Virus record (IMG/VR): IMGVR_UViG_2534681773_000020
DNA: 20,815 nt
Reading direction: 5' to 3' (one strand)
From: a virus
Taxonomy: Duplodnaviria; Heunggongvirae; Uroviricota; Caudoviricetes
In this document: positions 1-20,815 of the stretch, piece after piece
Position numbering within the stretch: position 1 is the first letter of the stretch
How the letters are laid out: every line of letters starts with the position of its first letter
Translations under genes and position numbers: made by a program
The notes under the pieces: generated by a model
What the model saw: only the letters and a program-made list of their open reading frames with translations
Database searches by the model: none
What the model was told of the DNA's origin: nothing

Positions 1-1119
1 TCAAATAACCAACTTAACCCATTCCTGACCTCGAGTATCGTTATAGCGATCGGTGGTTGCCTGGACTTTATGTCCTAGTAATGTTTTTGTATCAATACCC
101 TGTGCACGGTACAGCCGTTCTGATAGAGAGCGTTGTTCATGAAATGTTGGCGGAGTTTTTCCTGCTGGTGGAATTATCCCAGCCAGATCCCGTGCTTTGG
201 CAAAGTAGTCGCTCAGGTTGTCTTTACTCATCGGCTTCGGTTGTTTCTGGTGCCGACTATGGATTAGATATGGACTTAATATTCTGTCTCGGCACCCATC
301 AATAACTTCTTTTAACGTTATCCCAATGGCATCACAGCGTAGTGTAAGCGGTAACGCCAGACGCATTCCGGTTTTTCCCTGGGTGATATGCAAGTGTTCG
401 TTCCACACATCTGAAAAACGCATGTGGCAAATGTCATCACGGCGCTGACCAGTAACAATCGCAAGAAGCATTGCGTTACGGATAAAGTGTTTTTCAGGCG
501 TTGCATTGTAAATTTTTTGCCAGTCTTCCATGGTGAGCCTGGCTCTGGTTACTTTAGGGATCGGTTTACGGGTAGCCTCCGGAGGATTCCATCCAGGAGG
601 AACTTCCCCTGCATGCTGTGCTTCTTTATAAATATCAACCCATAATCCACGATTTACTCTCGCTGTGCTGACCATGTCTTTATCCAGCCACTCATCCAGT
701 ATTAATGCAAAGTCTCTTACTTCCAGTTCTTTCAATGGGTGGTTTCCCAGACGGGAAACCAGGTATGCAGCCATTCGGGTTTTTTCTTTGTGAGTTGTAG
801 CTGCAATATCTCCATTTTTCAGTCGCGTGTCCTGTATTTTCAGATATCGATCAACCCATGCCTTTAATCTGATACCCCGACGTTTTGTTGCTGACGGACT
901 TTCATCAATTTTGCGCATGAAATATTCAGCTTCTGCTGCAGCTATTCGCTGATTGGCTGTGGAAGCGATTTTTTCTGCCTTACCTTTGTCTGTTCCGAGT
1001 CCGTGAAATTTTCCAGTCACAGGATTTTTATACTGGTAGTAAACTCTGCCAGTTCTGCGATCAAACTTTTCGTAAAGACCGGCTACGTCAGTGCTGTTTT
1101 TTCGTGGCCTCGGTGACAT
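1..1119 (-). CDS. int: Phage tyrosine integrase (site-specific recombinase), complete
   Basis: 372-aa ORF ending at window edge; C-terminal catalytic residues in HEQRSL, LLGHK and TDRYNDTRG (R-H-R-Y type); sits at prophage end next to xis. Confidence 0.9.
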   Translation of the reverse strand: MSPRPRKNSTDVAGLYEKFDRRTGRVYYQYKNPVTGKFHGLGTDKGKAEKIASTANQRIAAAEAEYFMRKIDESPSATKRRGIRLKAWVDRYLKIQDTRLKNGDIAATTHKEKTRMAAYLVSRLGNHPLKELEVRDFALILDEWLDKDMVSTARVNRGLWVDIYKEAQHAGEVPPGWNPPEATRKPIPKVTRARLTMEDWQKIYNATPEKHFIRNAMLLAIVTGQRRDDICHMRFSDVWNEHLHITQGKTGMRLALPLTLRCDAIGITLKEVIDGCRDRILSPYLIHSRHQKQPKPMSKDNLSDYFAKARDLAGIIPPAGKTPPTFHEQRSLSERLYRAQGIDTKTLLGHKVQATTDRYNDTRGQEWVKLVI

Positions 1120-1357
1120 GAGTTAAAATCTCCTTCAGTGCATCATCATCGCCAGTATGAATTTCCGGCGCAATTCCCGTTTCACCAGGCCCAACAAATA
1201 CTGCTCGGCGATCTATCAGCCAACGCCCACGAATTTTTTGTGGTCTTGGAACGATGTATCCTAGTTTTCCGTATTTCACCAGGGTAGTGTTTGTTATTGG
1301 GAGACTGAACCGTTTTGGTTTCCACTCGTCGAGCGTTATCAGGTACTGTTCGCTCAT
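1088..1357 (-). CDS. xis: Excisionase (Xis-like small DNA-binding protein)
   Basis: 89-aa ORF immediately upstream of int and overlapping its start by 32 nt; ATG at 1357 preceded by GGAG at 8 nt; ORF track GTG alternative at 1366. Confidence 0.65.
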   Translation of the reverse strand: MSEQYLITLDEWKPKRFSLPITNTTLVKYGKLGYIVPRPQKIRGRWLIDRRAVFVGPGETGIAPEIHTGDDDALKEILTHVTEATKKQH

Positions 1358-1418
1358 GGCTATCACTCCGGAACGCGCCAGTTGCAGAATATCAACGACA
1401 ACTGGCGACGGTTGAACA

Positions 1419-3890
1419 TTAAAAATCAGCCTGATTCGGGATCAGTTTTTGCCAGATAGCTGAAACGTATTTTGCCTGGTGACGAGCGTCATCAAGTGCA
1501 TTATGGCGCTCACCTTCGAATGGAATAGCCGTTCTGGCATCGAAGTCTATGGCTTTCCCCAGCTCAACGATTGTGCGTACATCGCGATCGTTGTAGTAAC
1601 GCCACGGGCAGGGGATCCCCTGCCGTTCGTATGAACGGCGCAAAATCGTGTTGTCGAAGTTGGCTCCATTTCCCCAGACCTGAACAAAAAATTCACCGGA
1701 GTTTTCGTCGATAAATTCCCGCAATTGTAACAGTGCATCATCTAACGGGATTTCATCGGTCATAATGGCAGATTGCGCTTCGCGTGATTGCTTAAGCCAC
1801 CATTTAATGGTGTCCCGATCAATGACTCCGCCAGCAGTTTCCAGATCGATAGTCTTACTAAATTCCGGTCCCATATCTCCGGTTTGCGGATCGAAAAATA
1901 TTGCACCTATTGAGATGATCGGGGCATCAGGATTTTTTCCCATGGTTTCAAGGTCGATCATTAGATGGTCACACGTCCTGCTGGTGGATGTGATTTCTTG
2001 ATGACCGTTCACCTTAATTGAGTGATCTGCCGTCTCGCCAGTTTCATTATCGCTGGCATGATGCTGATTGCCGCCAGTGTTCTCCTTGTGTGGATGTTCA
2101 GCGCCTTCCATTTCCTCCGGATCATCTTCCTGAACTTCAGGCTGATACTCTTCATCGAATGTTTCCTGGTATGTTGCGTCGCCCATTACCGCGCCACAAT
2201 CAGGGCAGTTGCCACCACCGCTTTGACCGCAGGCGGTGCAGACTTTTTCCGGTTCCTGTTGCGCTACTGGCTCAGGTTGTTTCGTTTCTGGCTCGTTTTG
2301 TAACGCATTTGGGCTGTTTTGTTCCGCTTTCTGGCCGTTCTGTTCCGTTTCTTGTTGGTTCTGATTCACTGAATCGCGGGTTTCAATCCCCTTCACCCAT
2401 TTCGGATCATTCGGGTCGCTAATCCCTGCAACAAATTCACCACGTGATACTGCAAGCAGTTCATCGGCGTCAGGTTGGCTGATATTGGCTGCCTGCATAA
2501 TTTTGTTTACTTCGTCAGCGGTAACTTTTACCGGCCCTGGTTGTGCGGTCGTGTCAGATGCACCAGTATTTTGTTGTGAACCTGAGTATGTACTGTTTTT
2601 GCGGGCGAAATATTCTTCTTTCGTGATTTCAGTAGCCCCGGCAGCCAGCGCCTTATCCAGACCAGAAAGTTTGTTTGCGCGACCGTATTTTTCGCCATCC
2701 TTGTCGGTGAAGAGGAAGTAGAACGGCCCCTCTCGCTCTACAGATGCTTCGACTTCCACTTTGCATTCGGTTTTTTCGTTGTCCGGAATTGCCGTTTCCA
2801 CTGCATCAGTTTCTGGTACTGGCGACGAGAGAGTATCAGTTGCGCTCTGATTTCTTCCTTCATCTTCAAACACGCCCTTTGTAGTCAGGTATTCAGTAAT
2901 GTATTTGTTCAGTGCCACAGGGTCTTTGTGAATGTCGATCGGACGTTCACGGACAAGGCCAAAAATAGTCTGGCGGTCGTAGCGAAGGGCATCAGGCTGT
3001 TTGCGCATTGATGCCGAGATACGCTTCCAGTCTTCGCGGTCGTTGTCGATAACTTCATTTTTTGCCCAGCGATGGATGCTGCCGTCAATGTTTCCGGCAT
3101 CCACATCACCAGGCCAGAGAGCGTAGGCCAGTTCGTCATCCAGTGTTTTCCATGTCTGCTTGTATTCGCGATGAATGGCAGCAATGACCGGGTTGATTTT
3201 TCCTGTTGAATTTTCAGTGTGCTGTTGATTGGTTCTGGCGCGGGCGAGATCAACAACAGACGTGTATTTTCCGGTTTCCTTGCGTTCACCTTCGCGACGT
3301 TTTTTCCAGATGCGCATCTCTGCCTGAATTTCGGGCCATTTAGCACCAGGAATACATTTATGCTTAACCCACCCAATGGCGTGCAACTTAAGCTCCGGAT
3401 ACATGGCGTTAACTTCTGGCATTTTCATCAACGCTTCAACGATATGTCCGTCGAATGTTGCCATGTCTTCCTGCAACAATTCCTGTGCGCTAATAACCAT
3501 ATCAACGGTGATGTTTTCACATGTGTCGAACTTAACCATGACAGCGTTCTGTACTTCAGGGGCCAGCTTGTCAAAAGTGACGTTCATCGGATCGGATTCA
3601 GTCTCAACCGGGACAAAAGAAGCAGACTCCTCATCCCAGCGGTTTTCCTGCATATATTCAGCATCCCATGAATCGAGGGCAGGGCGGGGTATGCCAGGTT
3701 TATCCTCGCAGACAAGAAATTTATAAGCGCAGTCCTGAGCAGCCGGATAATGTTCCAGGAATTGCCAGTGAAATTTTGCTCGAGCACGGCGTTCGTCGCC
3801 AGCTTCAATGGCAGTGGCTACAGCGACTGCACCTTCTTCCTTTATTGCCTGTTCGTCCGGAATGGCGGCGCAAATAAAGACTTTACTCAT
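1419..3890 (-). CDS. Large phage protein with C-terminal DEDDh (DnaQ/RNase T-like) 3'-5' exonuclease domain; N-terminal about 600 aa unknown with acidic Q/E/P-rich linker and CxxC-x8-CxxC zinc ribbon
   Basis: 823-aa ORF; Exo motifs IDLETMG (D-x-E), WGNGANFD and HNALDDARH in last 190 aa; CTACGQSGGGNCPDCGA zinc-ribbon-like motif near residue 540; GAGG 9 nt upstream of ATG. Confidence 0.85.
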   Translation of the reverse strand: MSKVFICAAIPDEQAIKEEGAVAVATAIEAGDERRARAKFHWQFLEHYPAAQDCAYKFLVCEDKPGIPRPALDSWDAEYMQENRWDEESASFVPVETESDPMNVTFDKLAPEVQNAVMVKFDTCENITVDMVISAQELLQEDMATFDGHIVEALMKMPEVNAMYPELKLHAIGWVKHKCIPGAKWPEIQAEMRIWKKRREGERKETGKYTSVVDLARARTNQQHTENSTGKINPVIAAIHREYKQTWKTLDDELAYALWPGDVDAGNIDGSIHRWAKNEVIDNDREDWKRISASMRKQPDALRYDRQTIFGLVRERPIDIHKDPVALNKYITEYLTTKGVFEDEGRNQSATDTLSSPVPETDAVETAIPDNEKTECKVEVEASVEREGPFYFLFTDKDGEKYGRANKLSGLDKALAAGATEITKEEYFARKNSTYSGSQQNTGASDTTAQPGPVKVTADEVNKIMQAANISQPDADELLAVSRGEFVAGISDPNDPKWVKGIETRDSVNQNQQETEQNGQKAEQNSPNALQNEPETKQPEPVAQQEPEKVCTACGQSGGGNCPDCGAVMGDATYQETFDEEYQPEVQEDDPEEMEGAEHPHKENTGGNQHHASDNETGETADHSIKVNGHQEITSTSRTCDHLMIDLETMGKNPDAPIISIGAIFFDPQTGDMGPEFSKTIDLETAGGVIDRDTIKWWLKQSREAQSAIMTDEIPLDDALLQLREFIDENSGEFFVQVWGNGANFDNTILRRSYERQGIPCPWRYYNDRDVRTIVELGKAIDFDARTAIPFEGERHNALDDARHQAKYVSAIWQKLIPNQADF

Positions 3891-3982
3891 TTTGTTTTAC
3901 CTCATTACAGATTTAAGGGTGAACAAATCCCTGCCATTGCTGGCATATAAGAATGAAATCGGATGTTTATTACGGAACTGTT

Positions 3983-4174
3983 TTAAAGACCTGCCGGGAT
4001 TTCGTTATTATCCTGGTGAATAACTTTATCGACCGGGTAACAGTTACCGGGAATTTTCTGTTCGGTTGCTGCAGTCACACACTCCTGCATTGTCCTGTGA
4101 ACACTGACTGCAATATCAACTGGCTCTCCGGAAACAAGAAAAACTGTCAGAACAAGTGCAAATGCTGTATTCAT
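3983..4174 (-). CDS. ydfD: YdfD-like small protein (63 aa) with N-terminal hydrophobic/signal-like segment
   Basis: ATG at 4174 overlaps upstream stop in an ATGA junction; AAAGGA 8 nt upstream; translation MNTAFALVLTVFLVSGEPVDIAVSV... recalled as close to E. coli YdfD of the dicB operon. Confidence 0.55.
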   Translation of the reverse strand: MNTAFALVLTVFLVSGEPVDIAVSVHRTMQECVTAATEQKIPGNCYPVDKVIHQDNNEIPAGL

Positions 4175-4359
4175 TGCCAGCATCCTTTTTGTATCGGACG
4201 TAAACGGGCCAGCATTGAAAGAATGCATATTTTATTTAATAGCTCCCGTTCGTGTTTTCTCTTGTTAATGGCATCTTCAGTAAATACAGGGTTACTGATA
4301 GTGACACCAATTTCAAAACAACCTTCAGACGTATTAACGTTTGGTAATAACGTTTCCAT
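4171..4359 (-). CDS. dicB: DicB-like cell division inhibitor (62 aa)
   Basis: Internal ATG at 4359 with GAGGA 7 nt upstream; translation METLLPNVNTSEGCFEIGVTISNPVFTEDAINKRK... matches recalled DicB (MinC-dependent division inhibitor) almost residue for residue; lies directly downstream of DicF homolog. Confidence 0.6.
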   Translation of the reverse strand: METLLPNVNTSEGCFEIGVTISNPVFTEDAINKRKHERELLNKICILSMLARLRPIQKGCWQ

Positions 4360-4528
4360 TATCGCGTCCTCAACAATGAATTTTGTGATGCGGTGCCTGG
4401 TGCCTCCAGGTGACGTTAACCAGTTAACAATTAACGCCGGATACAGAGAATCCACCCATAACACTGTTTTTGGTTTTAACTGTTCCGCGTGCGCTCAGCC
4501 GCATTCACCGCATCACAAAATTCACTTT

Positions 4529-4586
4529 AAAAAGGGCGGCAGAGCAGTCACGGAGTAAAACTGATACCGCCAAACGTCACCAGAAA
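4529..4586 (-). ncRNA. dicF: DicF-like small regulatory RNA (about 53 nt plus U-tract)
   Basis: Reverse complement of 4534-4586 reads TTTCTGGTGACGTTTGGCGGTATCAGTTTTACTCCGTGACTGCTCTGCCGCCC followed by TTTTT, matching the recalled E. coli DicF sequence; located between upstream ORF and dicB as in the Qin dicB operon. Confidence 0.6.
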
Positions 4587-4890
4587 ATTGATAACAGAGG
4601 GCGTTGCAGCGGGGTTGTCACTTAAGCGTATGGTCAACCTGACAACCCGGTGTCCTCAACGGGGAAGGAATAACCCCGCCATACTTACCGCCGCGCCATT
4701 TCGCGGATTGCCACAACCGGAAGCGCACGATCGAATTAAATTTAACGACGACCTATACAGAGAGACTAACTTCGCCGGGCGCTTTCGTGTTATGCCCTGA
4801 CTTTTCAGGGATATATCCTTTTCAGTAAACTGTTAGTGCCGGATTCTTATCCGTGTCCGGCGCACGCACTCTACCTCACCTGTGAATAAA

Positions 4891-5277
4891 TTAATGATTA
4901 ATTGATATTTTGTTATTTGATTCAACTTTCCCATCGGATGTGTGATGCTTTAAATCACAGGAATTAATACTGCTCGCTGTAAAATGATTTTCAAGGGGAG
5001 CTATTCGAATCCCTTTCTTTTTCATTAACAAGCCAAATCCTTTATTAATGATGTCCATTAATTCCAGGAAGTATTTTTCATGTAAATCCTGGTTATCAGA
5101 GAGCTGCTTCTCTTCGTACAGACCGATAAAGGCACGACGCACGTTACCGGATATAGTATCGATGGTTTCTTTTTCTACGGTACTCAGGTCAAGAGTCGCC
5201 AGTTGAGAGCGAACCACATTCGATGCCATTTCCTGGAATGGTACTGGTAAATCTTTAAATTCCATCGTCAACCTCAT
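4891..5277 (-). CDS. Hypothetical protein (128 aa; alternative start at 5265 with GAGG at 7 nt)
   Basis: ORF in early-left operon orientation; start overlaps stop of upstream YdfA-like gene (ATGA); no recognisable motif. Confidence 0.5.
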   Translation of the reverse strand: MRLTMEFKDLPVPFQEMASNVVRSQLATLDLSTVEKETIDTISGNVRRAFIGLYEEKQLSDNQDLHEKYFLELMDIINKGFGLLMKKKGIRIAPLENHFTASSINSCDLKHHTSDGKVESNNKISINH

Positions 5278-5429
5278 CAGTCAGTGTTTCTGGTTAACCA
5301 GCGACGCGCGCCAGCTTCAGTTTTAAACGTTTTGCTTCTGGTATACGTCATCGCGGTAAACGTGCCGTCCTGGTTGGGAAACACGCCGTACACCAGAGAT
5401 TCGTTGTTGCCAAGATCGATAGTATCCAT
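5277..5429 (-). CDS. ydfA: YdfA-like small protein (50 aa), first gene of leftward early operon
   Basis: Internal ATG at 5429 preceded by GAGG at 5 nt; translation MDTIDLGNNESLVYGVFPNQDGTFTAMTYT... recalled as similar to E. coli YdfA; ORF track extends to 5516 with a weaker start. Confidence 0.45.
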   Translation of the reverse strand: MDTIDLGNNESLVYGVFPNQDGTFTAMTYTRSKTFKTEAGARRWLTRNTD

Positions 5430-5554
5430 GCTGACCTCATTTCCCCTTAACGCTGGGGTAGCGGAACTAAAAACCTGCTGCGCTGTTATACAAAGTGTTC
5501 CCGCCGTCATGTTCATACGCCTCGGGCTGGCTACTTACCCCCTGACCACTGCTT

Positions 5555-5628
5555 GGTAACTCGAAGTATTGCCCGGCGTTCTGTGGGGCGGGGTGGGTTG
5601 GTATGTTGTTAAGGTAACAAGAGTTACC
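5555..5628. promoter_or_regulatory. Putative left operator/promoter region: perfect palindrome GGTAAC-AAGA-GTTACC (5613-5628) and imperfect copy GGTAAC-TCGA-AGTATT (5555-5570)
   Basis: Same GTAAC-N4-GTTAC motif recurs at oR side of cI; lies between cI terminator and first leftward gene. Confidence 0.45.
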
Positions 5629-5671
5629 TTTCGAGTCAATACAATGTTGCAAAAGGTACATTTGAGGGCAT

Positions 5672-5698
5672 GAAAAACCCGCAATGAATGCGGGTTCT
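5672..5698 (-). terminator. Intrinsic terminator downstream of cI
   Basis: On minus strand: AACCCGCA-TTCAT-TGCGGGTT stem-loop followed by TTTTC; immediately after cI stop. Confidence 0.5.
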
Positions 5699-5701
5699 GA
5701 C

Positions 5702-6418
5702 TCAGTCTAAGTATTGATGTATTTGTGAAACTTTACCTTTAATGGTGTAACCACCATTCAGTTCGATGGGTTTGTAAAGCGGATTCAGTGACAACAGATA
5801 GATGTTTGGTCCGTCAATCGCAACTTTTTTTAGTGTTACGTTTGGAGTTCCTTCCAATTGGATTAAGATTATTTTTCCCACCAGTTCTCTAATGTTACTT
5901 GAGCATGGTGTGATCAGCACGGTAGATCCGTCGGGGATGGTTGGGAGGCCGTTAGAGTTTGTCATCGCATCTCCCTCAACATGCAATAAAAAAGAGTTTT
6001 CAGCGGTTTTTGTCATGACATCAACCCAATTCTTAATACCAGGAATCTCGGTTACTGGACAACTCATATCCCAATAACCAGCCTGTTCCCACGTTAAAAC
6101 GGGCAACCGGGCGATGTTGTCACTAATGTAAGGGTACTGATTCAGACGCAGATCATCGGCTTTATCGTGACCGTCCTTTCCATAAAGAATCCATTCAGGA
6201 GATTTGGAAAGCAATTTTGACAGTAGATACAAATTCTCACCGTCAGGTTTTGAAGAGCCATTTTCCCATTTTGTTACGGATACACGAGATATGCCGATTG
6301 CTTTCGCAACCTGCTGTTGGGTTAATCCAACGTCTTTTCGACGATTCCGAATACGTTCGCTGATAGTGTTTTTCATGTAACCAATGTTACTACCAAGTGA
6401 TGTTGCTATGGTTGACAT
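5702..6418 (-). CDS. cI: CI-type phage repressor (N-terminal XRE-family HTH, C-terminal S24 LexA-like autopeptidase)
   Basis: 238 aa; HTH QQQVAKAIGISRVSVTKWENG; C-terminal S24-like region with GDAM and KK motifs; no SD upstream of ATG, consistent with leaderless translation as for lambda cI from pRM. Confidence 0.9.
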   Translation of the reverse strand: MSTIATSLGSNIGYMKNTISERIRNRRKDVGLTQQQVAKAIGISRVSVTKWENGSSKPDGENLYLLSKLLSKSPEWILYGKDGHDKADDLRLNQYPYISDNIARLPVLTWEQAGYWDMSCPVTEIPGIKNWVDVMTKTAENSFLLHVEGDAMTNSNGLPTIPDGSTVLITPCSSNIRELVGKIILIQLEGTPNVTLKKVAIDGPNIYLLSLNPLYKPIELNGGYTIKGKVSQIHQYLD

Positions 6419-6438
6419 TGTTATGTAACTATTGTTAC
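6377..6438. promoter_or_regulatory. Putative right operator/divergent promoter region: GTAAC-CAAT-GTTAC (6377-6390) and GTAAC-TATT-GTTAC (6425-6438); TTGACA hexamer at 6412-6417
   Basis: Two inverted-repeat sites with the same half-sites as the oL palindrome, spaced 48 bp centre to centre, spanning the cI start and the cI-cro intergenic region. Confidence 0.45.
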
Positions 6439-6467
6439 CCTTCTACTCGAAATAACAGGAGAGTTTT

Positions 6468-6683
6468 ATGTTCAAAGATGATGTTCTGCGCTATTTCAAA
6501 AAAAAGCGACTAGTAGCTGAGGCTCTTGGAATTTCACATGTGGCTGTTGTGCGGTGGAAAGCAGTTATTCCCAAACTTCGCGCAATGGAACTGGATGAAA
6601 TTACTAACGGTGAATTGAAATACAACCCAGAACTTTACAAGAAGCAGGATAGCACCTCAAACGAAGGAAAGAATGATTCATGA
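6468..6683 (+). CDS. cro: Cro-like regulator (YdaS-family HTH protein)
   Basis: 71 aa, divergent from cI; AGGAGAG SD; HTH segment LVAEALGISHVAVVRW; followed by coupled ydaT-like gene. Confidence 0.8.
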   Translation: MFKDDVLRYFKKKRLVAEALGISHVAVVRWKAVIPKLRAMELDEITNGELKYNPELYKKQDSTSNEGKNDS

Positions 6684-7105
6684 AAATCAAGCATGAACAC
6701 ATCCGCATGGCGATGAATGTCTGGGCGCATCCGGACGGCGAAAAAGTACCGGCTGCGAAAATTACCAAAGCGTATTTCGAGCTGGGAATGACGTTCCCGG
6801 AACTGTATGACGACAGCCATCCGGAAGCCCTGGGTCGTAATACCCAGAAAATTTTCCGCTGGCTGAAGAAAGACACTCCTGATGCGGTTAAAAAAATTCA
6901 GGCGTTGTTACCGGCGATCGAAAAAGCAATGCCGCCTCCGCTGGTGGCCCGAATGCGCAGCCACAGTTCGGAATATCACCGGGAGCTTGTCGAGCGACGG
7001 GAGCGCCTGGTGAAAGATATCGATGAGTTTGTTGCATCAGCGATCGTTCTGTTCGATCAGATGAATCGCGGTGGTCCGGCAGGAAATACTCTGCTTGTGC
7101 ATTAA
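6680..7105 (+). CDS. ydaT: YdaT-like protein (CII-position regulator / putative toxin YdaT family)
   Basis: 141 aa; N-terminus MKIKHEHI as recalled for Rac YdaT; ATGA overlap with cro stop; AAGGAAAG SD. Confidence 0.7.
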   Translation: MKIKHEHIRMAMNVWAHPDGEKVPAAKITKAYFELGMTFPELYDDSHPEALGRNTQKIFRWLKKDTPDAVKKIQALLPAIEKAMPPPLVARMRSHSSEYHRELVERRERLVKDIDEFVASAIVLFDQMNRGGPAGNTLLVH

Positions 7106-7118
7106 TTGGGTAATAAAT

Positions 7119-7628
7119 ATGAATAATGACAAAAAATTGACACTGAGCGTTTACGAAAACAGTCCGCACATCTGGCGTGGCGGTTTATCTGATGTGGAGC
7201 TGGCAGAGTGGTTGATACATAAAGCTAATGCGCTGCTCTGGCGTTTGTCAGCCAGAGAACAGCACAAGGAAACCAGAATAAAGCTGGCTGATGCAGAAGC
7301 GTGTGCCGGGCTTATTGAGGATTATACAAATCTTGGTATTTCTTCAGCAGAGAGTGATCCCATTCAGCCTCTGAGCAGGGAGTCAATCCAGCACGCTGGT
7401 TGTATGGCACATCTTGTAACTGCTCGTCAACATGAGGTGGGTATTGGATCACTTCCGGTGGGATATTCGCTGATTCCAGAGCTGGTTGAAGCAAGAAAAT
7501 CAGTTCAGAAAAAGAGAGATGACGCACTTCAATTATTGAGAGAGCACTATGGCGCGATACCAGAATGCGAACAGCGTCGATACCCTGAAGGTTATGAATG
7601 GATGCAGTCTCTTTTTGAAGTTCGCTAA
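7119..7628 (+). CDS. Hypothetical protein (169 aa)
   Basis: Long ORF between ydaT-like and replication genes; ATG at 7119 chosen because the GTG at 7071 overlaps ydaT; weak SD. Confidence 0.55.
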   Translation: MNNDKKLTLSVYENSPHIWRGGLSDVELAEWLIHKANALLWRLSAREQHKETRIKLADAEACAGLIEDYTNLGISSAESDPIQPLSRESIQHAGCMAHLVTARQHEVGIGSLPVGYSLIPELVEARKSVQKKRDDALQLLREHYGAIPECEQRRYPEGYEWMQSLFEVR

Positions 7629-7845
7629 TCAATATGTCGAGACGAAGGTATGTTTCGGCGCGCAGCTAGGCTCTGTAATCCGGGAGCATTTCGGGGCTGT
7701 TACACCAACGGTTTGTTGCTGCAACATTTAATACATGAGCCTGATAAAGGCTTTTCAAAAAATACATGTCGAACCTCCTCTGGTTCTGTCGATTGGGAAT
7801 CACAGATTATACCTGGAGGAAGGTTCGACACCAGATGAGGCAATT

Positions 7846-8865
7846 ATGGCCGCATTACCATACATGCAACTGTACATAGCTGATTACCTTGCTGACACCA
7901 TGCATTTGTCAGCAGAGGAGCACGGTGCGTATTTGTTGCTGATGTTCAATTACTGGCAAACAGGAAAGCCAATACCTAAAAACAGGCTGGCAAAAATTTC
8001 CCGTCTGACTAACGAGCGATGGGCTGATGTGGAACCATCCTTGCGGGAGTTTTTTTGCGATAACGGCGATGAATGGGTGCATCTTCGGATTGAGGAAGAT
8101 CTGGCATCAGTCAGGGAAAAATTAACCAAAAAATCAGCCGCCGGAAAAGCATCTGTTCAAGCCAGAAGAAGCAGAAAGGAAGCAGATGTTCAAACAAAAC
8201 AAGAGAGAGATTTAACAGGTGTTCAAACAAATGTTGGCGTGGTGTTTGAACATGGCGCAAACACAAAAGCAACTAATAAAGATACAGATACAGATCTAAA
8301 AGAATTAAACCCCACACATAACGCGCGCATGCGCGAGAGTGCTCCGACCAGTGAGTCGAATGGCGTGCCGTTGCAGGCAGCGGAACCTGATTACCTGGAA
8401 GGCCTGAGCGAACCCATCGGGAAATTTCCGATGACCGATGGCTGGCATCCGTCGCCGGATTTTCGACGGCGGGCTGCACTGTGGGGAGTGACTCTGCCGG
8501 AGTCGGAATTTACGCCTGCTGAACTTGCCGCCTTCCGGGACTACTGGGCAGCGGAGGGGAAAGTGTTTACGCAGATTCAGTGGGAGCAGAAATTCGCCCG
8601 TCACGTAAATCACGTCAGGGCGCAGGTTAAACCAGTCAGCAAGGGGGTAAACCATGCAGCAGCACCAGGTGGCACCGCATCACGGGCAGTTCAGGAAATT
8701 CGGGCAGCACGTGAGCAGTGGGAACGTGAAAACGGATTTATCAGCGACGGAAACGGCCTGGAAGCTGTGGGAACTCATGGGGGAGGTTTATTCGAACCGC
8801 TGGACCCAGAAAAACGGGGCCGCACCTTCGAAGCTCTGGATTGCACAGATTGGCGCGATGACTGA
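7846..8865 (+). CDS. Replication initiator, DUF1376 (YdaU-like) family; lambda O functional analog
   Basis: N-terminal DUF1376-like motif YIADYLADTMHLSAEEHGAYLLLMFNYWQTG; GAGG 5 nt upstream of ATG 7846 (ORF track alternative 7735); internal iteron-like repeats and AT-rich stretch in the inter-domain linker. Confidence 0.7.
   Translation: MAALPYMQLYIADYLADTMHLSAEEHGAYLLLMFNYWQTGKPIPKNRLAKISRLTNERWADVEPSLREFFCDNGDEWVHLRIEEDLASVREKLTKKSAAGKASVQARRSRKEADVQTKQERDLTGVQTNVGVVFEHGANTKATNKDTDTDLKELNPTHNARMRESAPTSESNGVPLQAAEPDYLEGLSEPIGKFPMTDGWHPSPDFRRRAALWGVTLPESEFTPAELAAFRDYWAAEGKVFTQIQWEQKFARHVNHVRAQVKPVSKGVNHAAAPGGTASRAVQEIRAAREQWERENGFISDGNGLEAVGTHGGGLFEPLDPEKRGRTFEALDCTDWRDD
8187..8310. repeat. 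Putative replication origin: TGTTCAAACAAA direct repeats at 8187-8198 and 8220-8231, inverted copy TGTTTGAACA at 8243-8252, followed by A-rich tract
   Basis: Direct repeats 33 bp apart inside the initiator gene linker, analogous to lambda ori iterons within O. Confidence 0.4.
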
Positions 8866-9319
8866 GCAGCAAATCCGACAGGTCTGCCGCCAGTGCATGG
8901 ACCGCTGCCGGGCGGGTGAAACATGGCCTCCGGACCTGGCTGAGTTTGTGGCACTGATTTCGGAAAGCGGAGTCAATCCATTCGGTCTGACGGTGGATGC
9001 TGTGATGGAGGAGTACCGCCGCTGGCGCAATGAGTCCTGGCGATACGACGGAAGTGATAAGTACCCGTGGTCTCAGCCTGTGCTGTATCACATTTGTCTC
9101 GAGATGCGTTCAAAGGGGATCGAGCGTCAGATGACCGAAGGGGAGTTAAAACGACTTGCAGAACGGCAGCTGACGAAATGGGCAAAGCATGTTGGTAACG
9201 GCCTCAGTGTTCCGCCAGTCCGGCGGCAACTGGCGGCACCCAAACGACCGTCGGGACCAACGCCAATTGAGTTGCTGAAACAGGAATATGAGCGCCGGAA
9301 AGCGGCTGGTTTTGTATGA
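8654..9319 (+). CDS. Replication protein P-like (DnaB helicase loader)
   Basis: C-terminal half resembles lambda P (LAEFVALI, YPWSQPVLYHI, TEGELKRLAERQL); AAGGGGG SD before ATG 8654; alternative starts at 8777 and 8858 (ATGACTGA overlap with upstream stop). Confidence 0.65.
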   Translation: MQQHQVAPHHGQFRKFGQHVSSGNVKTDLSATETAWKLWELMGEVYSNRWTQKNGAAPSKLWIAQIGAMTEQQIRQVCRQCMDRCRAGETWPPDLAEFVALISESGVNPFGLTVDAVMEEYRRWRNESWRYDGSDKYPWSQPVLYHICLEMRSKGIERQMTEGELKRLAERQLTKWAKHVGNGLSVPPVRRQLAAPKRPSGPTPIELLKQEYERRKAAGFV

Positions 9320-9741
9320 ATTGTGAAGGTGATTTTTCAGGAGGGCTTGTGGCAAAAGCATATACACCCGAACAGCGGGAGAATCTGAAGGCTCGAATAA
9401 TCGATCTGGTGCGCAAAAATGAACGCATGACGATGTCACAGCTGGAGAGAGCGACGGGAGCAGGCTGGCATTCGGTTCGACGCTGCCTTGTGGATGTGCT
9501 GGCTTGCGGGGATTTATACATGTCCGGTAAATACGGTGTTTTTGCGTCAGAGCAGGCGTATCGCACATGGCGTAAGAAGCCGGAGAAAGCGGACATGGCG
9601 CTGGTCAGAAAGCTGCCAGATGGAGAAATACGTCGCTACGACAGGAGTCAGAACATAATTTGTCGCGAGTGCCGGAAGAGCGAAGCTATGCAGCGTGTAC
9701 TGGCTTTTTATCAGGGTAATTATCAGGAGGTGATGGCGTGA
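9316..9741 (+). CDS. Hypothetical protein with predicted winged-helix segment (141 aa)
   Basis: ATGA overlap with P-like stop; HTH-like MTMSQLERATGAGWHSVRRCLVDV; CRECRK near C-terminus. Confidence 0.65.
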   Translation: MNCEGDFSGGLVAKAYTPEQRENLKARIIDLVRKNERMTMSQLERATGAGWHSVRRCLVDVLACGDLYMSGKYGVFASEQAYRTWRKKPEKADMALVRKLPDGEIRRYDRSQNIICRECRKSEAMQRVLAFYQGNYQEVMA

Positions 9742-10037
9742 GGGTGAGGGTTTATATCGCTGGTCCGATGATCGGGTATAAAAATTTCAACCGTGAGGCG
9801 TTCCACAATGCGGAAGAGGAACTGAAACGGGAAGGGCATACAGTCTTAAACCCGGCAGTACTTCCGGACGGGCTGACACAGCCGCACTACATGGATATTT
9901 GCATGGCAATGATTCGTTGTGTGGATGCGATTTACATGCTGAAAGGCTGGCAGCGGTCAGCTGGCGCTAAGGCAGAACTGGCGCTGGCGGAGAAACTGGG
10001 GCATGCAGTTATTTTCCAGGAGACAGCCAGTGAGTGA
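9738..10037 (+). CDS. DUF4406 / nucleoside 2-deoxyribosyltransferase-like fold protein (99 aa)
   Basis: GTG start with AGGAGG 7 nt upstream, GTGA overlap with previous stop; N-terminal YIAGPM motif typical of the nucleoside deoxyribosyltransferase-like superfamily. Confidence 0.65.
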   Translation: MRVRVYIAGPMIGYKNFNREAFHNAEEELKREGHTVLNPAVLPDGLTQPHYMDICMAMIRCVDAIYMLKGWQRSAGAKAELALAEKLGHAVIFQETASE

Positions 10038-10290
10038 ATCAAAATGCCAGGTTCATGGCAACAAAATAGAACCGTGTGCTGCATTGGCAAAAGCACTCGA
10101 ATATGGAAATCCAGCATTTAAGAGTAAAGGCATATTTATCCCGGAACGCGTGAATATAAACACCGGCGAGCCAGGCTTAGACATCGCTCAAATACACTCC
10201 GGTCAATATGTTGGTCGTGGCGTTGCAATGTGTTTTTGTCCGTTCTGTGGTGAAAGTCTGAAAACATGGGGAGGAGGAAGTAACCGGTGA
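10030..10290 (+). CDS. Hypothetical small cysteine-containing protein (86 aa, possible zinc-binding CPFCGE motif)
   Basis: GTG at 10030 with AGGAGA 7 nt upstream; ORF track ATG alternative at 10003 overlaps previous gene. Confidence 0.5.
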   Translation: MSESKCQVHGNKIEPCAALAKALEYGNPAFKSKGIFIPERVNINTGEPGLDIAQIHSGQYVGRGVAMCFCPFCGESLKTWGGGSNR

Positions 10291-10402
10291 GCGAAATTAA
10301 GTTTCAGGCACTGCGTGAAGTGAAAGAGAAAGCATAATCCAAATCTGAATAATTAAATTCAGCACTGTAAATAAAATTTAATCCTTAACCGGAGGAGTAT
10401 CT

Positions 10403-10615
10403 ATGTTAAATACACAAAAAAACATTAACGCGGAAAAATATAACGAGTGGGTGAAAAAATTTTCTGAGCAGATTCTTAAAATCACTGGCGACGAGAATGT
10501 GGCAAAAAATGAATTAGAACCATGGACGCCTGAAGGGGGCGAACCAAATTATTGCTGGTGGGAGGTTAATCCAGTTGATGCTGCAAATGAAGCTATGAGT
10601 TATCACAACGATTAA
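10403..10615 (+). CDS. Hypothetical protein (70 aa) in AT-rich island
   Basis: GGAGGAG SD 5 nt upstream of ATG; followed by GNRA-loop hairpin CCGCCC-GAAA-GGGCGG at 10626-10641. Confidence 0.6.
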   Translation: MLNTQKNINAEKYNEWVKKFSEQILKITGDENVAKNELEPWTPEGGEPNYCWWEVNPVDAANEAMSYHND

Positions 10616-10866
10616 TGTCAGGAGGCCGCCCGAAAGGGCGGTAATGAATGGTCACATTATTTAGAAAAAATATCCGCGAAAGAGTAGAACAACAGAATTT
10701 CTGTTTCTCATTCTGTTTATCGTGTTGATGATACCGATATCCCCGTTAATCCTAGTATGGATAATCGGAAAAATAATTGAGCCAGTTATTGAATTGTATA
10801 ACGACGTGGTATGGGCGTCATTCAACACACTGCACAATAAAATTAATCCGTATAAGGAAAACTGAT

Positions 10867-11130
10867 ATGGCAACTTTGACAAAAAAAGAACGGGCATGGT
10901 TGAACGAATTACAGGAAGTTCTTGATCGCTGTCCATCACCGAAAAAAATTGGCTTTTACACCATTGGCGATAAAAGCATTTACCTGTATGACCTACGCCG
11001 CATGGATGAAATCATGGAGGCTCTTGATAATCGTTCGTCGATGGATTGGTGTGTTGCTGTTCATGATATGAATGCAGGGTTTGATGAAAAGATTTTGTTC
11101 CCCTCATCAGTTGAAAGCACTGCGGGTTAA
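10867..11130 (+). CDS. Hypothetical protein (87 aa) in AT-rich island
   Basis: ATG at 10867 with AAGGAAA 6 nt upstream; ORF track TTG start at 10777 considered less likely. Confidence 0.6.
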   Translation: MATLTKKERAWLNELQEVLDRCPSPKKIGFYTIGDKSIYLYDLRRMDEIMEALDNRSSMDWCVAVHDMNAGFDEKILFPSSVESTAG

Positions 11131-11140
11131 GGAGTAACAC

Positions 11141-12010
11141 ATGACCACTATTACCAAAGAACGTATTGAATTGTTCATTAAAAATCCGCTTGAAAACGGG
11201 CTTACCCGTGGTGAACAAATGGAACTGGCACGGATTGCGCTGGCATCGCTGGAAGCAGAGCCGGTGGCAAAGATTATAGCTCATTACCCATTAGGGGTTG
11301 ACGTAGGCAAACAAAAATTTGTACAGGCCATTAGAGAGCTTCCTGACTTTGGCGGATATCTATTTGCCGCCCCTCCAGCGCCGATAGTGCCGGAAGAAAT
11401 GTATTGGCAGGATGCGCCAGTTGAAGGCAGCAGCAAAGCGGCTGCATACGCTACAGGCTGGAACGATTGCCGCGAAGCCATGTTTCAGTCCGGAAACTTT
11501 CGGGAAAATAAAGATTCGTCAACCAATAATTTTCGGAAAATCCCGGAAGCGTCAACCAGCTCTCCGGTAACTCCGGCTCTTCTGCCTGGTGGTTTCACCA
11601 TTGAGGAGGCGAAGGAATTACATGAAGACCTGGCACGCAGCCACATAAGCAAGGCCTTAAGTGGCGAAAAGATGAAAAAGAAAGATCGCGATGCTGATTT
11701 GCGCTGGATTCATGGCGTTATAGTTCAGGCAGCGTGGTTTGTAAAAGCATCACTGGAGCAGAATGCACTATCGGGCAACTATCCGGTAACTCCGGATAGT
11801 TGGATAAGCTGTAGTGAGCGAATGCCGGATACCAAAACAGCCGTTCTTGTTGCCAGGGATTTTGGCAGGAAAGGTGACTGGCGAATGAAATGGGCGACTT
11901 ACATCCCGGGGCATCCTGACGCTAATGATGGGTGGATAATACCTGGTGCGTCGTGGATACCATCACACTGGATGCCTCTACCAGAACCGCCGCAGGAGGT
12001 GCGCCAATGA
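11141..12010 (+). CDS. DUF551 domain-containing phage protein (289 aa)
   Basis: AAGGAG SD 6 nt upstream; C-terminal WIIPGASWIPSHWMPLPEPP resembles the DUF551 signature seen in nin-region proteins. Confidence 0.7.
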   Translation: MTTITKERIELFIKNPLENGLTRGEQMELARIALASLEAEPVAKIIAHYPLGVDVGKQKFVQAIRELPDFGGYLFAAPPAPIVPEEMYWQDAPVEGSSKAAAYATGWNDCREAMFQSGNFRENKDSSTNNFRKIPEASTSSPVTPALLPGGFTIEEAKELHEDLARSHISKALSGEKMKKKDRDADLRWIHGVIVQAAWFVKASLEQNALSGNYPVTPDSWISCSERMPDTKTAVLVARDFGRKGDWRMKWATYIPGHPDANDGWIIPGASWIPSHWMPLPEPPQEVRQ

Positions 12011-12084
12011 ACTGGCCTGAAGCATTTGCAATTACAGGCGTTGCTATGGCTATCGCTTTTTTAGTATATGTTATTTGTCGGTGA
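12007..12084 (+). CDS. Tiny hydrophobic ORF (25 aa, MNWPEAFAITGVAMAIAFLVYVICR), putative small membrane peptide
   Basis: ATGA start-stop overlap with DUF551 gene; single predicted TM helix; not in the ORF track because under 60 aa. Confidence 0.3.
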   Translation: MNWPEAFAITGVAMAIAFLVYVICR

Positions 12085-12125
12085 GGGTAAAAACGTTCGC
12101 CGGGATTAACACCAAAGGAGGGAAT

Positions 12126-12230
12126 ATGTCGGATGATATATCACTGGCAATGGAAGGTGCGCTGGCTGTTGTTGCTGTTGTGGGCGTTTACTGCCTGGTT
12201 GTGTTTTTGATGGATCGACTAGGGAACTGA
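12126..12230 (+). CDS. Tiny hydrophobic ORF (34 aa, MSDDISLAMEGALAVVAVVGVYCLVVFLMDRLGN), putative small membrane peptide
   Basis: Strong SD AAGGAGGG 5 nt upstream; one TM helix; followed by 22-bp perfect palindrome. Confidence 0.45.
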   Translation: MSDDISLAMEGALAVVAVVGVYCLVVFLMDRLGN

Positions 12231-12238
12231 ATTCATTA

Positions 12239-12475
12239 CGATATGGGAATTCCCATATCGGGTAAAAACGGTTTGCGGTAAAGCGAGAGTTAAGTAGAAT
12301 TGCTGCGGGTGCTTGAGGCTGTCTGCCTCGGGCATGCCACCGTAAGGCAGACAGAGAAAAGCCCCAGTTAACATTACGCGTCCTGCAAGACGCTTAACAT
12401 TAATCTGAGGCCCAATCTATGCTTCACAAACGTAGGTTAGCCTCTTACGCGCCGAAAGGCAAGGAGAAGCAGGCT
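12239..12475. promoter_or_regulatory. Structured leader/regulatory region upstream of hok-like toxin (candidate mok-leader and antisense Sok-like RNA region)
   Basis: 22-bp perfect palindrome CGATATGGGAATTCCCATATCG (12239-12260); 10-bp inverted repeat CTGTCTGCCT/AGGCAGACAG (about 12319-12354); direct repeat TTAACATTA x2 flanking GCGTC/GACGC hairpin (about 12368-12402). Confidence 0.4.
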
Positions 12476-12631
12476 ATGAAGCAGCAAAAGGCGATGTTAA
12501 TCGCCCTGATCGTCATCTGTTTAACCGTCATAGTGACGGCACTGGTAACGAGGAAAGACCTCTGCGAGGTACGAATCCGAACCGGCCAGACGGAGGTCGC
12601 TGTCTTCACAGCTTACGAACCTGAGGAGTAA
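12476..12631 (+). CDS. hokD: Hok/Gef-family type I toxin (51 aa)
   Basis: MKQQKAMLIALIVICLTVIVTALVTRKDLCEVRIRTGQTEVAVFTAYEPEE matches the Hok family signature and the recalled HokD/RelF sequence; AAGGAGAAG SD; in-frame upstream extension from 12419 may correspond to a mok-like frame. Confidence 0.8.
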   Translation: MKQQKAMLIALIVICLTVIVTALVTRKDLCEVRIRTGQTEVAVFTAYEPEE

Positions 12632-12700
12632 GAGACCAGGCGGGGGAGAAATCCCTCGCCACCTCTGATGTGTCAGGCATCCTCAACGCACCCGCACTTA

Positions 12701-12727
12701 ACCCGCTTCGGCGGGTTTTGTTTTTTC
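12701..12727 (+). terminator. Intrinsic terminator after hok
   Basis: AACCCGC-TTCG-GCGGGTT stem-loop followed by TTTTGTTTTTT. Confidence 0.6.
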
Positions 12728-12798
12728 CTGGCATTCTGGTTTACAATTCGCACGTCAGCCTGAACACCTGACACCTGCTGCGCCAGCAGAGAAAACAG

Positions 12799-13071
12799 AT
12801 GGTGCACAAAACCAAATTTCACAATTCTGATACCGACCTTGCCATCCGGCATGGGCGGCGTTCACACGCATTTAAAACCGACTGGTACCAACACCCACCA
12901 TGTACTGAAGAACAGGCCGAATGGCTAATTCATAACTACCGCAGACGCGGATACGAGATTAAGAAAGCCCTCAGCCTCGATTATCGTCACTGGATAATCT
13001 ATGTCAGGCTCCCTTATTCCGAACGCCCACCGCGTCCGTCCCGCACATTCCAGCAACGCATCTGGAGGTAA
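12799..13071 (+). CDS. Hypothetical protein (90 aa), Rem-like position
   Basis: ORF between hok and DUF968 gene, same arrangement as rem between hokD and ydfU in Qin; weak SD. Confidence 0.5.
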   Translation: MVHKTKFHNSDTDLAIRHGRRSHAFKTDWYQHPPCTEEQAEWLIHNYRRRGYEIKKALSLDYRHWIIYVRLPYSERPPRPSRTFQQRIWR

Positions 13072-13072
13072 C

Positions 13073-14128
13073 GTGCGGGTATTACTTCGACCTGTTCCGG
13101 TACCGGAACTTGGGCTGGTGGTGCTAAAACCGGGCCGTGAATCCATGCAGGTATTTCATAACCCTCGAGTTCTGGTGGAGCCGGAACCGAAAAGCATGCG
13201 CGGTCTGCCGTCCGGAGTCGTTCCTGCTGTTCGCCAGCCGCTGGCGGAGGATAAATCATTACTGCCATTTTTCAGCGATGAGCGGGTGATTCGTGCTGCT
13301 GGTGGTGCTGGTGCATTGTCTGACTGGCTGTTACGCCACATTAAATCCTGCCAGTGGCCTCATGGTGACTACCATCACAGTGAAACCGTCATACATCGTT
13401 ACGGTACCGGCGCGATGGTGTTGTGCTGGCACTGCGACAACCAGCTGCGTAACCAGACTTCCGAATCACTCGGGCAGCTTGCTCACCAAAACCTGTCAGC
13501 ATGGATGATTGATGTCATCCGCCACGCAATGAATGGCACGCAGGAGCGGGAATTATCGCTGGCTGAATTATCCTGGTGGGCAACCATAAATAACGTAGCG
13601 GACGCACTACCGGAGACGGTGTTACGTCGTTCACTGGGATTACGCGCGGAAAAAATTCGCTCAGTATACCGCGAGAGCGACATCGTGCCGGGAGAGCAGA
13701 CCGCCACCAGCATGCTGAAGCAGCGCACAAAAAATATTGCGCTACTGCCTCACGCCCACCAGCAAAACCCGCCACAGGAAAAGACGGTGGTAAGCATTGC
13801 CGTTGATCCGGAGTCACCGGCTCAGTATCTCCAGCGCCAGAAACCACGACGGGAAGAGATGCCTGTATACACGCGTTGGGTAAAAACGCAGAAATGCATG
13901 ACGTGTGGTAATCAGGCAGATGATCCGCATCACATCATTGGTCATGGACTGGGAGGGATGGGAACAAAGGCTGATGATTTGTTTGTTATTCCGCTGTGCC
14001 GTAAATGCCATAGCGAACTACACGCCGGGGTAAAAGATTTTGAAGAAAAACACGGCAGCCAGCTGTTGTTGCTGATTCGTTTTTTAATGCACGCGAGAAA
14101 TTCGGGTGTCCTGAAGTGGAAAGCATGA
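13073..14128 (+). CDS. DUF968 (YdfU-like) protein with C-terminal Cys/His HNH-like zinc motif
   Basis: GTG at 13073 with GGAGG 4 nt upstream, immediately after previous stop (ORF track ATG alternative 13001); C-terminal CMTCGNQADDPHHIIGHGLGGMGTKADDLFVIPLCRKCHSELH. Confidence 0.65.
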   Translation: MRVLLRPVPVPELGLVVLKPGRESMQVFHNPRVLVEPEPKSMRGLPSGVVPAVRQPLAEDKSLLPFFSDERVIRAAGGAGALSDWLLRHIKSCQWPHGDYHHSETVIHRYGTGAMVLCWHCDNQLRNQTSESLGQLAHQNLSAWMIDVIRHAMNGTQERELSLAELSWWATINNVADALPETVLRRSLGLRAEKIRSVYRESDIVPGEQTATSMLKQRTKNIALLPHAHQQNPPQEKTVVSIAVDPESPAQYLQRQKPRREEMPVYTRWVKTQKCMTCGNQADDPHHIIGHGLGGMGTKADDLFVIPLCRKCHSELHAGVKDFEEKHGSQLLLLIRFLMHARNSGVLKWKA

Positions 14129-14494
14129 ATGACTGAACGCATAGAATTTGTTTTGCCTTACCCGCCAACGGTGAACACTTACTGGCGACGTCGTGGCAGC
14201 ACATATTTTGTATCAAAAGCCGGTGAGCGTTATCGCCGTGATGTGGCGCTTATTGTTCGCCAGCAGCGGCTGAAATTAAACCTGTCCGGAAGGCTGGCGA
14301 TAAAGATTATTGCAGAGCCACCGGATAAACGTCGTCGTGACCTGGACAATATCCTGAAAGCACCACTGGATGCGCTGACGCATGCCGGACTTCTCATAGA
14401 CGACGAGCAGTTTGATGAAATCAATATTGTGCGCGGTCAGCGCGTTCCTGGGGGACGGCTGGGCGTGAAGATTTACAAAATTGAGAGTGAGTGA
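14129..14494 (+). CDS. rusA: RusA Holliday junction resolvase
   Basis: 121 aa; start abuts previous stop; RusA-family motifs LPYPPTVNTYW and RRDLDNILKAPLDAL. Confidence 0.85.
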   Translation: MTERIEFVLPYPPTVNTYWRRRGSTYFVSKAGERYRRDVALIVRQQRLKLNLSGRLAIKIIAEPPDKRRRDLDNILKAPLDALTHAGLLIDDEQFDEINIVRGQRVPGGRLGVKIYKIESE

Positions 14495-15045
14495 TCGTAA
14501 ATATGATATACCCGGAAATTACAGGCAAAAGCGGCGAGCATTTACGTCTAAAAACGCTGGAAGCCGTCTGGATCCAGGGGAAATTACGGATGTGGGGGCG
14601 TTGGTCGTATATAGGTGGTGGCAAACCAGGAAATATGTTCAATCAGTTGCTGGCATCCAAAAAACTGACAAAAACCGCAATCAATGAAGCCCTGCGTAGA
14701 ATCAGGGAGTCAGGGATTGATAAACCAGAGCTGGAAGCATTCTTGCGAGAGATGATCGCTGGCAGACAGAAGAGCTGGTTGTCTCACTGTACTGATGCAG
14801 AGGCGTTACGCATTGATGGGGTGATAAGTAAAGCGCTTGCACGTTATCCTGGATTGATTGATATCCTGCGGCAAAGGTACGAAGGGCGGGGGATGAGTAA
14901 ACGCAAAATGGCTGAATTGTTGAATGAGGTGCACCCGGAATGGTGTTTTAGTACATGCGAAAAGCGAATTGCTAATTGGTTGGCTGTTGCTGAATATGCG
15001 CTATACATCCCTATGCGAGAATCGTTTGCTCAAAAAATGTCTTGA
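14491..15045 (+). CDS. Q: Late gene antiterminator Q-like protein
   Basis: 184-aa ORF (GTG 14491, or ATG 14503) directly upstream of a short intrinsic terminator and the late genes; position and size match Q of 82/Qin-type phages. Confidence 0.7.
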   Translation: MIVNMIYPEITGKSGEHLRLKTLEAVWIQGKLRMWGRWSYIGGGKPGNMFNQLLASKKLTKTAINEALRRIRESGIDKPELEAFLREMIAGRQKSWLSHCTDAEALRIDGVISKALARYPGLIDILRQRYEGRGMSKRKMAELLNEVHPEWCFSTCEKRIANWLAVAEYALYIPMRESFAQKMS

Positions 15046-15130
15046 TTTTTTACGCATAAACTGTTTCAATCCAGCTACGCTTCGCAAAGCTATACCGCGA
15101 GGCGAATAGCAGACATGGACACCTGAAAGA
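15042..15130 (+). promoter_or_regulatory. Putative late promoter (pR'-like) and Q-utilisation region
   Basis: Short non-coding segment between Q and tR'-like terminator; TTGATT at 15042-15047 and TAAACT at 15056-15061 are only weak hexamer candidates; assignment is positional. Confidence 0.3.
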
Positions 15131-15153
15131 ACCCGCTTTATGCGGGTTTTTTT
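15131..15153 (+). terminator. Intrinsic terminator (tR'-like) about 100 nt downstream of Q
   Basis: ACCCGC-TTTAT-GCGGGT stem-loop followed by seven T. Confidence 0.65.
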
Positions 15154-15276
15154 ATGTCTGAAAAACGGCACAGAACATTAAACGCGCTGGTAGTTGTGAA
15201 TACTGGTCTTTCAGCTTGCTGGCTTTTTCGACAAGAGGTATTGGTATGTCACGTTAACCAGAAAAGGGAAAAAGGC

Positions 15277-15474
15277 ATGCTAAAACAGCAGGATATGACC
15301 GAAACCGCCAGAGTGGTGTTTAATGAATTAAGCGTCACCGAACCGGCGACCGTCGGGGAAATTGCGCAGAATACTTACCTTTCACGCGAACGCTGCCAGT
15401 TAATACTGACTCAGCTTGTTATGGCGGGTCTGGCAGATTATCAGTTCGGTTGTTACAGACGCCTTCCGCAGTGA
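15277..15474 (+). CDS. Hypothetical small protein (65 aa), possible winged-helix
   Basis: ATG at 15277 with AAGGGAAAAAGG upstream; ORF track start at 15154 lies inside the terminator T-tract and is less likely. Confidence 0.45.
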   Translation: MLKQQDMTETARVVFNELSVTEPATVGEIAQNTYLSRERCQLILTQLVMAGLADYQFGCYRRLPQ

Positions 15475-15624
15475 AGGCTTTTTAATTTGTGGTAATGGGC
15501 GGCTGGTGGGTGTTAGCGGCACCTGCCAGCCATCTGCTCATGCGTTGGGGTCACAAGCAAACCTCAGGCCCATCTGCTTTGCGCAAAAGCGGCATGAGCC
15601 TATCAGAGAAGTGCTTATTGATCT

Positions 15625-16674
15625 ATGATTAATACTGTAAAAATATCCAGTTGTGAGTTAATCAACGCTGATTGCCTGGAATTTATCCAGACCTTACCGG
15701 AAAACTCTGTCGATCTGATAGTCACAGACCCGCCATACTTTAAAGTGAAGCCCGAGGGCTGGGATAACCAGTGGGAGGGCGACGATGATTACCTGAAATG
15801 GCTGGACCAGTGTCTGGCGCAGTTCTGGCGGGTACTGAAGCCTGCCGGAAGTCTTTACCTGTTCTGTGGTCATCGCCTGGCATCTGACACCGAAATCATG
15901 ATGCGTGAGCGCTTTAATGTGCTGAACCACATTATCTGGGCGAAGCCGTCCGGACGCTGGAACGGGTGCAATAAGGAAAGTCTGCGGGCGTATTTTCCGG
16001 CAACAGAGCGCATTCTGTTTGCAGAACATTATCAGGGACCGTATCGCCCGAAAGATGATGGCTATGTGGCACAGGGGCGCGAGCTAAAACAGCACGTCAT
16101 GGCCCCGCTGATTTCTTACTTTCGTGATGCGCGTAAATCACTGGGAATAACGTCAAAACAGATAGCGGAAGCCACCGGAAAGAAAAACATGGCTTCGCAC
16201 TGGTTTGGTACCAGTCAGTGGCAGTTACCGAACGAGGGTAATTACAACAAATTGCAGGCGTTGTTTGCGCGTGTTGCGGCAGAAAAACATCAGCGCGGGG
16301 AACTGGAAAAGCCACACCACCAGCTGGTCAGCACATACAGTGAGCTGAACCGGCAGTATACGGAACTGCTGAGTGAATATAAAAATTTGCGGCGGTATTT
16401 CGGTGTGACGGCGCAGGTTCCGTACACCGATGTCTGGACGCATAAACCGGTGCAGTACTATCCAGGGAAACATCCGTGCGAAAAAACGGCAGAAATGCTG
16501 CAGCAGATAATCAACGCGAGCAGTCGTCCGGGAGACCTGGTTGCAGATTTTTTTATGGGTTCAGGTTCAACGGTAAAAGCGGCGATGGCACTGGGGCGTT
16601 GTGCGATTGGTGTTGAGCTGGAGACAGGACGTTTTGAACAGACAGTCAGGGAAGTTCAGGATTTAATCGTTTGA
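15625..16674 (+). CDS. Orphan DNA methyltransferase, beta-class N6-adenine/N4-cytosine (PF01555-like)
   Basis: 349 aa; motif IV VTDPPYF near N-terminus and AdoMet motif I FFMGSGST near C-terminus; no adjacent restriction endonuclease. Confidence 0.9.
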   Translation: MINTVKISSCELINADCLEFIQTLPENSVDLIVTDPPYFKVKPEGWDNQWEGDDDYLKWLDQCLAQFWRVLKPAGSLYLFCGHRLASDTEIMMRERFNVLNHIIWAKPSGRWNGCNKESLRAYFPATERILFAEHYQGPYRPKDDGYVAQGRELKQHVMAPLISYFRDARKSLGITSKQIAEATGKKNMASHWFGTSQWQLPNEGNYNKLQALFARVAAEKHQRGELEKPHHQLVSTYSELNRQYTELLSEYKNLRRYFGVTAQVPYTDVWTHKPVQYYPGKHPCEKTAEMLQQIINASSRPGDLVADFFMGSGSTVKAAMALGRCAIGVELETGRFEQTVREVQDLIV

Positions 16675-16723
16675 AACGGATGAGATTGCAGAATTAATTA
16701 CGCACCATTATTATTCTGCTCCC

Positions 16724-16799
16724 GGCCCTTTAGCTCAGTGGTGAGAGCGAGCGACTCATAATCGCCAGGTCGCTGGTTCAAATCCAGCAAGGGCCACCA
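16724..16799 (+). tRNA. ileZ: tRNA with anticodon CAT (Ile2 lysidine-type or Met; resembles ileX/ileZ class), CCA encoded
   Basis: Cloverleaf folded by hand: acceptor GGCCCTT/AAGGGCC, D-stem GCTC/GAGC, anticodon loop CTCATAA, T-arm GCTGG-TTCAAAT-CCAGC. Confidence 0.85.
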
Positions 16800-16899
16800 T
16801 CACAAACCGCCATTAGCTTATCAGGAAGAGCAGACGACACCATAACAGGGTTGTTGGTGCGGGGGCGGGTCCCCGATGGCGGTCCATTATCGGTATTCT

Positions 16900-16976
16900 G
16901 CGTTGTTAGCTCAGCCGGACAGAGCAATTGCCTTCTAAGCAATCGGTCAGTGGTTCGACTCCACTACAACGCGCCA
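16900..16976 (+). tRNA. argO: tRNA-Arg (anticodon TCT), CCA encoded
   Basis: Acceptor GCGTTGT/ACAACGC, D-stem GCTC/GAGC, anticodon stem ATTGC/GCAAT with loop CTTCTAA, T-arm AGTGG-TTCGACT-CCACT. Confidence 0.85.
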
Positions 16977-16988
16977 CACTTATTTTCC

Positions 16989-17016
16989 AGGCTCGCTTCG
17001 GCGGGCCTTTTTTGTA
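16989..17016 (+). terminator. Intrinsic terminator after tRNA-Arg
   Basis: GGCTCGC-TTCG-GCGGGCC hairpin followed by TTTTTTG. Confidence 0.5.
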
Positions 17017-17145
17017 TCTGCGCCACGCCCGGCGCATATCAACCACAGAGCCTTTCGGGGGTGAGCTTACGGAGTGGTCAGTGTGACTTTCTCTGTGGGC
17101 AGATCGCTCCCGGGCGTTGGCTCACCCACCCAAAGGAACGTCACG

Positions 17146-17577
17146 ATGTTTGGAATCTTCAAAAAGAAAACCCGCAGAGCGGCAGCGGAAATTAAAAAGT
17201 TTGAGAAACGCGATCTGGCACAGGCGGTGATTAACGCTGCATACCTGGTGGCCTATGCAGATGGTGAATGCGAGGCATCCGAGAAAGCGAAGATCGAACA
17301 GGTCTTACGTAATCAGCCTGCGTTGTCTGCGTTTACCTCGGAAATTAATGCGATTAGCGCAACCATTATCGGTCAGCTGGATACCAATTTTAAAATTGGT
17401 CGTCGTGCCGCGTTACGCGAGATTGAGGATGTGAAACACGATACGCGTGAAGCGGAAGATGTGCTGGATGTGGCGGTGGCCATTGCGGAGGCAGACGGCG
17501 AAATTGAGCCGGAAGAGCGCAAGGTGCTGGAAGAGATTGCCGGTGTTCTGGGTCTTCGTCTGGAGAATCACCTGTGA
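17146..17577 (+). CDS. TerB-like (tellurite-resistance TerB fold) protein, 143 aa
   Basis: Paired acidic motifs YADGECEASEKAKIEQVL and EADGEIEPEERKVLEEIAGVLGL typical of TerB domains; ATG 17146 with AAGGA upstream. Confidence 0.65.
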   Translation: MFGIFKKKTRRAAAEIKKFEKRDLAQAVINAAYLVAYADGECEASEKAKIEQVLRNQPALSAFTSEINAISATIIGQLDTNFKIGRRAALREIEDVKHDTREAEDVLDVAVAIAEADGEIEPEERKVLEEIAGVLGLRLENHL

Positions 17578-17741
17578 CGGTAAAACTGCGCCTGGCTGTG
17601 GCTGCACTCCTGCTGTTTCTGGTGGTGATGGTGGATTTCACCAGCAGAATCATGTCGGTGCTGGCGGATGGGGTGCTGGTCTGCGGCATTGTGGTATTGC
17701 TGTGGCCGGTGATAAAAAGAAACAGCCTGCATAATGCTTGA
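17574..17741 (+). CDS. Small two-helix membrane ORF (55 aa) coupled to TerB-like gene
   Basis: GTG at 17574 overlaps TerB-like stop (GTGA); translation VTVKLRLAVAALLLFLVVMVDFTSRIMSVLADGVLVCGIVVLLWPVIKRNSLHNA is strongly hydrophobic. Confidence 0.4.
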   Translation: MTVKLRLAVAALLLFLVVMVDFTSRIMSVLADGVLVCGIVVLLWPVIKRNSLHNA

Positions 17742-17922
17742 TTTTTTTATTTGCTGTTTATTAAAAACACTTCTGCATGGTGAATCCCCCTGTGCGGAGG
17801 GGCGACTGGTGTAGGTAGCATTTATTATGTTATAGGCAAGCCGACGCGGGTTCAGTGACACCGGCTGAATTCACCGGGAGGCACCCGGCACCATGCAAGA
17901 AAAAGAATGTGTATGCAAACAT

Positions 17923-17948
17923 GCCCCTCTCCGGAGGGGCATTTTTTA
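17923..17948 (+). terminator. Intrinsic terminator
   Basis: GCCCCTC-TCCG-GAGGGGC stem-loop followed by ATTTTTTAT. Confidence 0.55.
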
Positions 17949-18162
17949 TGGGTAAAAAATGCCCGAATGGGTTCGGGCAATAGCATGAGATACTGATATT
18001 GTTGTGTTGTTATCGTGTGGATTTTAACCAGGGTTTATCAGGCTGCGCAACTGCGTGGCCTTTTTTCATTTCTTGGGCTGTAGTCCCCGTGTGTCATTCA
18101 GGCTTCCGGACTACAGCCCACTCCATATCTGATTTAATACACTATCCCGGCCGGGAGGAATA

Positions 18163-20013
18163 ATGACATTTAAACATTATGATGTTGTCAGGGCGGCGTC
18201 GCCGTCAGACCTTGCGGAAAAGCTGACACACAAACTGAAAGAGGGCTGGCAGCCGTTTGGTAGTCCGGTGGCCATAACCCCTTATACCCTGATGCAGGCG
18301 ATTACAGCAGAAGGTGATGTGGTGGTCAGTGGTGCAACTGAGCCGGATTGGTACTACGTCATCGTACTGGCCGGGCAATCCAATGCCATGGCTTACGGTG
18401 AAGGGCTTCCGCTGCCGGATTCATACGATGCTCCGGATCCGCGCATTAAACAGCTGGCGCGCCGCAGTACAGTTACGCCGGGTGGGGCTGCCTGCAGATA
18501 TAACGATATTATTCCGGCCGACCACTGCCTGCATGATGTGCAGGATATGAGTACGCTGAATCATCCGAAGGCAGACCTGAGCAAAGGGCAGTACGGCTGT
18601 GTCGGCCAGGGCTTACATATTGCCAAAAAACTGCTTCCGTATATCCCGAATAACGCGGGGATCCTGCTGGTACCATGCTGTCGTGGTGGTTCGGCATTCA
18701 CCCAGGGCGCGGAGGGGACATTCAGTGCGGACGCGGGGGCCAGCCAGGATTCGGCACGCTGGGGTGTGGGTAAACCGTTATATCAGGACCTGATTGCGCG
18801 CACCAAAGCTGCATTACAGAAGAACCCGAAAAATGTGTTGCTGGCGGTGTGCTGGATGCAGGGAGAGTTTGACATGAGCGCCGCCACCCACGCACAGCAA
18901 CCTGCGCTGTTTACAGCCATGCTGACACAGTTTCGTGTTGACCTCTCCGTGTTTAACGCGCAGTGCCATGGTGGCAGTGCTGCAGATGTGCCGTGGATTT
19001 GTGGTGACACGACGTATTACTGGAAAAATACATACGCTACCCAGTACGACACCGTGTACGGCGGGTATAAAAACAGGGAGAGTGAGGGCGTTTATTTTGT
19101 GCCCTTCATGACAGACGGTAACGGCGTCAATACCGCCACTAACGCGCCGGCAGAAGATCCGGATATTCCGGCATCAGGATATTACGGTGCGGCATCGAGA
19201 ACGAATGGAAACCAGGTATCATCAAACCGCCCGACACATTTCAGTTCATGGGCGCGCAGGAGCATTATTCCGGATCGTCTGGCAACCGCTATTCTGAACG
19301 CAGCCGGGCGCACCTCAGCCTTCATCAGTGGTAAGGCACCGGAAATCAAACCCTCGCCCGGCGGCAACACGCCATCGGGTCCGTCTGCAGATACGTCCGT
19401 TCGCACAATCTCCCTGCTGCCGACAGCCGGAGAGGCTGCTGCGCAGGGCTGGACCATTAAGGACGGCGGAATTCAGTTGTCGGGTGGTGTATTTAAGATC
19501 GCCAAGCAGAGCAATAAAACCTGGTCCCTGACGCATCCGGTGGATGACGCAATTACCCTGCTGACACAGGGCGGCAGACTGACCTGTAAGTTCCGCCTGT
19601 CAGGCGCGCTGACCAACAATCAGTTCGGGCTGGGGATTTATCTGTATACGGATGCTCCCGTTCCTGATGGTGTGGCGATGACGGGTACCGGTAATCCGTT
19701 CCTGATGTCGTACTTCACTCAGACCACTGACGGCAGAGTGAATCTGATGCATCACAGGAAAGCCGGAAACACGAAGCTGGGGGAGTTCGGCGATTACGGT
19801 AACGACTGGCAGACGCTGGAGCTGGTGTTCACCGCCGGCAGTGCCACGGTTACTCCGAAACTGAATGGAGTGGCTGGCCCGGCATTCCAGGTCATAAAAG
19901 ACAGTCTGACACTGGGGCTGAATGCGCTGACGCTGACGGATATTACCAAAAATGCAGCGTATGGCGTTGAGATAGAAAGTCTGGTGCTGGAGATAAATGC
20001 ACCGGCAGCATAA
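18163..20013 (+). CDS. nanS-p: Prophage sialate 9-O-acetylesterase (NanS-p type; N-terminal DUF1737-like region plus SGNH/SASA esterase domain)
   Basis: 616 aa; GGGAGGAA SD; N-terminus MTFKHYDVVRAASPSDLAEKL; SASA block VLAGQSNAMAYGEG; the position downstream of the late tRNAs is where Stx phages carry this gene. Confidence 0.8.
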   Translation: MTFKHYDVVRAASPSDLAEKLTHKLKEGWQPFGSPVAITPYTLMQAITAEGDVVVSGATEPDWYYVIVLAGQSNAMAYGEGLPLPDSYDAPDPRIKQLARRSTVTPGGAACRYNDIIPADHCLHDVQDMSTLNHPKADLSKGQYGCVGQGLHIAKKLLPYIPNNAGILLVPCCRGGSAFTQGAEGTFSADAGASQDSARWGVGKPLYQDLIARTKAALQKNPKNVLLAVCWMQGEFDMSAATHAQQPALFTAMLTQFRVDLSVFNAQCHGGSAADVPWICGDTTYYWKNTYATQYDTVYGGYKNRESEGVYFVPFMTDGNGVNTATNAPAEDPDIPASGYYGAASRTNGNQVSSNRPTHFSSWARRSIIPDRLATAILNAAGRTSAFISGKAPEIKPSPGGNTPSGPSADTSVRTISLLPTAGEAAAQGWTIKDGGIQLSGGVFKIAKQSNKTWSLTHPVDDAITLLTQGGRLTCKFRLSGALTNNQFGLGIYLYTDAPVPDGVAMTGTGNPFLMSYFTQTTDGRVNLMHHRKAGNTKLGEFGDYGNDWQTLELVFTAGSATVTPKLNGVAGPAFQVIKDSLTLGLNALTLTDITKNAAYGVEIESLVLEINAPAA

Positions 20014-20306
20014 TAAAAAAAGCCAGCGCCCACTCTGAAGGACGCTGGCTAAAACGGGTAGATGTACTTCACATGATACTTATACTTGGCAGTACATTTT
20101 CTGACAGACAGTGACGGATGTTGTCAAGATATTGTGTCATTTATAACCTGAATCAGGGGTTGGCCGGAATGTTATCTGGCATTTTTAGCAGAGCCTGAAT
20201 GCCATAATCACGGCTCCCGGCGTTGGCCGTCAGTGGGTGACACTGGCGGCTTTTTTGCTTTTCTTTACTTCCATTTTCTGTCGGCGGTGACGGAGACATA
20301 CATCAG

Positions 20307-20513
20307 ATGGAAAAAATCACAACAGGTGTGTCATACACCACGTCAGCGGTGGGGACGGGATACTGGTTACTGCAGCTGCTGGACAAAGTCTCTCCGTCCC
20401 AGTGGGTGGCAATAGGTGTGCTGGGGAGTCTGCTGTTTGGCCTGCTGACGTATCTTACTAACCTGTATTTCAAAATCAGAGAGGACCGTCGTAAGGCGGC
20501 GCGGGGAGAGTAA
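20307..20513 (+). CDS. Class II holin (phage 21 S-like, holin family 2)
   Basis: 68 aa; two hydrophobic segments and charged C-terminus [13 protein letters not shown]; first gene of the lysis cassette. Confidence 0.85.
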
Positions 20514-20584
20514 AGCGATGAAGAAAAAATACGAACTGGTTAGTTAAAGGGATAAATAATTACCCGGATAAGATTACTGTTACT

Positions 20585-20815
20585 GTGGCACTGGAAATTG
20601 GTGGGTATCCGTCACTGTTGTTGCCTGATGTGGCGATTAGTCTTGACCGTACTGAAGGAGCCACGCTGGAGTTTTACGAAGCTGAGGCGAAAAAGCAGGC
20701 GAAGCAGTTTTTCATGGATGTTGCTGCCGGGTTATGTGAAGGGGATGGTCCGTTGCCGGAAAAGCGGCCCATCATTTTAGAGGCGCAGGATGTGTTGATA
20801 ACCTACAGAGGAAAA
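20585..20815 (+). CDS. Partial CDS (5' region, continues past window end), hypothetical; position matches the small gene found between holin and endolysin in Qin-type lysis cassettes
   Basis: Open frame from 20522 to window end; GTG at 20585 is the first canonical start; possible +1 frame relation to the short ATG ORF at 20518. Confidence 0.3.
   Translation, partial: MALEIGGYPSLLLPDVAISLDRTEGATLEFYEAEAKKQAKQFFMDVAAGLCEGDGPLPEKRPIILEAQDVLITYRGK

Follow-up and report, generated by a model that had tools for sequence, protein, structure and literature searches.

Organization of the locus

The gene described here occupies positions 1419..3890 on the minus strand of the window, which is the whole 20,815-nt stretch of viral DNA that was analyzed. 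The open reading frame (ORF) list and its translation give a complete gene with an ATG start and a product of 823 amino acids. PHROG 2082 matches this protein over its full length, Escherichia coli ML35 has an annotated CDS that is 98% identical to the gene, and the product names used by NCBI are 'exonuclease' or '3'-5' exonuclease'. A search of the literature on Rv2179c-like/DEDDh exonucleases, RecE and prophages found no paper on the 823-aa protein. The ORF is a genuine, uninterrupted gene that evolves under purifying selection: all eight independent copies sampled are intact and have the same length, and their dN/dS is ~0.28 overall and 0.23–0.31 in each segment.

The gene is the last in a Qin-like leftward dicF-dicB-ydfD operon and lies just before xis-int. 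The DicF small RNA (4534..4585, minus strand; Rfam RF00039, 76.7 bits) marks the operon as being of the Qin dicBF type. It is accompanied by dicB, which encodes a cell-division inhibitor (4171..4359, minus strand; ML35 annotation and PHROG search), and by a ydfD-like lysis gene located immediately upstream of the 823-aa gene in the same operon (3983..4174, minus strand; ML35 annotation and PHROG 1092, with DUF1482 also found in related loci). Directly downstream are an excisionase gene (1088..1357, minus strand) and an integrase gene (1..1119, minus strand) with a potC-adjacent integration site, both assigned from the ML35 annotation and a PHROG search. The same synteny, dicF-dicB-ydfD-ydfE, is present in the Qin prophage of E. 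coli K-12, and the plaque-forming phage mEp460 has the same dicB-ydfD-exo-xis-int order. A scan for sigma-70-like promoters upstream of the gene on the minus strand found none, which constitutes weak negative evidence.

No annealase gene accompanies the exonuclease gene. The gap between the gene and xis is 61 nt and contains no recT, lar or rcbA. Searches for RecT, Erf, Rad52 and Bet family members returned no match in any sizeable ORF between int and the lysis region of the window, and the small ORFs (4891-5277, 7071-7628, 10003-10290 and others), most of which are too short, gave no annealase family match. Annealases are also absent from the annotation of near-identical prophages, from the viable phage mEp460 and from prophages with other int modules. 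The initial annotation, prepared from the sequence alone, had reported no Bet/RecT/Erf-like gene in the early-left operon and had named an immediately adjacent annealase gene as a finding that would count against its view; the observation holds for the adjacent positions as well as for the rest of the early region.

The C-terminal exonuclease head

The C-terminal portion of the protein (aa 623–823; 1419..2024, minus strand) is a predicted 3'-5' exonuclease head of the DexA/Rv2179c DEDDh type, as indicated by its Pfam and DexA matches and its conserved catalytic residues. Pfam family PF16473 (Rv2179c-like 3'-5' exoribonuclease domain) matches aa 642–813 (window 1452-1967) with an E-value of 5.8e-68 and a score of 228.5 bits (cut-off 27 bits), and this segment covers profile positions 2–177 of 177. 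The Exo motifs consist of D646-x-E648 within MIDLET, D746 within NFD, and H796-x4-D801 within HNALDD. Each of the residues D646, E648, D746, H796 and D801 is retained in 93–95 of 95 related heads. By sequence, the head belongs to the Rv2179c-like/DexA branch of the DEDDh (DnaQ-like) superfamily. The Pfam search of the 823-aa protein detected no PD-(D/E)XK/RecE nuclease domain (PF12684/DUF3799). The D-x-E, NFD and H-x4-D motifs of a C-terminal DEDDh exonuclease had been recognized in the initial annotation, and PF16473 together with the full set of catalytic residues substantiates that assignment. The same annotation held that the C-terminus does not have the lambda-exo/RecE fold, and named a domain search beforehand as the point on which this view could fail; that search placed the C-terminus in the DEDDh/DnaQ-like superfamily.

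The closest solved relative of the head is exonuclease A (DexA) of phage T4 (PDB 8KEL), which is found with an E-value of 1.3e-6 using the single sequence and 2e-16 using a profile of the heads. This profile retrieved no RNase structure and no Rv2179c structure from among the solved structures. DexA is in the same DEDDh fold family and its catalytic residues align with those of the head, but the sequence identity between the two is low and alignment gaps correspond to several DexA surface loops that are absent from the head. DexA is a 3'-5' DNA exonuclease with reported roles in recombination-dependent intron homing and host-DNA scavenging (PMC12153337). The family to which the head has its strong Pfam match is named after the Mycobacterium tuberculosis protein Rv2179c, which is itself described as an RNase. 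We infer a 3'-5' polarity and a DNA substrate for the head, the latter being hinted at by the activity of its nearest solved relative as a DNA exonuclease; RNA may also serve as a substrate because the PF16473 family is named after an exoribonuclease.

Relatives of the head also occur as separate proteins. DexA and its E. coli homologue EcD are free-standing and ~200–230 aa in length, whereas here the domain makes up the last third of the 823-aa protein. A free-standing PF16473 'Exo' protein, mEp235 gp30, is 59% identical to the head and is encoded inside an Erf-SSB-exo-Abc2 recombination module. The free-standing lambdoid and P22-like 'Exo' proteins have a single domain, and the mEp235 protein has an annealase alongside, unlike the 823-aa gene. 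The possibility that EcD is a fragment of the 823-aa protein was considered and rejected. Judged by its cloning primers alone, EcD is a different protein because the primers encode a MIDTET... start and a different 3' end, and hence a different C-terminus. Scanning genomes for the EcD primer sequence produced chance matches only.

The N-terminal platform

The remaining residues (aa 1–622) constitute a platform composed of three regions. The first is a YdfE-type N-terminal module (aa 1–260; 3111..3890, minus strand) that was assigned from its identity to ydfE, the Pfam family YdfE_N and an AF2 model. The K-12 Qin pseudogene ydfE is 97% identical to aa 1–256, but IS2 truncates the pseudogene after codon ~256, with everything downstream missing, so that the 823-aa gene is in effect the intact form of ydfE. 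Membership in the Pfam families YdfE_N (PF27430) and YdfE_C (PF27432) is given via relatives, as the matches are precomputed on the 96%-identical protein P0002 and on P0053. The AF2 model predicts a folded region at aa 1–205 (pLDDT ~90) followed by disorder at aa 206–244. In some relatives, a RecE-type N-terminus is present in place of the YdfE-type module.

The second region (aa 261–470; 2481..3110, minus strand) is common to RecE according to BLASTP, the NCBIfam RecE model and AF2. Residues 262–625 align to RecE residues 278–591 (BLASTP E-value 4e-60), with near-identity around the zinc ribbon. The NCBIfam RecE equivalog model NF007259 scores 273.5 bits against a cut-off of 1269, with aa 245–625 matching model positions 270–602 only. 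Within this region, AF2 predicts a helical domain at aa 245–340 and a mini-domain at aa 385–435. The mini-domain is conserved, including the motif ERxGPFY...GRANKL, and is absent from K-12 RecE. A comparison of the AF2 model of the platform with the PDB yielded no informative fold match.

The third region (aa 471–622; 2025..2480, minus strand) is near-identical to RecE residues 453–591 and contains an RGEFV-GISDPNDPKWV motif, a Q/N/P-rich stretch, a zinc ribbon and an acidic tail. At the nucleotide level, window 2024-2466 is 83–85% identical to recE of the Rac prophage. The putative zinc ribbon (2196..2240, minus strand) has the sequence CTAC-x7-CPDC (C551, C554, C562 and C565), matches Pfam DZR weakly (E-value 0.11) and corresponds to CNAC-x7-CPDC in RecE. 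The linker spanning aa ~500–640 is enriched in Q, N, P, S and T and is also acidic, with 14 D/E and no K/R residues among aa 561–600.

These findings alter the initial description of the N-terminal portion. The acidic low-complexity linker is as described and the zinc ribbon is present, but the ribbon has a spacer of seven residues and not the eight originally given. The 'large unknown N-terminal region' proves to be YdfE at aa 1–256 and a homologue of RecE 278–591 at aa 262–625. A resemblance to RecE in position and size had also been remarked upon. This resemblance holds, since RecE of Rac occupies the same slot in a leftward early operon upstream of xis-int and has a similar size, but it reflects real homology beyond position and size: the platforms are homologous, and the CxxC-x7-CxxC zinc ribbon and acidic tail are near-identical. 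The two proteins differ in that RecE has a PD-(D/E)XK nuclease (5'-3') and the 823-aa protein has a DEDDh domain (expected 3'-5'), in that the first 260 residues are YdfE-type in the latter, and in that no recT, lar or rcbA follows the latter. The locus was thus correctly set apart from standard Red/RecET modules: its C-terminus is DEDDh, and the early region has no recT or other annealase gene.

Mosaic junctions and alternative heads

The platform and the head meet at a mosaic junction at codon ~622 (2018..2030), where RecE-type homology ends after ADHSI in ...ADHSI-KVNGHQ.... In blastn comparisons, homology to a 900-aa RecE-headed variant (L004, ~92% nucleotide identity) and homology to Rac recE both end at window position 2024. 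The 900-aa variant has a platform that is about 95% the same joined to a true RecE nuclease domain, and its gene is followed by recT-lar-rcbA. A second junction lies downstream of the gene (1375..1418; blastn against L005, L007 and L013): among prophages with different xis-int modules, homology ends 9–44 nt past the stop codon. By these comparisons, the RecE platform is conserved, and the catalytic head and RecT alone are exchanged.

The exchange involves at least three alternative heads, namely the RecE PD-(D/E)XK nuclease, the DEDDh domain and an annealase of the Rad52/Sak fold. All four combinations of N-terminus (YdfE-type or RecE-type) and nuclease head (DEDDh or RecE) exist. Each version has its own neighbors: RecT follows the RecE-headed version in the loci examined, xis-int directly follows the DEDDh-headed version in six of six loci examined, and the Rad52/Sak-headed version has a Gam-like gene on one side and a Gp157-like gene on the other. 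The platform–annealase fusions (PHROG 2489), known from Salmonella, Enterobacter, Klebsiella and other bacteria, are 25–47% identical in the YdfE_N/YdfE_C platform and occupy the same prophage slot, but they have the annealase fold as their head and no nuclease, and most are without the zinc-ribbon and acidic segment. In current annotation these proteins are misnamed 'exodeoxyribonuclease VIII'. Because the platform is shuffled among heads and its Rad52/Sak version sits beside Gam-like and Gp157-like genes, the platform is tied to recombination effectors.

The DEDDh version is the commonest in E. coli, with ~4.5 times more copies than recE. The DEDDh head is present in 75% of complete E. coli genomes (4089/5426), with up to seven copies per genome, and the RecE head is present in 32%.

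Proposed role

Because aa 1–256 correspond to YdfE, aa 262–625 are RecE-like and DNA homology stops near codon 622, the gene can be read as a RecE-family platform with a swapped head. We consider its most likely role, with a confidence somewhat better than even, to be that of a lytic-cycle nuclease that processes DNA ends in the 3'-5' direction. The platform (aa 1–622) would carry a DexA-type DEDDh head at the place where RecE has its 5'-3' PD-(D/E)XK nuclease, and would do the same targeting job as it does for RecE. Expression in the lytic phase is expected because the gene is last in the leftward early dicF-dicB-ydfD operon, and the protein would thus be produced after prophage induction or infection and not in the repressed lysogen. 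The head would act on DNA 3' ends during lytic growth, trimming 3' tails or flaps or blunting the ends, with phage or host DNA as its target and recombination or replication as its purpose. Because there is no cognate annealase, the protein would act alone or with functions supplied by the host or a co-resident prophage. We infer both the timing of expression and the role in recombination. A simple 'RecE substitute' role would be mechanistically awkward, since a 3'-5' exonuclease produces 5' overhangs, which are not the classical substrate of an annealase or RecA. The initial annotation had suggested either the processing of DNA ends or the degradation of nucleic-acid signals, and the former is the better supported of the two.

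A broader and distinctly more tentative proposal is that the YdfE/RecE platform might be a module dedicated to delivery or scaffolding, through which exchangeable DNA-end effectors reach a shared target, with the DEDDh version representing an annealase-independent end-processing pathway of lambdoid phages. Candidate targets would be the DNA end used in phage replication or packaging, the replisome or SSB of the host, and RecBCD. Such a pathway could serve recombination via 5'-tailed intermediates, or could shield the ends of phage DNA from nucleases of the host or hide them from its immune sensors.

Alternative explanations

A defence function of the prophage is rather unlikely. The head would then degrade the DNA of superinfecting phages (e.g. 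5hmC-modified T-even phages), as EcD does in the proposed 'HREX' mechanism. EcD, which falls in the same DexA-related family as the head, is reported to digest the T4 genome, spare unmodified dsDNA and protect cells from T4 (PMC12153337). The gene is also extremely common (4089 of 5426 E. coli genomes, up to seven copies), and so high a prevalence might instead stem from an advantage that the gene gives its host, for example in defence. However, EcD is a different protein by its primer-encoded ends, and the head differs at positions to which EcD specificity is attributed. Loss of the DexA D90 tetramer contact (A78 in EcD) is said to lead to a dimer with 5hmC specificity, with W152 and D169 retained for 5hmC recognition (PMC12153337). 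The D90 equivalent, D718, is D in 94 of 95 heads, and the equivalent of the 5hmC-stacking W152 is Y765, which is Y in 91 of 95 heads; DexA D169 falls outside the reliably aligned region of the head alignment. The gene comes last in a leftward early operon that is repressed, and the scan showed no separate promoter-like site for it. PADLOC-DB gives no defence-system assignment, matching only a generic CRISPR-associated DEDDh model (E-value 1.7e-5, 23.5 bits). A defence function also leaves unexplained the exchange of the head with a RecE nuclease and an annealase.

The degradation of retron msDNA, signaling oligonucleotides, small RNAs or RNA 3' ends by the head, either in counter-defence or as an RNA or oligonucleotide nuclease, is improbable. 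Short oligonucleotides are substrates of DEDDh enzymes such as Orn, the Pfam family bears the name of the M. tuberculosis 3'-5' exoribonuclease Rv2179c, and phage counter-defence genes are typically located in an early operon. Nevertheless, the head profile finds the DNA exonuclease DexA (E-value 2e-16) and no RNase structure, the head is exchanged on its platform for a dsDNA exonuclease or a Rad52-type annealase in relatives, and a free-standing homologue of the head is encoded within an Erf-SSB-Abc2 recombination module. No support for such a function was found in the literature.

Scavenging of host DNA, in which broken host DNA would be converted to nucleotides for phage replication as by T4 DexA, is quite improbable. 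The homology of the head to DexA, one described role of which is host-DNA scavenging (PMC12153337), and the lytic-programme expression suggested by the operon position are consistent with this function, but a 620-aa RecE-type platform would be needless for it and relatives hold recombination proteins in the same slot. Degradation of the host chromosome is also not known from lambdoid phages. Finally, the view that the gene is a non-functional remnant, i.e. a decaying chimera produced by illegitimate recombination and carried in defective prophages, is disfavoured and scarcely credible. Defective prophages are numerous in E. coli, only an IS2-truncated ydfE fragment is left in K-12 Qin, and many database entries are partial. 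All eight sampled copies, however, are intact and do not differ in length, dN/dS is ~0.28 in all segments, ~94 of 95 heads keep the catalytic residues, plaque-forming mEp460 carries the gene, and the head is found behind two different N-termini.

Implications

RecE/RecT is a workhorse of recombineering, and the RecE platform occurs in nature with three different DNA-end effectors attached. The sole known effect of the N-terminal ~600 residues of RecE is a boost to linear–linear recombination (PMC11611040). The natural set of head-swap variants provides a means of testing the job of the platform. The comparison also shows that the name 'exodeoxyribonuclease VIII' has been given to hundreds of annealase fusions in Salmonella, Enterobacter and Klebsiella, and it flags a very abundant and uncharacterized prophage enzyme. 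If the DEDDh version were a defence or counter-defence nuclease, it would matter for phage–host biology in pathogenic E. coli, in which up to seven copies can be present.

Domain architecture of the 823-aa protein

The minus-strand ORF at 1419-3890 encodes a RecE-family platform (aa 1-622) that carries a C-terminal DEDDh effector domain, or head (aa 623-823), and lacks an annealase. As proposed in the initial annotation, the C-terminus is DnaQ/RNase T-like: aa 642-813 match the Pfam Rv2179c-like DEDDh 3'-5' exonuclease family (E = 5.8e-68), all catalytic motifs are found (D646-x-E648, D746 and H796-x4-D801), and the DEDDh residues are kept in 93-95 of 95 related heads. By sequence, the sole solved relative is the phage T4 DNA exonuclease DexA (PDB 8KEL; E = 1.3e-6 with a single sequence, 2e-16 with a profile).

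The large N-terminal region, initially described as unknown, is instead recognizable throughout. Residues 245-625 match the NCBIfam RecE model, with aa 262-625 aligning to K-12 RecE 278-591 (BLASTP, E = 4e-60), and aa 1-256 share 97% identity with Qin ydfE, a pseudogene version of the same gene truncated by IS2. Newer Pfam models (YdfE_N and YdfE_C) span this region in near-identical database proteins. In the BLASTP alignment, near-identity to K-12 RecE covers an RGEFV-GISDPNDPKWV motif, a zinc ribbon and an acidic tail. The zinc ribbon (C551-x2-C554-x7-C562-x2-C565) has the reported CxxC pairs with a spacer of seven residues, not the eight first reported, and the Q/N/P-rich stretch and strongly acidic tail that flank it correspond to the acidic low-complexity linker already noted. 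The linear motif RGE(F/Y)V-GISDPNDPKWV (aa 481-500, window 2391-2450) is strongly conserved and common to RecE and some putative annealase fusions. A beta-beta-alpha mini-domain of ~50 aa (aa 386-435, window 2583-2735; ERxGPFY...GRANKL...EISQEEYQARKNG) is nearly invariant across the platform family but absent from K-12 RecE.

Genomic setting

The window spans integrase to lysis, one half of a lambdoid E. coli prophage that sits adjacent to potC and is 98% identical to strain ML35. The exonuclease gene is real, has an ATG start and is named 'exonuclease' or '3'-5' exonuclease' in RefSeq. It comes last in a leftward operon corresponding to that of K-12 Qin. A cI-like repressor gene (5702-6418) is followed by a DUF1391 gene, a 128-aa ORF, the DicF sRNA (4534-4585, minus strand; Rfam 76.7 bits), dicB (4171-4359, minus strand) and a ydfD-like lysis gene (3983-4174, minus strand) directly before the exonuclease gene, after which come xis and int. 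The presence of DicF, dicB and the ydfD-like gene shows that the operon corresponds, in intact form, to the dicBF-ydfD-ydfE region of K-12 Qin. A promoter scan found no minus-strand sigma-70-like site immediately before the exonuclease gene, whose expression is therefore probably confined to that of the early operon. The 128-aa ORF (4891-5277, minus strand) matches only PHROGs of unknown function (6937 and 1363), lacks hits in Pfam and PADLOC, and occupies a slot that holds ydfB/ydfC or other genes in other prophages.

No sizeable ORF in the window matches the RecT, Erf, Rad52 or Bet families, in agreement with the earlier view that an annealase partner is missing. The RusA resolvase gene (14129-14494, plus strand) is the sole other recombination-type gene. 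Directly upstream of it, a DUF968 protein gene (13001-14128, plus strand) encodes a putative HNH-type nuclease motif; these two are the window's only nuclease-type genes besides the exonuclease.

Elsewhere, the nin region has a type I toxin-antitoxin pair, consisting of the sok antitoxin RNA (12307-12481, plus strand; 116 bits) and a nearby hokD-like ORF, at a place where hokD is annotated in related prophages. A DNA N6/N4 methyltransferase gene (15625-16674, plus strand) precedes two tRNA genes (16724-16796 and 16900-16973, plus strand; Ile and Arg in annotated relatives) and then the lysis region. The STnc100 sRNA (17749-17953, plus strand; Rfam 153.6 bits) abuts the AgvB anti-GcvB sRNA on the opposite strand (17954-18015, minus strand; Rfam 96.5 bits), just upstream of a SASA-family esterase gene (18163-20013, 616 aa).

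Exchange of the DEDDh cassette

A search with aa 1-631 yields two groups: thousands of 823- or 826-aa E. coli proteins, and a set of 900-aa proteins with a ~95% identical platform and a RecE-type PD-(D/E)XK domain instead. In one locus, the 900-aa gene precedes recT, lar, a DUF1187 gene, xis and int. DNA homology between the window and the 900-aa-gene locus (91.7%) ends at window base 2024 (codon ~622), the identical base at which homology with Rac recE ends. Downstream, homology with prophages of three other xis-int modules (mEp460, O55:H7 and the ompW site) ends 9-44 nt past the stop codon. These two sets of breaks define the DEDDh head as a discrete exchangeable cassette, which takes the place of 'RecE nuclease + RecT + Lar + RcbA'.

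Among 5426 complete E. coli genomes, DEDDh-head DNA (query, window 1419-2023) is present in 4089, at 8157 places and up to seven per genome. The RecE nuclease head and recT, counted separately with queries from comparison locus L002 (4787-5622 and 3985-4794), occur in 1736 and 1749 of these genomes, near-equal numbers that suggest one linked head-plus-RecT cassette.

Shuffling of heads across the platform family

Across 1.84 billion cluster representatives, an exhaustive search with HMMER identifies only 246 platform-bearing clusters, and the sources that name taxa give Enterobacterales genera only. Module classification of the long family members reveals free shuffling, with both N-termini combined with both nuclease heads: the YdfE-type N-terminus with the DEDDh head (the 823-aa protein) or the RecE nuclease (related protein P0065), and the RecE-type N-terminus with the DEDDh head (related protein P0129) or the RecE nuclease (K-12 RecE). 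A large third group, named 'exodeoxyribonuclease VIII' by NCBI, has a ~290-aa head with Rad52-like signature motifs and no Pfam match, and these fusions have a Gam-like gene on one side and a Sipho_Gp157 gene on the other. The platform is naturally joined to a 5'-3' exonuclease, a 3'-5' exonuclease or a putative Rad52-like annealase, which links it, and by extension its form with the DEDDh head, to the metabolism of DNA ends and recombination.

Free-standing homologues of the DEDDh head are widespread in phages (753 records). In phage mEp235 (comparison locus L006, 5001-5549), a 182-aa homologue with 59% identity lies inside an Erf-SSB-exo-Abc2 recombination module, an arrangement suggesting that P22-like recombination modules recurrently include DEDDh 3'-5' exonucleases as an unstudied component.

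Proposed function

The best-supported reading, favored at slightly better than even confidence, is a lytic-cycle 3'-5' DNA exonuclease of presumed polarity, substrate and role. The RecE-type platform would deliver the DEDDh nuclease for trimming 3' ends, tails or flaps, and the protein would act with no annealase of its own, by itself or together with recombination functions of the host or a co-resident prophage.

One rival is an HREX-like anti-phage defense, for which the precedent is EcD, a free-standing E. coli DexA homologue reported to digest 5hmC DNA selectively and to confer protection against T4 (PMC12153337). However, EcD is a different protein, the residues said to give it this specificity differ here (D718 is retained but Y765 replaces W), and the exonuclease gene sits in a repressed operon; PADLOC makes no defense assignment for the protein. 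The Pfam family name is the sole hint of counter-defense or RNA/oligonucleotide degradation, and host-DNA scavenging is a further rival to the lytic-cycle exonuclease. Decay of the gene is contradicted by its conservation: eight independent copies are all intact and of equal length, all four gene segments have dN/dS of 0.23-0.31, and the plaque-forming phage mEp460 has the gene at 95% identity in an unchanged arrangement.

The protein is already catalogued (PHROG 2082, Pfam architecture and RefSeq names) and very common, and so is not a new entity; no paper was found that characterizes it or its head-swap relationship to RecE. As a useful by-product, many 'exodeoxyribonuclease VIII' annotations are seen to denote putative annealase fusions. 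The RecE N-terminal domain has no known function besides enhancing linear-linear recombination (PMC11611040), and the three-head architecture provides a handle on this long-unexplained region.

Follow-up and report, generated by a model that had tools for sequence, protein, structure and literature searches.

On its minus strand the window, by which we mean the whole 20,815-nucleotide stretch analysed here, carries what is, judged by its sequence, an intact and genuine dicBF operon of an E. coli lambdoid prophage. The explanation that we favour as a whole, at a probability of roughly 0.8, is an intact, Qin-like dicBF operon under a repressor-controlled pL promoter, with a repressor that is not directly cleavable in the SOS response. 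The dicBF arrangement is already known, and there is nothing new in the finding itself; dicBF loci are well documented in the lambdoid prophages of pathogenic E. coli and this exact sequence is annotated in RefSeq.

Composition of the dicBF operon

The original prediction had placed a dicB operon with DicF inside the early-left operon of a CI/Cro-type prophage, and searches with Rfam, Pfam, NCBIfam and blastn all support that identification. The five elements it listed (YdfA, an unknown ORF, DicF, DicB and YdfD) all lie on the minus strand, flanked by the repressor and exonuclease genes, in the order ydfA, orf124, DicF, dicB, ydfD. Two parts of the region align with the Qin prophage of K-12 by blastn, 4884-3800 with 93.7% identity and 5468-5298 with 94.7%, and the segment between the two matches has been replaced, so that a single ORF takes the place of ydfB-ydfC, as had been proposed, albeit of 124 aa rather than 128. 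By these alignments the locus occupies the same place as the K-12 Qin dicBF operon and consists of most of the same DNA. In an O55:H7 sequence that is 100% identical, the RefSeq annotation gives DicB, DUF1482 and DUF1391.

The 53-nt DicF sRNA lies at 4534-4586 on the minus strand. The covariance search proposed for it returned a match to RF00039 at 4534-4585(-) that spans model positions 1-52 of 52 and scores 76.7 bits (E 1.2e-15) against a gathering score of 48, and over 85 nt DicF and its flanks, T-tract included, match K-12 dicF with 100% identity. Its terminator hairpin, which was not called by a generic promoter/terminator scan, is followed by the T-tract at 4529-4533. On the strand that also encodes dicB, DicF precedes that gene by 174 nt, within DNA that is colinear with Qin. 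It would be expected to behave as DicF does in K-12, and its properties beyond the sequence are taken from work on that strain (PMC10448788, PMC5069750). The untranslated spacer upstream of dicF (4587..4890, minus strand) falls within the 93.7% blastn match and is homologous to the ydfC-dicF spacer of Qin, which in K-12 contains RNase III and RNase E processing sites (PMC10448788); processing by the same two enzymes may take place here.

Between dicF and dicB, the spacer that forms the dicB 5′ UTR (4360..4533, minus strand) is predicted to be structured. Its multi-stem domain is closed by a 19-bp long-range helix between 4506-4524 and 4377-4395, whose end lies 6 nt ahead of the dicB Shine-Dalgarno sequence, and the fold of 4340-4600 has an MFE of -96.8 kcal/mol (z = -5.6 relative to shuffled sequences). 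The spacer also gives a sub-threshold match to STnc100 (40.1 bits, E 1.4e-6), as does the dicF-dicB spacer of K-12 Qin (34.4 bits). It may act as an RNase III substrate or as a translational control element.

The 62-aa ORF at 4171-4359 (minus strand) is indeed the cell-division inhibitor DicB, scoring 127.4 bits with Pfam DicB (PF05358, cutoff 27) and 132.7 with NCBIfam NF049927 (cutoff 100). It shares 55 of 62 residues with K-12 DicB, the seven substitutions lying mostly within the last 9 residues, and RefSeq labels the identical sequence dicB. In K-12, division inhibition by DicB depends on MinC/ZipA (PMC6832061). The 63-aa ORF at 3983-4174 (minus strand), whose start overlaps the dicB stop (ATGA), was likewise correctly assigned to YdfD: it scores 88 bits for DUF1482 (cutoff 25) and has 59 of 63 residues identical to the K-12 protein, which is a lysis protein (PMC8835842). 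Next in the leftward operon comes the gene for an 823-aa exonuclease (1419..3890, minus strand; Pfam Rv2179c-like, 228.5 bits), and the homology to Qin extends into its start. Its homologue is annotated YdfE_N/YdfE_C, and the gene is full length here whereas ydfE is a pseudogene in Qin.

At the promoter-proximal end, the reading of a YdfA-like ORF was right as to identity (DUF1391, 97.2 bits, cutoff 27.3; 45 of 50 residues identical to K-12 YdfA) and over-extended as to its length of 79 aa and its upper bound of 5516. The extension is out of frame in a relative (L007), where the upstream frame meets a stop, and the homology to Qin extends upstream of the ATG at 5429 by only some 40 nt; we therefore place ydfA at 5277-5429 (minus strand), encoding 50 aa. 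The unknown ORF downstream of it is also present, although a length of 124 aa, with the start at 5265 (4891..5265, minus strand), suits it better than the proposed 128 aa, given a GAGG Shine-Dalgarno sequence, the common start MEFKDL of all homologues and a PHROG alignment that begins at residue 5. It matches phrog_6937 (unknown function) with 255 bits, and searches of Pfam, NCBIfam and the named PHROGs gave no match. All its homologues, from Escherichia and Salmonella, are annotated 'hypothetical protein', and comparison with YdfB and YdfC found no similarity. The N-terminal 55 or so residues are conserved and the C-terminus is mosaic; a low-confidence AlphaFold2 model built from an 18-sequence alignment (pLDDT 60, pTM 0.37) predicts three helices and a disordered tail. 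The ORF is found at ≥80% coverage in 574 genomes.

Compared with Qin, in which ydfABC-dicF-dicB-ydfD stands under DicA/DicC, the window thus shares the gene order, DNA that is 93.7% identical over a stretch beginning 300 nt ahead of dicF and reaching past ydfD into ydfE and 94.7% identical over ydfA, an identical DicF, and protein identities of 89% for DicB, 94% for YdfD and 92% for YdfA. The structured dicF-dicB spacer and a promoter with an operator in its spacer are also common to both. The differences are the 124-aa ORF in place of ydfB-ydfC, operator half-sites of GTAAC/GTTAC as opposed to the TTAGT/ACTAA-like ones of Qin, a leader of about 135 nt of the Rac type that is absent from Qin, a repressor longer than DicA, with an S24 domain (Ala standing at its nucleophile position) that DicA does not have, and the lack of rem in the window.

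Promoters, operators and the immunity repressor

Transcription of the operon is predicted to begin at a pL-type promoter at 5611..5639 on the minus strand, comprising a -35 element TTGACT (5639-5634), a 17-nt spacer and a -10 element TACCTT (5616-5611), with a single operator, GTAACTCTTGTTAC (5614-5627), overlapping the spacer and the -10. This promoter aligns position-for-position with dicBp of Qin (TTGACC-17-TAATCT), which has its own operator in its spacer, and is conserved in the relatives L007 and L014. A generic promoter/terminator consensus scan missed it because its -10 matches at only 3 of 6 positions, and the assignment accordingly rests on the alignment with Qin dicBp. Further 14-bp palindromes of the form GTAAC-N4-GTTAC define a right operator region (6377..6438): the one at 6425-6438 overlaps the spacer and -10 of a predicted pR (TTGACA-18-TACCCT, hexamers taken directly from the sequence) upstream of cro, and the one at 6377-6390 lies directly against the ATG of Met15 in the repressor gene. 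A pattern search found three perfect sites in the window where 0.28 would be expected, and the three operators hold the same relative positions in L007 and L014. Directly 3′ of the repressor stop codon, a hairpin followed by a T-run (CCCGCA-loop-TGCGGG-TTTTT; 5673..5696, minus strand), also kept in both relatives, is a putative terminator.

Between pL and ydfA lies a conserved untranslated leader (5469..5604, minus strand), 96-97% identical to the leader that stands downstream of racR and upstream of ydaG-ydaF-kilR in the Rac prophage of K-12, and 86-97% identical in several coliphages. In O157:H7 genomes, the match within this immunity region is limited to the leader. The leader sequences are too alike for covariation analysis. 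We considered an antitermination RNA, of the lambda N/nut or HK022 put kind; the leader is not predicted to have unusual structure (fold z-score +0.65), and simple pattern tests of the window found no boxA, no second copy of the leader, downstream of pR or elsewhere, and no ORF between pL and ydfA. A lambda-type N/nut system was not seen in these tests, nor was an antitermination factor or a nut or put site that could account for transcription past the DicF terminator into dicB. The layout nevertheless resembles that of lambda and Rac, in which kil and kilR encode FtsZ inhibitors in the pL operon, in that the immunity repressor governs an early-left operon that includes a host division inhibitor, although the effectors are unrelated: an sRNA on ftsZ mRNA and a MinC-recruiting peptide here, Kil peptides there.

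The repressor gene (5702..6418, minus strand; true start likely Met15, with its ATG at 6376) encodes an HTH_3 domain (62.5 bits) and a Peptidase_S24 domain (61 bits) in Pfam, and was originally described as LexA-like CI. Much of that description stands, as the protein lines up with lambda CI, P22 C2 and LexA in domain architecture, at the Ala-Gly site and at the catalytic Lys, its HTH being closest to that of P22 C2. Aligned to lambda CI (3bdn), the repressor has QAG opposite the QAG of the Ala111-Gly112 scissile site and KK, invariant across the family, opposite Lys192. What does not stand is the nucleophile: the repressor reads GDAM where lambda CI reads GNSM, placing Ala (codon GCG at 5966-5968) at the Ser149 position. 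In contrast to self-cleaving S24 repressors, this one would therefore be functionally ind--like, and direct RecA-stimulated self-cleavage is unlikely. The corresponding mutant of LexA, S119A, is wholly unable to self-cleave (PMC4980697).

In an alignment of homologues, 17 of 22 members of the repressor family have Ser at the nucleophile position. The Ala (GCG) allele is nonetheless the dominant one, present in 682 genomes; when GCG is exchanged for a TCG Ser codon in the otherwise unchanged 41-nt sequence, no genome matches, and a related Ser-bearing allele occurs in eight. A Salmonella relative with a 68% identical repressor has the same Ser-to-Ala change, and other relatives are instead without the Ala-Gly site.

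The HTH of the repressor shares 57% of its residues with DicA, and the Cro-like protein shares 39% with DicC. The NCBIfam DicA model scores 79.4 bits over the repressor HTH only, below its cutoff of 101, and the DicC model 56.1 bits on the Cro-like protein (cutoff 130), which also matches Pfam P22_Cro (59.4 bits, cutoff 30.2). Both proteins are thus homologues of DicA and DicC without being their orthologues, and the immunity region, which had been contrasted with the dicA/dicC control of Qin, is better seen as a relative of dicA/dicC than as another kind of switch. A YdaT-like gene follows cro; with regard to the YdaS/YdaT label given to this region, YdaT_toxin scores above its cutoff (40.6 bits, cutoff 21), and YdaS_toxin scores below its own on the Cro-like protein (18.5 bits, cutoff 30).

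Control of the operon and alternative explanations

These comparisons enable us to propose a model for dicBF control. Transcription would run leftward from the sigma-70 pL-type promoter (5639-5611), and the operon would be held off by the prophage repressor, in which a DicA/P22-C2-type HTH precedes an S24 domain with Ala at the nucleophile position, bound to the GTAAC-N4-GTTAC sites at pL and at the divergent pR/pRM. By analogy with K-12, a failure of repression would yield a polycistronic RNA from which RNase III and RNase E would excise the 53-nt DicF, its 3′ end being formed by its own terminator, and DicF would base-pair with ftsZ and other mRNAs. Read-through RNA would give DicB, which would bring MinC to the septum and block ManYZ-dependent phage DNA entry, as well as the lysis protein YdfD. 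Counting against the model are the weak -10 of pL and the failure to find an antitermination element in the window. The products and processing steps of this model come from K-12 and EHEC work (PMC10448788, PMC6832061, PMC5069750, PMC7873438, PMC8835842).

The Ala nucleophile, together with the relationship of the HTH to DicA and of Cro to DicC, indicates that control is probably Qin-like and not by direct RecA cleavage. Derepression would more probably come about through Cro-dependent bistable switching, through destabilisation of the repressor, modelled on the effects of heat and urea in Qin, or through an antirepressor encoded elsewhere. The otherwise conserved S24 domain could be cleaved in trans by another S24 protein, or could have a structural role in dimerisation.

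The original prediction, in which SOS-type induction would act through a LexA-like CI, is undermined by the Ala at the Ser149 position and by the failure to find Rem or a perfect LexA box in the window. A scheme in which activated RecA cleaves the CI-like repressor, so that pL is derepressed and DicF/DicB division arrest accompanies prophage induction, is one that we consider improbable. It would account well for the full-length S24 domain with its Ala-Gly site and catalytic Lys, and the L007 allele, 87% identical, has both the Ser and the same pL, operator and ydfA layout, from which it follows that the ancestral arrangement was probably SOS-inducible. [quoted passage not shown] The SOS response might still act indirectly, as a LexA-controlled antirepressor could be encoded beyond the 20.8-kb window. 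More broadly, it is possible, though we would not put it forward as the probable answer, that the repressor, itself non-cleavable, is overcome by an antirepressor from outside the window or from another prophage, giving an indirect SOS link or an inter-prophage one. Such control is known for DicA in Qin, on which Rem acts, and for Gifsy phages, which have LexA-controlled antirepressors (PMC10448788); the repressor HTH shares 57% identity with DicA, and the carrier genomes hold several lambdoid prophages (a median of two and up to nine query matches). The window itself offers nothing of the kind: tblastn found no Rem homologue, no candidate antirepressor was seen, there is no perfect LexA box (CTGT-N8-ACAG), and the sole near-consensus box, at 15633, lies where a DNA methyltransferase ORF begins, not an antirepressor.

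That the module is a decaying, functionless remnant, hitch-hiking in a defective prophage, seems very unlikely. With its catalytic Ser lost, the repressor may have locked the prophage in, and the middle of the operon is mosaic, but no ORF is broken, identities to the K-12 proteins are 89-94%, DicF matches that of K-12 at 100%, 671 genomes retain the arrangement, isolated phages contain the same module, and activities have been demonstrated for the Qin and EHEC copies (PMC6832061, PMC7873438). A Qin-like operon behind a repressor that RecA does not directly inactivate remains the reading that we prefer.

Distribution and significance

The arrangement had been presented as distinctive, and proves to be common. 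A 2.8-kb query covering it was matched at ≥80% coverage in 671 of 5426 complete E. coli genomes (about 12%), with 100% identity in one O55:H7 strain; carrier genomes have a median of two, and at most nine, places that match. In the isolated phages Tritos and mEp460 the dicBF module occupies the same position, between exo and the immunity region, and DicF scores above the Rfam cutoff in both as well as in the relative L014. These phages, CP-933M/O/P and the Sakai prophages share the module while differing in immunity region and middle cassettes, Tritos having a CI of 139 aa and mEp460 a DicA/C2-type repressor of 135 aa. Previous work has described dicBF loci in many different prophages (PMC5069750, PMC6832061) and several copies per genome, four in EHEC (PMC5069750, PMC7873438).

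The repressor guarding dicBF in about 12% of complete E. coli genomes thus looks like a natural ind- mutant, and DicF and DicB expression from these copies should therefore not be presumed to be driven by DNA damage. This bears on how DicF dosage and antibiotic induction are read in strains of the O55, O111 and O26 type. The roles at stake are the regulation of virulence and metabolism by DicF in EHEC-type strains and the blocking of phage entry by DicB. The change from Ser to Ala, with the rest of the S24 domain kept, might reflect repeated selection to uncouple the dicBF prophage from the SOS response, a suggestion that we make only tentatively. If it is true, the repressor would be a permanent lock, and dicBF would have become a host-controlled module that no longer serves lytic development, with roles in phage defence and in the regulation of virulence at low oxygen.

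The dicBF operon and its relation to Qin

A complete dicBF operon occupies the minus strand at 3983-5639. An Rfam search of the whole window gave a full-length DicF match at 4534-4585(-), scoring 76.7 bits (gathering score 48; E 1.2e-15). Identity to K-12 dicF is complete over 85 nt, which take in the 53-nt RNA, the sequence on either side and the T-tract of the terminator. The associated genes are likewise intact: dicB (4171-4359, -) encodes 62 aa matching Pfam DicB at 127 bits and NCBIfam NF049927 at 132.7 bits (cutoff 100), with 55/62 residues identical to K-12 DicB; ydfD (3983-4174, -), overlapping the dicB stop, encodes a 63-aa DUF1482 match (59/63 identical to K-12 YdfD); and ydfA (5277-5429, -), upstream in the operon, encodes a 50-aa DUF1391 match (45/50 identical to K-12 YdfA). 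Because these parts match their families and two blocks, window 4884-3800 (93.7%) and 5468-5298 (94.7%), are colinear by blastn with Qin, the cryptic prophage of E. coli K-12, the original prediction of a dicB operon with DicF, and of DicB- and YdfD-like 62-aa and 63-aa products, is confirmed.

Between the two blocks the ydfB-ydfC segment of Qin is swapped in the window for unrelated DNA, in which a single ORF without assigned function replaces it, as proposed (4891-5265, -). The ORF had been read as 128 aa; a start at the ATG at 5265, giving 124 aa, is preferred because a GAGG Shine-Dalgarno lies 6 nt upstream, MEFKDL begins all homologues and the PHROG profile alignment starts at residue 5. 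Profile searches placed it in no Pfam or NCBIfam family and in phrog_6937 (unknown function); its N-terminal ~55 residues are conserved among homologues, its C-terminus is mosaic, and its predicted structure comprises three helices at low confidence. The 79-aa YdfA-like ORF that had set the upper bound of the module at 5516 was over-extended and is rejected: Qin homology begins only ~40 nt before the ydfA ATG at 5429, and in L007, a relative with an 87% identical repressor allele, the upstream frame runs into a stop, so YdfA is the 50-aa protein.

The dicF-dicB spacer, 4360-4533(-), has a very stable fold (z-score -5.6 for 4340-4600), in which a 19-bp closing helix pairs 4506-4524 with 4377-4395; K-12 differs from the window at two positions of this helix, and at both the pairing is preserved as G-U. 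Its match to Rfam STnc100 is below the gathering score of 47, at 40.1 bits in the window and 34.4 bits in K-12 Qin (L002 5433-5642). The spacer may serve as a substrate for RNase III or as an element controlling dicB translation.

E. coli O55:H7 USDA5905 carries the 2.8 kb from ydfD to cro with 100% identity, and the RefSeq annotation there names DUF1482, dicB, a hypothetical protein, DUF1391, a 'LexA family protein', a Cro/CI regulator and a YdaT-family protein. Of 5426 complete E. coli genomes, 671 contain at least 80% of this stretch and 4766 contain parts of it; the 124-aa cassette occurs in 574 genomes and the window's repressor allele in 702. The isolated phages Tritos, in which DicF is annotated, and mEp460 keep the order exo-ydfD-dicB-DicF-...-ydfA-repressor and have immunity regions other than the window's. 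Published work places dicBF in various prophages across many E. coli, more than one copy being present in O157:H7 Sakai and EDL933 (PMC5069750, PMC6832061), and reports that EHEC has DicF four times over (PMC7873438). Given these genomes, phages and reports, the operon is one more copy of an element already known.

Promoters, operators and the immunity switch

The repressor gene (5702-6418, -; annotated 238 aa) ends in a hairpin and T-run (5673-5696, -), and the predicted leftward promoter pL, TTGACT-17-TACCTT at 5639-5611(-), lies ~35 nt beyond. Its spacer and -10 coincide in part with a perfect palindrome, GTAACTCTTGTTAC (5614-5627). Two further palindromes of this type lie between repressor gene and cro, at 6377-6390 and 6425-6438, the latter overlapping the predicted cro promoter pR (TTGACA-18-TACCCT) in the same register, so that pL and pR share operators. 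These three perfect sites compare with 0.28 expected by chance, and their relative positions are kept in L007 and in L014, a further relative carrying DicF. The true start of the repressor is probably Met15 (ATG at 6376), directly beside the operator, since operator 6377-6390 abuts that codon, several homologues start there, and the conserved 'NIGY' of longer annotated forms is the operator GTAACATTGGTTAC translated; the first 14 annotated codons (6377-6418) share sequence with the operator and with the pR -35 region.

The layout of pL aligns position-for-position with that of Qin dicBp and its operator, which is a different one. The repressor HTH is 57% identical to Qin DicA and Cro 39% identical to DicC; the repressor matches the NCBIfam DicA model over the HTH only, at 79 bits where the cutoff is 101. 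Cro passes Pfam P22_Cro and does not reach the YdaS_toxin cutoff. On this evidence the immunity switch and Qin's belong to one family. The original prediction had contrasted DicA/DicC with a LexA-like CI; the S24 peptidase domain is indeed present, and the shared family of the switches qualifies the contrast.

From the predicted pL start runs an untranslated leader of ~135 nt (5469-5604, -), absent from Qin and from mEp460. Its sequence matches the leader downstream of racR in K-12 Rac (the Rac pL leader) at 96-97% identity, and several coliphages whose repressors are unrelated have it at 86-97%; it has no predicted structure, no boxA and no second copy within the window. No N/nut-like element was found that would carry transcription past the DicF terminator to dicB. 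By analogy with K-12 and EHEC, the operon would be transcribed from pL as one RNA, DicF would pair with ftsZ and also xylR, pykA and pchA, DicB would act via MinC/ZipA and on ManYZ, and YdfD would serve as a lysis protein (PMC10448788, PMC5069750, PMC6832061, PMC7873438, PMC8835842).

Other features of the window

The integrase (1-1119, -) differs from that of the otherwise best-matching O55:H7 prophage, which resembles the window only from 1410 onwards; relative to this closest relative, the integration module has been exchanged. A sok antisense RNA match (116.2 bits, 12307-12481, +) adjoins a presumed hokD at about 12476-12631(+), placed there by the coordinate offset between the window and L001, which has an annotated hokD; in the early-right region they would make up a type I toxin-antitoxin pair, as in Qin. 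At the start of a DNA methyltransferase ORF (15625-16674) lies a near-consensus LexA box, TACTGTAAAAATATCCAGTT at 15633-15652(+), which departs from the CTGT/ACAG core at one position and from the 20-mer consensus at four. Downstream of this ORF are two tRNA genes, 16724-16796(+) and 16900-16973(+) (Rfam tRNA, 72.5 and 67.3 bits), followed by a full-length STnc100 sRNA (153.6 bits, 17749-17953, +) immediately convergent with a perfect match to the anti-GcvB sRNA AgvB (96.5 bits, 17954-18015, -). Both sRNAs are situated upstream of a 616-aa ORF (18163-20013); in matching genomes its counterparts carry the annotation SASA family carbohydrate esterase, and the interval between the tRNA genes and this ORF contains no stx gene.

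The repressor and SOS induction

In a HMMER alignment to lambda CI, the repressor places QAG opposite the Ala111-Gly112 site and KK opposite Lys192, and GDAM opposite GNSM, so that the Ser149 position is Ala (GCG, 5966-5968). On this alignment the S24 domain is without its nucleophile Ser, while the Ala-Gly site and Lys are kept. Ser occupies this position in 17/22 family members and is kept in the 87% identical allele; Ala is found in the window, in E. coli clusters 98% and 89% identical and in a Salmonella protein of 68% identity. In other relatives (Arsenophonus, Symbiopectobacterium) the Ala-Gly site is lost instead. With a 41-nt query centred on the nucleophile codon, counted only where a 28-mer spanning the codon was exact, 682/5426 complete E. 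coli genomes had the GCG form and none had an otherwise identical sequence with TCG; the Ser-bearing L007-type allele was present in 8.

The proposed coupling of division arrest to SOS is therefore only partly supported: the nucleophile is replaced, and the window holds neither a Rem homologue nor a perfect LexA box. [quoted passage not shown] An indirect SOS link may run via an antirepressor encoded elsewhere. Most likely, the operon is under Qin-like control and not under direct RecA-stimulated repressor cleavage. The same pL-ydfA layout in the Ser-bearing relative L007 suggests that the ancestral arrangement was SOS-inducible, and the point worth experimental follow-up is a widespread natural 'ind-like' repressor allele.

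Follow-up and report, generated by a model that had tools for sequence, protein, structure and literature searches.

The lambda cI mRNA is the classical case of a leaderless transcript. In the known switches of lambdoid phages, Cro shares its operators with the repressor, and activators of the CII type use direct repeats at pRE, which lie inside or after cro. The locus described here, which belongs to an E. coli prophage, shares with lambda the divergent arrangement of cI and cro, palindromic candidate operators overlapping the predicted pR, pRM and pL, the S24 C-terminal domain of the repressor, a terminator after cI that is followed by pL, and the lack of a Shine-Dalgarno sequence before cI. 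It differs from lambda in several respects. The operator core comprises 14 bp here and 17 bp in lambda. No N gene is present, and a YdaT-type protein is the CII analogue. The two sites of oL are spaced by 32 bp and lie on either side of the -35 region. If the cI mRNA is leaderless, the O_R2 position is located near -32.5 and not near -42 as in lambda; therefore, a lambda-style activation of pRM should not be assumed.

Another described system to which the locus can be compared is immC of phage P22. The repressor is 35-36% identical to C2 over its full length, the N-termini of both proteins align within one residue, and the N-terminal domain matches the structures of P22 C2 and lambda cI. Cro belongs to the P22_Cro family. 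In P22, O_R3 abuts the c2 ATG and the operators are spaced by 25 and 23 bp, as is the case here. By contrast, the P22 operators are 18 bp long and of the type ATTTAAG..CTTAAAT (e.g. ATTTAAGATGACTTAACT), whereas the motif found here is GTAAC-N4-GTTAC, and the recognition helix reads SNVAISQWE in P22 and SRVSVTKWE here. Furthermore, with respect to the operators, pR lies nearer to cro by about 12 bp, the middle site of oR is degenerate, and alanine takes the place of the catalytic serine.

Two E. coli prophages provide further points of reference. The leftward operon of the Qin prophage has the same content as the one described here (a DUF1391 gene like ydfA, the sRNA DicF, and dicB), and its repressor DicA is encoded where cI sits. 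DicA is a short HTH protein that is not known to have a peptidase domain, and it has other operators. The other is the EHEC prophage CP-933P, also lambdoid and from E. coli, whose PaaR2-YdaS-YdaT switch likewise includes a CII analogue of the YdaT type and has its operators at pRM, pR and pL. There, YdaT acts as CII analogue (Jurenas et al., mBio 2021, PMC8630535). The repressor gene of this YdaS/YdaT-type switch was found to be leaderless by 5'-RACE combined with N-terminal sequencing, and annotation easily misses the true start of such repressor genes (PMC8630535). In contrast to the locus described here, PaaR2 is an unrelated repressor without S24 domain, the operators are 18-bp inverted repeats with the consensus GTTTAGTAA, and a toxin-antitoxin pair is located downstream of the repressor gene.

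In the literature searched for the GTAAC-N4-GTTAC motif, no description of this operator was found. The switch is an ordinary one of the P22/lambda type. It differs in its operator sequence, in where pR lies relative to the operators and in its decayed middle site; it has a CII analogue of the YdaT type, and it lacks N. It reveals no new principle beyond lambda and P22. What it offers are concrete sites for the prediction of immunity groups and of cross-regulation among EHEC prophages.

The prophage, its probable operators and their conservation

Judged from its gene content, the window, i.e. the whole stretch of DNA that was analysed (20,815 bp), represents a lambdoid prophage of E. coli and is of the Qin/DicB type. 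An N gene is absent from the following set:

5702-6376, minus strand: cI repressor gene, 224 aa, with HTH_3 and Peptidase_S24 domains; revised start (Pfam, annotation and comparative start assignment)
6468-6683, plus strand: cro, P22_Cro family, 71 aa (Pfam PF14549, E = 2.9e-16)
6680-7105, plus strand: gene of the YdaT family, CII analogue in such immunity regions (Pfam PF06254)
Leftward operon: DUF1391 (ydfA-like) gene, DicF sRNA and dicB, exonuclease, integrase
Further prophage genes: replication genes, RusA, Q-type antiterminator, methylase, tRNAs, NanS-type esterase

cI and cro are divergent and 91 bp apart. The control region has a match of 100% identity in a prophage beside yccA of E. 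coli O55:H7 USDA5905. At a coverage of at least 80%, it is present in 702 of 5,426 complete E. coli genomes. In the phage collection searched, no phage with this immunity region was found at the DNA level, and at the protein level the relatives are at most 44% identical. From the comparisons presented below, we are confident that the stretch 5611-6441 constitutes the immunity switch of this lambdoid prophage and that it follows the plan of P22 immC. Repressors of the SRVSVTKWE family are found in about 700 of the 5,426 complete E. coli genomes as well as in prophages and phages of many Enterobacterales, among them ZF40 and prophages of Yersinia, Buttiauxella and Erwinia.

The predicted operators of the control region, all without strand, and the positional homologue of O_R2 are as follows:

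5614-5627: O_L1, strong predicted operator GTAAC-AAGA-GTTAC (exact motif; 22.8 bits, rank 2 in the window; positional homologues in relatives)
5646-5659: O_L2, weaker predicted operator GTTGC-AAAA-GGTAC (11.7 bits, rank 4)
6377-6390: O_R3-equivalent, strong predicted operator GTAAC-CAAT-GTTAC (exact motif; 19.7 bits, rank 3)
6402-6415: O_R2-equivalent by position, GTTGC-TATG-GTTGA, i.e. GTTGCTATGGTTGA (assigned by spacing; overlaps the -35 region of pR; -1.7 bits, rank 54)
6425-6438: O_R1-equivalent, strong predicted operator GTAAC-TATT-GTTAC (exact motif; 23.7 bits, rank 1; located in the spacer and -10 region of pR)

The initial annotation had described a perfect palindrome at 5613-5628, which is indeed read in the sequence as GGTAAC-AAGA-GTTACC; its arms stay perfect to 8 bp (AAGGTAAC/GTTACCTT, 5611-5630). 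The two right-side sites were also described correctly. The motif search that had been suggested along with them yields, for the window, three matches of GTAACNNNNGTTAC in 20,815 bp, located solely at 5614-5627, 6377-6390 and 6425-6438; none of 100 shuffles with preserved dinucleotide composition contains the pattern. From the base composition, 0.02 occurrences of GTAAC-N4-GTTAC are expected per window, 0.0008 per 825 bp and about 5 per 5.4-Mb genome. To score all 20,798 window positions, a weight matrix was used that had been trained on the sites of the relatives alone, with the window excluded. The three exact copies and 5646-5659, a site missing from the list of the initial annotation, occupy the first four ranks, followed by the best background position with 5.9 bits at rank 5.

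The middle position of oR, 6402-6415, is degenerate. Since it scores at background level, its occupancy is uncertain and a tripartite oR is not established in the window. As a confident O_R2 it was rejected for the window, and it is kept solely as a positional homologue. In many relatives, a better site, GTAACTGTTGTTTG, with 8 of 10 matching bases is found at this position.

The loci compared comprise 20 genome loci from about 15 genera (including Yersinia, Buttiauxella, Erwinia, Kluyvera, Rahnella, Edwardsiella and Arsenophonus), seven closer loci and phage ZF40. The repressors of these about 30 related loci are 43-89% identical and have the recognition helix SRVSVTKWE in common. A protein search extended the repressor homologues down to 44% identity, and in all of them the second HTH helix, RVSVTKWE, is invariant. 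In every relative locus, GTAAC-N4-G(T/G)TAC occurs at the same places: two copies precede the repressor gene with a start-to-start distance of exactly 48 bp, and one to three copies follow it. Across about 160 kb of related loci, a search with at most one mismatch found a single match outside the oR and oL positions (in L019). Because of these positions in the relatives and the ranks obtained with the weight matrix, the motif is a conserved feature tied to this repressor family.

The layout of the right side is the same in all loci. In the direction of cro, the CAT of the repressor start (opposite strand) is followed by the proximal operator, 11 nt, the middle element, 9 nt, the distal operator, CTT..., the Shine-Dalgarno sequence and the cro ATG, which corresponds to centre-to-centre spacings of 25 and 23 bp. 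In 28 of 29 related loci, the proximal oR site adjoins the repressor ATG; in L019, it is 3 nt away. On the left side, the recurring order is upstream site, TTGAC, downstream site and TAC(A/C)TT. The second oL site is present in nearly all relatives, 31-35 bp from O_L1 and in the same arrangement.

A more distant example is provided by phage mEp390. Its repressor is 41% identical, and in helix 3, S is changed to N and K to G. The layout is the same, with half-sites that are changed symmetrically to GTAGG-N4-CCTAC. This indicates co-variation between helix 3 and half-site, as it should occur if the half-site is read by the helix.

The sites are thus real, exceed chance expectation by far and keep their positions across a repressor family whose recognition helix does not vary; the best promoter-like elements of the region overlap with them. 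The GTAAC-N4-GTTAC palindromes are very probably the oL/oR binding sites of a prophage CI/Cro switch. The assignment to oL and oR of a dimeric CI-type repressor, as put forward in the initial annotation, holds with three corrections, because the motif is found in the same places in about 30 loci, all with repressors that share an identical recognition helix. It is further supported by the location of the sites on either side of an HTH_3 plus Peptidase_S24 gene that is divergent from a cro gene of the P22_Cro family, and by their overlap with the best sigma-70-like promoters predicted to point left and right. The comparison defines the operator consensus of the SRVSVTKWE repressor family, (A)(T/G)GTAAC-N4-G(T/G)TAC, and the layout of its control region.

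Putative promoters, cI mRNA and the proposed switch

A standard promoter/terminator scan of 5200-6800 found no promoter. The -10 hexamers of pL (TACCTT) and pR (TACCCT) match the consensus at 3 of 6 positions each, and this is the reason why pL was missed. Since a relaxed enumeration was needed after the standard scan, the promoter calls remain weak. The elements considered here are:

5611-5639, minus strand: putative pL with -35 box TTGACT (5639-5634), 17-nt spacer and extended -10 box TGn-TACCTT (5616-5611)
6412-6441, plus strand: putative pR with -35 box TTGACA (6412-6417), 18-nt spacer and extended -10 box TGn-TACCCT (6436-6441)
5673-5697, minus strand: GC-rich hairpin with U-run, serving as the intrinsic terminator of cI transcription

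In the relaxed enumeration, the pL pair is the best promoter-like combination in 5560-5700 and the pR pair the best one in 6350-6480. Among the relatives, TTGAC..-17-TAC(A/C)TT is kept at pL, and TTGCTA-17-TACCTT is found at the place of pR. The putative pL would drive the DUF1391(ydfA-like)-DicF-dicB-exonuclease-integrase operon, and the putative pR cro and the ydaT-like gene. Transcription would be expected to begin near 5604 from pL and near 6448 from pR. O_L1 lies between the -35 and -10 boxes of pL and overlaps the latter, and O_L2 lies just upstream of the -35 box, 32 bp from O_L1 (centre to centre). Given the positions of the putative pR elements, the distal oR operator fills the pR spacer and the -10 region, and its right half-site contributes TG and TAC of the extended -10 box. 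The terminator starts 5 nt past the cI stop codon (5702-5704). Its fold has a predicted energy of -16.7 kcal/mol (z = -3.6), and none of 200 shuffled sequences was as stable.

The absence of a Shine-Dalgarno sequence before cI had been noted at the outset and is correct; cro, by contrast, has AGGAG at 6457-6461. If cI starts at ATG 6376 (see below), the proximal oR site occupies positions -14 to -1 and therefore abuts the start codon outside the gene. The operator thus fills the entire stretch, which contains no purine-rich tract and leaves no room for a Shine-Dalgarno sequence. On the cI strand, it reads G-TAACAT-TGGTTAC-ATG and comprises a TAnnAT hexamer, TAACAT, at -13 to -8. This hexamer within 6377-6390 is a possible -10 box of pRM. 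In mEp390, TAGGAT is found at the same place despite the different half-sites. Our preferred reading, to which we give a slight edge, is that the cI mRNA is leaderless and starts at the A of ATG 6376. It has precedents in lambda cI and, by experiment, in the repressor gene of CP-933P. The ATG of L019, 3 nt further from the operator, counts against this reading. No convincing -35 box can be assigned to such a leaderless pRM (ACCATA is found), and several equally weak promoters can be drawn further upstream.

The following model is based on homology with lambda and P22, from which we infer the binding itself, the sequence in which the sites are filled, cooperativity or looping between oL and oR, and where pRM is located. 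A dimeric CI of 224 aa with the helix SRVSVTKWE would recognise the 14-bp sequence GTAAC-N4-G(T/G)TAC, and the P22-type Cro would presumably do the same. CI bound at 6425-6438, i.e. in the spacer and extended -10 box of pR, would exclude RNA polymerase so that cro and ydaT are switched off. The site at 6377-6390 covers the likely core and start of pRM, and its occupation would result in negative autoregulation at an excess of CI and in shut-off of pRM by Cro. On the left side, CI at 5614-5627 would occlude the -10 box of pL. Together, this strong site and the weaker one at 5646-5659 bracket the pL -35 box, and their occupation would repress the operon encoding the ydfA-like protein, DicF, DicB, exonuclease and integrase. 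As for the weaker partners at 6402-6415 and 5646-5659, any occupation of them would be cooperative.

A more compact variant of this switch can be envisaged, although we regard it as rather unlikely. Here, all operator half-sites would double as core promoter elements (TGnTACCyT at pL and pR, TAACAT at a leaderless pRM), and the switch would operate with just two strong oR sites, O_R2 being decayed, and with a repressor that is a naturally catalytically dead (Ser to Ala) S24 protein. If this variant is true, the widespread lineage of this prophage in E. coli and Salmonella would be uncoupled from RecA-mediated induction, and the lysogenic state would be locked or triggered in an alternative way.

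The cI start codon and alternative readings of the sites

Both PGAP and the longest open reading frame put the start of cI at 6418, which yields a protein of 238 aa. Based on this start, the initial annotation had placed one copy of the palindrome inside the beginning of the cI coding sequence. The comparison favours ATG 6376 instead. Ten relatives have no in-frame start codon upstream of the ATG that adjoins the operator, and most of them have a stop codon 39 nt upstream. Several database homologues begin at the MK... methionine. The residues conserved in the long reading frame (..T..T....NIGYM) are the translation of the pR -35 box and of the operator, GTAACATTGGTTAC. In addition, the N-terminus of P22 C2 is structurally defined, and its residue 6 aligns with residue 5 of the short form (MKNT...). 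Because of these four lines of evidence, cI is placed at ATG 6376; in all likelihood, it starts there, encodes 224 aa, and begins 42 bases later than annotated. The 238-aa form was rejected in view of the stop codons in the relatives, the starts of the homologues and the alignment with P22 C2. This corrects a systematic over-extension of start codons in the annotations of these repressors.

The same observations bear on the reading originally proposed as a whole, namely four operators including 5555-5570, a 238-aa cI from 6418 and an intragenic site at 6377-6390. We consider it improbable. The 238-aa frame is open and annotated by PGAP, and several relatives have an in-frame ATG at -42, but the ten relatives without upstream start, the homologues annotated from MK..., the coincidence of the extension's conserved residues (NIGY, T..T) with operator and promoter DNA and the alignment of C2 with the short form all speak against the long protein. 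The fourth operator, described as an imperfect copy at 5555-5570, could not be upheld. In this sequence, GGTAAC-TCGA-AGTATT, the left half is perfect, while the right half agrees in 2 of 6 bases; it is not matched when 2 mismatches are allowed. Its core (start 5556) scores 0.6 bits and ranks 25 among the 20,798 positions, i.e. at background. The sequence around 5556-5569 is kept in the closest relatives L025, L027 and L028, where the flanks are conserved, too; L024 retains only CGAGTTAC. More distant relatives have no positional homologue of it, in contrast to 5646-5659, for which there is one. The region is part of the transcribed leader of pL (roughly +35 to +50), and in the predicted fold of the leader it pairs with the AAGUAG motif.

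It is very improbable that the sites are read by a regulator other than CI, be it Cro alone, the YdaT-type CII analogue or some host factor. The assignment to CI over Cro is deduced from sequence, and Cro shares the operators in the known switches. However, in hosts of many genera the motif is found strictly together with repressors of the SRVSVTKWE family, and CII-type activators use direct repeats at pRE and not dyads at pL and pR. In the literature searched, the sole other GTAAC-containing site noted is the UmuDAb box of Acinetobacter. This box has a GTAAC core and a different construction; as the same operator it was rejected, because its architecture is unrelated.

The least probable explanation, that the repeats are shared core-promoter modules (TGnTACCyT extended -10 boxes) copied between pL and pR and do not bind a protein, would account for the right half-site and its flank forming the putative extended -10 box of pL and pR alike, but it conflicts with the conservation of both half-sites as a dyad, including the left half that has no promoter role, with the third full copy that adjoins the cI ATG where no strong promoter is found, and with the symmetrical change of the mEp390 half-sites together with the recognition helix.

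Repressor active site and pL leader RNA

Two further observations were made on the repressor and on the pL transcript. In the repressor, the serine nucleophile of the S24 domain, aligned to S149 of lambda CI, is replaced by alanine (Ala137; GDAM in place of GDSM or GNSM; codon GCG at 5966-5968). Both the lysine (LKK) and the Ala-Gly cleavage site (QAG) are kept. The protein does not have the Ser-Lys catalytic dyad of an SOS-inducible LexA-like S24 repressor and is nonetheless a member of the family. Loss of autocleavage is predicted from this replacement. The same Ser-to-Ala exchange is present in the main E. coli cluster (499 members), in an E. coli variant with 89% identity and in a Salmonella homologue with 68% identity. 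Serine is kept in variants with 87% and 65% identity and in all distant homologues.

Directly after pL, most relatives contain an unannotated structured RNA element of about 65 nt. The same element is found in the phages SfV, SfII, SfIV, ST64B, phiNP, ZF40 and YeP1-3. RNAalifold predicts a closing helix and two hairpins, the first of which is small; five pairs of the structure covary. The stem of the second hairpin is formed e.g. by CCCCA/TGGGG, CCGGT/ACCGG or CTACC/GGTAG. The window contains a diverged copy around 5495-5545 on the minus strand, with AAGUAGCC..GAGGCGUAUGAA in common. The window's own pL leader folds no better than shuffled sequences (z = +1.0). A search of Rfam gave no match for the element or for the pL leader, and local alignments to the pL and pR regions of HK022 remained at noise level, without similarity to putL or putR. 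Since these phages lack N, a put-like role of the pL leader RNA in antitermination is an obvious hypothesis.

The repressor cI and its probable operator-proximal start

The S24 peptidase domain of the window's cI repressor has Ala in place of its catalytic Ser (equivalent to S149 of lambda), giving GDAM rather than GDSM.

5966-5968, minus strand: Ser-to-Ala codon (codon 137 of the 224-aa cI)

Owing to this replacement, cI is predicted from its sequence to be a repressor that neither cleaves itself nor responds to induction through RecA-stimulated cleavage. cI still has the Ala-Gly site as well as the catalytic Lys. The exchange is common to the main allele cluster in E. coli (with 499 members), an 89% variant and a 68% Salmonella homologue, and is absent from the 87% and 65% variants and from distant homologues.

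The 238-aa RefSeq/PGAP form of the repressor appears to be over-extended by 14 codons (6377-6418, minus strand): Its conserved 'NIGYM' is translated operator DNA. Similarly, gp10 of phage ZF40 has been annotated too long and overlaps cro. Phage mEp390 (L029, 1470-1540) displays the same layout as the window, with an operator adjoining the repressor ATG. However, its half-sites read GTAGG-N4-CCTAC, unlike those in the window, and this difference is accompanied by exchanges in helix 3 compared to the window's repressor (S to N, K to G).

The pL operon and its leader RNA

Both DicF and dicB are located downstream in the operon driven by the putative leftward promoter pL. Consequently, the operators found at pL would control a cell-division-inhibition module.

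4534-4585, minus strand: DicF sRNA (Rfam, 76.7 bits)
5277-5516, minus strand: DUF1391 (ydfA-like) ORF, open for 79 aa from ATG 5516

PGAP calls a 50-aa DUF1391 protein starting at ATG 5429. This shorter form is more likely than the 79-aa form, because the upstream ATG falls within the conserved leader element (..GGCGTATGAAC..).

Directly 3' of pL, relatives carry a conserved structured RNA of ~65 nt, which is also present in phages SfV, SfII, SfIV, ST64B, phiNP, ZF40 and YeP1-3.

L006:3306-3382: structured RNA, related locus
L013:3303-3379: structured RNA, related locus
L030:2305-2381: structured RNA, phage ZF40 (further loci carry it, too)
Window ~5495-5545, minus strand: diverged copy

Compensatory changes were found at five pairs. 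The RNA is without annotation or Rfam entry and has no sequence similarity to the antiterminator RNA put of HK022. Lambdoid phages that lack N may use it as a put-like antiterminator.

Other features of the prophage

12307-12481, plus strand: sok antitoxin RNA (hokD locus)
14491-15045: Q antiterminator
16724-16973, plus strand: two tRNA genes
17749-18015: sRNAs STnc100 and AgvB (anti-GcvB)
18163-20013, plus strand: NanS-type esterase, downstream of Q

Among the examined ORFs of the window, no stx gene was identified. The arrangement of sok, tRNAs, STnc100/AgvB and the NanS-type esterase presumably resembles that of EHEC lambdoid prophages.

Follow-up and report, generated by a model that had tools for sequence, protein, structure and literature searches.

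Whether the short repeats inside the replication initiator gene of a Rac-like prophage serve the encoded peptide or the DNA itself is the question raised by this locus. The window, which denotes the whole stretch of 20,815 nucleotides analyzed here, is a Rac-like E. coli prophage. Its YdaU-type initiator gene contains a cluster of direct and inverted repeats followed by an A-rich stretch. The segment 8154-8335 is proposed here, with a probability of about 0.7, to be the origin of vegetative replication in this lambdoid prophage of the Rac type, placed within the linker-coding part of the initiator gene. Sequence comparison and structural modeling point to this segment as most likely the origin, because the repeats and the A-rich stretch are part of a signal at the DNA level that genes of this initiator family carry at a constant position across very different bacteria. 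We infer initiator binding, DNA unwinding, and replication at this segment. A literature search found no description of an origin in a DUF1376 or ydaU gene, and the MG1655 RefSeq record annotates no origin feature in Rac.

The initiator gene and its genomic setting

The coding features that frame the proposed origin are as follows.

7846-8865, plus strand: YdaU-type replication initiator gene, an ORF with a 339-aa product carrying DUF1376 and DnaT-like domains
7858-8106, plus strand: DUF1376 domain coding region (aa 5-87; predicted winged helix)
8425-8625, plus strand: DnaT-like ssDNA-binding domain coding region (aa 194-260; Pfam PF17948)
8654-9319, plus strand: lambda-P-like helicase loader gene (Pfam Phage_lambda_P, E 2e-16; PHROG 109, 'P-like helicase loader')

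The initiator gene lies in the early right operon, downstream of cro- and cII-like genes, and shares 95.9% DNA identity with ydaU of phage Rac-SA53. Its end is overlapped by the loader ORF, the start of which is uncertain (8654, 8777, or 8858). The initiator product combines a Pfam DUF1376 domain (E 5e-26) with a DnaT DNA-binding domain (E 6e-18). The former belongs to the PF07120 family, since aa 5-87 score 91.2 bits against a gathering cut-off of 30.1. The domain model is a winged helix, with DNA-binding domains from replication initiators among its nearest matches, and the domain is presumed to be the repeat-binding module of the protein. PHROG names for the initiator are 'primosomal protein' and 'replication initiation protein'. 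The N-module of the initiator occurs in about 880 of 5426 complete E. coli genomes.

The C-terminal domain matches the DnaT C-domain structure 6aep in the PDB (E 2.4e-19). Residues 186-270 are thus homologous to the ssDNA-binding C-domain of DnaT, the primosomal protein I of the PriA replication-restart primosome. The likeness is confined to this domain, and the protein scores 95.7 bits against the NCBIfam equivalog cut-off of 201. Moreover, its N-terminal half is another domain, and it is encoded by a phage gene that has a P-like loader as its partner. Pfam searches of the initiator returned no Phage_rep_O match (E <= 0.01) and no match to RepA_N (PF06970). Judged by sequence, the protein is not homologous to lambda O.

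An 11-bp-phased array in the linker

Between the two coding domains, the following units are found.

8154-8163, plus strand: degenerate unit TGTTCAAGCC, 33 bp 5' of the first full copy (K-12 family D1, spacing 33, 33, 12)
8187-8198, plus strand: copy 1 of unit TGTTCAAACAAA, an extra copy of the Rac lineage that varies among close relatives
8220-8231, plus strand: copy 2 of unit TGTTCAAACAAA, which opens the conserved three-unit core
8232-8241, plus strand: degenerate unit TGTTGGCGTG (TGTTGAAGTG in K-12 Rac), 12 bp past copy 2
8243-8253, minus strand: inverted unit TGTTTGAACAT, equal to TGTTTGAACA(T), the reverse complement of ATGTTCAAACA
8186-8275, no strand assigned: array of about eight units phased at 11 bp, proposed as the part of the origin to which the initiator binds (anchored comparison, 32 genes)

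The sequence-only reading had described a 12-mer direct repeat 33 bp apart and an inverted copy within the predicted inter-domain linker. Each of these elements is present: the two 12-mers start 33 bp (11 codons) apart and in frame, the inverted copy forms a perfect 11-nt inverted repeat with 8186-8196, and the repeats encode aa 103-136, between the DUF1376 and DnaT-like domains. The repeated unit itself requires revision, as the functional unit is about 11 bp and the 12-mers are the most conspicuous members of an 11-bp-phased array, whose conserved core is 8220-8253. The degenerate units at 8154 and 8232, as well as the hexamer run (GATACA)2 at 8281-8292, had been missed. With the degenerate units included, start spacings are 33, 33, 12, and 11 bp. 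An anchored comparison of 32 genes shows AAC retained at 8193, 8214, 8226, 8249, 8260, and 8271.

The window repeats are improbable by chance. Among 1000 dinucleotide-preserving shuffles of the window, a 12-mer direct repeat within 60 bp arose in 54, and such a repeat with an inverted 10-mer nearby arose in one. The exact 10-mer TGTTCAAACA has only three sites in the 20.8-kb window, namely copy 1, copy 2, and the inverted copy. The densest 150-nt stretch for repeats in the entire window is 8161-8310, and across the 18-kb K-12 Rac locus the homologous stretch is again the densest.

Comparison with relatives places the individual units. Copy 2 shares its register with (C/T)GTTCAACG in genes from other Enterobacteriaceae and from Pseudomonas, the degenerate unit at 8232 aligns with GTGTTAA / CGTTGA units, and the inverted unit at 8243 aligns with CCGTTTGAACAG in genes from Enterobacter, Klebsiella, and Pantoea. 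Copy 1 is mutated to ATATTCAAAAAA in Rac-SA53 and varies in the 50 unique close relatives sampled (G8188A in 4, C8195A in 5). Since Rac-SA53 and about 10% of close relatives carry mutations in it, copy 1 cannot be essential, a point against the origin reading. Common polymorphisms within E. coli, among the same 50 relatives, fall in 0 of 30 core positions and 11 of 92 spacer positions, a difference that is not significant (Fisher p = 0.06). The repeat cores are only weakly less polymorphic than the spacers, which also counts against the origin reading. Viral contigs yielded only near-identical Rac-like loci, which were used for this polymorphism comparison; the divergent DUF1376 genes considered below came from a scan of one genome per species.

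A low-stability tract and a palindrome

Two further elements follow the array.

8275-8310, plus strand: AATAAA, then (GATACA)2, then GATCTAAAAGAATTAAAC; A-rich, of low stability, with one GATC; the proposed unwinding region
8324-8335, no strand assigned: GC-rich perfect palindrome CGCGCATGCGCG, directly past the A-rich tract

The A-rich stretch noticed earlier is borne out, with 57% A on the top strand over 8257-8310 (31/54) and an AT skew of up to about 0.5. The 40-bp window from 8270 has a duplex free energy of -43.2, against a mean of -56.5 (sd 4.1), and is the fourth least stable in the 20.8 kb. Such a duplex-stability minimum is unusual within a long ORF. The palindrome may be part of the origin, and ACGCGCGC-like motifs occupy the matching relative position in several relatives. 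The array, A-rich elements, palindrome, and DnaT-like coding region, which reaches 8625, all lie inside the initiator gene.

Searches for other functional elements were negative. The gene lacks a DnaA box (at most 1 mismatch) and 8000-8450 lacks an IHF consensus, which counts against the origin reading. Rfam gave no match in 7000-9500. A promoter was considered and set aside, since 5600-9800 contains no sigma-70-like site. Terminator-like matches at 8310-8338 merely reflect the minus-strand GC palindrome.

Proposed mechanism and comparison with known origins

The locus has the layout of an origin embedded in an initiator gene: the repeat cluster lies between the N- and C-domain coding parts (DUF1376 ends at 8106, and the DnaT domain starts at 8425), an A+T-rich low-stability region adjoins it, and the repeats are constrained as DNA, as indicated by three frames, randomization, lag-11 autocorrelation, and GAT/ACA codons. 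The winged-helix DUF1376 domain would bind near-palindromic units of the form TGTT(CA/TG)AACA, which the 11-bp phasing would place on one helix face. Bound initiators would oligomerize and distort the DNA, and the adjoining tract would then open. The DnaT-like C-domain may hold the single-stranded DNA, recruit the P-like loader, or both, whereby host DnaB would be brought in. Transcription of the early right operon would pass through the site, as at the lambda origin.

The origin of lambda lies inside gene O, and equivalent origins lie in gene 18 of P22 and in other lambdoid phages. The sequence-only reading had drawn this parallel, which holds for the architecture and not for the protein. At both loci, repeats bound by the initiator (putatively so here) sit inside the initiator gene, between the parts encoding an N-terminal DNA-binding and a C-terminal loader-contacting domain. 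They are followed by an A-rich, strand-asymmetric tract and a palindrome. A P-type helicase loader is the next gene, the initiator gene sits in the early right operon behind cro- and cII-like genes, and the N-domain with the origin and the C-domain with the loader behave as separately exchangeable modules. The systems differ in their repeats, as lambda has four iterons of roughly 19 bp and the window has units of about 11 bp phased at one turn. The window element also includes a codon-invariant (GATACA)n run, its C-domain is DnaT-like, and the initiator lacks detectable similarity to lambda O.

RepA_N plasmid initiators offer a second parallel. In pSK41 Rep, the origin is central within rep, the origin DNA encodes a central domain that is a dispensable linker, and the C-domain, which is specific to the host, contacts a protein of the replisome (PMC5703833). 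The chimeric plasmid pPR9 has its N-domain and origin replaced by a pfam13730 HTH module, with the C-domain kept (PMC5703833). This swap is of the same kind as that between the DUF1376 type and the HTH_36 type of PPompW phages, which is described below. However, RepA_N initiators belong to Firmicutes plasmids and partner with the DnaG primase, whereas DUF1376 elements occur in prophages of Proteobacteria, Acidobacteria, and others, the partner here is a helicase loader, and RepA_N sequence similarity is lacking. The window element is best read as an origin that lies within its own initiator gene, of the kind known from lambda O and pSK41 Rep.

An origin of Rac itself, oriJ, was reportedly mapped by Diaz et al. 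in 1979 and Potrykus et al. in 2000. The window is 96% identical to K-12 Rac ydaU over 7846-8301, and all units are kept in K-12; the sequence beyond 8301 has no homology to K-12. If oriJ lies in ydaU, the window carries an oriJ variant, with a DnaT-like C-domain and a P-like loader where K-12 Rac has another C-domain and the DnaC-like YdaV. Rac has been reported to possess an active oriJ, and the 'oriJ' primers of that study, the only ones found, delimit a 155-bp amplicon that falls inside K-12 ydaV and not ydaU (PMC3945230).

The primer location favors an alternative in which the units are initiator-binding sites with a regulatory role, such as operon autorepression, copy-number control, or handcuffing, and opening and helicase loading take place at another site of the prophage, such as a downstream one within or close to the loader gene. 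In iteron plasmids, sites of the iteron type commonly have a second function in control, and this lends the alternative some plausibility. Nonetheless, the 155-bp ydaV amplicon has no notable repeats, and neither it nor the rest of the window holds a comparable repeat cluster. The low-stability, strand-asymmetric tract always directly follows the units, a pairing required for an opening site but not for a pure operator. Furthermore, the loader is exchanged between relatives (P-like or DnaC-like), whereas the repeats stay with the N-domain. This alternative is unlikely.

A DNA-level signal across DUF1376 genes

About 70 distinct DUF1376 genes were compared (72 for motif counts, 70 linkers for randomization), in line with the earlier suggestion that homologs be examined for conservation as DNA rather than as protein. 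The linkers share a common architecture of 11-bp-phased short units, a hexamer run, and an A-rich low-stability tract. The strict motif GTT[CG]AA[CA] occurs at 3.9 per kb inside the linkers of 72 unique genes and at 0.33 per kb outside them, a 12-fold enrichment. Its linker hits are spread over all three reading frames (17, 14, and 8), which follows from the 11-bp phasing, and neighboring copies are spaced by 11 bp (10 cases), 22 bp (5), or 33 bp (5). Autocorrelation over 27 unique genes rises at lags 11 (0.44), 22 (0.36), and 33 (0.33) above a background of about 0.26, and control regions show no peak.

These data bear on a second alternative, in which a disordered linker of low complexity has given rise to the repeats as a by-product. 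In-frame duplication and replication slippage would have generated xVQT and DTDT peptides, with no function at the DNA level. Slippage in such a linker can yield in-frame repeats and hexamer runs, and several features fit: the two 12-mers of the window, separated by exactly 11 codons, specify DVQT/GVQT, E. coli prophages differ in their number of GATACA copies, as slippage predicts, and dipeptide runs vary by lineage (DT, SQ, SE, SP, EQ). Comparison of the 70 linkers with synonymous-codon randomizations, scored as exact 8-mer pairs, argues for a signal in the DNA. In-frame direct pairs numbered 1115 observed against 146 expected. Out-of-frame direct pairs were also in 7-fold excess (234 against 34), and inverted pairs, which peptide repetition cannot account for, were in 3.7-fold excess (177 against 48). 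N-domain and C-domain controls of equal length gave far lower values than linkers. One and the same DNA unit, spaced at 11 or 22 bp in relatives, encodes RST, TVQR, and PLN in the three frames.

Codon usage within the hexamer runs also argues against the by-product explanation. Across (DT)n runs in 22 unique genes, Asp is always GAT (86/86) and Thr always ACA (82/82), compared with 40% GAT and 16% ACA outside the runs. This invariance holds although the hosts' genes span 42 to 65% GC. The by-product explanation is consequently highly unlikely, and on the evidence of these comparisons the constraint on the linker repeats acts at the level of DNA, irrespective of the peptide they encode.

The unit sequence differs by lineage, and its position in the linker is constant. 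Units are GTTCAAC-like in Gammaproteobacteria, where, as in the Moraxella phage Mcat32, the form is GTTCAACG; Acidobacteriaceae carry GCAATGC/GCATTGC, and others carry GCGAACGC. The signal is also present in isolated phages (Pseudomonas PfDIW6 and AH02, Moraxella Mcat32). N-domain residues visibly co-vary with the unit sequence, and this co-variation is not independent evidence because it is confounded by phylogeny. DUF1376 genes are rare on plasmids, where they mostly lie within prophages on megaplasmids, and the plasmid search found no small plasmid with a DUF1376 gene as proof of a self-contained replicon.

The short-period tracks of the family include (GATACA)n, (TCACAG)n, (TCAGAA)n, (CAACCC)n, and (TAACCA)n. 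A more far-reaching possibility, which we regard as tentative and rather doubtful, is that DUF1376 initiators from E. coli to Acidobacteria use a two-part origin in their own linker-coding DNA. One part would consist of lineage-specific, half-palindromic units at strict 11-bp phasing. The other would be a DNA-invariant, short-period A/C-rich track acting, beyond easy melting, as a specific single-strand recognition element for initiator or loader. Its role would be comparable to that of DnaA-trios in bacterial chromosomal origins. If true, the track would be an origin-opening element of a new type, and DUF1376 would acquire a function.

Modular exchange at the boundary of the proposed origin

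Homology to other prophages changes at the end of the A-rich tract.

8293-8310, no strand assigned: mosaic junction, where K-12 Rac ydaU homology stops and PPompW/Stx2a-phage initiator homology starts

K-12 Rac has 7846-8301 in common with the window and then diverges to another C-domain and a DnaC-like loader. PPompW phages share 8299-9337 and have an HTH_36-like N-domain, and their own (G)ACACCCAAA repeats lie just 5' of the same junction. From these alignments, the units of exchange are "N-domain plus repeats" and "C-domain plus loader".

That the K-12 Rac and PPompW-type junctions both fall at AGATCTAAA (about 8293-8310) might suggest that the DNA is conserved as shared homology for recombination between phage replication modules and not for replication, an explanation compatible with an origin rather than opposed to it and, taken by itself, barely credible, as just a short GATCTAAA stretch is common to the module types, the 11-bp array is specific to the N-domain lineage and wholly on one side of the junction, and a boundary needs neither helical phasing, inverted units, nor low duplex stability.

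Implications

An origin at 8154-8335 would assign a concrete, testable function to the widespread DUF1376/YdaU family as origin-binding winged-helix initiators. It would provide nucleotide coordinates for the origins of Rac-type prophages and suggests a location for oriJ in the K-12 laboratory strain. The succession of 11-bp-phased units, a codon-invariant hexamer run, and an A-rich tract may serve as a sequence rule for predicting origins in uncharacterized prophages and phages. Finally, the linker would clearly exemplify coding DNA whose sequence has also been shaped by another code, one that acts at the DNA level.

The initiator gene and its neighbourhood

The 339-aa product of the initiator gene (7846-8865, + strand) combines a DUF1376 domain (aa 5-87) with a DnaT DNA-binding domain (aa 194-260). 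Similarity to PDB 6aep (E 2e-19) marks the C-domain as truly homologous to DnaT's ssDNA-binding C-domain. At 95.7 bits, the full-length protein stays below the cut-off of 201 and is not DnaT itself. Structural matches to the winged-helix model of the N-domain include ORC and Cdc6 subunits. Given moderate scores and a fold as widespread as the winged helix, this model is consistent with a DNA-binding initiator domain, short of proof.

Upstream lie a cI-like repressor on the opposite strand, a Cro-like gene and a YdaT-like gene, and the next gene after the initiator encodes a lambda-P-like helicase loader. This neighbourhood is the early right operon of a lambdoid prophage. The loader ORF (8654..9319) overlaps the final 212 nt of the initiator gene (8654-8865) in a different frame. 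Its start is probably 8654 or 8777, since the product read from ATG 8858 aligns with PHROG 109 no earlier than profile position 74, and similarity to Pfam P already begins 13 aa upstream of that ATG. PHROG 15931 (482 positions) covers both the C-part of the initiator and the P-like part in a single protein. The gene part is 100% identical in an E. coli O55:H7 chromosome, the segment is present in 880 of 5426 complete E. coli genomes, and ydaU/ydaV of phage Rac-SA53 are 95.9% identical to the window.

Repeats and A-rich tract in the linker

The sequence-only reading had placed two 12-mers, an inverted copy and an A-rich stretch in the linker between these domains; location and coordinates are accurate, the A-rich stretch is real, and two degenerate units had been overlooked.

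Repeat and tract features of the linker region
8154: degenerate unit TGTTCAAGCC
8187-8198: direct repeat TGTTCAAACAAA, copy 1
8220-8231: direct repeat TGTTCAAACAAA, copy 2
8232: degenerate unit TGTTGGCGTG
8243-8253: inverted copy TGTTTGAACAT
8257-8310: A-rich, 57% A on the top strand
8324-8335: perfect 12-bp GC palindrome CGCGCATGCGCG, directly 3' of the A-rich tract

From 8154 onward, successive units start 33, 33, 12 and 11 bp apart. The unit is near-palindromic (TGTT-CA-AACA), and its exact 10-mer occurs in the window at three sites only (the 8187, 8220 and 8243 copies). Among 1000 dinucleotide-preserving shuffles of the window, 54 contain a 12-mer direct repeat within 60 bp and one combines it with an inverted 10-mer close by. 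The stretch 8161-8310 ranks first for repeat density among 150-nt stretches of the whole 20.8 kb, and its K-12 Rac counterpart is likewise top-ranked in its locus. The 40 bp from 8270 have a nearest-neighbour duplex energy of -43.2 kcal/mol, whereas the window averages -56.5 (sd 4.1). Three spots in the 20.8 kb are less stable than this one, and they apparently lie at gene ends or between genes. Motifs resembling ACGCGCGC stand at the equivalent place after the tract in Moraxella phage Mcat32 and in several Enterobacter, Kluyvera and Pseudomonas loci (L096, L097, L103, L112, L120).

The second most repeat-dense 150 nt of the window (about 12231-12380) lie downstream of the replication genes, flanked by short ORFs, and every repeat there is inverted. 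Another local exact 12-mer direct repeat, CCGTTCCTGATG, occurs at 19658 and 19696 (19658-19707) within a 616-aa ORF (18163..20013).

A two-part architecture across the DUF1376 family

A one-genome-per-species scan yielded 80 loci that encode DUF1376 domains, at 36-97% identity to the query; isolated phages were added to this set. Nearly all loci compared display the same two-part DNA architecture just 3' of the DUF1376 domain. The first part is a run of short units.

Unit types by lineage
(C/T)GTT(C/G)AAC(G): Enterobacteriaceae, Pseudomonas, Rahnella, Serratia, Azotobacter, Propionivibrio, a Methylococcaceae genome, Moraxella phage Mcat32
GCAATGC/GCATTGC: Acidobacteriaceae
GCGAACGC, among others: other lineages

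The second part consists of a short-period repeat, which may be (GATACA)n, (TCACAG)n, (TCAGAA)n, (CAACCC)n or (TAACCA)n, with A-rich sequence behind it in most cases. When enterobacterial genes are anchored on the (GATACA)n start, AAC(G) falls at -88, -77, -66, -55, -44, -32, -21 and -10, defining eight units with 11-bp phasing. Six of these positions are kept in the window (8193, 8214, 8226, 8249, 8260, 8271). The conserved three-unit core (8220-8253) comprises the 8220 12-mer, the degenerate 8232 unit and the inverted copy; the 8187 12-mer is an additional copy of the Rac lineage.

The GATACA number at 8281-8292 is polymorphic in E. coli Rac-like prophages (L008-L087), 45 of 50 unique sequences being one unit shorter than the window. 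A subset of DUF1376 initiators (loci L111, L113, L115, L116 and L117, about 1770-2040; proteins P0032, P0044, P0060, P0077) carries a T5orf172/GIY-YIG-like or HNH nuclease domain immediately after the DUF1376 domain, at the usual place of the repeats, and these genes have their own GCTACG/CCGTAG repeats. The domain could represent a nuclease insertion at the origin.

A DNA-level or a protein-level signal

A comparison of conservation at the DNA rather than the protein level had been proposed as a check, and four results point to the DNA. Across 72 unique genes, the strict motif GTT[CG]AA[CA] reaches 3.9 per kb in linkers versus 0.33 per kb in the rest of these loci. All three frames are used (17, 14 and 8 matches), the spacing of adjacent copies is 11, 22 or 33 bp for 20 of 22 pairs, and in phage PfDIW6 one unit is translated as RST, TVE and PLN.

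Exact 8-mer pairs were counted in 70 linkers and compared with synonymous randomisation, in which the protein is fixed and codons are redrawn from the gene's own usage. Out-of-frame direct, in-frame direct and inverted pairs number 234, 1115 and 177, against 34, 146 and 48 expected. The corresponding counts are 77, 33 and 75 in equal-length N-domain controls and 34, 106 and 68 in C-domain controls. Autocorrelation over the 100 nt 5' of the hexamer run peaks at lags 11 (0.44), 22 (0.36) and 33 (0.33) over a background of about 0.26; control regions lack this peak. In the (DT)n runs of 22 unique genes, Asp is always GAT (86/86) and Thr always ACA (82/82); outside the runs, GAT makes up 40% of Asp codons and ACA 16% of Thr codons in the same genes (GC content 42 to 65%).

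Within E. coli, variation among 50 unique close relatives hints only weakly at DNA-level constraint. Common polymorphisms affect 0 of 30 positions in the three 10-mers versus 11 of 92 in the spacers (p = 0.06), and the 8187 copy is mutated in about 10% of these relatives, Rac-SA53 included.

Exchange of initiator modules

K-12 Rac ydaU is 96% identical to the window from 7846 to about 8301 and unrelated beyond, where a different C-domain and then the DnaC-like YdaV follow. PPompW and Stx2a phages match the window at 93.7% identity limited to about 8299-9337, and encode an HTH_36-like N-domain upstream of the junction. They carry about five (G)ACACCCAAA(AAC) repeats of their own, which stop at the common AGATCTAAA...CCCCACACATAACGC junction. 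In PPompW_EH2246 these repeats (L003 1800-2010), in an initiator with an HTH_36-like N-domain and the shared DnaT-like C-domain, are probably that phage's own origin at the equivalent position. Because K-12 Rac shares one side of the junction and the phages the other, the alignments identify "N-domain plus repeats" and "C-domain plus loader" as separate exchangeable modules. C-domain type tracks loader type.

C-domain and loader combinations
DnaT-like C-domain with P-like loader: window, Rac-SA53, PPompW, Chris1
K-12-type C-domain with DnaC-like loader: K-12, Pseudomonas phages PfDIW6 and AH02

A probable origin and its relation to known systems

Given the observed architecture, conservation and modularity and the modelled fold, we consider it probable (about 0.7) that the segment functions as an origin. 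Comparative evidence supports that earlier interpretation and refines it to an 11-bp unit and a core at 8220-8253, with the hexamer track counted in the element. We infer binding, opening and replication by the initiator at this segment. The DUF1376 winged helix would occupy the phased units on one helix face, and oligomerisation of the bound proteins would strain the DNA. The adjoining hexamer and A-rich tract would then open, and the DnaT-like domain would hold the single strand and/or bring in the P-like loader together with host DnaB.

An active origin, oriJ, has been reported for Rac (PMC3945230), and the linker segment is the obvious candidate for its location. The sole oriJ-labelled primers found, described as 'framing oriJ' (PMC3945230), amplify 155 bp inside K-12 ydaV (L002 10071-10225), an amplicon with no notable repeats. 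Either this site conflicts with the proposed position or the wording of that paper is loose.

As the sequence-only reading suggested, the arrangement would work like ori-lambda in gene O, where the lambda side is established knowledge. The likeness in working to RepA_N plasmids is closer. In pSK41, Rep boxes lie centrally within rep and are bound by the N-domain; the central domain encoded by the origin is a dispensable linker, and the C-domain touches a replisome protein (PMC5703833). In the chimera pPR9, the N-domain and origin are replaced by a pfam13730 HTH module (PMC5703833), the same swap as between the DUF1376 and PPompW types here. By sequence, the initiator belongs to neither the lambda O nor the RepA_N family. 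None of the papers searched reports an origin within a DUF1376 gene. Elements of this kind are already known, and the presence of one in the DUF1376 family is apparently described here for the first time.

Follow-up and report, generated by a model that had tools for sequence, protein, structure and literature searches.

DNPH1 (Rcl), a eukaryotic 2'-deoxynucleoside 5'-phosphate N-hydrolase also described as a 5-hydroxymethyl-dUMP N-hydrolase, uses Glu104 as its nucleophile with Tyr24 as partner, binds the 5'-phosphate of its substrate through Ser98, the NH of Gly100 and loop NHs, and contacts the neighbouring active site with a C-terminal segment, Ser128'-Met130' (PMC10483697). The N-glycosidases MilB, BcmB and BlsM, which are encoded in antibiotic biosynthesis clusters, act on CMP or hydroxymethyl-CMP, their substrates being nucleotides and not nucleosides. 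Nucleoside 2-deoxyribosyltransferases (NDTs; PF05014), such as those of T. brucei (2a0k), L. mexicana (6qai) and Lactobacillus, carry a general-acid residue and a C-terminal half, and in the Lactobacillus structures this half completes the acceptor-base site from the neighbouring subunit. A different point of reference is Ren of phage lambda, a 96 aa protein encoded directly after the P gene, which in the older literature confers escape from Rex exclusion. Our study compared these systems with three consecutive genes of a lambdoid prophage, the second of which encodes a DUF4406 protein.

The window, that is, the whole stretch of 20,815 nucleotides that was analysed, was 99.9 % identical to a lambdoid prophage in E. 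coli O55:H7 USDA5905, where the three CDSs are also present in RefSeq, with the annotations DUF977, DUF4406 and hypothetical. Portions of the region were found in 2,124 of 5,426 complete E. coli genomes. As these genes are known in RefSeq, and this type of prophage occurs in about 40 % of complete E. coli genomes, the window by itself changes little. The three ORFs lie on the plus strand where a preliminary description had placed them, and we consider them real and not chance ORFs, because the DUF4406 gene shows purifying selection (dN/dS 0.06 over 39 alleles) and all three are CDSs in the near-identical prophage. They occupy the ren/nin position of the early-right operon, because the lambda P-like gene, the last of the replication genes, adjoins them on the 5' side (Table 1). 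An Rfam search of positions 8600-11200 gave no match.

Table 1. Genes at the end of the replication region and in the ren/nin position of the window
Feature	Coordinates	Strand	Profile matches and annotation
Lambda P-like helicase-loader gene	8858..9319	+	PF06992, E 2.2e-16; phrog_109; RefSeq 'replication protein P'
Gene 1, Ren-family/DUF977	9349..9741	+	PF06163, E 7.6e-57; phrog_142, E 6e-45
Gene 2, DUF4406, 99 aa, GTG start	9738..10037	+	PF14359, E 1.8e-36; phrog_355
Gene 3, small Cys4 protein, 86 aa, GTG start	10030..10290	+	phrog_4030, E 9e-29; no Pfam match

The reading that we favour, and to which we give a roughly even chance of being correct in both its parts, is that the three are ordinary accessory genes of a mosaic prophage, each exchangeable independently of the others, and that the DUF4406 protein is an active, minimal NMP/dNMP N-glycosidase. 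The stretch would then represent a mosaic part of the early-right operon, from replication to nin, of a lambdoid E. coli prophage.

The second gene is the most informative of the three. Its product carries the YIAGPM motif and matched DUF4406 with a score of 124.9 bits (cut-off 22), with residues 4-93 aligned to positions 2-91 of the 91 in the model. The AF2 model of this protein (pLDDT 85.8) has the strand order beta1-alpha1-beta2-alpha2-beta3-alpha3-beta4, which is the nucleoside deoxyribosyltransferase/DNPH1 fold reduced to a minimal set of four strands. When compared with the PDB using Foldseek, the model matched NDTs, DNPH1 (8rpt, 8rps, 4kxm, 4fyi), MilB, BcmB and BlsM (4jem, 4jen, 5vto for these last three enzymes), and for NDTs, DNPH1 and MilB the probability was 1.0, with TM scores, normalised to query length, of 0.67-0.77. 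The T. brucei NDT, 2a0k, was among the best matches (E 1e-5, TM 0.73), and a profile built from 50 diverse DUF4406 sequences also matched it (E 2.4e-5). Searches of PDB sequences with the single sequence and with close family members returned nothing relevant, and the NDTs were reached by the 50-sequence profile only; sequence similarity to MilB, BcmB and BlsM was weak (E 0.19-0.25). Taken together, these results bear out the earlier assignment of gene 2 to DUF4406, and the model places its product in the nucleoside deoxyribosyltransferase/DNPH1/MilB fold. The protein is considerably shorter than its relatives, stopping six residues past strand 4 and lacking the C-terminal third of the fold, whereas the DNPH1 core comprises about 145 aa and MilB, BcmB and BlsM are likewise longer. 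A likeness to LOG enzymes had also been suggested for this protein and did not hold. The LOG-family signature motif, PGGxGTxxE, is absent, the corresponding site reading WQRSAGAKAE, no LOG-family Pfam model was matched, and LOG structures did not occur among the best 50 PDB fold matches.

Three alignments agreed on a register between the candidate active-site residues of the DUF4406 protein and those of DNPH1, in which Tyr6 corresponds to Tyr24, Gly9 to Gly27, Gly13 to Gly31, Cys55 to Asp80, Ser74 to Ser98, Gly76 to Gly100 and Glu80 to Glu104. Statistical support for the profile-profile alignment to DNPH1 is weak (E 0.013, probability 3.4 %), and a first hhalign run against the single DNPH1 sequence aligned the N-terminus alone, so the mapping, which draws on agreement between methods, is consistent rather than proven. 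Under this register the two proteins have in common the strand-1 Tyr, the Gly-rich phosphate loop and a Ser-x-Gly-x3-Glu motif containing the nucleophile Glu, and the same motif aligns with BcmB. The preliminary description would have been undermined by a lack of conserved catalytic residues, and conservation was instead found to be high: Ser74, Gly76 and Glu80 are invariant in 50 of 50 diverse representatives, and position 6 is Tyr in 45 of these and Phe in four. Glu80 and Tyr6 align with the Glu and Tyr of the T. brucei NDT too, and a conserved Y-x-x-G is common to DUF4406 and the NDTs. The residue six positions before the nucleophile Glu separates the groups, being Ser in DUF4406, DNPH1 and BcmB and Asp in the nucleoside transferases.

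Two features set the DUF4406 protein apart from DNPH1. Firstly, the general acid/base Asp of the known enzymes (Asp80 in DNPH1, Asp72 in NDT) is replaced by Cys55, which is invariant in 40 close relatives; among the 50 diverse representatives this position is Cys in 32 and Asp in eight. Asp53 was considered as a substitute catalytic acid and rejected, as it is kept in only 18 of the 50 representatives and all three alignments put position 55 at this place. Secondly, because the protein ends after strand 4, it has no equivalent of the segment that bears Ser128' in DNPH1. Since the general acid/base Asp has become Cys and the C-terminal part of the active site is lacking, catalysis can be called plausible, not assured.

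From the fold and these residues we infer catalysis, a class of substrate and a physiological role for the DUF4406 protein. Its most likely activity, judging from alignment and model, would be that of a minimal nucleotide (dNMP/NMP) N-glycosidase, a putative viral relative of the eukaryotic DNPH1, acting on the nucleotide pool while the phage replicates. In the mechanism that we propose, the 5'-phosphate of a nucleoside 5'-monophosphate would be held by Ser74, Gly76 and the Gly9-Gly13 loop, and Glu80, tuned by Tyr6, would attack C1' and displace the base. The resulting (deoxy)ribosyl-5-phosphate-enzyme intermediate would then be hydrolysed, with Cys55 in the usual place of the general acid/base Asp. 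While phage DNA is being replicated, the enzyme may thereby reshape or clean the nucleotide pool, acting downstream of dNTP pyrophosphatases in phages that have them. A search of the literature found no biochemical or functional study of DUF4406 or DUF977 proteins.

The DUF4406 family is very large, with 17,097 representative clusters at 50 % identity and 460 GenBank phage records. The DUF4406 gene adjoined MazG-like or dATP/dGTP pyrophosphohydrolase genes in three of 10 sampled unrelated phages, as a raw count, and genes for DNA methylases, SSB, exonucleases, RNR and dNMP kinase were further neighbours. Neighbour extraction followed a same-strand ORF scheme. A dATP/dGTP pyrophosphohydrolase (PF04447/PF18909, MazZ-like) lies beside or is fused to DUF4406 in Pseudomonas, Vibrio, Mycobacterium and uncultured phages, the fusions in viral proteins being identified by BFVD names only. 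Unlike those phage pairs, the window contains no pyrophosphohydrolase partner gene, nor was a MazG-like gene found within it. Among 20 long DUF4406 representatives (214-358 aa), a second Pfam domain was not detected, and their extensions are either other domains that match no Pfam model or over-extended ORF calls. The labels 'dCMP deaminase' and 'MazG-like' on actinophage homologues were considered as possible fusions and rejected, these proteins being plain DUF4406 that has been mis-annotated.

A broader version of the proposal is that DUF4406 proteins form a large class of phage minimal nucleotide N-glycosidases, the viral counterpart of DNPH1 with a Cys-for-Asp site, which would destroy non-canonical or signalling nucleotides. 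We consider this unlikely. If it were so, candidate substrates would be methylated dNMPs in phages with DNA methylases, the products of MazG-type pyrophosphatases, and host immune nucleotides, and the family would control entry into phage DNA or blunt the host response. A very large phage family that keeps the DNPH1-type nucleophile and phosphate-binding residues is a pointer for biochemistry, and knowing its substrate would extend phage nucleotide metabolism by one step and correct the widespread mis-annotation of these proteins as 'nucleoside deoxyribosyltransferase', 'dCMP deaminase' or 'MazG-like'.

The first of these annotations corresponds to an alternative in which the DUF4406 protein is a true nucleoside 2-deoxyribosyltransferase, swapping bases for salvage or depleting one deoxynucleoside, as has been proposed for the PF05014 NDTs of diaminopurine phages. 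The label of phrog_355 is nucleoside 2-deoxyribosyltransferase, many GenBank annotations agree with it, NDTs provide the best fold and profile matches in the PDB, and a phage NDT that prefers dA, which we count in favour of this alternative, has been reported (bioRxiv 10.1101/2025.10.22.683976). However, the protein gave no match to PF05014 at E ≤0.01, and the Asp that stands six residues before the nucleophile Glu in NDTs is here the invariant Ser74, as in enzymes that bind a 5'-phosphate. Moreover, the C-terminal half of the fold and the general-acid Asp are both absent, and transferase activity therefore appears very unlikely.

It is equally hard to credit a role for the DUF4406 protein in counter-defence, in which immune signals derived from nucleotides, or molecules related to NAD, would be destroyed by it as an enzyme or sequestered by it as a sponge. 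In its favour, conflict systems centred on nucleotides make use of this superfamily, strong purifying selection acts on the gene, which is a small, early accessory gene and extremely widespread in phages, and the loss of the general-acid Asp would be compatible with binding and not turnover. Against this, the invariant nucleophile Glu and the Tyr point to catalysis on a simple nucleotide, and the protein has no likeness to any characterised anti-defence protein. Its neighbours in other phages are replication, recombination, DNA methylase and NTP pyrophosphatase genes, not known anti-defence genes. Searches of NCBIfam and of PADLOC, which covers defence systems and not anti-defence genes, gave no match for any of the three proteins, and the literature search lent no support. 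The role in immune second-messenger signalling that had been put forward for gene 2 is thus not upheld.

Gene 1 encodes a winged-helix N-terminal domain, as the preliminary description had recognised, followed by a conserved C-terminal motif, N-I-I-C-R-E-C-R-K-S-x-x-M-Q-R-V-L-A-F-Y; the DUF977 family profile matched winged-helix domains only when searched against the PDB. The label of phrog_142, 'Ren-like exclusion protein', agrees with our comparison with lambda Ren, which belongs to the same PHROG family, stands in the same position directly after the P gene and aligns with gene 1 over its full length. A 22-aa C-terminal motif is 59 % identical between the two (BLASTP E 1e-7), with ECR-x-S-x-x-M-x-RVLA-x-Y in common, and gene 1 is the longer protein (130-141 aa) because of an inserted basic linker. 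Pfam DUF977 covers gene 1, whereas lambda Ren itself gives no DUF977 match. By sequence comparison, gene 1 is a member of the family of lambda Ren, and it stands where ren is canonically found. The ORF had been given as 141 aa, from an ATG at 9316 that overlaps the stop of the P-like gene; the ORF stands, and the GTG at 9349 (130 aa) is the more likely start, because it is preceded by GGAGG at 9340-9344, it is the start used in RefSeq, and, in the 141-aa version, residues 12-13 are the first to be covered by the Pfam and PHROG matches.

The constant presence of such a gene upstream raises a further alternative, in which the DUF4406 protein is a non-catalytic nucleotide-binding subunit partnered with the upstream DNA-binding protein, for example to regulate replication or exclusion in response to a ligand. 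A small (winged) HTH gene lies directly upstream in 80 of 80 close loci, its stop overlapping the DUF4406 start; this gene is DUF977 in 65 loci and Sigma70_r4/HTH_23-like, unrelated to DUF977, in the other 15. The two partners do not co-vary, however, as DUF4406 alleles of 89-98 % identity are paired with DUF977 alleles of 45-86 % identity or with the unrelated HTH. Outside the enterobacteria, DUF4406 usually follows a gene that is not of the HTH type, and 4-nt overlaps are generic in lambdoid early operons, P/ren of lambda being an example. We therefore hold a partnership of this kind to be improbable, and return to the favoured reading of independently exchangeable genes.

The junctions between the genes are tight. 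That between DUF977 and DUF4406 is a true GTGA overlap at 9738-9741, as had been described, but the DUF4406/gene 3 junction is an 8-nt overlap, GTGAGTGA (10030-10037), and not one of 4 nt, and the ATGA coupling of gene 1 to the P-like gene is doubtful because the GTG at 9349 is the more likely start. Genes 2 and 3 each have a separate Shine-Dalgarno sequence (AGGAGG at 9725-9730 and AGGAG at 10018-10022, respectively). The three coupled genes of the preliminary description are a fact of this window, but not elsewhere: the full arrangement was present in one of the 5,426 complete E. coli genomes at ≥80 % query coverage. Gene 3 occurred near close DUF4406 homologues in four of the 80 related loci, and not always adjacent to them, and the commonest gene downstream of DUF4406 was Ead/Ea22-like (54 of 80). 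The three genes do not travel together, and there is no conserved accessory module of the kind that had been suggested. That they form one functional cassette, of a DNA-binding protein, an enzyme and a zinc protein, would fit the stop/start overlaps, the common strand and the absence of a predicted terminator or promoter between the genes, but is largely refuted by this distribution and can be regarded as extremely improbable. Instead, the three accessory genes would be co-transcribed and tightly packed without being a dedicated three-gene system.

The Cys motif noted earlier in the product of the third gene is confirmed as C-x9-C ... C-x2-C, with Cys6, Cys16, Cys70 and Cys73 conserved, and the protein is probably a small zinc-binding orphan. 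Its AF2 model (pLDDT 78.7) matched no PDB fold with E <3. All 86 homologous clusters were found in Enterobacterales, and gene 3 is an orphan family of enterobacterial prophages that behaves as a variable passenger gene.

The DUF4406 gene, the second of three + strand ORFs lying at 9316-10290 right behind the replication genes (coding for a DUF1376/DnaT-type initiator and for a helicase loader resembling lambda P), belongs to a very large family of putative phage enzymes, and it is this that gives interest to a common, previously annotated stretch of prophage. The region shares 99.9 % identity with a prophage beside yccA/tusE in E. coli O55:H7 USDA5905, where RefSeq names the products 'DUF977 family protein', 'DUF4406 domain-containing protein' and 'hypothetical protein'. 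A search of 5,426 complete genomes of E. coli found partial matches in 2,124 and the whole three-gene arrangement (>=80 % coverage) in only one. The preliminary description had the three ORFs essentially right, apart from the DUF977 start codon and the type of one overlap. The 130-aa DUF977 protein is more likely than the long form, because RefSeq begins at GTG 9349, downstream of GGAGG, and because the long form matches Pfam and PHROG only from residues 12-13 onward. The MSESKC N-terminus of the third product, the small Cys4 protein, also begins its homologues. Within 9316-10290 we found no Rfam family, no excess of promoters, no convincing terminator between the genes and no support for antisense ORFs.

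Features of the prophage window
Feature	Position	Strand	Remarks
DUF977 gene, long form	candidate start ATG 9316	+	overlaps P stop
DUF977 gene, short form	start GTG 9349	+	preceded by GGAGG; RefSeq start
DUF4406 gene	start GTG 9738	+	SD AGGAGG at 9725-9730; GTGA overlap with DUF977 stop
Cys4 protein gene	start GTG 10030	+	SD AGGAG at 10018-10022; 8-nt overlap with DUF4406 stop
Intact 289-aa ORF	11141-12010		C-terminal DUF551 domain
Hok-family (HokD/RelF-like) toxin ORF	12419-12631		nin region; hokD in near-identical prophage
tRNA-Met(CAT)	16724-16799		ARAGORN; ahead of late region
tRNA-Arg(TCT)	16900-16976		ARAGORN; ahead of late region

The 99-aa product matched DUF4406 over its full length (E 1.8e-36), and its AlphaFold model, built on a 40-sequence alignment, had a beta1-alpha1-beta2-alpha2-beta3-alpha3-beta4 core (pLDDT 85.8). 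The deoxyribosyltransferase-like fold proposed earlier was borne out by Foldseek, as the PDB matches were nucleoside 2-deoxyribosyltransferases (NDTs), including 2a0k (E 1e-5, TM 0.73), together with human and rat DNPH1 and the CMP N-glycosidases MilB, BcmB and BlsM. Among predicted viral structures, many phage 'deoxyribosyltransferase' proteins were matched, including fusions named dATP/dGTP diphosphohydrolase domain proteins. The family comprises 17,097 representative clusters (E <= 1e-3) and occurs in 460 GenBank phage records, with Vibrio, Arthrobacter, Mycobacterium, Gordonia, Pseudomonas and others as hosts; dN/dS across 39 distinct E. coli-type alleles was 0.06.

Across 50 diverse DUF4406 representatives, G9, F22, P39, P43, Y51, S74, G76, E80 and A84 were invariant and Y6 was 90 % conserved. 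A profile of these sequences gave a significant match to T. brucei NDT (E 2.4e-5) and weak ones to L. mexicana NDT and BcmB. For human DNPH1, whose sequence was checked against PDB entries, hhalign (against DNPH1 and a 16-sequence DNPH1 alignment) and HMMER gave an identical register: Y6=Tyr24, G9=Gly27, G13=Gly31, C55=Asp80, D63=Asp88, S74=Ser98, G76=Gly100 and E80=Glu104. The hhalign match to DNPH1 was statistically weak (E 0.013), so the mapping rests on the agreement between methods and the fold match. In DNPH1, Glu104 is the nucleophile, Tyr24 its hydrogen-bond partner and Asp80 the proposed general acid/base, and the 5'-phosphate is held by the loop NHs 29-31, the Gly100 NH, the Ser98 OH and, from the other subunit, Ser128 (PMC10483697). 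Mapped onto these roles, DUF4406 is predicted to keep the nucleophile, its tyrosine and the in-cis phosphate site. It also carries serine six residues ahead of the glutamate, as do the nucleotide-specific DNPH1 and BcmB, whereas nucleoside transferases have aspartate there. The active-site comparison called for in the preliminary description therefore did not give the outcome named there as refuting, a lack of conserved catalytic residues. The site is nonetheless non-canonical: the general acid/base Asp of DNPH1 is replaced by Cys55 (cysteine in 32 of the 50 representatives, aspartate in 8), and the segment supplying Ser128' is missing, because the chain ends after strand 4. The gene 2 product is plausibly a nucleotide N-glycosidase with an unusual active site.

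In all 10 GenBank phages sampled (L083-L092), DUF4406 lay among the genes for replication, recombination and DNA modification, and most of the ten encode DNA methylases within a few genes of it. Three unrelated ones have it next to a MazG-like or dATP/dGTP pyrophosphohydrolase gene: Mycobacterium phage Ariel, Pseudomonas phage Baskent_P6 and Vibrio phage 1.087.A. Two annotations look wrong, as Pfam finds DUF4406 alone in each: 'MazG-like pyrophosphatase' for Ariel gp162 (L084:2477-2857), the true MazG-like gene being gp164, two genes downstream, and 'deoxycytidylate deaminase' for gp52 of Arthrobacter phage TaylorSipht (L083:2480-2854). Among 225 same-strand neighbouring ORFs of 61 non-redundant IMG/VR loci (among L094-L333), the domains recognized most often were those of DNA methylases (18 Pfam matches, a raw count without background frequency), followed by SSB, RdgC, HNH, dATP/dGTP pyrophosphohydrolase, ribonucleotide reductase and dNMP kinase. 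Neighbouring methyltransferases were of Dam, D12, N4/N6, C5 and MT-A70 types (e.g. L086:1940-2494 and L091:2184-2897). These counts are no more than suggestive. The pattern suits an enzyme active in the metabolism of nucleotides or DNA; it might, for example, strip the base from dNMPs made by pyrophosphatases or nucleases. The earlier suggestion that the enzyme might act on second messengers of host immunity has no evidence behind it: the neighbourhood lends it no support, and searches of PADLOC, NCBIfam and the literature gave nothing. The one related paper deals with PF05014 NDTs of diaminopurine phages.

The genes had also been proposed as a nucleotide-targeting module, of which only the plausible chemistry of gene 2 survives, as independent exchange across 80 IMG/VR loci whose DUF4406 is 89-98 % identical shows that the three are not a unit. 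A DUF977 gene lay directly upstream in 65 loci, at just 45-86 % identity, and in the other 15 an unrelated HTH protein gene took its place with the same 4-nt overlap. This replacing protein (L011:2603-3004 and 14 other loci; longest ORF ~105-134 aa) has weak Sigma70_r4/HTH_23 Pfam matches in its C-terminal part. Gene 3 homologues occurred in 4/80 loci, the commonest downstream gene was Ead/Ea22-like (54/80), and the upstream replication genes also varied. Lambdoid genomes usually show such a mosaic, and the independent exchange speaks against both a dedicated system of three proteins and partners that co-evolve.

Gene 1 is a member of the Ren family. It matched Pfam DUF977 (E 7.6e-57) and, in PHROG, phrog_142 'Ren-like exclusion protein'; lambda ren occupies the equivalent position, overlapping P, and a C-terminal motif common to the two products is 59 % identical over 22 residues (E 1e-7). 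Lambda Ren could further be aligned end to end with a set of DUF977 alleles. The earlier 'winged-helix-like' label was upheld, as the allele profile matched solely winged-helix domains in the PDB, best a GntR-like protein (E 9e-4), followed by Z-alpha, CRP, AsnC and MarR domains. The N-terminal domain (9349-9540) weakly matched the Z-alpha domains of PKZ/ADAR1 (E 0.007-0.06), winged helices that bind Z-DNA/Z-RNA; this resemblance is probably generic. Gene 3 belongs to the orphan family phrog_4030 (86 clusters, Enterobacterales only), with four conserved cysteines (C-x9-C ... C-x2-C). Its mostly beta AlphaFold model (pLDDT 78.7) had no counterpart fold in the PDB, and its product is probably a small zinc-binding protein.

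Elsewhere, a Hok/Gef ORF also lies downstream of DUF4406 in L011, one of the loci with the replacing HTH gene. Where the window has the intact 289-aa ORF, RefSeq gives partial/pseudogene pieces and a separate DUF551 CDS in USDA5905, which may reflect a difference in sequence or in annotation. At the place of the two tRNAs, the O55:H7 prophage has tRNAs Ile, Arg and Arg in RefSeq; their coordinates depart by ~12 bases from the offset valid at the three-gene region, so the collinearity of window and prophage is imperfect downstream. The CAT tRNA is probably a lysidine-type tRNA-Ile.

Follow-up and report, generated by a model that had tools for sequence, protein, structure and literature searches.

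A marked drop in base composition within the nin region of a lambdoid prophage raises the question of whether the genes beneath it are cargo acquired recently and as a unit, or content that such a region ordinarily carries. We addressed this for positions 10300-11140 of a 20,815-nt DNA (IMGVR_UViG_2534681773_000020; hereafter the window, i.e., the whole stretch of DNA analysed), which an initial annotation had described as a two-gene island of recently acquired cargo flanked by hairpins. The drop is real. In sliding windows of 841 bp, the interval has a GC content of 0.390 compared with a window mean of 0.491 (sd 0.041), a value matched or undercut by only 0.5% of such windows. The limits given for the dip did not hold, as the trough is broader, extending over ~10008-11196 with a turn in cumulative GC deviation at 10008; the GC global minimum of the window, 0.383, falls at 10344-11184. 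The trough includes the upstream 86-aa gene (orf86, 10030..10290, + strand; phrog_4030 at 1e-28, with a C-terminal CFCPFC motif), which lies outside the interval first proposed. GC of orf86 is 0.456 and its GC3 is 0.356, with a GC3 of 0.58 for the preceding DUF4406 gene.

The assignment to a nin-type region proved correct. On the + strand, the order is P (8858-9319), DUF977, DUF4406, orf86, the island, orf289, hokD, DUF968, RusA and DUF1133, with the replication gene P on one side and hokD, DUF968, RusA and DUF1133 on the other. The genes of the interval are carried on the PR-operon strand between the replication genes and the Q-type antiterminator/RusA, as is typical of a nin array, and gaps of only 1-10 nt separate the packed genes from their neighbours. 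Both ORFs reported earlier exist with their Shine-Dalgarno (SD) sequences: orf70 (10403..10615, + strand, 70 aa; GGAGGAG 5 nt upstream) and orf87 (10867..11130, + strand, 87 aa; AAGGAA), the latter encoding an acidic alpha/beta protein. The statement that they lack recognisable motifs is valid for Pfam but not for PHROGs, in which both match existing families over their full length (orf70: phrog_4659, positions 1-70 of 70, E = 3.9e-49; orf87: phrog_1714, positions 1-87 of 87, E = 9.5e-51). Furthermore, the apparent 250-nt gap between them is a third gene, overlooked in the two-gene description. This DUF4014 gene (phrog_1832; 10648..10865, + strand) is frameshifted, and its C-terminal 47 aa match Pfam PF13198 at profile positions 26-72 with 56.8 bits against a gathering threshold of 23.2. 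When intact, DUF4014 normally encodes a predicted 72-aa single-pass membrane protein.

The right end of the island does not behave as a boundary. There, orf87 starts 1 nt past the DUF4014 stop and stops 10 nt short of the 289-aa gene orf289 (11141..12010, + strand), which combines an Ead/Ea22-like N-terminus with a DUF551 C-terminus (DUF551 at 6.7e-19, phrog_60 at 6.5e-60). In four of six loci from other genera, the orf87 homologue is followed after 11-175 nt (within 14 nt in three of them) by an ORF whose N-terminus appears similar by eye (MTTITKEQL..., MTKFTKEQL...), and in phage vB_EcoS-689R5, orf87 stands between Ea22-like and EaA-like genes. Since orf289 is the usual right partner of orf87, the island has no true right boundary. 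On the left, a 16-codon mini-ORF, MSEIKFQALREVKEKA (10289..10339, + strand), opens with a GTG overlapping the TGA stop of orf86. Its start, GTGAGCGAAATTAAG, and end, AAGCATAA, are the first codons and last bases of a gene at another locus (L130, 1062-1373; VSEIKEMPVV...RNKAEA*), and the mini-ORF is a 51-nt, internally deleted remnant of this 103-aa gene, which precedes the same leader in other prophages.

This AT-rich untranslated leader of orf70 (10340..10402, + strand) contains the SD at 10391-10397 and the first of the two hairpins taken as flanks of the island, CTGAAT-AATTAA-ATTCAG at 10345-10362, which exists but is weak (-4.2 kcal/mol, z -2.8). The leader is kept behind three different upstream genes, with all stem changes wobble-compatible, and is homologous to the leader of DUF4014 loci that lack orf70, sharing AATCCTTAACCGGAGG. 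The second, GNRA-loop hairpin between the two ORFs is confirmed as a strong structure at 10626-10641 (-15.5 kcal/mol, z -3.6; 0 of 200 shuffles equally stable) that occurs nowhere else in the window. Both hairpins thus lie inside the island, in the 5' leader of orf70 and in the 5' region of DUF4014, rather than at its edges.

The GAAA hairpin probably serves as a structured spacer within a split ribosome-binding site, which we suggest from its comparative anatomy and from the precedent of phage T4 genes 38 and 25. The candidate site (10620..10650, + strand) consists of an SD, AGGAGG, at 10620-10625, the hairpin CCGCCC-GAAA-GGGCGG, the spacer TAATGA at 10642-10647 and the DUF4014 ATG at 10648-10650. 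At 22 nt from the AUG, the SD is too distant along the linear sequence; by folding out 16 nt, the stable hairpin between them would bring it to an effective spacing of 6 nt, inside the 5-11 nt range. The same 6-nt spacing is found in hairpin-less DUF4014 alleles, which have a plain AAAGGAG-AGTGAT-ATG/GTG. The hairpin accompanies DUF4014 even behind unrelated upstream genes, being present in 21 distinct 5' variants that differ in this respect. In T4, folding shortens the SD-AUG spacing from 22 to 5 nt in gene 38 and from 27 to 11 nt in gene 25 (Nivinskas et al. 1999; Malys and Nivinskas 2009; reviewed in PMC3014915). The resemblance is closest to gene 38, with an SD 22 nt from the AUG, a stable hairpin wholly in between and a folded spacing of ~6 versus 5 nt. 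Unlike the T4 cases, the candidate site belongs to a temperate lambdoid phage, has a GAAA tetraloop, precedes a gene for a 72-aa membrane protein and is predicted from sequence. It also shows no compensatory covariation: a search for this among the DUF4014 loci that diverge most found a hairpin with hardly any variation, and the few stem variants are single-base and one-sided, most of them wobble-compatible transitions and two of them breaking a pair.

A contrary reading, possible but on the unlikely side, is that the hairpin represses translation by hiding the SD-like AAAGGG at 10633-10638, so that DUF4014 is translated only when ribosomes terminating at the orf70 stop codon melt the structure, or else that it serves to stabilise or process the mRNA. 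The AAAGGG, which spans part of the loop and of the 3' arm at a distance of 9 nt from the AUG, does resemble the AAAGGAG of hairpin-less alleles, and were it the real SD, the effect of the hairpin on translation would be negative instead of positive. Only 10 nt separate the orf70 stop codon (10613-10615) from the stem, and the hairpin is very stable. Nevertheless, nearly all variants, including loci that lack orf70, keep a perfect AGGAGG directly 5' of the stem, with no start codon at a normal distance from it, and the post-stem spacer is 6 nt throughout. At the loci lacking orf70, the previous gene ends ~128 nt upstream, making translational coupling impossible there. Two other roles for the GAAA hairpin were rejected. 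It is not a rho-independent terminator, because the stem is followed by TAATGAATGG without a U-tract, and the terminator scan made no call. It is not a lambda-type nut site/boxB, because boxA-like CGCTCTTA (≤1 mismatch) is absent within ~900 nt on either strand, the nearest + strand occurrences being at 5481 and 12693; the hairpin is ~4 kb away from cro and, in other phages, goes along with DUF4014 to the PL-side region. Searching 9900-11400 against Rfam with E values up to 1 returned no match. If the split-site reading is right, the region is of interest as a probable SD-hairpin-AUG initiation region in a temperate coliphage.

Comparison with related phages and prophages showed that presence/absence is polymorphic, each gene independently of the others, and not conserved in all. 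Of 5426 complete E. coli genomes, only 400 carry the full cassette (≥80% query coverage). Among 80 IMG/VR DUF4014 loci, all four combinations occur: 15 carry both orf70 and orf87, 11 orf70 only, 10 orf87 only and 44 neither. The left neighbour differs between USDA5905, Sakai and O26, giving three in all; the left junction of the window itself was found in one complete genome only. Matches to phages are piecewise, one gene at a time. Relative to Sakai Sp10, orf70 differs by ~8% in DNA, whereas DUF4014 and orf87 are 99-100% identical, implying a recombination breakpoint within the island. A query for empty sites, with the left flank joined to the right, found no genome in which the flanks abut, and the right flank normally comes with orf87. 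In phage 933W, DUF4014 is gene L0067 of the PL-side exo-xis/ea region. Instead of a single unit, then, the interval comprises three independently assorting modules and a 51-nt remnant of a fourth gene. We also show that the three proteins are real and under purifying selection, as dN/dS was 0.04-0.33 across the three families (0.10-0.29 for orf70) wherever the synonymous differences sufficed for a comparison.

These observations bear on the proposal of recently acquired cargo, in which "cargo" stands and "recently" is not supported. Variable cargo is what the genome counts and the independent assortment describe. Low GC gives no date: this prophage's own immunity region likewise has a low GC content (0.41), and hundreds of genomes carry these low-GC alleles with 90-100% identity. 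We consider it likely that the interval is a mosaic accessory-gene array of a lambdoid nin-type region. The compositional dip would be routine mosaic content of the nin/ea pool, neither a new element nor a fresh horizontal acquisition; the genes are in fact already annotated, as hypothetical proteins, in Sakai Sp10, O26 11368 and phage 933W, and the cassette order and annotation are seen in USDA5905, Sakai Sp10 and O26 11368. The nin gene pool has been described as 30-50 non-essential genes, ~10 per phage, that are not independently mobile (PMC5630979). Our interval resembles this pool, as known from ninA-ninH of lambda, P22, HK97 and Sf6 (Juhala et al. 2000, Casjens et al. 2004 in PMC5630979), in its position and PR orientation, and likewise in its tiny packed genes, combinatorial presence/absence and members damaged by frameshift or deletion (PMC5630979). 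It differs in that the only Pfam-A match is to DUF4014, so that we found nothing connecting the three proteins to a named nin family. A second likeness is to the exo-xis/ea genes of Stx and P22-like phages (ea22, eaA, orf60a/61/63), through the DUF4014 module, which is L0067 in 933W, and the Ea22-/EaA-like genes that flank orf87 in other phages, although here the modules are on the PR side. The combinations observed suggest that phages would swap these genes by recombination at gene boundaries.

The improbable alternative is an autonomous moron, that is, recent cargo with its own promoter and terminator that serves lysogenic conversion or defence from the repressed prophage. Deviant composition (GC 0.39 versus 0.49), with the GC minimum of the window falling here, absence from related phages and polymorphic presence agree with it, as does a 112-nt noncoding AT-rich gap 5' of orf70 (10291-10402), which leaves room for a promoter. 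Moreover, transcription of the Sakai orf70, ECs1949, is detectable and, under ClO2 stress, varies together with that of other prophage genes (PMC7286201). However, neither a promoter nor a terminator was found on the + strand in or next to 10290-11140 by consensus patterns, a kind of scan that a weak or non-sigma-70 promoter in 10291-10402 could escape: there is no sigma-70-like site at ≥9/12 matches (8/12 at best in a relaxed scan), and both hairpins lack a T-run. The closest + strand consensus sites are terminator-like at 12181 and promoter-like at 12394. Further against a moron are the gaps of a few nucleotides to the neighbours, the lack of any PADLOC match, and the orientation of the modules, which point the same way as the surrounding operon at each locus checked, namely those of 933W (PL side), vB_EcoS-689R5 and this prophage (both PR side). 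Like morons in the Hendrix/Juhala sense, such as HK97 gp15 and lambda bor/lom (definition quoted in PMC2629481), these genes are compositionally deviant, variably present extras within a phage operon, but they amount to three modules rather than one and fit operon read-through. The interval is probably mosaic nin-region gene-pool content read through from PR. Given the shared strand with the early-right operon, the tight packing and the missing transcription signals, orf70, DUF4014 and orf87 would most likely be transcribed from PR during lytic growth or induction.

Within this nin-type array, loss of one base from an A7 run has inactivated or strongly attenuated the DUF4014 of this prophage. 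The run at 10665-10670 is A6, not A7; frame 0 meets a stop codon at 10726-10728, and the -1 frame continues to 10863-10865. There is thus no intact ~72-aa frame here, while an intact A7 allele exists elsewhere, and adding one A restores a 72-aa protein 100% identical to intact genes at two other loci (L004, L005). PGAP calls the gene frameshifted or a pseudogene in the identical USDA5905 sequence and in O26 11368, and it is a pseudogene in many prophages. Among IMG/VR contigs, A6 occurs in 21 and A7 in 13, and the two cassettes differ by only three substitutions in 1230 nt, without secondary lesions. The simplest reading of the A6/A7 change is a slipped-strand pseudogene.

That DUF4014 nonetheless remains alive, either because A6 yields a low level of full-length protein by -1 frameshifting or polymerase slippage, or because A6 and A7 form a reversible switch, seems decidedly improbable. 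The zero-frame AGA AAA AAT does contain an X_XXY_YYZ heptamer, A_AAA_AAT at 10665-10671, in the frame of the ATG at 10648, and a -1 slip there would give a 72-aa product with K8N as its sole difference from the intact protein. A6 being no rarer than A7 and the near-identity of the two cassettes also favour it. On the other hand, shifting in E. coli is far less efficient on A_AAA_AAU than on A_AAA_AAG, and a run of six A is short for transcriptional slippage. We found neither a stimulatory structure 5-9 nt downstream nor a frameshift conserved in homologues: the predicted structure lacks significance (z -1.7) and begins as close as 3 nt to the heptamer, and other DUF4014 alleles are plainly in frame (A7, AAAAGAA, GGAAAAATT), indicating that there is no conserved frameshift signal. 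In addition to the PGAP pseudogene call, all A6 copies have the same cassette background, in keeping with one recent mutation. The site is therefore like homopolymer-tract alleles and dnaX A_AAA_AAG-type sites in its one-base change within A7 and its A_AAA_AAT in the correct frame, but unlike dnaX-type -1 sites in having no conserved stimulatory elements and homologues that are in frame. The allele, a one-base frameshift in an A run that is widespread in EHEC prophages and affects the gene of a small membrane protein, is of some interest. Our literature search found no paper naming DUF4014 or "sugar acetyltransferase inhibitor" (the submitter name of two DUF4014 entries), and for ECs1949 and ECs1950, it found only one stress transcriptome and one CGH table.

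One could also join these features into a single reading, in which the leader, optionally orf70, the hairpin and DUF4014 form one regulated unit, A7/A6 acts as a reversible switch or low-level -1 attenuator instead of a dead end, and, separately, orf87 is a new alpha/beta fold working with Ead/Ea22; we regard this combination as improbable. If it were true, a split ribosome-binding site of the T4 gene 38 type, which we have not found noted before in lambdoid phages, would drive the synthesis of a 72-aa membrane protein.

With respect to function, the remote homology search proposed for the two proteins was extended to all three and their neighbours. Pfam, PHROGs, NCBIfam and PADLOC returned only families of unknown function, the two proteins themselves matching PHROG families of this kind, and profile searches of PDB sequences gave nothing below E ~0.5; neither library nor fold searches gave any of the three a function. 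Scarcely credible is the idea that orf70 and orf87 were acquired together as a functional pair (toxin-antitoxin or defence/anti-defence): although both are small and lie near each other and near hokD, in a part of the prophage that varies, a third gene lies between them, they are apart in 21 of the 36 viral loci having either gene, their ranges differ (orf70 in Escherichia and Shigella only, orf87 across Enterobacterales) and neither matches Pfam, NCBIfam or PADLOC. Their independent assortment already largely refutes the pairing. Speculatively, the three could be dispensable early proteins each acting alone on host or competitor targets, in which case orf70 might bind proteins or act as an inhibitor, DUF4014 would be a small protein of the inner membrane, and orf87 would be a small alpha/beta protein with an unmatched fold and a link to Ead/Ea22-like genes. 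Small early phage proteins are a frequent source of host-takeover and anti-defence functions, with no specific pointer here. The 87-aa family is of interest in its own right, as it is found across Enterobacterales phages and has a confident predicted fold without a PDB match. The orf70 protein is acidic (pI 4.5) and predicted to be all-helical; its AlphaFold2 model (pLDDT 72) had no PDB match by Foldseek at E < 5. Close orf70 homologues are 77-93% identical where full-length, identity falling below 77% only for truncated entries. An exhaustive profile search also recovered long repetitive proteins, which we judged spurious, and added three small, distant relatives that share the motif DPVDAANEAxSYYxD.

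The window represents a lambdoid prophage whose integration site adjoins yccA. Its left part carries, in order, integrase, exonuclease, dicB, a LexA-type repressor and Cro; the replication side follows with a DUF1376 O-like gene, P, DUF977 and DUF4406, leading to the interval at 10300-11140, which is succeeded by an Ead/Ea22-DUF551 gene, hokD, DUF968, RusA, DUF1133, a DNA methylase, tRNAs and lysis genes. Given this order, with O-like/P to the left and hokD, DUF968, RusA and DUF1133 to the right, the interval occupies a position functionally equivalent to the lambda nin region, in line with the initial annotation. The nin region has been described as a pool of 30-50 small non-essential genes, about ten per phage, that are not independently mobile (PMC5630979), and the mosaic pattern reported here agrees with that picture. 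The interval consists of ordinary accessory genes of lambdoid phages that had been catalogued before. The initial observation was mostly correct, if incomplete, and reading the interval as variable nin-region cargo was right in spirit, but it is not one recently acquired island of two genes bounded by hairpins. Only minor leads emerge, namely a putative split ribosome-binding hairpin, an A-run frameshift allele and an unmatched predicted fold of the 87-aa protein.

Both small ORFs noted initially, orf70 (70 aa, 10403-10615, +) and orf87 (87 aa, 10867-11130, +), have reasonable Shine-Dalgarno (SD) sequences and match phrog_4659 (3.9e-49) and phrog_1714 (9.5e-51), respectively, over their full length. 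The 250 nt between them are not spacer: they hold an overlooked third gene, a frameshifted DUF4014 / phrog_1832 gene (10648-10865, +). Against diverged alleles in fetched loci, dN/dS was 0.10-0.29 for orf70, 0.07-0.33 for DUF4014 and, where there were at least 5 synonymous differences, 0.04-0.21 for orf87; all three are real genes. The identical DUF4014 sequence in E. coli O55:H7 USDA5905 and O26:H11 11368 is labelled a 'frameshifted' pseudogene by PGAP. The lesion is the loss of one A from a homopolymer (A6 at 10665-10670, A7 in intact copies), and restoring it yields 72 aa with a basic N-terminus, a single hydrophobic helix (FLFLILFIVLMIPISPLILVWIIG) and a short C-terminal tail, 100% identical to the intact genes of two viral contigs (L004 and L005). 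In IMG/VR, A6 occurs in 21 contigs versus 13 with an otherwise identical A7. Since all A6 copies lie within one cassette type, orf70-DUF4014-orf87, and just 3 substitutions over 1230 nt separate an A7 from an A6 cassette, either the frameshift is recent or the A-run flips back and forth. The A6 run also creates A_AAA_AAT, a canonical -1 slippery heptamer, in frame.

The claim of a single island fails because the genes assort separately. Phages match the interval piece by piece, one gene at a time. Of 80 viral loci with DUF4014, orf70 and orf87 occur together in 15, orf70 alone in 11, orf87 alone in 10 and neither in 44. All four combinations therefore exist. Of 5426 complete E. coli genomes, 400 carry the full cassette (>=80% of the query) and 2141 at least some part of it, which supports the variability expected of cargo. 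The 951 bases around the interval are 100% identical to USDA5905, but the whole window is only ~96% identical to that prophage. The gene upstream of the cassette differs in all three of USDA5905, Sakai Sp10 and O26:H11 11368. Compared with the Sakai alleles, orf70 differs at ~8% of its bases but identity is 99-100% for DUF4014 and orf87, placing a recombination junction inside the island. In phage 933W the DUF4014 module (gene L0067) sits in the PL-side exo-xis/ea region, and in vB_EcoS-689R5 orf87 is flanked by Ea22-like and EaA-like genes. In other genera, four of six loci have, 11-175 nt past the orf87 homologue (<=14 nt in three of the four), the start of an ORF with an N-terminus similar by eye to that of orf289, the right-hand neighbour of orf87 (289 aa, 11141-12010, +); the right edge is no true boundary. 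At the left, a 16-codon mini-ORF at 10289-10339 (MSEIKFQALREVKEKA) overlaps the stop of an upstream 86-aa gene (10030-10290, +). It begins and finishes with codons that match the two ends of a 103-aa gene (intact copy at 1062-1373 of contig L130), marking it as an internally deleted remnant; in other prophages the 103-aa gene precedes the same leader.

The reported drop in base composition is genuine, although its limits were drawn too narrowly. GC is 0.390 across 10300-11140 against a window mean of 0.491 (sd 0.041, 841-bp windows); windows of this size reach so low a value in just 0.5% of cases, and the lowest of all (0.383) is at 10344-11184. The trough extends from ~10008 to 11196, beginning one gene earlier than first described, because GC3 is already 0.356 in the 86-aa gene versus 0.58 in the gene preceding it. 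The immunity region is the next-lowest patch (0.41), so that low GC is not peculiar to the interval. Furthermore, orf87 homologues in loci from other genera have a GC of 0.46-0.54, at most about 5 points from their surroundings, indicating that low GC belongs to the E. coli alleles and not to the family.

Both hairpins seen initially exist. The CTGAAT/ATTCAG hairpin (10345-10362) is weak (-4.2 kcal/mol, z -2.8) and lies in an AT-rich leader that is kept upstream of orf70 behind different genes. This leader is homologous to the DUF4014 leader of loci without orf70 (common AATCCTTAACCGGAGG), and thus orf70 behaves as an insertion or deletion in a leader-DUF4014 unit. The CCGCCC-GAAA-GGGCGG hairpin (10626-10641) is strong (-15.5 kcal/mol, z -3.6, 0/200 shuffles as stable) and travels with DUF4014, not with orf70, being found after orf70 and also after unrelated sequence (...CTGCACCCTCAGAACAT). 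It always has (C)AGGAGG directly 5' and exactly 6 nt between its 3' side and the ATG, and this perfect SD is conserved within non-coding sequence. Another, hairpin-less DUF4014 allele class reads AAAGGAG-AGTGAT-ATG/GTG, again with a 6-nt spacer. An SD-hairpin-start codon arrangement has been demonstrated experimentally for T4 genes 38 and 25 (PMC3014915); DUF4014 similarly has a perfect SD lacking a normally spaced start, and a stable hairpin takes up the 16 additional nt. This likeness favours a split ribosome-binding site, and we lean slightly, within the overall explanation, towards the hairpin being part of one. The chief alternative is that the AAAGGG in the loop and 3' arm mediates SD occlusion or translational coupling; because the hairpin hardly varies, covariation does not arbitrate between the two. 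A terminator (no U-run) and a nut site (no boxA nearby) were ruled out, and Rfam returned no match.

A moron, as usually defined, requires independent expression (PMC2629481). Neither a promoter nor a terminator was detected on the + strand when the interval and its immediate surroundings were scanned for consensus patterns, and a relaxed promoter scan of the two leaders gave at best 8 of 12 matches. The genes are tightly spaced, with the DUF4014 stop 1 nt from the orf87 start and the orf87 stop 10 nt from the next start. From these results we infer computationally that the island genes are transcribed by read-through from PR.

Searches of Pfam, NCBIfam, PADLOC and PDB sequences for function were empty, and we found no functional data on these genes in the literature. 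Close relatives of orf70 (77-93% identical where full-length) were found in no genera other than Escherichia and Shigella. When 1.8 billion representatives were searched exhaustively with a profile, just three more relatives emerged; these are small and distant and share DPVDAANEAxSYYxD as a C-terminal motif. The orf70 product is acidic (pI 4.5) and predicted to be helical with moderate confidence (pLDDT 72), and a fold search with the predicted structure gave no match. In contrast to orf70, orf87 ranges Enterobacterales-wide (52-100% identity) with an invariant RCPSP...G...G...YD...P pattern. Speculatively, these might be dispensable early proteins, each acting alone: orf70 an acidic helical binder or inhibitor, DUF4014 a small inner-membrane protein, and orf87 a small alpha/beta protein associated with Ead/Ea22-like genes. 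Two DUF4014 database entries (P0258, P0310) are named 'sugar acetyltransferase inhibitor' and the PHROG 1832 annotation reads 'released from the phage upon host infection'; we found no paper supporting either.

We noticed near-identical orf87 with E. coli prophage neighbours on short contigs (L118, L119, L126) binned to Segatella copri and Collinsella MAGs, almost certainly mis-binned E. coli prophage DNA. The product of the 86-aa gene (phrog_4030) contains five cysteines, some of them in a C-terminal CFCPFC motif suggestive of a zinc-ribbon-like protein. In the window orf289 is intact, Ead/Ea22-like at its N-terminus and DUF551 at its C-terminus, whereas RefSeq PGAP gives three fragments or pseudogenes in USDA5905 despite 100% identical N- and C-terminal protein segments. 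The same pattern recurs in O26 11368, and the split seems to be an artefact of annotating a mosaic fusion protein. Finally, a TerB-domain ORF (17074-17577; Pfam PF05099, 6.8e-16) is positioned between prophage tRNA genes (16724-16976) and a SASA-family esterase gene (18163-20013), the slot occupied by stx genes in Stx phages. Although otherwise related, the USDA5905 prophage lacks an equivalent of the segment 17013-18103.

Follow-up and report, generated by a model that had tools for sequence, protein, structure and literature searches.

Organization of the segment

We analyzed a window of 20,815 nucleotides of tailed-phage DNA (IMG/VR record IMGVR_UViG_2534681773_000020). Between an early gene and a toxin locus it holds two very short open reading frames, here called ORF1 and ORF2, and a perfect palindrome. 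The features of the segment are as follows.

11141..12010, + strand: Ea22-like mosaic early gene with a C-terminal DUF551 domain (Pfam PF04448, E=6.7e-19; phrog_60)
12007..12084, + strand: ORF1, predicted single-TM micro-protein of 25 aa; ATGA overlap with the DUF551 stop
12085..12095, no strand: direct repeat copy 1, GGGTAAAAACG; left edge of a 175-bp cassette of ORF2 plus palindrome
12126..12230, + strand: ORF2, predicted single-TM micro-protein of 34 aa; Shine-Dalgarno (SD) GGAGG at 12117-12121; corresponds to WP_001278454.1
12239..12260, no strand: perfect 22-bp palindrome, CGATATGGGAATTCCCATATCG; two 11-nt arms, no spacer
12260..12270, no strand: direct repeat copy 2, GGGTAAAAACG; the sequence common to ORF2-less hok loci starts here
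12272..12300, + strand: inferred hok promoter; -35 TTTGCG/TTGCGG at 12272-12278, -10 TAGAAT at 12295-12300
12307..12721, + strand: complete hokD-type hok/mok/sok locus (Rfam RF01794; Pfam HOK_GEF; PHROG 251), with the 5' UTR, mok at 12419-12631, hok at 12476-12631, the 3' fold-back region and a terminator at 12700-12717

The hok/mok/sok locus, which starts approximately 45 nt past the palindrome, is identified by a sok match (Rfam RF01794, 12307-12481, 116 bits) and a HOK_GEF match (Pfam, 3e-23) of the ORF at 12419-12631; in relatives the hok gene is labelled 'hokD' by PGAP. Neither this locus nor the 11-bp direct repeat (at 12085 and 12260) had been mentioned in an earlier note on this DNA. 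The hok -35 in the window is too weak for the promoter scan tool, and the hok promoter was read from the sequence. An equivalent promoter, TTGGCG-17-TAGAAT, was called in a related locus (L286), and most hok-upstream variants carry the -10 TAGAAT, with TAGGAT, TAAGAT and TAAAAT also seen. Further downstream follow DUF968-RusA-Q (13001-15045) and, beyond 18 kb, the lysis region. No 100% match to the 2.8-kb surroundings was found among complete E. coli genomes; the best reached 97.6%.

Taken together, the segment probably consists of three separable phage modules: the coupled ORF1, ORF2 as an accessory micro-gene, and an optional palindrome at the edge of the hok locus.

Coding evidence for ORF1 and ORF2

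ORF1 encodes MNWPEAFAITGVAMAIAFLVYVICR (25 aa). Its ATG (12007-12009) overlaps the TGA of the DUF551 gene (12008-12010) and its SD, AGGAGG at 11994-11999, lies inside the last codons of that gene. This is the arrangement of a coupled cistron, as the earlier note had recognized. The same ATGA/SD junction is found in three related loci (L005, L007, L008), in 933W and in Av-05. Family members are 27 aa long and read M-x-WPEAF-TM-(C/F)RWG; a TGG>TGA change in the window copy removes the last two residues. Relative to the usual Kyte-Doolittle threshold of 1.6, the 19-residue mean amounts to 2.45 for ORF1 and 2.70 for ORF2, with one such stretch each, which bears out the single hydrophobic helix proposed for both. 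Judged by this hydrophobicity, the two peptides would insert into the membrane.

At least 92 coliphage records contain ORF1; among them are 933W, VT1-Sakai, VT2-Sakai, BP-4795 and the virulent Av-05. In those records it is the coupled last cistron behind Ea22/DUF551-type genes and mostly unannotated. The reference annotations of 933W and of the Stx1a-converting phage Stx1_14040 (LC567819.1) omit it, as do the RefSeq annotations of those E. coli genomes that were examined. Three different upstream C-termini precede ORF1, all with the GGTGAATCAATGA junction. A programmed -1 frameshift from DUF551 into ORF1 was considered and rejected: there is no slippery heptamer, and SD and ATG are kept behind unrelated upstream C-termini. 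Nucleotide identity within the family is 76-78% in other contexts, and an intrinsic terminator follows ORF1 in E. coli and Shigella species representatives. Downstream of ORF1 we find hok directly in 47 loci, ORF2, palindrome and hok in 35, and no hok in 40. In K-12, yfdT rather than ORF1 comes after yfdS (DUF551) and relBE lies ahead of hokD; neither of these regions, the two that were checked, showed a named K-12 homologue. We propose that ORF1 is the terminal coupled cistron of an Ea22/DUF551-type early gene and specifies a single-pass inner-membrane micro-protein. In temperate coliphages and in some virulent ones, recombination would then join the unit of SD plus ORF1 to a variety of upstream genes, whether or not hok follows.

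There are 57 ORFs of at least 20 aa within 3.5 kb here. Such ORFs alone are not beyond chance, so the case for ORF1 and ORF2 rests on comparative evidence. Relatives were sought with a 51-aa in-frame extension and degenerate DNA patterns, and comprise Escherichia/Shigella elements plus a Salmonella-labelled ORF1 protein fragment, two Salmonella phage records and one Actinobacillus phage record. A scan of IMG/VR yielded 42, and later 57, distinct nucleotide variants of ORF1, every one 84 nt long; among the 42, the start codon is ATG in 40 and GTG in one, while one has none. Codon-position entropies of.49/.20/.82 show that variability at the third position dominates. Since pairwise NG86 dN/dS could not tell frame 0 from frame +1, substitution counts along a minimum spanning tree were adopted. 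These gave 67 synonymous against 79 non-synonymous changes for ORF1 (p=2e-6), compared to 17/121 and 13/125 in the shifted frames, and 49 against 44 in the core of the ORF2 family (p=1e-7), whose shifted frames show no signal; divergence among the relatives is shallow and the counts are partly dependent through shared ancestry. The synonymous excess is thus specific to the reading frame in both cases and points to purifying selection.

It might be argued that neither ORF is a gene, and that both look conserved because the relatives share a recent ancestor or because a non-coding element overlaps them. It is true that every relative belongs to a set of closely related elements of Enterobacteriaceae, that the reading frames are very short, and that broken or frameshifted copies occur (for ORF1, a TAG at codon 3 in L004 and a deletion in L010). 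Against this, the synonymous fractions are 46% and 53% where 27-28% is expected and 10-19% is seen in shifted frames. In addition, length is invariant, indels are in frame (6 nt of ORF1 in L002/L003), SD and start codons are conserved, and ribosome footprints lie on ORF2. We consider this alternative very improbable. On the comparative sequence evidence, ORF1 and ORF2 are genuine conserved phage genes, predicted to encode single-helix hydrophobic peptides. Searches of Pfam, PHROGs and NCBIfam returned no family for the peptides or their variants.

The ORF2 family and its translation

ORF2 encodes MSDDISLAMEGALAVVAVVGVYCLVVFLMDRLGN (34 aa), and its GGAGG, 4 nt 5' of the ATG, confirms the strong SD previously noted. 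The earlier description of both ORFs as unannotated holds for most copies of ORF1 and fails for ORF2, which PGAP annotates as WP_001278454.1 on an identical DNA stretch and which has an orthologue in Sakai, ECs_5710 or XECs145, differing by V16I. That orthologue lies in prophage Sp6 in the identical arrangement of ORF1, ORF2, palindrome and hok (the Sp6 copy of ORF1 has an Asp within its helix). Hücker et al. (2017, PLoS One, PMC5597208) reported transcription and translation of XECs145 and predicted an inner-membrane location for its product; they described no function, family or link to hok. In LB the RIBOseq RPKM was 346 against an RNA RPKM of 79, giving a ribosomal coverage value (RCV) of 4.35 at a coverage of 0.99 (PMC5597208 S2 Table), although the reads may be multi-mapped because Sakai carries several copies of the region. 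The published gene is a 54-codon ORF with a non-canonical start (PMC5597208), whereas the start given by SD and ATG yields 34 aa; the longer frame additionally takes in the 3' end of ORF1. ORF1 itself is too short for the 30-aa cut-off applied in the Sakai study, and RIBOseq supplements for the O157:H7 strain EDL933 (PMC5331693) contain neither peptide. The reading frames of both ORFs are conserved in related prophages and the Sakai orthologue of ORF2 carries ribosome footprints, contrary to the two observations that the earlier note had named as refuting it.

Divergent ORF2 subfamilies (MLVLKCALAIAAVMAIYCLAVVLMDHLSD and others) retain the core ...AIYCL..V.LMDRLSD. Against phage records, tblastn gave no match for subfamily A, and subfamily B matched four phages. 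The promoter scan called nothing ahead of ORF2 in the window; in subfamily B an upstream TTGAAT-17-CATATT is conserved, a sub-threshold site read by eye rather than called by the tool. No terminator was found between ORF2 and hok.

E. coli has a number of small single-pass membrane proteins, such as the regulators MgrB and AcrZ and those encoded by prophage morons, which are of similar size, have a strong ribosome-binding site and are poorly annotated. Like ORF1 and ORF2 they have one hydrophobic helix with short polar ends. Homology of either peptide to named small membrane proteins was not detected in Pfam, NCBIfam or PHROGs. The resemblance to morons extends to expression in the lysogen for ORF2 only, for which RNA and footprints come from uninduced Sakai (PMC5597208); ORF1 differs in being a coupled last cistron that is not autonomous. 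ORF2 may be described as a micro-gene with a strong ribosome-binding site of its own, translated in uninduced lysogens like an accessory 'moron' gene and encoding a putative single-pass membrane protein.

The palindrome and the direct repeats

The 22-bp palindrome reported earlier (12239-12260) is perfect, its arms being 100% complementary, and it is single-copy in the window even when three mismatches are allowed. The chance expectation of 20815 x 4^-11 = 0.005 per window argues that it did not arise by chance. As RNA it would form a 9-bp hairpin just past the ORF2 stop (-16.4 kcal/mol, z=-3.45). Terminators and hairpins that stabilize mRNA ends likewise follow a stop codon as stable hairpins. 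However, the sequence after the palindrome reads GGGTAAAAACGG on the + strand and TAATGAATTC on the - strand, so that neither strand offers a U-tract, only 4 of the 9 pairs are G-C, and the scan did not call it; an intrinsic terminator was therefore rejected.

The earlier note had treated the palindrome as an appendage of the two ORFs and had asked for a check of its conservation. Comparative data instead tie it to the upstream edge of hok, where it recurs in three flank contexts, the third of which has different flanks on both sides. It is also present where no ORF precedes, and in the paa context (L006) ORF2 is lost yet the palindrome is kept with hok. Symmetry is perfect in 72 of 89 copies, many of these loci having been retrieved with the palindrome itself as the query, and some of the others have 1-nt defects. 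Conservation is nonetheless partial: the palindrome is found in only half of the ORF2-hok loci and in none of the ORF1-hok loci. Since half of the ORF2-hok loci do without it and some copies are imperfect, any function must be dispensable. The palindrome, in short, borders the hok locus on its upstream side and is optional there.

As to a role, most likely the hairpin, in RNA or DNA, would mark or insulate the border between upstream transcription (ORF2 or read-through from the operon) and the hok promoter. Two other readings have to be weighed. An operator at which a dimeric protein would bind to regulate the hok promoter or ORF2 is suggested by the perfect 11+11 bp dyad, with its center approximately 58 nt ahead of the hok mRNA 5' end in the classic position of an activator or upstream repressor, and by a core of 18-22 bp that stays constant in three contexts while the flanks differ. 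Yet the window holds no second copy, half-sites are not enriched (6 where 4.5 are expected), and no regulator gene visibly co-varies; the third context places the palindrome 18 nt further from the -35, which speaks against a phase-dependent activator site, and the many loci lacking it count against an operator as well. An operator seems unlikely to us. Somewhat less doubtful, if still on the unlikely side, is that the palindrome has no function at all and would be a scar of recombination, a quasi-palindrome that template switching has perfected, or an attractor of illegitimate recombination at module junctions. It sits exactly at mosaic breakpoints, the 11-bp direct repeat flanking it bounds the 175-bp insertion/deletion, the element is dispensable and copies with 1-nt defects persist, and the same 18-22-mer arises by codon coincidence inside unrelated KilA-N-type genes. 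The persistence of perfect symmetry in most copies across three flank contexts, even if many were found through the palindrome query, runs counter to it. Descent from a KilA-N gene was also tried as an origin and discarded: only a 22-23-mer matches the KilA-N hits, and these matches are explained by the codons GAT ATG GGA ATT CCC ATA TCG for a conserved DMGIPIS, plus ascertainment.

The 175-bp cassette of ORF2 and palindrome is missing between ORF1 and hok in L005, in 933W and in 47 IMG/VR loci.

Relation to hok and the toxin question

The hok promoter lies directly downstream in 111 of 117 ORF2-family loci, phage Tritos and L385 among them, with a gap of 46-80 nt to the hok 5' UTR. Because the family is almost always immediately upstream of this promoter, ORF2 and hok appear to travel as one cassette. 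The association is not strict in either direction: hok occurs without ORF2 in 47 loci and in 933W, and ORF2 without hok in five loci and in Shigella pINV.

A close known counterpart is hokW-sokW of the Stx2 phage Sp5/933W (Takada et al. 2021, PMC8621323). The window locus, from approximately 12290 onward, is a complete system of the same Hok/Gef family, and in 933W an unannotated homologue of ORF1 is located directly upstream of hokW. One could ask whether ORF2 is a functional partner of Hok, a membrane micro-protein that tunes Hok insertion or toxicity or a gene that sets hok promoter activity by being transcribed and translated, the palindrome being part of the control. The adjacency spans subfamilies that differ at most synonymous sites, the ORF2 stop of subfamily B is approximately 10 nt from the hok -35, and both ORF2 (PMC5597208) and hokW-sokW (PMC8621323) are expressed in the prophage state. 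On the other hand, hokW-sokW of Sp5/933W has only ORF1 upstream, so that hok works without ORF2; ORF2 persists without hok, shows no sequence similarity or obvious complementarity to Hok, and co-inheritance of a small cassette would give equal adjacency. A partnership is quite unlikely in our judgment, and the linkage could be simple co-inheritance.

The earlier note had also raised toxins, lysis modulators and inhibitors of host factors, roles that the present data do not support. With respect to lysis, ORF1 and ORF2 belong to the early region, more than 5 kb from the nearest lysis cassette, and neither lies beside an endolysin downstream of Q, where holins and lysis modulators are positioned. 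The idea that one or both are membrane-depolarizing toxins of type I style, silenced by an antisense RNA, has some points in its favor. Both are small hydrophobic peptides with a single helix, as are Hok, TisB, Ldr and ZorO, they adjoin a real type I toxin locus, and a promoter-like TTGCCA-16-CATATT on the minus strand (12150-12123) would produce an RNA antisense to the ORF2 ribosome-binding site. However, three promoter-like sites compared to 0.9 +/- 0.9 in shuffled sequences is not significant, and the minus-strand site lacks both a downstream terminator and a counterpart in ORF2 subfamily B, whose start region is different. ORF1 looks like an ordinary coupled cistron. In contrast to Hok, neither peptide has a mok leader, a sok target, a fold-back structure or a periplasmic Cys-containing tail; HOK_GEF (PF01848) gave no match to either at E<=1, Rfam none over the two ORFs, and no toxin family in Pfam, NCBIfam or PHROGs was matched. 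A further argument concerns translation, which in type I toxins is tightly repressed in growing cells, whereas the ORF2 orthologue is freely and efficiently translated in healthy growing lysogens (the RCV of 4.35 in LB, PMC5597208), the opposite of a silenced toxin. A toxin role is unlikely for ORF2, and at native level neither peptide would act as a strong toxin; for the two ORFs together we hold the type I explanation improbable.

Conclusions

Small membrane proteins are systematically under-annotated, and the two described here are conserved in lambdoid phages, among them the medically important Stx phages. ORF1 has mostly escaped annotation despite a clear coding signature and its occurrence in at least 92 phages. 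ORF2 ranks among the better-supported 'novel small genes' of O157:H7, and we provide for it a family, a corrected start and a striking link in position to hok toxin loci. In the boldest reading, which we regard as hardly likely, the ORF2 family would be an unrecognized third protein of hok/sok cassettes that modulates Hok, the palindrome would regulate or insulate the hok promoter, and ORF1 would be a widespread, early-expressed membrane micro-protein with a host target of its own, encoded but left unannotated in 933W and Sp5. If ORF2 and Hok are not linked in this way, what remains of use is a corrected annotation and an illustration, within the phage mosaic, of how an 11-bp repeat can bound a 175-bp cassette indel.

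Layout of the region

The window comes from an E. coli lambdoid prophage and covers its early region; the order is int, cI/cro, replication genes, a nin-like region, Q, tRNAs and a SASA esterase. ORF1, ORF2 and the palindrome are all located where the earlier note had placed them, and in each peptide a single stretch is sufficiently hydrophobic to form a membrane helix. Directly 3' of the palindrome lies a complete hokD-type hok/mok/sok locus (toxin-antitoxin system of type I), which that note had missed. From the positions of this locus and its -10, the centre of the palindrome falls approximately 58 nt upstream of where the hok mRNA starts.

Features of the window
11141-12010: Ea22-like gene with DUF551 C-terminal domain (Pfam)
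12007-12084: ORF1; ATG overlapping the preceding gene's TGA, AGGAGG 7 nt upstream
12085 and 12260: copies of the 11-bp direct repeat GGGTAAAAACG
12126-12230: ORF2; GGAGG 4 nt upstream
12239-12260: perfect palindrome CGATATGGGAATTCCCATATCG
12272-12721: hokD-type locus (promoter, 5' UTR, mok, hok, 3' fold-back region, terminator)
12295-12300: hok -10, TAGAAT
12307-12481: match to the Rfam sok model, which takes in the hok 5' UTR (116 bits)
12419-12631: mok (Pfam HOK_GEF 3e-23, mok/hok)
12476-12631: hok (same Pfam match)
12700-12717: terminator of the hok locus
17749-17953 (+), 17954-18015 (-), 4534-4585 (-), 16724-16796 and 16900-16973 (+): gathering-level Rfam matches (STnc100, anti-sRNA AgvB, DicF, two tRNAs)

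The Rfam sRNA set is a typical EHEC/EPEC prophage load. An isrK-like match (12640-12721) is weak and sub-threshold, and is simply the 3' end of the hok locus. Further downstream, a Rem-like 90-aa ORF (phrog_1212, 12799-13071) overlaps the start of the listed DUF968/HNH gene (13001-14128) by 71 nt; judging from the PGAP annotation of relatives, the real DUF968 start is probably further downstream.

ORF1 is a conserved phage micro-gene

An ORF count over 3.5 kb of the window shows that chance ORFs of this size are common, and the status of ORF1 and ORF2 was therefore decided by comparison. The stretch made up of the DUF551 gene end and ORF1 is found in other contexts of E. coli genomes at 76-78% nucleotide identity. 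Alignment defines a family of 27 aa (M-x-WPEAF-TM-(C/F)RWG-stop), from which the window copy has lost the last two residues through a TGG>TGA change; an in-frame 6-nt deletion is seen in two related loci (L002 and L003), and broken copies occur as well. A pattern scan of IMG/VR yields at least 120 loci with 42 distinct nucleotide variants, all 42 exactly 84 nt long and 40 starting with ATG. Third codon positions vary most and second positions least. A minimum spanning tree built from 57 distinct variants gives 67 synonymous and 79 non-synonymous changes (27.8% synonymous expected; p=2e-6), against 17/121 and 13/125 in the two shifted frames. ORF1 is very likely a real gene. In the Sakai Sp6 copy (L390, 1546-1629; MIWPEAFAITGVAIAIDFLVYVICRWG) an Asp is located mid-helix, a common variant that the IMG/VR sample contains 15 times.

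With tblastn the family is found in 92 phage records, including 933W, VT1-Sakai, VT2-Sakai, BP-4795, Min27 and the virulent phage Av-05; in 933W an unannotated copy directly precedes hokW/sokW. Among GTDB species representatives the motif occurs only in E. coli, Shigella flexneri and one mis-binned contig, followed by an intrinsic terminator. The genes before ORF1 have three different C-termini but a common junction, GGTGAATCAATGA, so that 'SD + ORF1' (SD, Shine-Dalgarno) is the mobile unit. On the 3' side, 47 IMG/VR loci continue straight to hok, 35 have the window layout (ORF2, palindrome, hok) and 40 contain no hok. Pfam, NCBIfam and PHROGs hold no family model for ORF1, and GenBank has scattered 27-aa entries named 'hypothetical / putative prophage protein'.

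ORF2 is positionally coupled to hok

Contrary to the earlier note, ORF2 is annotated: it is WP_001278454.1 in PGAP and ECs_5710 in Sakai. Its 51-aa in-frame extension retrieves no more than 29 clusters, in all of which identity is 82% or higher and the source is E. coli wherever an organism is named; some are frameshift variants or ORF1-ORF2 fusions. Natural fusions (P0008, P0009 and P0001, proteins from this search) have 74 aa and two helices and arise when a 1-nt change falls in a G-run or T-run, either inside an ORF or in the gap separating the two; genuine variation or homopolymer sequencing errors may account for them.

Sampling hok-upstream regions independently of ORF2 revealed a divergent subfamily B (MLVLKCALAIAAVMAIYCLAVVLMDHLSD), with GTG or ATG start and an SD, which stops approximately 10 nt short of the hok -35. 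When 1.84 billion representatives were searched with a profile, two more variants turned up, one again directly before hok, and no more distant relatives. In the 23-codon core, 49 changes are synonymous and 44 non-synonymous (26.8% synonymous expected; p=1e-7) against 16/67 and 14/71 in shifted frames. As for ORF1, the synonymous excess is frame-specific. Both reading frames are conserved in relatives, and ORF2 is very probably a real gene, a little more so than ORF1. Among the 117 core loci with enough flank, the hok 5' UTR follows 46-80 nt after the stop in 111; five loci have other sequence downstream. ORF1 does not precede the majority of subfamily-B copies; ORF1 and ORF2 are therefore independent modules whose meeting in the window is incidental.

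In some prophages the subfamily-B-hok cassette comes after paired genes of 415 and 227 aa (L225, 3282-5182, minus strand), apparently A+T-rich and possibly defence-type cargo. The Shigella flexneri plasmid pCP301 (L388; AF386526.1, 219920-220006) carries an intact unannotated ORF2-like gene, MLVLKGTLAIAAVMTIYCLIVVLMERFSD, also present on approximately 124 Shigella virulence plasmids. It lies about 300 bp upstream of icsP/sopA, and after it come a hok promoter and the remnant of a hok 5' UTR, which is truncated.

Ribosome occupancy is documented for ORF2 only. Hücker et al. 2017 (PMC5597208) report the gene as XECs145 of O157:H7 Sakai, under a longer ORF model, and predict an inner-membrane location. 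The Sp6 layout in Sakai (ORF1-ORF2-palindrome-hok) is identical to that of the window. RNA RPKM, RIBOseq RPKM, ribosomal coverage value and coverage are 79.1, 346.1, 4.35 and 0.99 in LB, 121.3, 150.1, 1.14 and 0.84 in BHI, and 73.3, 1.1, 0.01 and 0.37 under cold/osmotic stress (PMC5597208), for a region that is multi-copy in Sakai and an ORF model that overlaps the ORF1 3' end.

The palindrome and the 175-bp cassette

A perfect 22-bp palindrome is expected approximately 0.005 times per window by chance, and this one, well beyond what chance would give, is single even at 3 mismatches. In L005, 933W and the 47 IMG/VR loci where ORF1 joins the hok promoter directly, the absent segment is exactly ORF2 plus palindrome, a 175-bp cassette bounded by the 11-bp repeat. 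Loci in the paa-adhesin context (L006 and many in IMG/VR) are homologous to the window from within the last two codons of ORF2 onwards, so that the palindrome is kept with hok and ORF2 is missing. In a third context (L037, L164, L172) the flanks differ on both sides and the distance of the palindrome from the -35 is 18 nt greater. It is absent from subfamily-B ORF2-hok loci, and variants with a 1-nt arm deletion or mismatch exist. The rest of the window shows no enrichment of half-sites. As RNA the palindrome forms a 9-bp hairpin (-16.4 kcal/mol, z=-3.45). An intrinsic terminator was rejected: the terminator scan does not call one, and neither strand has a T-run after it. Taken together, these loci and the hairpin, terminator and half-site results show the palindrome behaving as an accessory feature on the left border of the hok module. 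Its role may be that of a hairpin boundary or insulator, the reading we favour with some reserve, less probably that of a recombination scar, and least probably that of an operator.

The same 18-22-mer also occurs in IMG/VR within KilA-N-type genes from a very wide range of phages, giant-virus contigs among them (L138, L151, L155, L160, L163, L165, L167, L170, L173, L175-L177 and others), where GAT ATG GGA ATT CCC ATA TCG encodes the conserved motif DMGIPIS. By a rough estimate, codon coincidence and ascertainment account for this, rather than homology to the hok-upstream element.

Possible roles of the peptides

Judged from hydrophobicity, both products are probably small single-pass inner-membrane proteins, like known small membrane proteins of phages and prophages. 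Coupled translation would yield the ORF1 product each time the Ea22/DUF551-type early gene is expressed; ORF2 is made in the lysogen, moron-like, and travels with hok. Among the roles proposed in the earlier note, that of a toxin is disfavoured for ORF2 because it is translated efficiently in healthy cells, and a lysis role is disfavoured by position. Two sigma-70-like sites on the minus strand (12150-12123, antisense to the ORF2 ribosome-binding site, and 12091-12063, antisense to ORF1) do not exceed shuffle expectation and have no terminator after them. Of the readings still standing, the most interesting is that ORF2 and Hok are functionally linked, though this is a long shot.

ORF2 is already known as an annotated and published, uncharacterised translated small gene. 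Its family, corrected start and positional coupling to hok, of which we found no description in the literature searched, appear to be new, and ORF1 is a conserved, largely unannotated phage micro-gene.

Follow-up and report, generated by a model that had tools for sequence, protein, structure and literature searches.

The locus at positions 12239-12727 is almost certainly a complete hok/sok cassette, a toxin–antitoxin pair of type I, in a lambda-like E. coli prophage, a judgement that covers its identification and its mechanism jointly. It lies in a stretch of 20,815 nt (the window), the coordinates of which are used throughout. The cassette is already known: it belongs to an annotated, previously studied family and is the full-length counterpart of the hokD of E. 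coli K-12. A reading made from the letters of the DNA (the sequence-only reading) had recognised a Hok/Gef type I toxin locus here, and this identification is confirmed by the matches of the toxin to Pfam HOK_GEF and PHROG 251 and of the leader to Rfam RF01794. As a discovery the locus carries small weight, since this is a textbook type I toxin–antitoxin family and experiments have been published on a near-identical copy from another prophage. Its value is that of a clean reference, in which all regulatory elements stand in one well-conserved stretch and the truncated hokD of K-12 can be seen as it was before the insertion of relBE.

Prophage context and prevalence

The window corresponds to the early and nin part of a lambda-like prophage of E. 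coli. Among its genes are those for an integrase and an exonuclease, DicF (4534-4585, minus strand) together with dicB, a CI/Cro pair and genes for replication. Next in order are a DUF551 gene, the hok/sok locus, DUF968, RusA, a DNA methyltransferase and two tRNAs. The segment past the methyltransferase (16724-18015) holds these tRNAs, with CAT and TCT anticodons, and then two small RNAs that stand back to back: STnc100 (17749-17953, plus strand) and AgvB (17954-18015, minus strand). A gene for a SASA-family esterase (18163-20013) is located at the end of the window, and on the plus strand between the small RNAs and this gene no ORF of at least 80 aa was found. None of the complete E. coli genomes holds the whole window in one piece (best match: 88% coverage, 96.6% identity), as expected because the prophage is a mosaic.

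The hok/sok locus was searched as the 489-nt region 12239-12727 against 5426 complete E. coli genomes. It is matched in 4728 of them, and at least 80% of the region is present in 3862 of the matching genomes. In thousands of these genomes the CDS carries the RefSeq label 'type I toxin-antitoxin system toxin HokD'. About 100 deposited phages, Stx phages included, also contain the region, under the labels gef, host killer, MokW or HokD. The Sakai prophage Sp6 carries the entire region at 97% (96.9%) identity, together with the small ORFs and the palindrome that lie upstream.

The toxin gene and the mok frame

The toxin gene hok (12476-12631, plus strand) encodes 51 aa and is preceded by the Shine-Dalgarno sequence (SD) AGGAG at 12462-12466. 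Its product is 100% identical to K-12 HokD over 51 aa, the identical CDS being named hokD in RefSeq, and 92% identical to HokW. The ORF matches the complete Pfam model PF01848 HOK_GEF (positions 1-42 of 42) with 82.9 bits (cut-off 22, E 1.2e-23), and PHROG 251 'MokW-like host killing' with an E of 2.8e-33. The sequence-only reading had stated that a toxin ORF disrupted in related prophages would tell against it; in each of the 28 related loci that were inspected, the hok ORF is undamaged.

An in-frame, mok-like extension had also been read upstream from 12419, and it is indeed present. The ATG at 12419 opens a frame of 70 codons in frame with hok (12419-12631, plus strand), with an SD (GAGG, 12407-12410) 8 nt upstream of the ATG. 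The same frame is labelled 'MokC' in the Sp6 prophage of EHEC Sakai, and its start codon is kept in 27 of the 28 loci. The distance between the mok and hok starts varies in the alignment (57 nt, 58 nt or 56 nt). With a spacing of 57 nt the two are in frame, as in the window and in the R1-type locus. With 58 nt there is a +1 overlap of about 68 codons, and with 56 nt the mok stop coincides with the hok start. The relative frame is variable in the family; the conserved feature is translation across the hok start and not the Mok protein itself.

The codon of Tyr47 in hok (TAC, 12614-12616) lies within TTACGAA (12612-12619), which is invariant in 28 of 28 aligned loci and contains TACG, the motif at which TadA performs A-to-I editing. 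According to a recent preprint, the hokD mRNA is edited so that a Cys required for a disulfide bond appears at this C-terminal position (bioRxiv 10.1101/2025.08.07.668861). A local hairpin of the TadA type was looked for around TACG 12614-12617, and the 31-nt fold is no better than that of shuffles.

Promoter, ends and terminator of the hok mRNA

The predicted hok promoter (12272-12300, plus strand) combines a weak -35 (TTTGCG at 12272-12277 or TTGCGG at 12273-12278) with the -10 TAGAAT at 12295-12300. This -10 is conserved as TAGAAT, TATAAT, TACAAT or TAGTAT in 27 of the 28 aligned loci, stands at a fixed distance from the GGGTGC 5' end and is located 6 nt upstream of the start of the RF01794 model. 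The Rfam search, a check that the sequence-only reading had proposed, matched RF01794 on the hok strand at 12307-12481 with 116.2 bits (gathering score 59; model positions 1-157 of 157). From the conserved -10 and the model start, the 5' end of the mRNA is placed at about 12307, which gives a leader of about 169 nt up to the hok AUG. The 230-nt leader proposed earlier is thus too long. The full-length hok mRNA is predicted to measure about 418 nt (12307-12724, plus strand), running from the 5' end GGGUGCUUGAGG through the terminator.

RF01794 bears the name 'sok'. Its match lies on the hok-encoding strand and ends at the hok start, so that the family models the 5' leader of the hok mRNA and not the antisense RNA. 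This calls for caution in annotation: automatic use of RF01794 would assign 'sok' to the wrong strand with an incorrect length, and leaves the antitoxin RNA itself unannotated on the opposite strand.

At the 3' end a terminator scan found the Rho-independent terminator of the hok mRNA (12700-12727, plus strand), in which a stem at 12700-12717 is followed by TTGTTTTTTC, a T-run; it had rightly been described as a clean terminator. The module that is conserved across genera begins with the -10, at about 12293, and reaches as far as 12693, where the fold-back inhibitory element (fbi) ends.

The generic consensus scan for promoters and terminators covered 11900-12900. The hok terminator was the only one reported, and neither of the two candidate promoters (for hok and for the antisense RNA Sok) was called. 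Both were missed because each has one weak hexamer, and the comparative alignment was relied on instead. A promoter-like site that the generic scan reported on the plus strand (12394-12423) was rejected, as it falls within the transcribed hok mRNA and shows no conservation as a promoter.

A permissive Rfam search also matched the hok 3' UTR (12640-12721, plus strand) to isrK, a family of Salmonella prophage sRNAs, with 27 bits, where the gathering score is 50; over the short stretches that were searched, E was about 2e-4 to 8e-4. Homology to isrK is unconvincing: the match is sub-threshold and probably reflects a shared pattern of two hairpins followed by a terminator.

RNA elements and the two-state switch

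The analysis shows all sequence elements of the locus, both predicted states of the hok mRNA and their conservation. The full-length mRNA (12307-12724) has a minimum free energy (MFE) of -178.9 kcal/mol, with a z-score of -8.75 against shuffles. At its 5' end lies tac, the translational activator (12307-12318, plus strand), for which three different partners are predicted. In the nascent RNA it pairs with 12325-12335 in a metastable hairpin; the first 30 nt are predicted to sequester tac in this way with -18.8 kcal/mol. In the full-length MFE fold, 12 pairs form between tac (12307-12318) and fbi (CCUCAACGCACCC, 12681-12693, plus strand), the complementarity of which was also seen as inverted repeats. 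In that same fold ucb (12361-12367) pairs with 12405-12411, the mok SD region. When the RNA is cut at 12672 the predicted fold instead pairs 12307-12314 with 12359-12365 (tac-ucb) and GAGGC (12407-12411) with GCCUC (12440-12444), the mok SD-dcb pairing. The predicted folds match both known states of hok mRNA as they were published for R1 (PMC9841398). The fold-back inhibition proposed by the sequence-only reading is thereby supported by the predicted tac-fbi pairing. However, it had been placed within the leader, and the predicted pairing is a long-range one between the 5' and 3' ends (12307-12318 with 12681-12693).

The remaining elements lie between these two ends. The 5' stem-loop (12319-12354, plus strand; helix 2) is the long inverted repeat that had been noticed earlier, and its arms were recovered at 12308-12328 and 12345-12365. 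This helix is 86.4% paired in the relatives, with 3 pairs changed on both sides. The ucb or anti-SD box (12358-12367, plus strand) has two predicted partners: in the full-length RNA the mok SD region (12405-12411), and in the shortened one tac. Its helix with the mok SD (helix 4) is 88.7% paired over the 28 loci, with 5 pairs changed on both sides. The Sok-target hairpin of the activated RNA (12407-12444, plus strand) is built from the mok SD (GAGGC, 12407-12411) and dcb (GCCUC, 12440-12444) and exposes a loop at 12422-12430. It is also part of the Rfam RF01794 consensus structure, and its five core pairs are invariant across the aligned loci. Just upstream of the hok SD a small tetraloop hairpin, GCC-GAAA-GGC (12451-12460, plus strand), overlaps the Sok -35 on the other strand. 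This hairpin (helix 7) is 100% paired; its closing pair changes from A-U to G-C in 10 sequences, and its loop in relatives is GAAA, GUAA or UUCG. The hairpin in the 3' UTR (12640-12661, plus strand; helices 16 and 17) is 94-98% paired and may be the protective 3' stem-loop of the processed RNA, judging from the mutagenesis of R1 (PMC9841398).

The aligned loci, 28 distinct ones, come from Escherichia, Shigella, Kluyvera, Pseudocitrobacter, Erwinia and further Enterobacteriaceae, with 69-98% identity to the window, and conservation across genera stops exactly at the end of fbi. Standard pairs occupy 85.0% of cells for the full-length structure and 89.5% for the shortened one, against only 37-46% when the partners are slid by 1-3 columns; these percentages are inflated relative to the slid controls because the tested structures were taken from folds of the window itself. 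Pairs changed on both sides number 37 (full-length) and 22 (shortened), counts that were reached by 0 of 500 and 1 of 500 shuffles, respectively. The tac-fbi helix is 94.6% paired in the 28 loci and has one compensatory pair (G-C to A-U in 5), and the tac-ucb helix is 97.9% paired. When predicted structures and conservation are taken together, the helices of the alternative pairings are 88.7%, 97.9% and 79.3% paired in the relatives. The tac-ucb and SD-dcb helices are invariant and hence uninformative for covariation. As predicted structures, both RNA states hold up across the 28 loci of several genera.

The antisense Sok RNA

The predicted Sok promoter (12434-12462, minus strand) has the -35 TTGCCT at 12462-12457 and the -10 TAACCT at 12439-12434. 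The sequence-only reading had suggested a promoter prediction on the minus strand and held that the lack of an antisense promoter would speak against it. The generic scan indeed called none there; the comparative alignment, however, gave TTGCCT-17 nt-TAACCT, and a predicted promoter matching that of Sp5 sokW is thus present on the minus strand. Its hexamers and spacing are identical to those of sokW, and it occupies the same position as in the R1-type plasmid locus (TTGCGC, 17 nt, TATCCT). The -10 TAACCT agrees with the consensus at 3 of 6 positions, which left it uncalled by a simple consensus scan. This weak -10 is the main weakness of the argument for Sok, which is made from sequence only.

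The predicted Sok RNA (12353-12427, minus strand) would measure about 70-75 nt and start at about 12427, some 7 nt downstream of the -10. Its predicted fold, of -30.7 kcal/mol (z -4.82), leaves about 10 nt single-stranded as a 5' tail, which is followed by a long hairpin and the U-rich tail CUUUUCUCU. The RNA has complementarity to both the SD and the AUG of mok, and its 5' tail to the target loop and the mok AUG. A direct repeat, TTAACATTA, had been reported twice in the leader. Both copies are found (12368-12376 and 12394-12402), but their part is a different one: on the Sok strand they are the arms of the Sok terminator stem, 9 bp with two G.U pairs. On the hok strand these G.U positions become A.C mismatches, which makes the hairpin of the mRNA weaker than that of Sok. 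The proposal of an antisense, Sok-like RNA thus gains support from promoter hexamers and spacing identical to those of sokW and from the predicted 5' tail, hairpin and U-rich tail.

Proposed mechanism

In R1 (PMC9841398), and likewise in hokW-sokW (PMC8621323), Hok is toxic, the unstable Sok represses it and the mRNA is activated by 3' processing. For the window, the transcripts, 3' processing, cleavage by RNase III, toxicity and biological role are modelled on the R1 and Sp5 work and would take the following course. The weak hok promoter (-10 12295-12300) would yield a stable mRNA of about 418 nt. During its synthesis tac, at the 5' end, would be kept in a local hairpin. In the finished RNA tac would pair with fbi and ucb would cover the ribosome-binding site of mok, which would permit neither translation nor the binding of Sok. 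Slow trimming from the 3' end would then remove fbi, upon which tac pairs with ucb, and the mok ribosome-binding site would enter the dcb hairpin and become exposed. Ribosomes translating mok would cross the hok start and thereby allow the synthesis of Hok, a 51-aa inner-membrane peptide that would kill or lyse the cell.

Sok would act on the activated RNA. Short and unstable, it would be produced from the minus strand (about 12427 to 12353) and pair with the mok start region, thereby blocking translation and triggering cleavage. Hok would be made only once the synthesis of Sok stops. In a prophage this probably happens at induction, where Hok would aid lysis and phage release, by analogy with hokW-sokW. 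Loss of the element would be an alternative trigger.

The upstream palindrome and small ORFs

A perfect 22-bp palindrome with a central EcoRI site, CGATATGGGAATTCCCATATCG, is found at 12239-12260, after the end of a 34-aa ORF and before the hok promoter. It is single-copy in the window and was matched by 0 of 100 shuffles. As RNA it would form a 9-bp hairpin of -14.5 kcal/mol. The sequence-only reading was right about the palindrome but had counted it as part of the hok leader. With the 5' end at about 12307, the palindrome lies upstream of the promoter, outside the mRNA and outside the conserved hok/sok module. Instead of being a piece of hok/sok, it belongs to the upstream module or to the junction; candidate functions are the binding of a protein, RNA processing at the hairpin or the joining of modules. 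A function as terminator of upstream transcription was rejected, as there is no T-run on either strand.

That the palindrome is an integral regulatory part of the hok leader is highly improbable. Its perfection over 22 bp, its place about 12 bp upstream of the -35 and its strict conservation in the E. coli copies that carry it could be read that way. The stretch that contains it (12222-12275, 54 nt) occurs in 628 E. coli genomes, in 624 of them at 99% identity or more. The annotated feature beneath these matches, however, is the upstream small ORF, and the palindrome precedes the predicted start of hok transcription. Sp5 hokW-sokW lacks it, as do most phage copies (the matches of which begin at query positions 19-50) and all loci of other genera. 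Its exact core is missing from every locus but a near-identical E. coli one. A 22/23 blastn match in a Photorhabdus locus was treated as chance, as the exact core is absent there.

The tiny membrane ORFs that had been reported upstream, in the place of relBE, are indeed found: two small hydrophobic ORFs encode 25 aa (12007-12084, GRAVY 1.38) and 34 aa (12126-12230, GRAVY 1.32), each with a strong ribosome-binding site. The 25-aa ORF and the stop codon of the DUF551 gene overlap in an ATGA, so their translation may be coupled. The product of the 34-aa ORF is a hypothetical protein in RefSeq (WP_001278454.1) and is ECs_5710 in Sakai Sp6. Neither ORF has a Pfam, NCBIfam or solid PHROG match.

An 11-mer, GGGTAAAAACG, occurs three times in the window (0.01 copies expected). 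The copies at 12085-12095 and 12260-12270 directly follow the stop of the 25-aa ORF and the palindrome, respectively, and the third (13878-13888) lies inside the DUF968 coding sequence. A consistent role across the three copies was not found.

Biological role

What the cassette does for its prophage is suggested by the study of hokW-sokW in Sp5; it may help lysis, maintain the prophage or defend it against other phages. In Sp5 the toxin was shown to be toxic, and sokW RNA expressed from its own promoter protects. The sokW RNA was detected by northern blot, and mutation of its promoter abolished the antitoxic effect. Upon induction with mitomycin C sokW is lost and HokW is produced, and deletion of hokW-sokW lowered phage release about two-fold (PMC8621323).

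Intact elements are no guarantee of activity: according to the introduction of the preprint, the chromosomal hokA, hokB and hokC had earlier been tested and displayed neither post-segregational killing nor a response to rifampicin (bioRxiv 10.1101/2025.08.07.668861). The locus might likewise be structurally intact and functionally silent, a passenger relic like those hok loci of the chromosome, with no killing and no benefit for the phage under natural conditions. The lineage does tolerate decay, given that K-12 hokD lost its entire leader, and both the hok and the Sok promoter are weak matches to the consensus. Such silence is nevertheless improbable here. All regulatory elements are present and conserved, with compensatory changes. 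None of the 28 loci has a broken hok ORF, and many E. coli genomes carry a near-identical copy of the region. Moreover, the hokW-sokW copy, which is about 93% identical, is active and affects both lysis and phage yield (PMC8621323). An active cassette is the preferred reading.

It is also rather unlikely that the main role of the cassette is defence, by abortive infection or by exclusion of phages that shut off host transcription, instead of the lysis or maintenance of its own prophage. According to the same preprint, hok is not enriched beside known defence systems (bioRxiv 10.1101/2025.08.07.668861). The only direct test of a prophage copy showed a positive effect on the release of the phage itself (PMC8621323), and nothing in the window bears on the question.

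A speculative addition, held with little confidence, concerns the timing. The cassette is co-oriented with the early rightward transcription of the prophage, which makes read-through across it possible on induction. Such read-through transcripts might cross the cassette and silence Sok by collision with its promoter, which faces them, and the strictly conserved palindrome, as a processing or insulating hairpin, could set their 5' end. If true, this would explain why sokW RNA disappears in a RecA-dependent manner after mitomycin C, and hok/sok would be a lysis helper timed by induction.

Comparison with known systems

The hok/sok (parB) system of plasmid R1 contains the same elements as the window: tac, the metastable hairpin, ucb, the mok SD, dcb, fbi and the terminator (PMC9841398). 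Its mok ATG likewise lies 57 nt in frame before hok, and its Sok promoter occupies the same place with a 17-nt spacer. R1 hok/sok is plasmid-borne, however, whereas the window's is prophage-borne, and the toxins share about 44% identity, a figure given for the close relative HokW (PMC8621323). The ucb/SD hairpin of the window, which equals the Sok terminator stem, also has an extra apical 16-18 nt or so in comparison to R1, hokC and the Rfam consensus, from which the predicted Sok length of about 70-75 nt results.

The chromosomal hokC (gef)/mokC/sokC belongs to the same leader family. Its whole mRNA aligns with about 74% identity, and mok is in frame. It differs in its shorter Sok hairpin (gaps at alignment columns 90-107), its Sok -10 region and its toxin of 50 aa.

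The hokW-sokW of Sakai prophage 5 (Sp5, the Stx2 phage VT2-Sakai) is also located in the nin region of a lambda-like prophage, and shares about 93% nucleotide identity with the window over 12263-12703. The Sok promoter hexamers and spacing, the hok -10, the 5' end and the 70-codon mok frame are the same. The last seven residues of the toxin are VDYESEK in HokW and TAYEPEE in the window. The sequence after fbi differs as well, the window having a K-12-type terminator hairpin that Sp5 lacks, and in Sp5 the upstream neighbours are different and the palindrome is missing.

The hokD (relF) of the K-12 Qin prophage encodes the identical 51-aa protein, and its DNA has 3 mismatches to the window from 12462 to about 12726, a stretch that spans the hok SD, the ORF, the 3' hairpin, fbi and the terminator. 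Upstream of 12462 no homology to Qin was found in the alignment. K-12 hokD thus retains just the hok ribosome-binding site, ORF, 3' UTR and terminator, and is without the hok promoter, tac, ucb, the mok start, the Sok gene and most of the Sok promoter. It is co-transcribed from the relBE promoter as relBEF (PMC3598666), and an earlier publication describes how the insertion of relBE interrupted the ancestral frame of 70 codons (PMC6379469). The K-12 definition of hokD, as a gene downstream of relBE without a leader, mok or sok of its own, does not fit the window, which has the full leader and no relBE. The sequence-only reading had correctly noted this absence of relBE. Its implication that the arrangement is unusual was wrong: the complete form is common and the truncated K-12 Qin locus is the exception. 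The absence of relBE is the ancestral arrangement; the window represents the common complete form and Qin a derived exception.

What the first reader, a model, noticed from the sequence alone, without database searches (positions are those of the whole stretch)
17074..17741. TerB-like protein plus coupled small membrane ORF occupy the slot where Stx phages carry stxAB
The gene order Q, methylase, tRNA-Ile, tRNA-Arg, cargo, nanS-p, holin matches Stx-converting phages, but instead of toxin genes the cargo is a 143-aa TerB-fold protein overlapping (GTGA) a 55-aa two-helix membrane ORF. This is a highly expressed late-operon moron site, so whatever it does is produced at induction. TerB-domain proteins are linked to membrane-stress and phage-defence-associated tellurite-resistance clusters.
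Basis: partly seen in the sequence, partly recalled or inferred. Interest (0 to 1): 0.6.

Follow-up and report, generated by a model that had tools for sequence, protein, structure and literature searches.

The report
Known phage tciA/tciB pair, stx slot
The two genes are real and sit exactly where related phages carry Shiga toxin genes, but they are the already named and widespread phage gene pair tciA/tciB (a TerB-family protein plus a small DUF3927 membrane protein), whose function has never been tested.

Summary

The synteny claim also holds. Against an Stx2a phage, homology runs through the methylase, the tRNAs and a terminator to 17024. It resumes at 17757, at the STnc100 sRNA gene. So 17025-17756 replaces stx2AB. 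None of 130 phage records encoding a TciA relative is named as Stx-converting or turned out to be a known Stx phage, and none of 80 IMG/VR loci had stx within 3 kb.

It is not new. The pair is tciA/tciB, named in phage P1 and annotated under that name in lambdoid phage JLK-2012. It corresponds to PHROGs 632 and 1470 and is present in about 789 of 5426 complete E. coli genomes.

The pair is also conserved in a virulent N4-like phage and in Erwinia jumbo phages, and tciA is under strong purifying selection. That argues for a role in lytic growth rather than tellurite resistance.

Most likely it is a membrane-associated TciA-TciB complex made by Q-dependent read-through. Its actual activity is inferred, not shown. 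Interest is low.

The parts
14491..15045 (+). Q-like late antiterminator (DUF1133 / Phage_antitermQ)
   Evidence: Pfam DUF1133 E=6.4e-103; PF06530 at 28.3 bits against a cut-off of 26
15625..16674 (+). N6/N4 DNA methylase, shared with Stx2 phages
   Evidence: PF01555 E=1.1e-42; 88% nt identity to the Stx2_EH1910 methylase region
16724..16799 (+). tRNA with CAU anticodon (ileZ-type tRNA-Ile2; ARAGORN calls it Met)
   Evidence: PGAP calls it tRNA-Ile in the near-identical locus L008; 86% identical to P1 trnI
16809..16885 (+). Degenerate argN-like tRNA remnant
   Evidence: Aligns to tRNA-Arg(tcg) of Stx2_EH1910 but its anticodon arm is disrupted; not called by ARAGORN
16900..16976 (+). tRNA-Arg(UCU)
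16989..17016 (+). Intrinsic terminator after the tRNAs; last element shared with Stx2 phages on the left
   Evidence: 8-bp stem with 6 GC pairs plus a T run; conserved in Stx2_EH1910 and JLK-2012
17025..17756 (+). Cassette that takes the place of stx2AB (leader + tciA + tciB)
   Evidence: BLASTN breakpoints against L004: window 17024 = L004 3671 and window 17757 = L004 5041. stx2A-stx2B lie at L004 3714-4954
17048..17123 (+). Long imperfect hairpin in the tciA leader (function unknown)
   Evidence: MFE -58.2 kcal/mol for 17012-17160, z=-2.18; conserved, but 0 compensatory pairs in 7 sequences
17146..17577 (+). tciA: 143-aa TerB-family protein with a basic N-terminal tail and two ADGExExxE motifs (residues 38-46 and 116-124)
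   Evidence: 100% identical to the phage Evi protein
17574..17741 (+). tciB: 55-aa DUF3927 protein with two hydrophobic helices; GTG start overlaps the tciA stop (GTGA)
17749..17953 (+). STnc100-family sRNA gene with its terminator; homology with Stx1 and Stx2 phages resumes here
   Evidence: Rfam RF02076 at 153.6 bits; terminator at 17921-17942
17954..18015 (-). AgvB anti-sRNA gene
   Evidence: Rfam RF02702 at 96.5 bits
18163..20013 (+). nanS-p-type sialate O-acetylesterase (DUF1737-SASA-DUF6645)
   Evidence: 95-97% nt identity to the yjhS genes of Stx1 phages and JLK-2012
20307..20513 (+). Holin
   Evidence: ORF; aligns to annotated holin genes in L001, L004, L005 and L006

Best explanation
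This is the phage accessory gene pair tciA/tciB, first named in phage P1. Here it sits as the cargo cassette of a lambdoid prophage late operon, at the position that stxAB occupies in Stx phages.

Shown: TciA is an all-helical TerB-family protein. TciB is a DUF3927 protein with two hydrophobic helices. The two genes are tightly coupled (GTGA overlap) and stay adjacent in unrelated phage lineages, both temperate and virulent. tciA is under strong purifying selection. The cassette lies downstream of a Q-type antiterminator and behind an intrinsic terminator, and no sigma-70-like promoter of its own was found.

Inferred:
(a) Transcription comes mainly from Q-modified polymerase reading through the terminators, so it occurs at induction or lytic growth.
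(b) TciB, with both ends in the cytoplasm by the positive-inside rule, and the basic N-terminal tail of TciA (net charge +7 over residues 1-22) hold TciA at the cytoplasmic face of the inner membrane as a complex.
(c) This complex conditions or guards the membrane of the infected cell, for example against superinfecting phage, pore-forming colicins or membrane-triggered abortive defence. That would secure the burst rather than give the lysogen tellurite resistance.

My confidence is about 0.95 for identity and location, about 0.6 for a membrane-associated TciA-TciB complex, and about 0.3 for the protective role.
For: Identity:
- Pfam TerB and DUF3927.
- PHROG 632 'tellurite resistance' at E=1.7e-69 and PHROG 1470 'TciB-like' at E=4e-30.
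- JLK-2012 annotates the same pair as tciA/tciB.
- P1 tciA-tciB-tciC; P1 TciB is DUF3927 at E=7.1e-31.

Fold.

Cassette swap.

Prevalence:
- 789 of 5426 complete E. coli genomes carry at least 80% of the cassette, annotated as 'TerB family protein | DUF3927 family protein'.
- 551 IMG/VR stretches encode a relative.

Pair conservation and coupling:
- P1 (1-nt overlap), N4-like virulent phage Pollock (adjacent; TciA 28% identical) and Erwinia jumbo phage Asesino (3-nt gap).
- Other E. coli prophages have the 4-nt overlap, with the pair sometimes directly upstream of the holin.
- Natural frameshift fusions TciA-TciB exist: P0004 and P0066.

Selection: dN/dS for tciA is 0.014-0.044.

Conserved N-terminal MFGxxKKK and the two acidic ADG...E motifs.

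Expression logic: terminators at 16989-17008 and 17921-17942, and no + strand promoter-like site between 14900 and 18300.

Literature:
- TerB is membrane-associated or amphitropic, and TerB domains occur in the defence systems Bunzi, Shango and Dionysus, where a membrane-surveillance role is proposed (10.1101/2022.05.11.491447; 10.1101/2025.09.30.679545).
- P1 tciA/B/C are non-essential by CRISPRi (PMC10695390).
Against: - I found no experiment on TciA or TciB function. The P1 name rests on homology only, and the Pollock authors state that the role in a lytic phage is unknown (PMC4319500).
- Expression timing differs between phages: late operon here, C1-controlled ban operon in P1, early or middle region in Pollock. 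The late-operon logic therefore does not generalise.
- A TciA-TciB contact was not tested. TciB's cytoplasmic tails are only about 6-8 residues long.
- TerB relatives in Vibrio phage K481 and Sinorhizobium phage phiM5 have no small membrane ORF downstream. Pseudomonas phage AF has an unrelated one-helix ORF there. Phage 434 has DUF3927 without TerB. The partnership is therefore not obligatory.
- The promoter scan is a strict consensus scan and could miss a weak promoter active in the lysogen.
Confidence: 0.55

Rival explanations
1. Lysogenic-conversion resistance gene: the prophage expresses TciA/TciB in the lysogen and gives the host tellurite and/or colicin resistance, as the database name 'tellurite resistance' implies.
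For: TerB homology. The ter cluster of IncHI2 plasmids confers tellurite, pore-forming colicin and phage resistance, as quoted in PMC4319500 and PMC7649339. A phage-plasmid review suggests this role for tciABC (PMC11652158).
Against: No other ter gene (terZ, A, C, D, E) lies in the window or next to the pair in any locus examined. The cassette lies behind an intrinsic terminator with no detectable promoter. The same pair is kept in strictly virulent N4-like and jumbo phages, which make no lysogens. TciA is only distantly related to ter-operon TerB (36.7 bits to 2JXU).
Confidence: 0.1
2. Counter-defence module: phage TciA mimics or titrates host TerB-type membrane-surveillance components (Shango, Bunzi, Dionysus or Ter-like systems), or masks the membrane signal they sense.
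For: TerB domains are components of validated defence systems. The pair is present in virulent, jumbo and temperate phages alike. Selection on tciA is strong.
Against: No significant match to any PADLOC defence model; the best is PDC-S48 at E=0.0035. There is no experimental hint, and the partners of those systems are absent. Phages with the pair infect hosts that are not known to share one TerB-type defence.
Confidence: 0.12
3. Lysis-timing accessory: TciB (two helices, holin-like in size) together with TciA modulates holin triggering.
For: In lambdoid prophages the pair lies in the late operon just upstream of the lysis cassette, in some directly before the holin. TciB is a small protein with two hydrophobic helices.
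Against: In P1 and Pollock the pair lies far from the lysis genes, in early or middle transcription units. There is no similarity to holin families. P1 knock-downs were scored non-essential.
Confidence: 0.1
4. Decaying passenger DNA with no current function.
For: Truncated and fused variants and an IS-flanked remnant exist.
Against: dN/dS for tciA is 0.014-0.044 at dS up to 0.66. The pair is conserved down to 28% identity across phage families. The reading frames are intact in hundreds of genomes.
Confidence: 0.03

Closest known systems
Phage P1 tciA-tciB-tciC operon (Lobocka et al. 2004; NC_005856 70233-70929)
   Same: TerB-family gene followed immediately by a DUF3927 gene. tRNA genes flank it, including a tRNA-Ile2(CAU) that is 86% identical to the window's. 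Non-essential accessory genes.
   Different: TciA is only 42% and TciB 50% identical. P1 has a third small gene, tciC, which is absent here. In P1 the genes lie in the C1-controlled ban operon, not in a Q-dependent late operon.
tciA/tciB of lambdoid phages JLK-2012, Evi and PPyecE_EH1910, and the PGAP pair WP_000466957.1 / WP_000216636.1
   Same: Same cassette at 97-100% TciA identity, in the same position between Q and tRNAs on one side and the esterase and holin on the other.
   Different: Upstream neighbours vary: Asn-Thr-Gly tRNAs in JLK-2012, a ParE-type toxin plus HTH gene in PPyecE, and an HTH gene instead of the methylase in strain 2015C-3163.
stx2AB / stx1AB cassettes of Stx-converting phages (e.g. 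Stx2_EH1910, Stx1_EH1995)
   Same: Same slot and same flanks: methylase, ileZ-arg tRNAs and terminator on the left; STnc100-type sRNA, esterase and holin on the right.
   Different: Unrelated cargo. Toxin genes are absent here, and TciA is absent from the Stx phage records.
TerB of the terZABCDE tellurite/colicin/phage-resistance cluster (structure 2JXU)
   Same: Same Pfam family and helical fold, and the same duplicated acidic ADG...E motif.
   Different: Distant in sequence. No TerC, TerD, TerZ, TerA or TerE partners; the partner is a DUF3927 mini-membrane protein.
TerB-domain components of the defence systems Shango (SngA), Bunzi (BnzA) and Dionysus (DinB)
   Same: TerB domain associated with membrane proteins; a membrane-surveillance role has been proposed.
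   Different: No PADLOC model match. None of their partner genes is present. This pair is encoded by phages, including virulent ones.

Membership tests
TerB family (Pfam PF05099) | Match to the family HMM above the curated gathering score | tested here: met
   60.2 bits against a cut-off of 24.4, E=2.9e-16, covering residues 26-138
TerB family (Pfam PF05099) | All-alpha helical-bundle fold like solved TerB-type proteins | tested here: met
TerB family (Pfam PF05099) | Duplicated acidic motif (A-D-G ... E) in the two halves of the domain | tested here: met
   ADGECEASE at residues 38-46 and ADGEIEPEE at residues 116-124. Of these, E46 and E124 are invariant in both alignments, D117 in the 13-sequence one, G118 in the 37-sequence one, and D39 and G40 nearly so. 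That this motif defines the family is from my knowledge of Anantharaman et al. 2012, which I could not read here.
ter-operon TerB (terZABCDE resistance cluster) | Encoded within a ter cluster alongside terC, terD and the others | tested here: not met
   Neighbours are phage genes and tRNAs in every locus inspected
ter-operon TerB (terZABCDE resistance cluster) | Confers tellurite, colicin or phage resistance | not testable with these tools
   Phenotypic; I found no published test for TciA
Phage tciA/tciB module (PHROG 632 + PHROG 1470) | Full-length match of protein 1 to PHROG 632 | tested here: met
   E=1.7e-69, residues 1-143 against profile positions 1-143 of 143
Phage tciA/tciB module (PHROG 632 + PHROG 1470) | Protein 2 is a DUF3927 / PHROG 1470 protein with two hydrophobic helices | tested here: met
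   PF13064 E=4.3e-17; PHROG 1470 E=4e-30; two hydrophobic segments and the conserved DFTS...ADG...WP..K pattern
Phage tciA/tciB module (PHROG 632 + PHROG 1470) | Genes adjacent and tightly coupled, same strand | tested here: met
   GTGA overlap here. Spacing ranges from a 4-nt overlap to a 3-nt gap in P1, Pollock, Asesino and other prophages.
Phage tciA/tciB module (PHROG 632 + PHROG 1470) | Third gene tciC, as in P1 | tested here: not met
   The only ORF after tciB is a 26-aa frame inside STnc100 with no likeness to TciC. tciC is also absent from the other non-P1 loci, so it does not define the pair.
TerB-containing anti-phage defence systems (Shango, Bunzi, Dionysus) | Match to the systems' protein models, and presence of their partner genes | tested here: not met
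   PADLOC gives only PDC-S48 at E=0.0035. No helicase, ATPase or pore-forming partner lies nearby. Dionysus is newer than PADLOC 2.0, so it was judged by partner genes only.
Stx-phage late-region cargo slot | Flanks on both sides homologous to the DNA that flanks stxAB | tested here: met
   Left flank extends to 17024 at 88% identity. Right flank starts at 17757 (Stx2 phage) and 17761 (Stx1 phage, 95%); alignment.

The most novel reading that the evidence does not exclude
TerB+DUF3927 may be a pan-phage membrane module, kept by lambdoid, P1-like, N4-like and jumbo phages of enterobacteria. It would actively block a membrane-level threat to the infected cell: superinfection, pore-forming colicins, or TerB-type membrane-surveillance immunity. 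It may spread as a small cassette that lands next to phage tRNA genes, since tRNAs sit immediately upstream of tciA in three unrelated lineages. Nothing here excludes this reading, and nothing tests it.
Probability: 0.15. Interest if true: 0.55.

Novelty: already known. Interest (0 to 1): 0.2.

Why it matters
It confirms that the Q-tRNA-to-esterase-holin interval of lambdoid prophages is an exchangeable cargo slot, in which stxAB and tciAB are alternative inserts with shared flanks. That is useful for annotating stx-negative 'Stx-like' prophages in STEC genomes. The pair is very common: about 15% of complete E. coli genomes carry it, and it is enriched in STEC serotypes among the hits listed. 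It is strongly conserved, yet its name rests only on homology. A simple deletion and expression study could assign a function to a gene pair found in hundreds of pathogen genomes and in virulent phages considered for therapy. The database label 'tellurite resistance' is probably misleading.

Tried and rejected
- Leader RNA element: I looked for a known RNA element or riboswitch in the 137-nt tciA leader. Rfam in E-value mode found only terminator-like partial hits. The long hairpin has z=-2.18 but no compensatory changes. It is left as an unproven feature.
- TciC-like third gene: rejected.
- Defence-system membership by PADLOC: rejected.
- The search for related loci with a diverse TciA alignment failed for lack of conserved stretches. 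The single-protein scan returned only near-identical E. coli prophage loci, so pairing in distant phages rests on a handful of annotated records.
- The P1 genome paper and the Anantharaman 2012 Ter paper are not held in the library. Statements about them come from GenBank notes or from citing papers.
- I tried to test the tellurite-resistance reading through the literature, looking for ter-negative but tciAB-positive strains. One search was rejected on syntax, and one search had no usable data.
- The HUSEC2011 hit under a 'DUF3927' pseudogene is just a 219-bp remnant between IS elements.
- The window as a whole has no near-identical complete genome; the best match covers 88% at 96.6% identity. 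It is a mosaic prophage.

Full report
**What is there**

On the + strand an ORF is open from 17074 to 17577. All relatives start at the ATG at 17146 (MFG...), which follows an AAGGA Shine-Dalgarno sequence. This gives a 143-aa protein.

A second ORF of 55 aa runs 17574-17741. It starts with a GTG that overlaps the first gene's stop as GTGA, with GGAG about 8 nt upstream.

Protein 1 matches Pfam TerB (PF05099, 60.2 bits, cut-off 24.4, E=2.9e-16). Protein 2 matches DUF3927 (PF13064, 62.3 bits, cut-off 25).

Only the start coordinate needs moving, from 17074 to 17146.

**Surroundings**

The order of features is:
- RusA (14129-14494)
- a Q-like DUF1133/antitermQ protein (14491-15045)
- a small ORF
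- an N6/N4 DNA methylase (15625-16674)
- tRNA(CAU) (16724-16799)
- a degenerate tRNA remnant
- tRNA-Arg(UCU) (16900-16976)
- an intrinsic terminator (16989-17008 plus T run)
- a 137-nt leader
- tciA and tciB
- the sRNA gene STnc100 (17749-17953, +) and the anti-sRNA gene AgvB (17954-18015, -)
- another terminator
- a DUF1737-SASA-DUF6645 esterase of the nanS-p type (18163-20013)
- a holin (20307-20513)

**Synteny with Stx phages**

BLASTN against Stx2a phage Stx2_EH1910 aligns window 15142-17024 with the phage's hypothetical gene, methylase, three tRNAs and terminator. It aligns window 17757-17945 with the DNA that follows stx2B. The annotated stx2A-stx2B genes lie exactly in the unaligned interval.

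Stx1 phages align from 17761 onwards at about 95% identity, through the esterase and the holin.

Window 17025-17756 is therefore a cassette that takes the place of stxAB.

- Of 130 phage records that encode a TciA relative, none is named as an Stx-converting phage, and the Escherichia-named hits that were listed (Evi, JLK-2012, P1-, D6- and N4-like phages) are not Stx phages. Meanwhile hundreds of Stx-converting phages match the flanks.
- None of 80 IMG/VR loci carrying the gene has stx1 or stx2 within 3 kb.

**It is a known pair**

- GenBank record JQ347801 (phage JLK-2012, from E. coli O55:H7) annotates the same two genes as tciA and tciB, in the same position.
- LC567835 calls the first one 'TciA/TerB-like protein'.
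- Phage Evi encodes a 100% identical TciA.
[quoted passage not shown] P1 TciB is a DUF3927 protein.
- PHROGs holds both families: 632 'tellurite resistance' and 1470 'TciB-like'.
- PGAP names them 'tellurite resistance TerB family protein' and 'DUF3927 family protein'. At least 80% of the 801-bp cassette is present in 789 of 5426 complete E. coli genomes. Many of the listed hits are O157:H7, O145, O111 and O121 strains.
- IMG/VR holds 551 matching stretches.
- A 2026 preprint lists TerB (PF05099) among the conserved neighbours of prophage sRNAs in these regions.

**What the comparison adds**

The TerB-DUF3927 pair is kept, always adjacent and on the same strand, in unrelated enterobacterial phages:
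- P1-like phage-plasmids
- the virulent N4-like phage Pollock (TciA 28% identical)
- Erwinia and Salmonella jumbo phages (68-76% identical)
- many lambdoid prophages, in some of which it lies directly upstream of the holin

Natural frameshift fusions of the two proteins exist.

Between diverged lambdoid copies, tciA has dN/dS of 0.014-0.044 at dS 0.40-0.66, and tciB has 0.17-0.47.

The partnership is not universal:
- Phage 434 has DUF3927 without TerB in the same slot.
- TerB relatives in Vibrio and Sinorhizobium phages have no small membrane ORF downstream.
- Pseudomonas phage AF has an unrelated one-helix ORF that overlaps the TerB stop.

**Likely mechanism**

Shown: the family, the fold, the coupling, the conservation, and the position behind a terminator with no promoter-like site on the + strand.

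Inferred: transcription is by Q-modified polymerase at induction.

TciB has basic residues at both ends (K4 and R6; K48 and R49) and a short DFTSR loop, which places both termini in the cytoplasm. TciA carries a conserved hydrophobic-then-basic N-terminus (MFGIFKKKTRR; net charge +7 over residues 1-22; pLDDT 60-67) and two acidic ADGExExxE motifs.

TerB has been reported as membrane-associated or amphitropic, and TerB domains occur in the defence systems Bunzi, Shango and Dionysus, where membrane surveillance has been proposed. Putting this together, the most economical model is a TciA-TciB complex on the cytoplasmic face of the inner membrane.

Virulent phages keep the pair, and no other ter gene accompanies it. 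I therefore favour a role during lytic growth, protecting or conditioning the infected cell's membrane, over tellurite resistance for the lysogen.

This last step is a hypothesis. I found no experiment beyond a P1 CRISPRi screen that scored tciA, tciB and tciC as non-essential. The Pollock authors state that the role is unknown.

**Rivals**

I considered lysogenic-conversion resistance, counter-defence against TerB-type immunity, lysis-timing control and functionless passenger DNA. Each is less well supported, and none except the last is excluded. PADLOC gave no defence-system match.

**Verdict**

Observation confirmed and interpretation supported. The feature is an already named, very common phage accessory gene pair in a known exchangeable slot. 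Interest is low. The open question is its function, which is directly testable by deletion and expression experiments.

Noticed in passing
window 16809-16885: A degenerate third tRNA (argN-like) lies between tRNA(CAU) and tRNA-Arg(UCU). It aligns to tRNA-Arg(tcg) of Stx2_EH1910, but its anticodon arm is disrupted and ARAGORN does not call it. The same two-tRNA pattern (Met/Ile2 plus Arg-tct only) occurs in about 30 of the 80 IMG/VR loci.
   Followed up: partly
window 17749-17953 (+) and 17954-18015 (-): The gap between tciB and the esterase holds a full-length STnc100-family sRNA gene (153.6 bits) and, on the opposite strand directly after it, the anti-sRNA gene AgvB (96.5 bits). Homology with Stx1 and Stx2 phages resumes at the start of STnc100, so the sRNA gene forms the right border of the cargo slot.
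   Followed up: partly
window 17048-17123: The tciA leader, which travels with the cassette, folds into a long imperfect hairpin. The MFE is -58.2 kcal/mol for 17012-17160, z=-2.18. There is no T run after it. It is conserved in 7 diverged copies with only one-sided (wobble) changes and no compensatory pairs.
   Followed up: partly
window 16977-17030 and 17128-17148; L004 3624-3716: stx2A and tciA share the post-tRNA terminator and about 30 nt beyond it. Both also have a closely similar context (AAAGGAAC) just before the start codon. This could be a recombination scar or just a shared strong Shine-Dalgarno sequence.
   Followed up: no
L001 5792-6198 (JLK-2012); L003 1849-3509 (P1); L013 612-1219 (Asesino): tRNA genes lie immediately upstream of tciA in three unrelated phage lineages. 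Lambdoid phages have Ile2-Arg or Asn-Thr-Gly. P1 has Asn and Thr upstream and Ile2 downstream. The Erwinia jumbo phage has Trp and Cys. In JLK-2012, homology with the window begins in the T-arm and terminator of a different tRNA.
   Followed up: partly
L009 2112-3344 (phage 434): In the same Q-to-esterase slot, phage 434 carries a 247-aa membrane protein (PHROG 1521, no Pfam match), then a DUF3927 TciB homologue without any TerB gene, then another small membrane protein.
   Followed up: partly
L007 3501-3719 (E. coli HUSEC2011 chromosome): A 219-bp remnant of the tciA leader and 5' end (85% identity) sits between IS21 and IS200/IS605 pseudogenes outside a prophage. PGAP annotates it as a partial 'DUF3927 domain-containing protein'.
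   Followed up: partly
P0004 (197 aa) and P0066 (170 aa): Single polypeptides fuse TciA to TciB through a frameshift near the GTGA overlap, in E. coli PA11 and in an ENA assembly. They may be real mutants or sequencing errors.
   Followed up: no
window 12307-12481 (+) and 4534-4585 (-): Rfam finds a sok antitoxin RNA (hok/sok-type locus, 116 bits) and a DicF sRNA (76.7 bits) elsewhere in the prophage.
   Followed up: no
L011 1932-2153 (Pseudomonas phage AF): An unannotated 73-aa ORF with one strongly hydrophobic helix starts with a GTG overlapping the stop of the TerB-like gene. It is a coupled small membrane partner of a different family from DUF3927.
   Followed up: no
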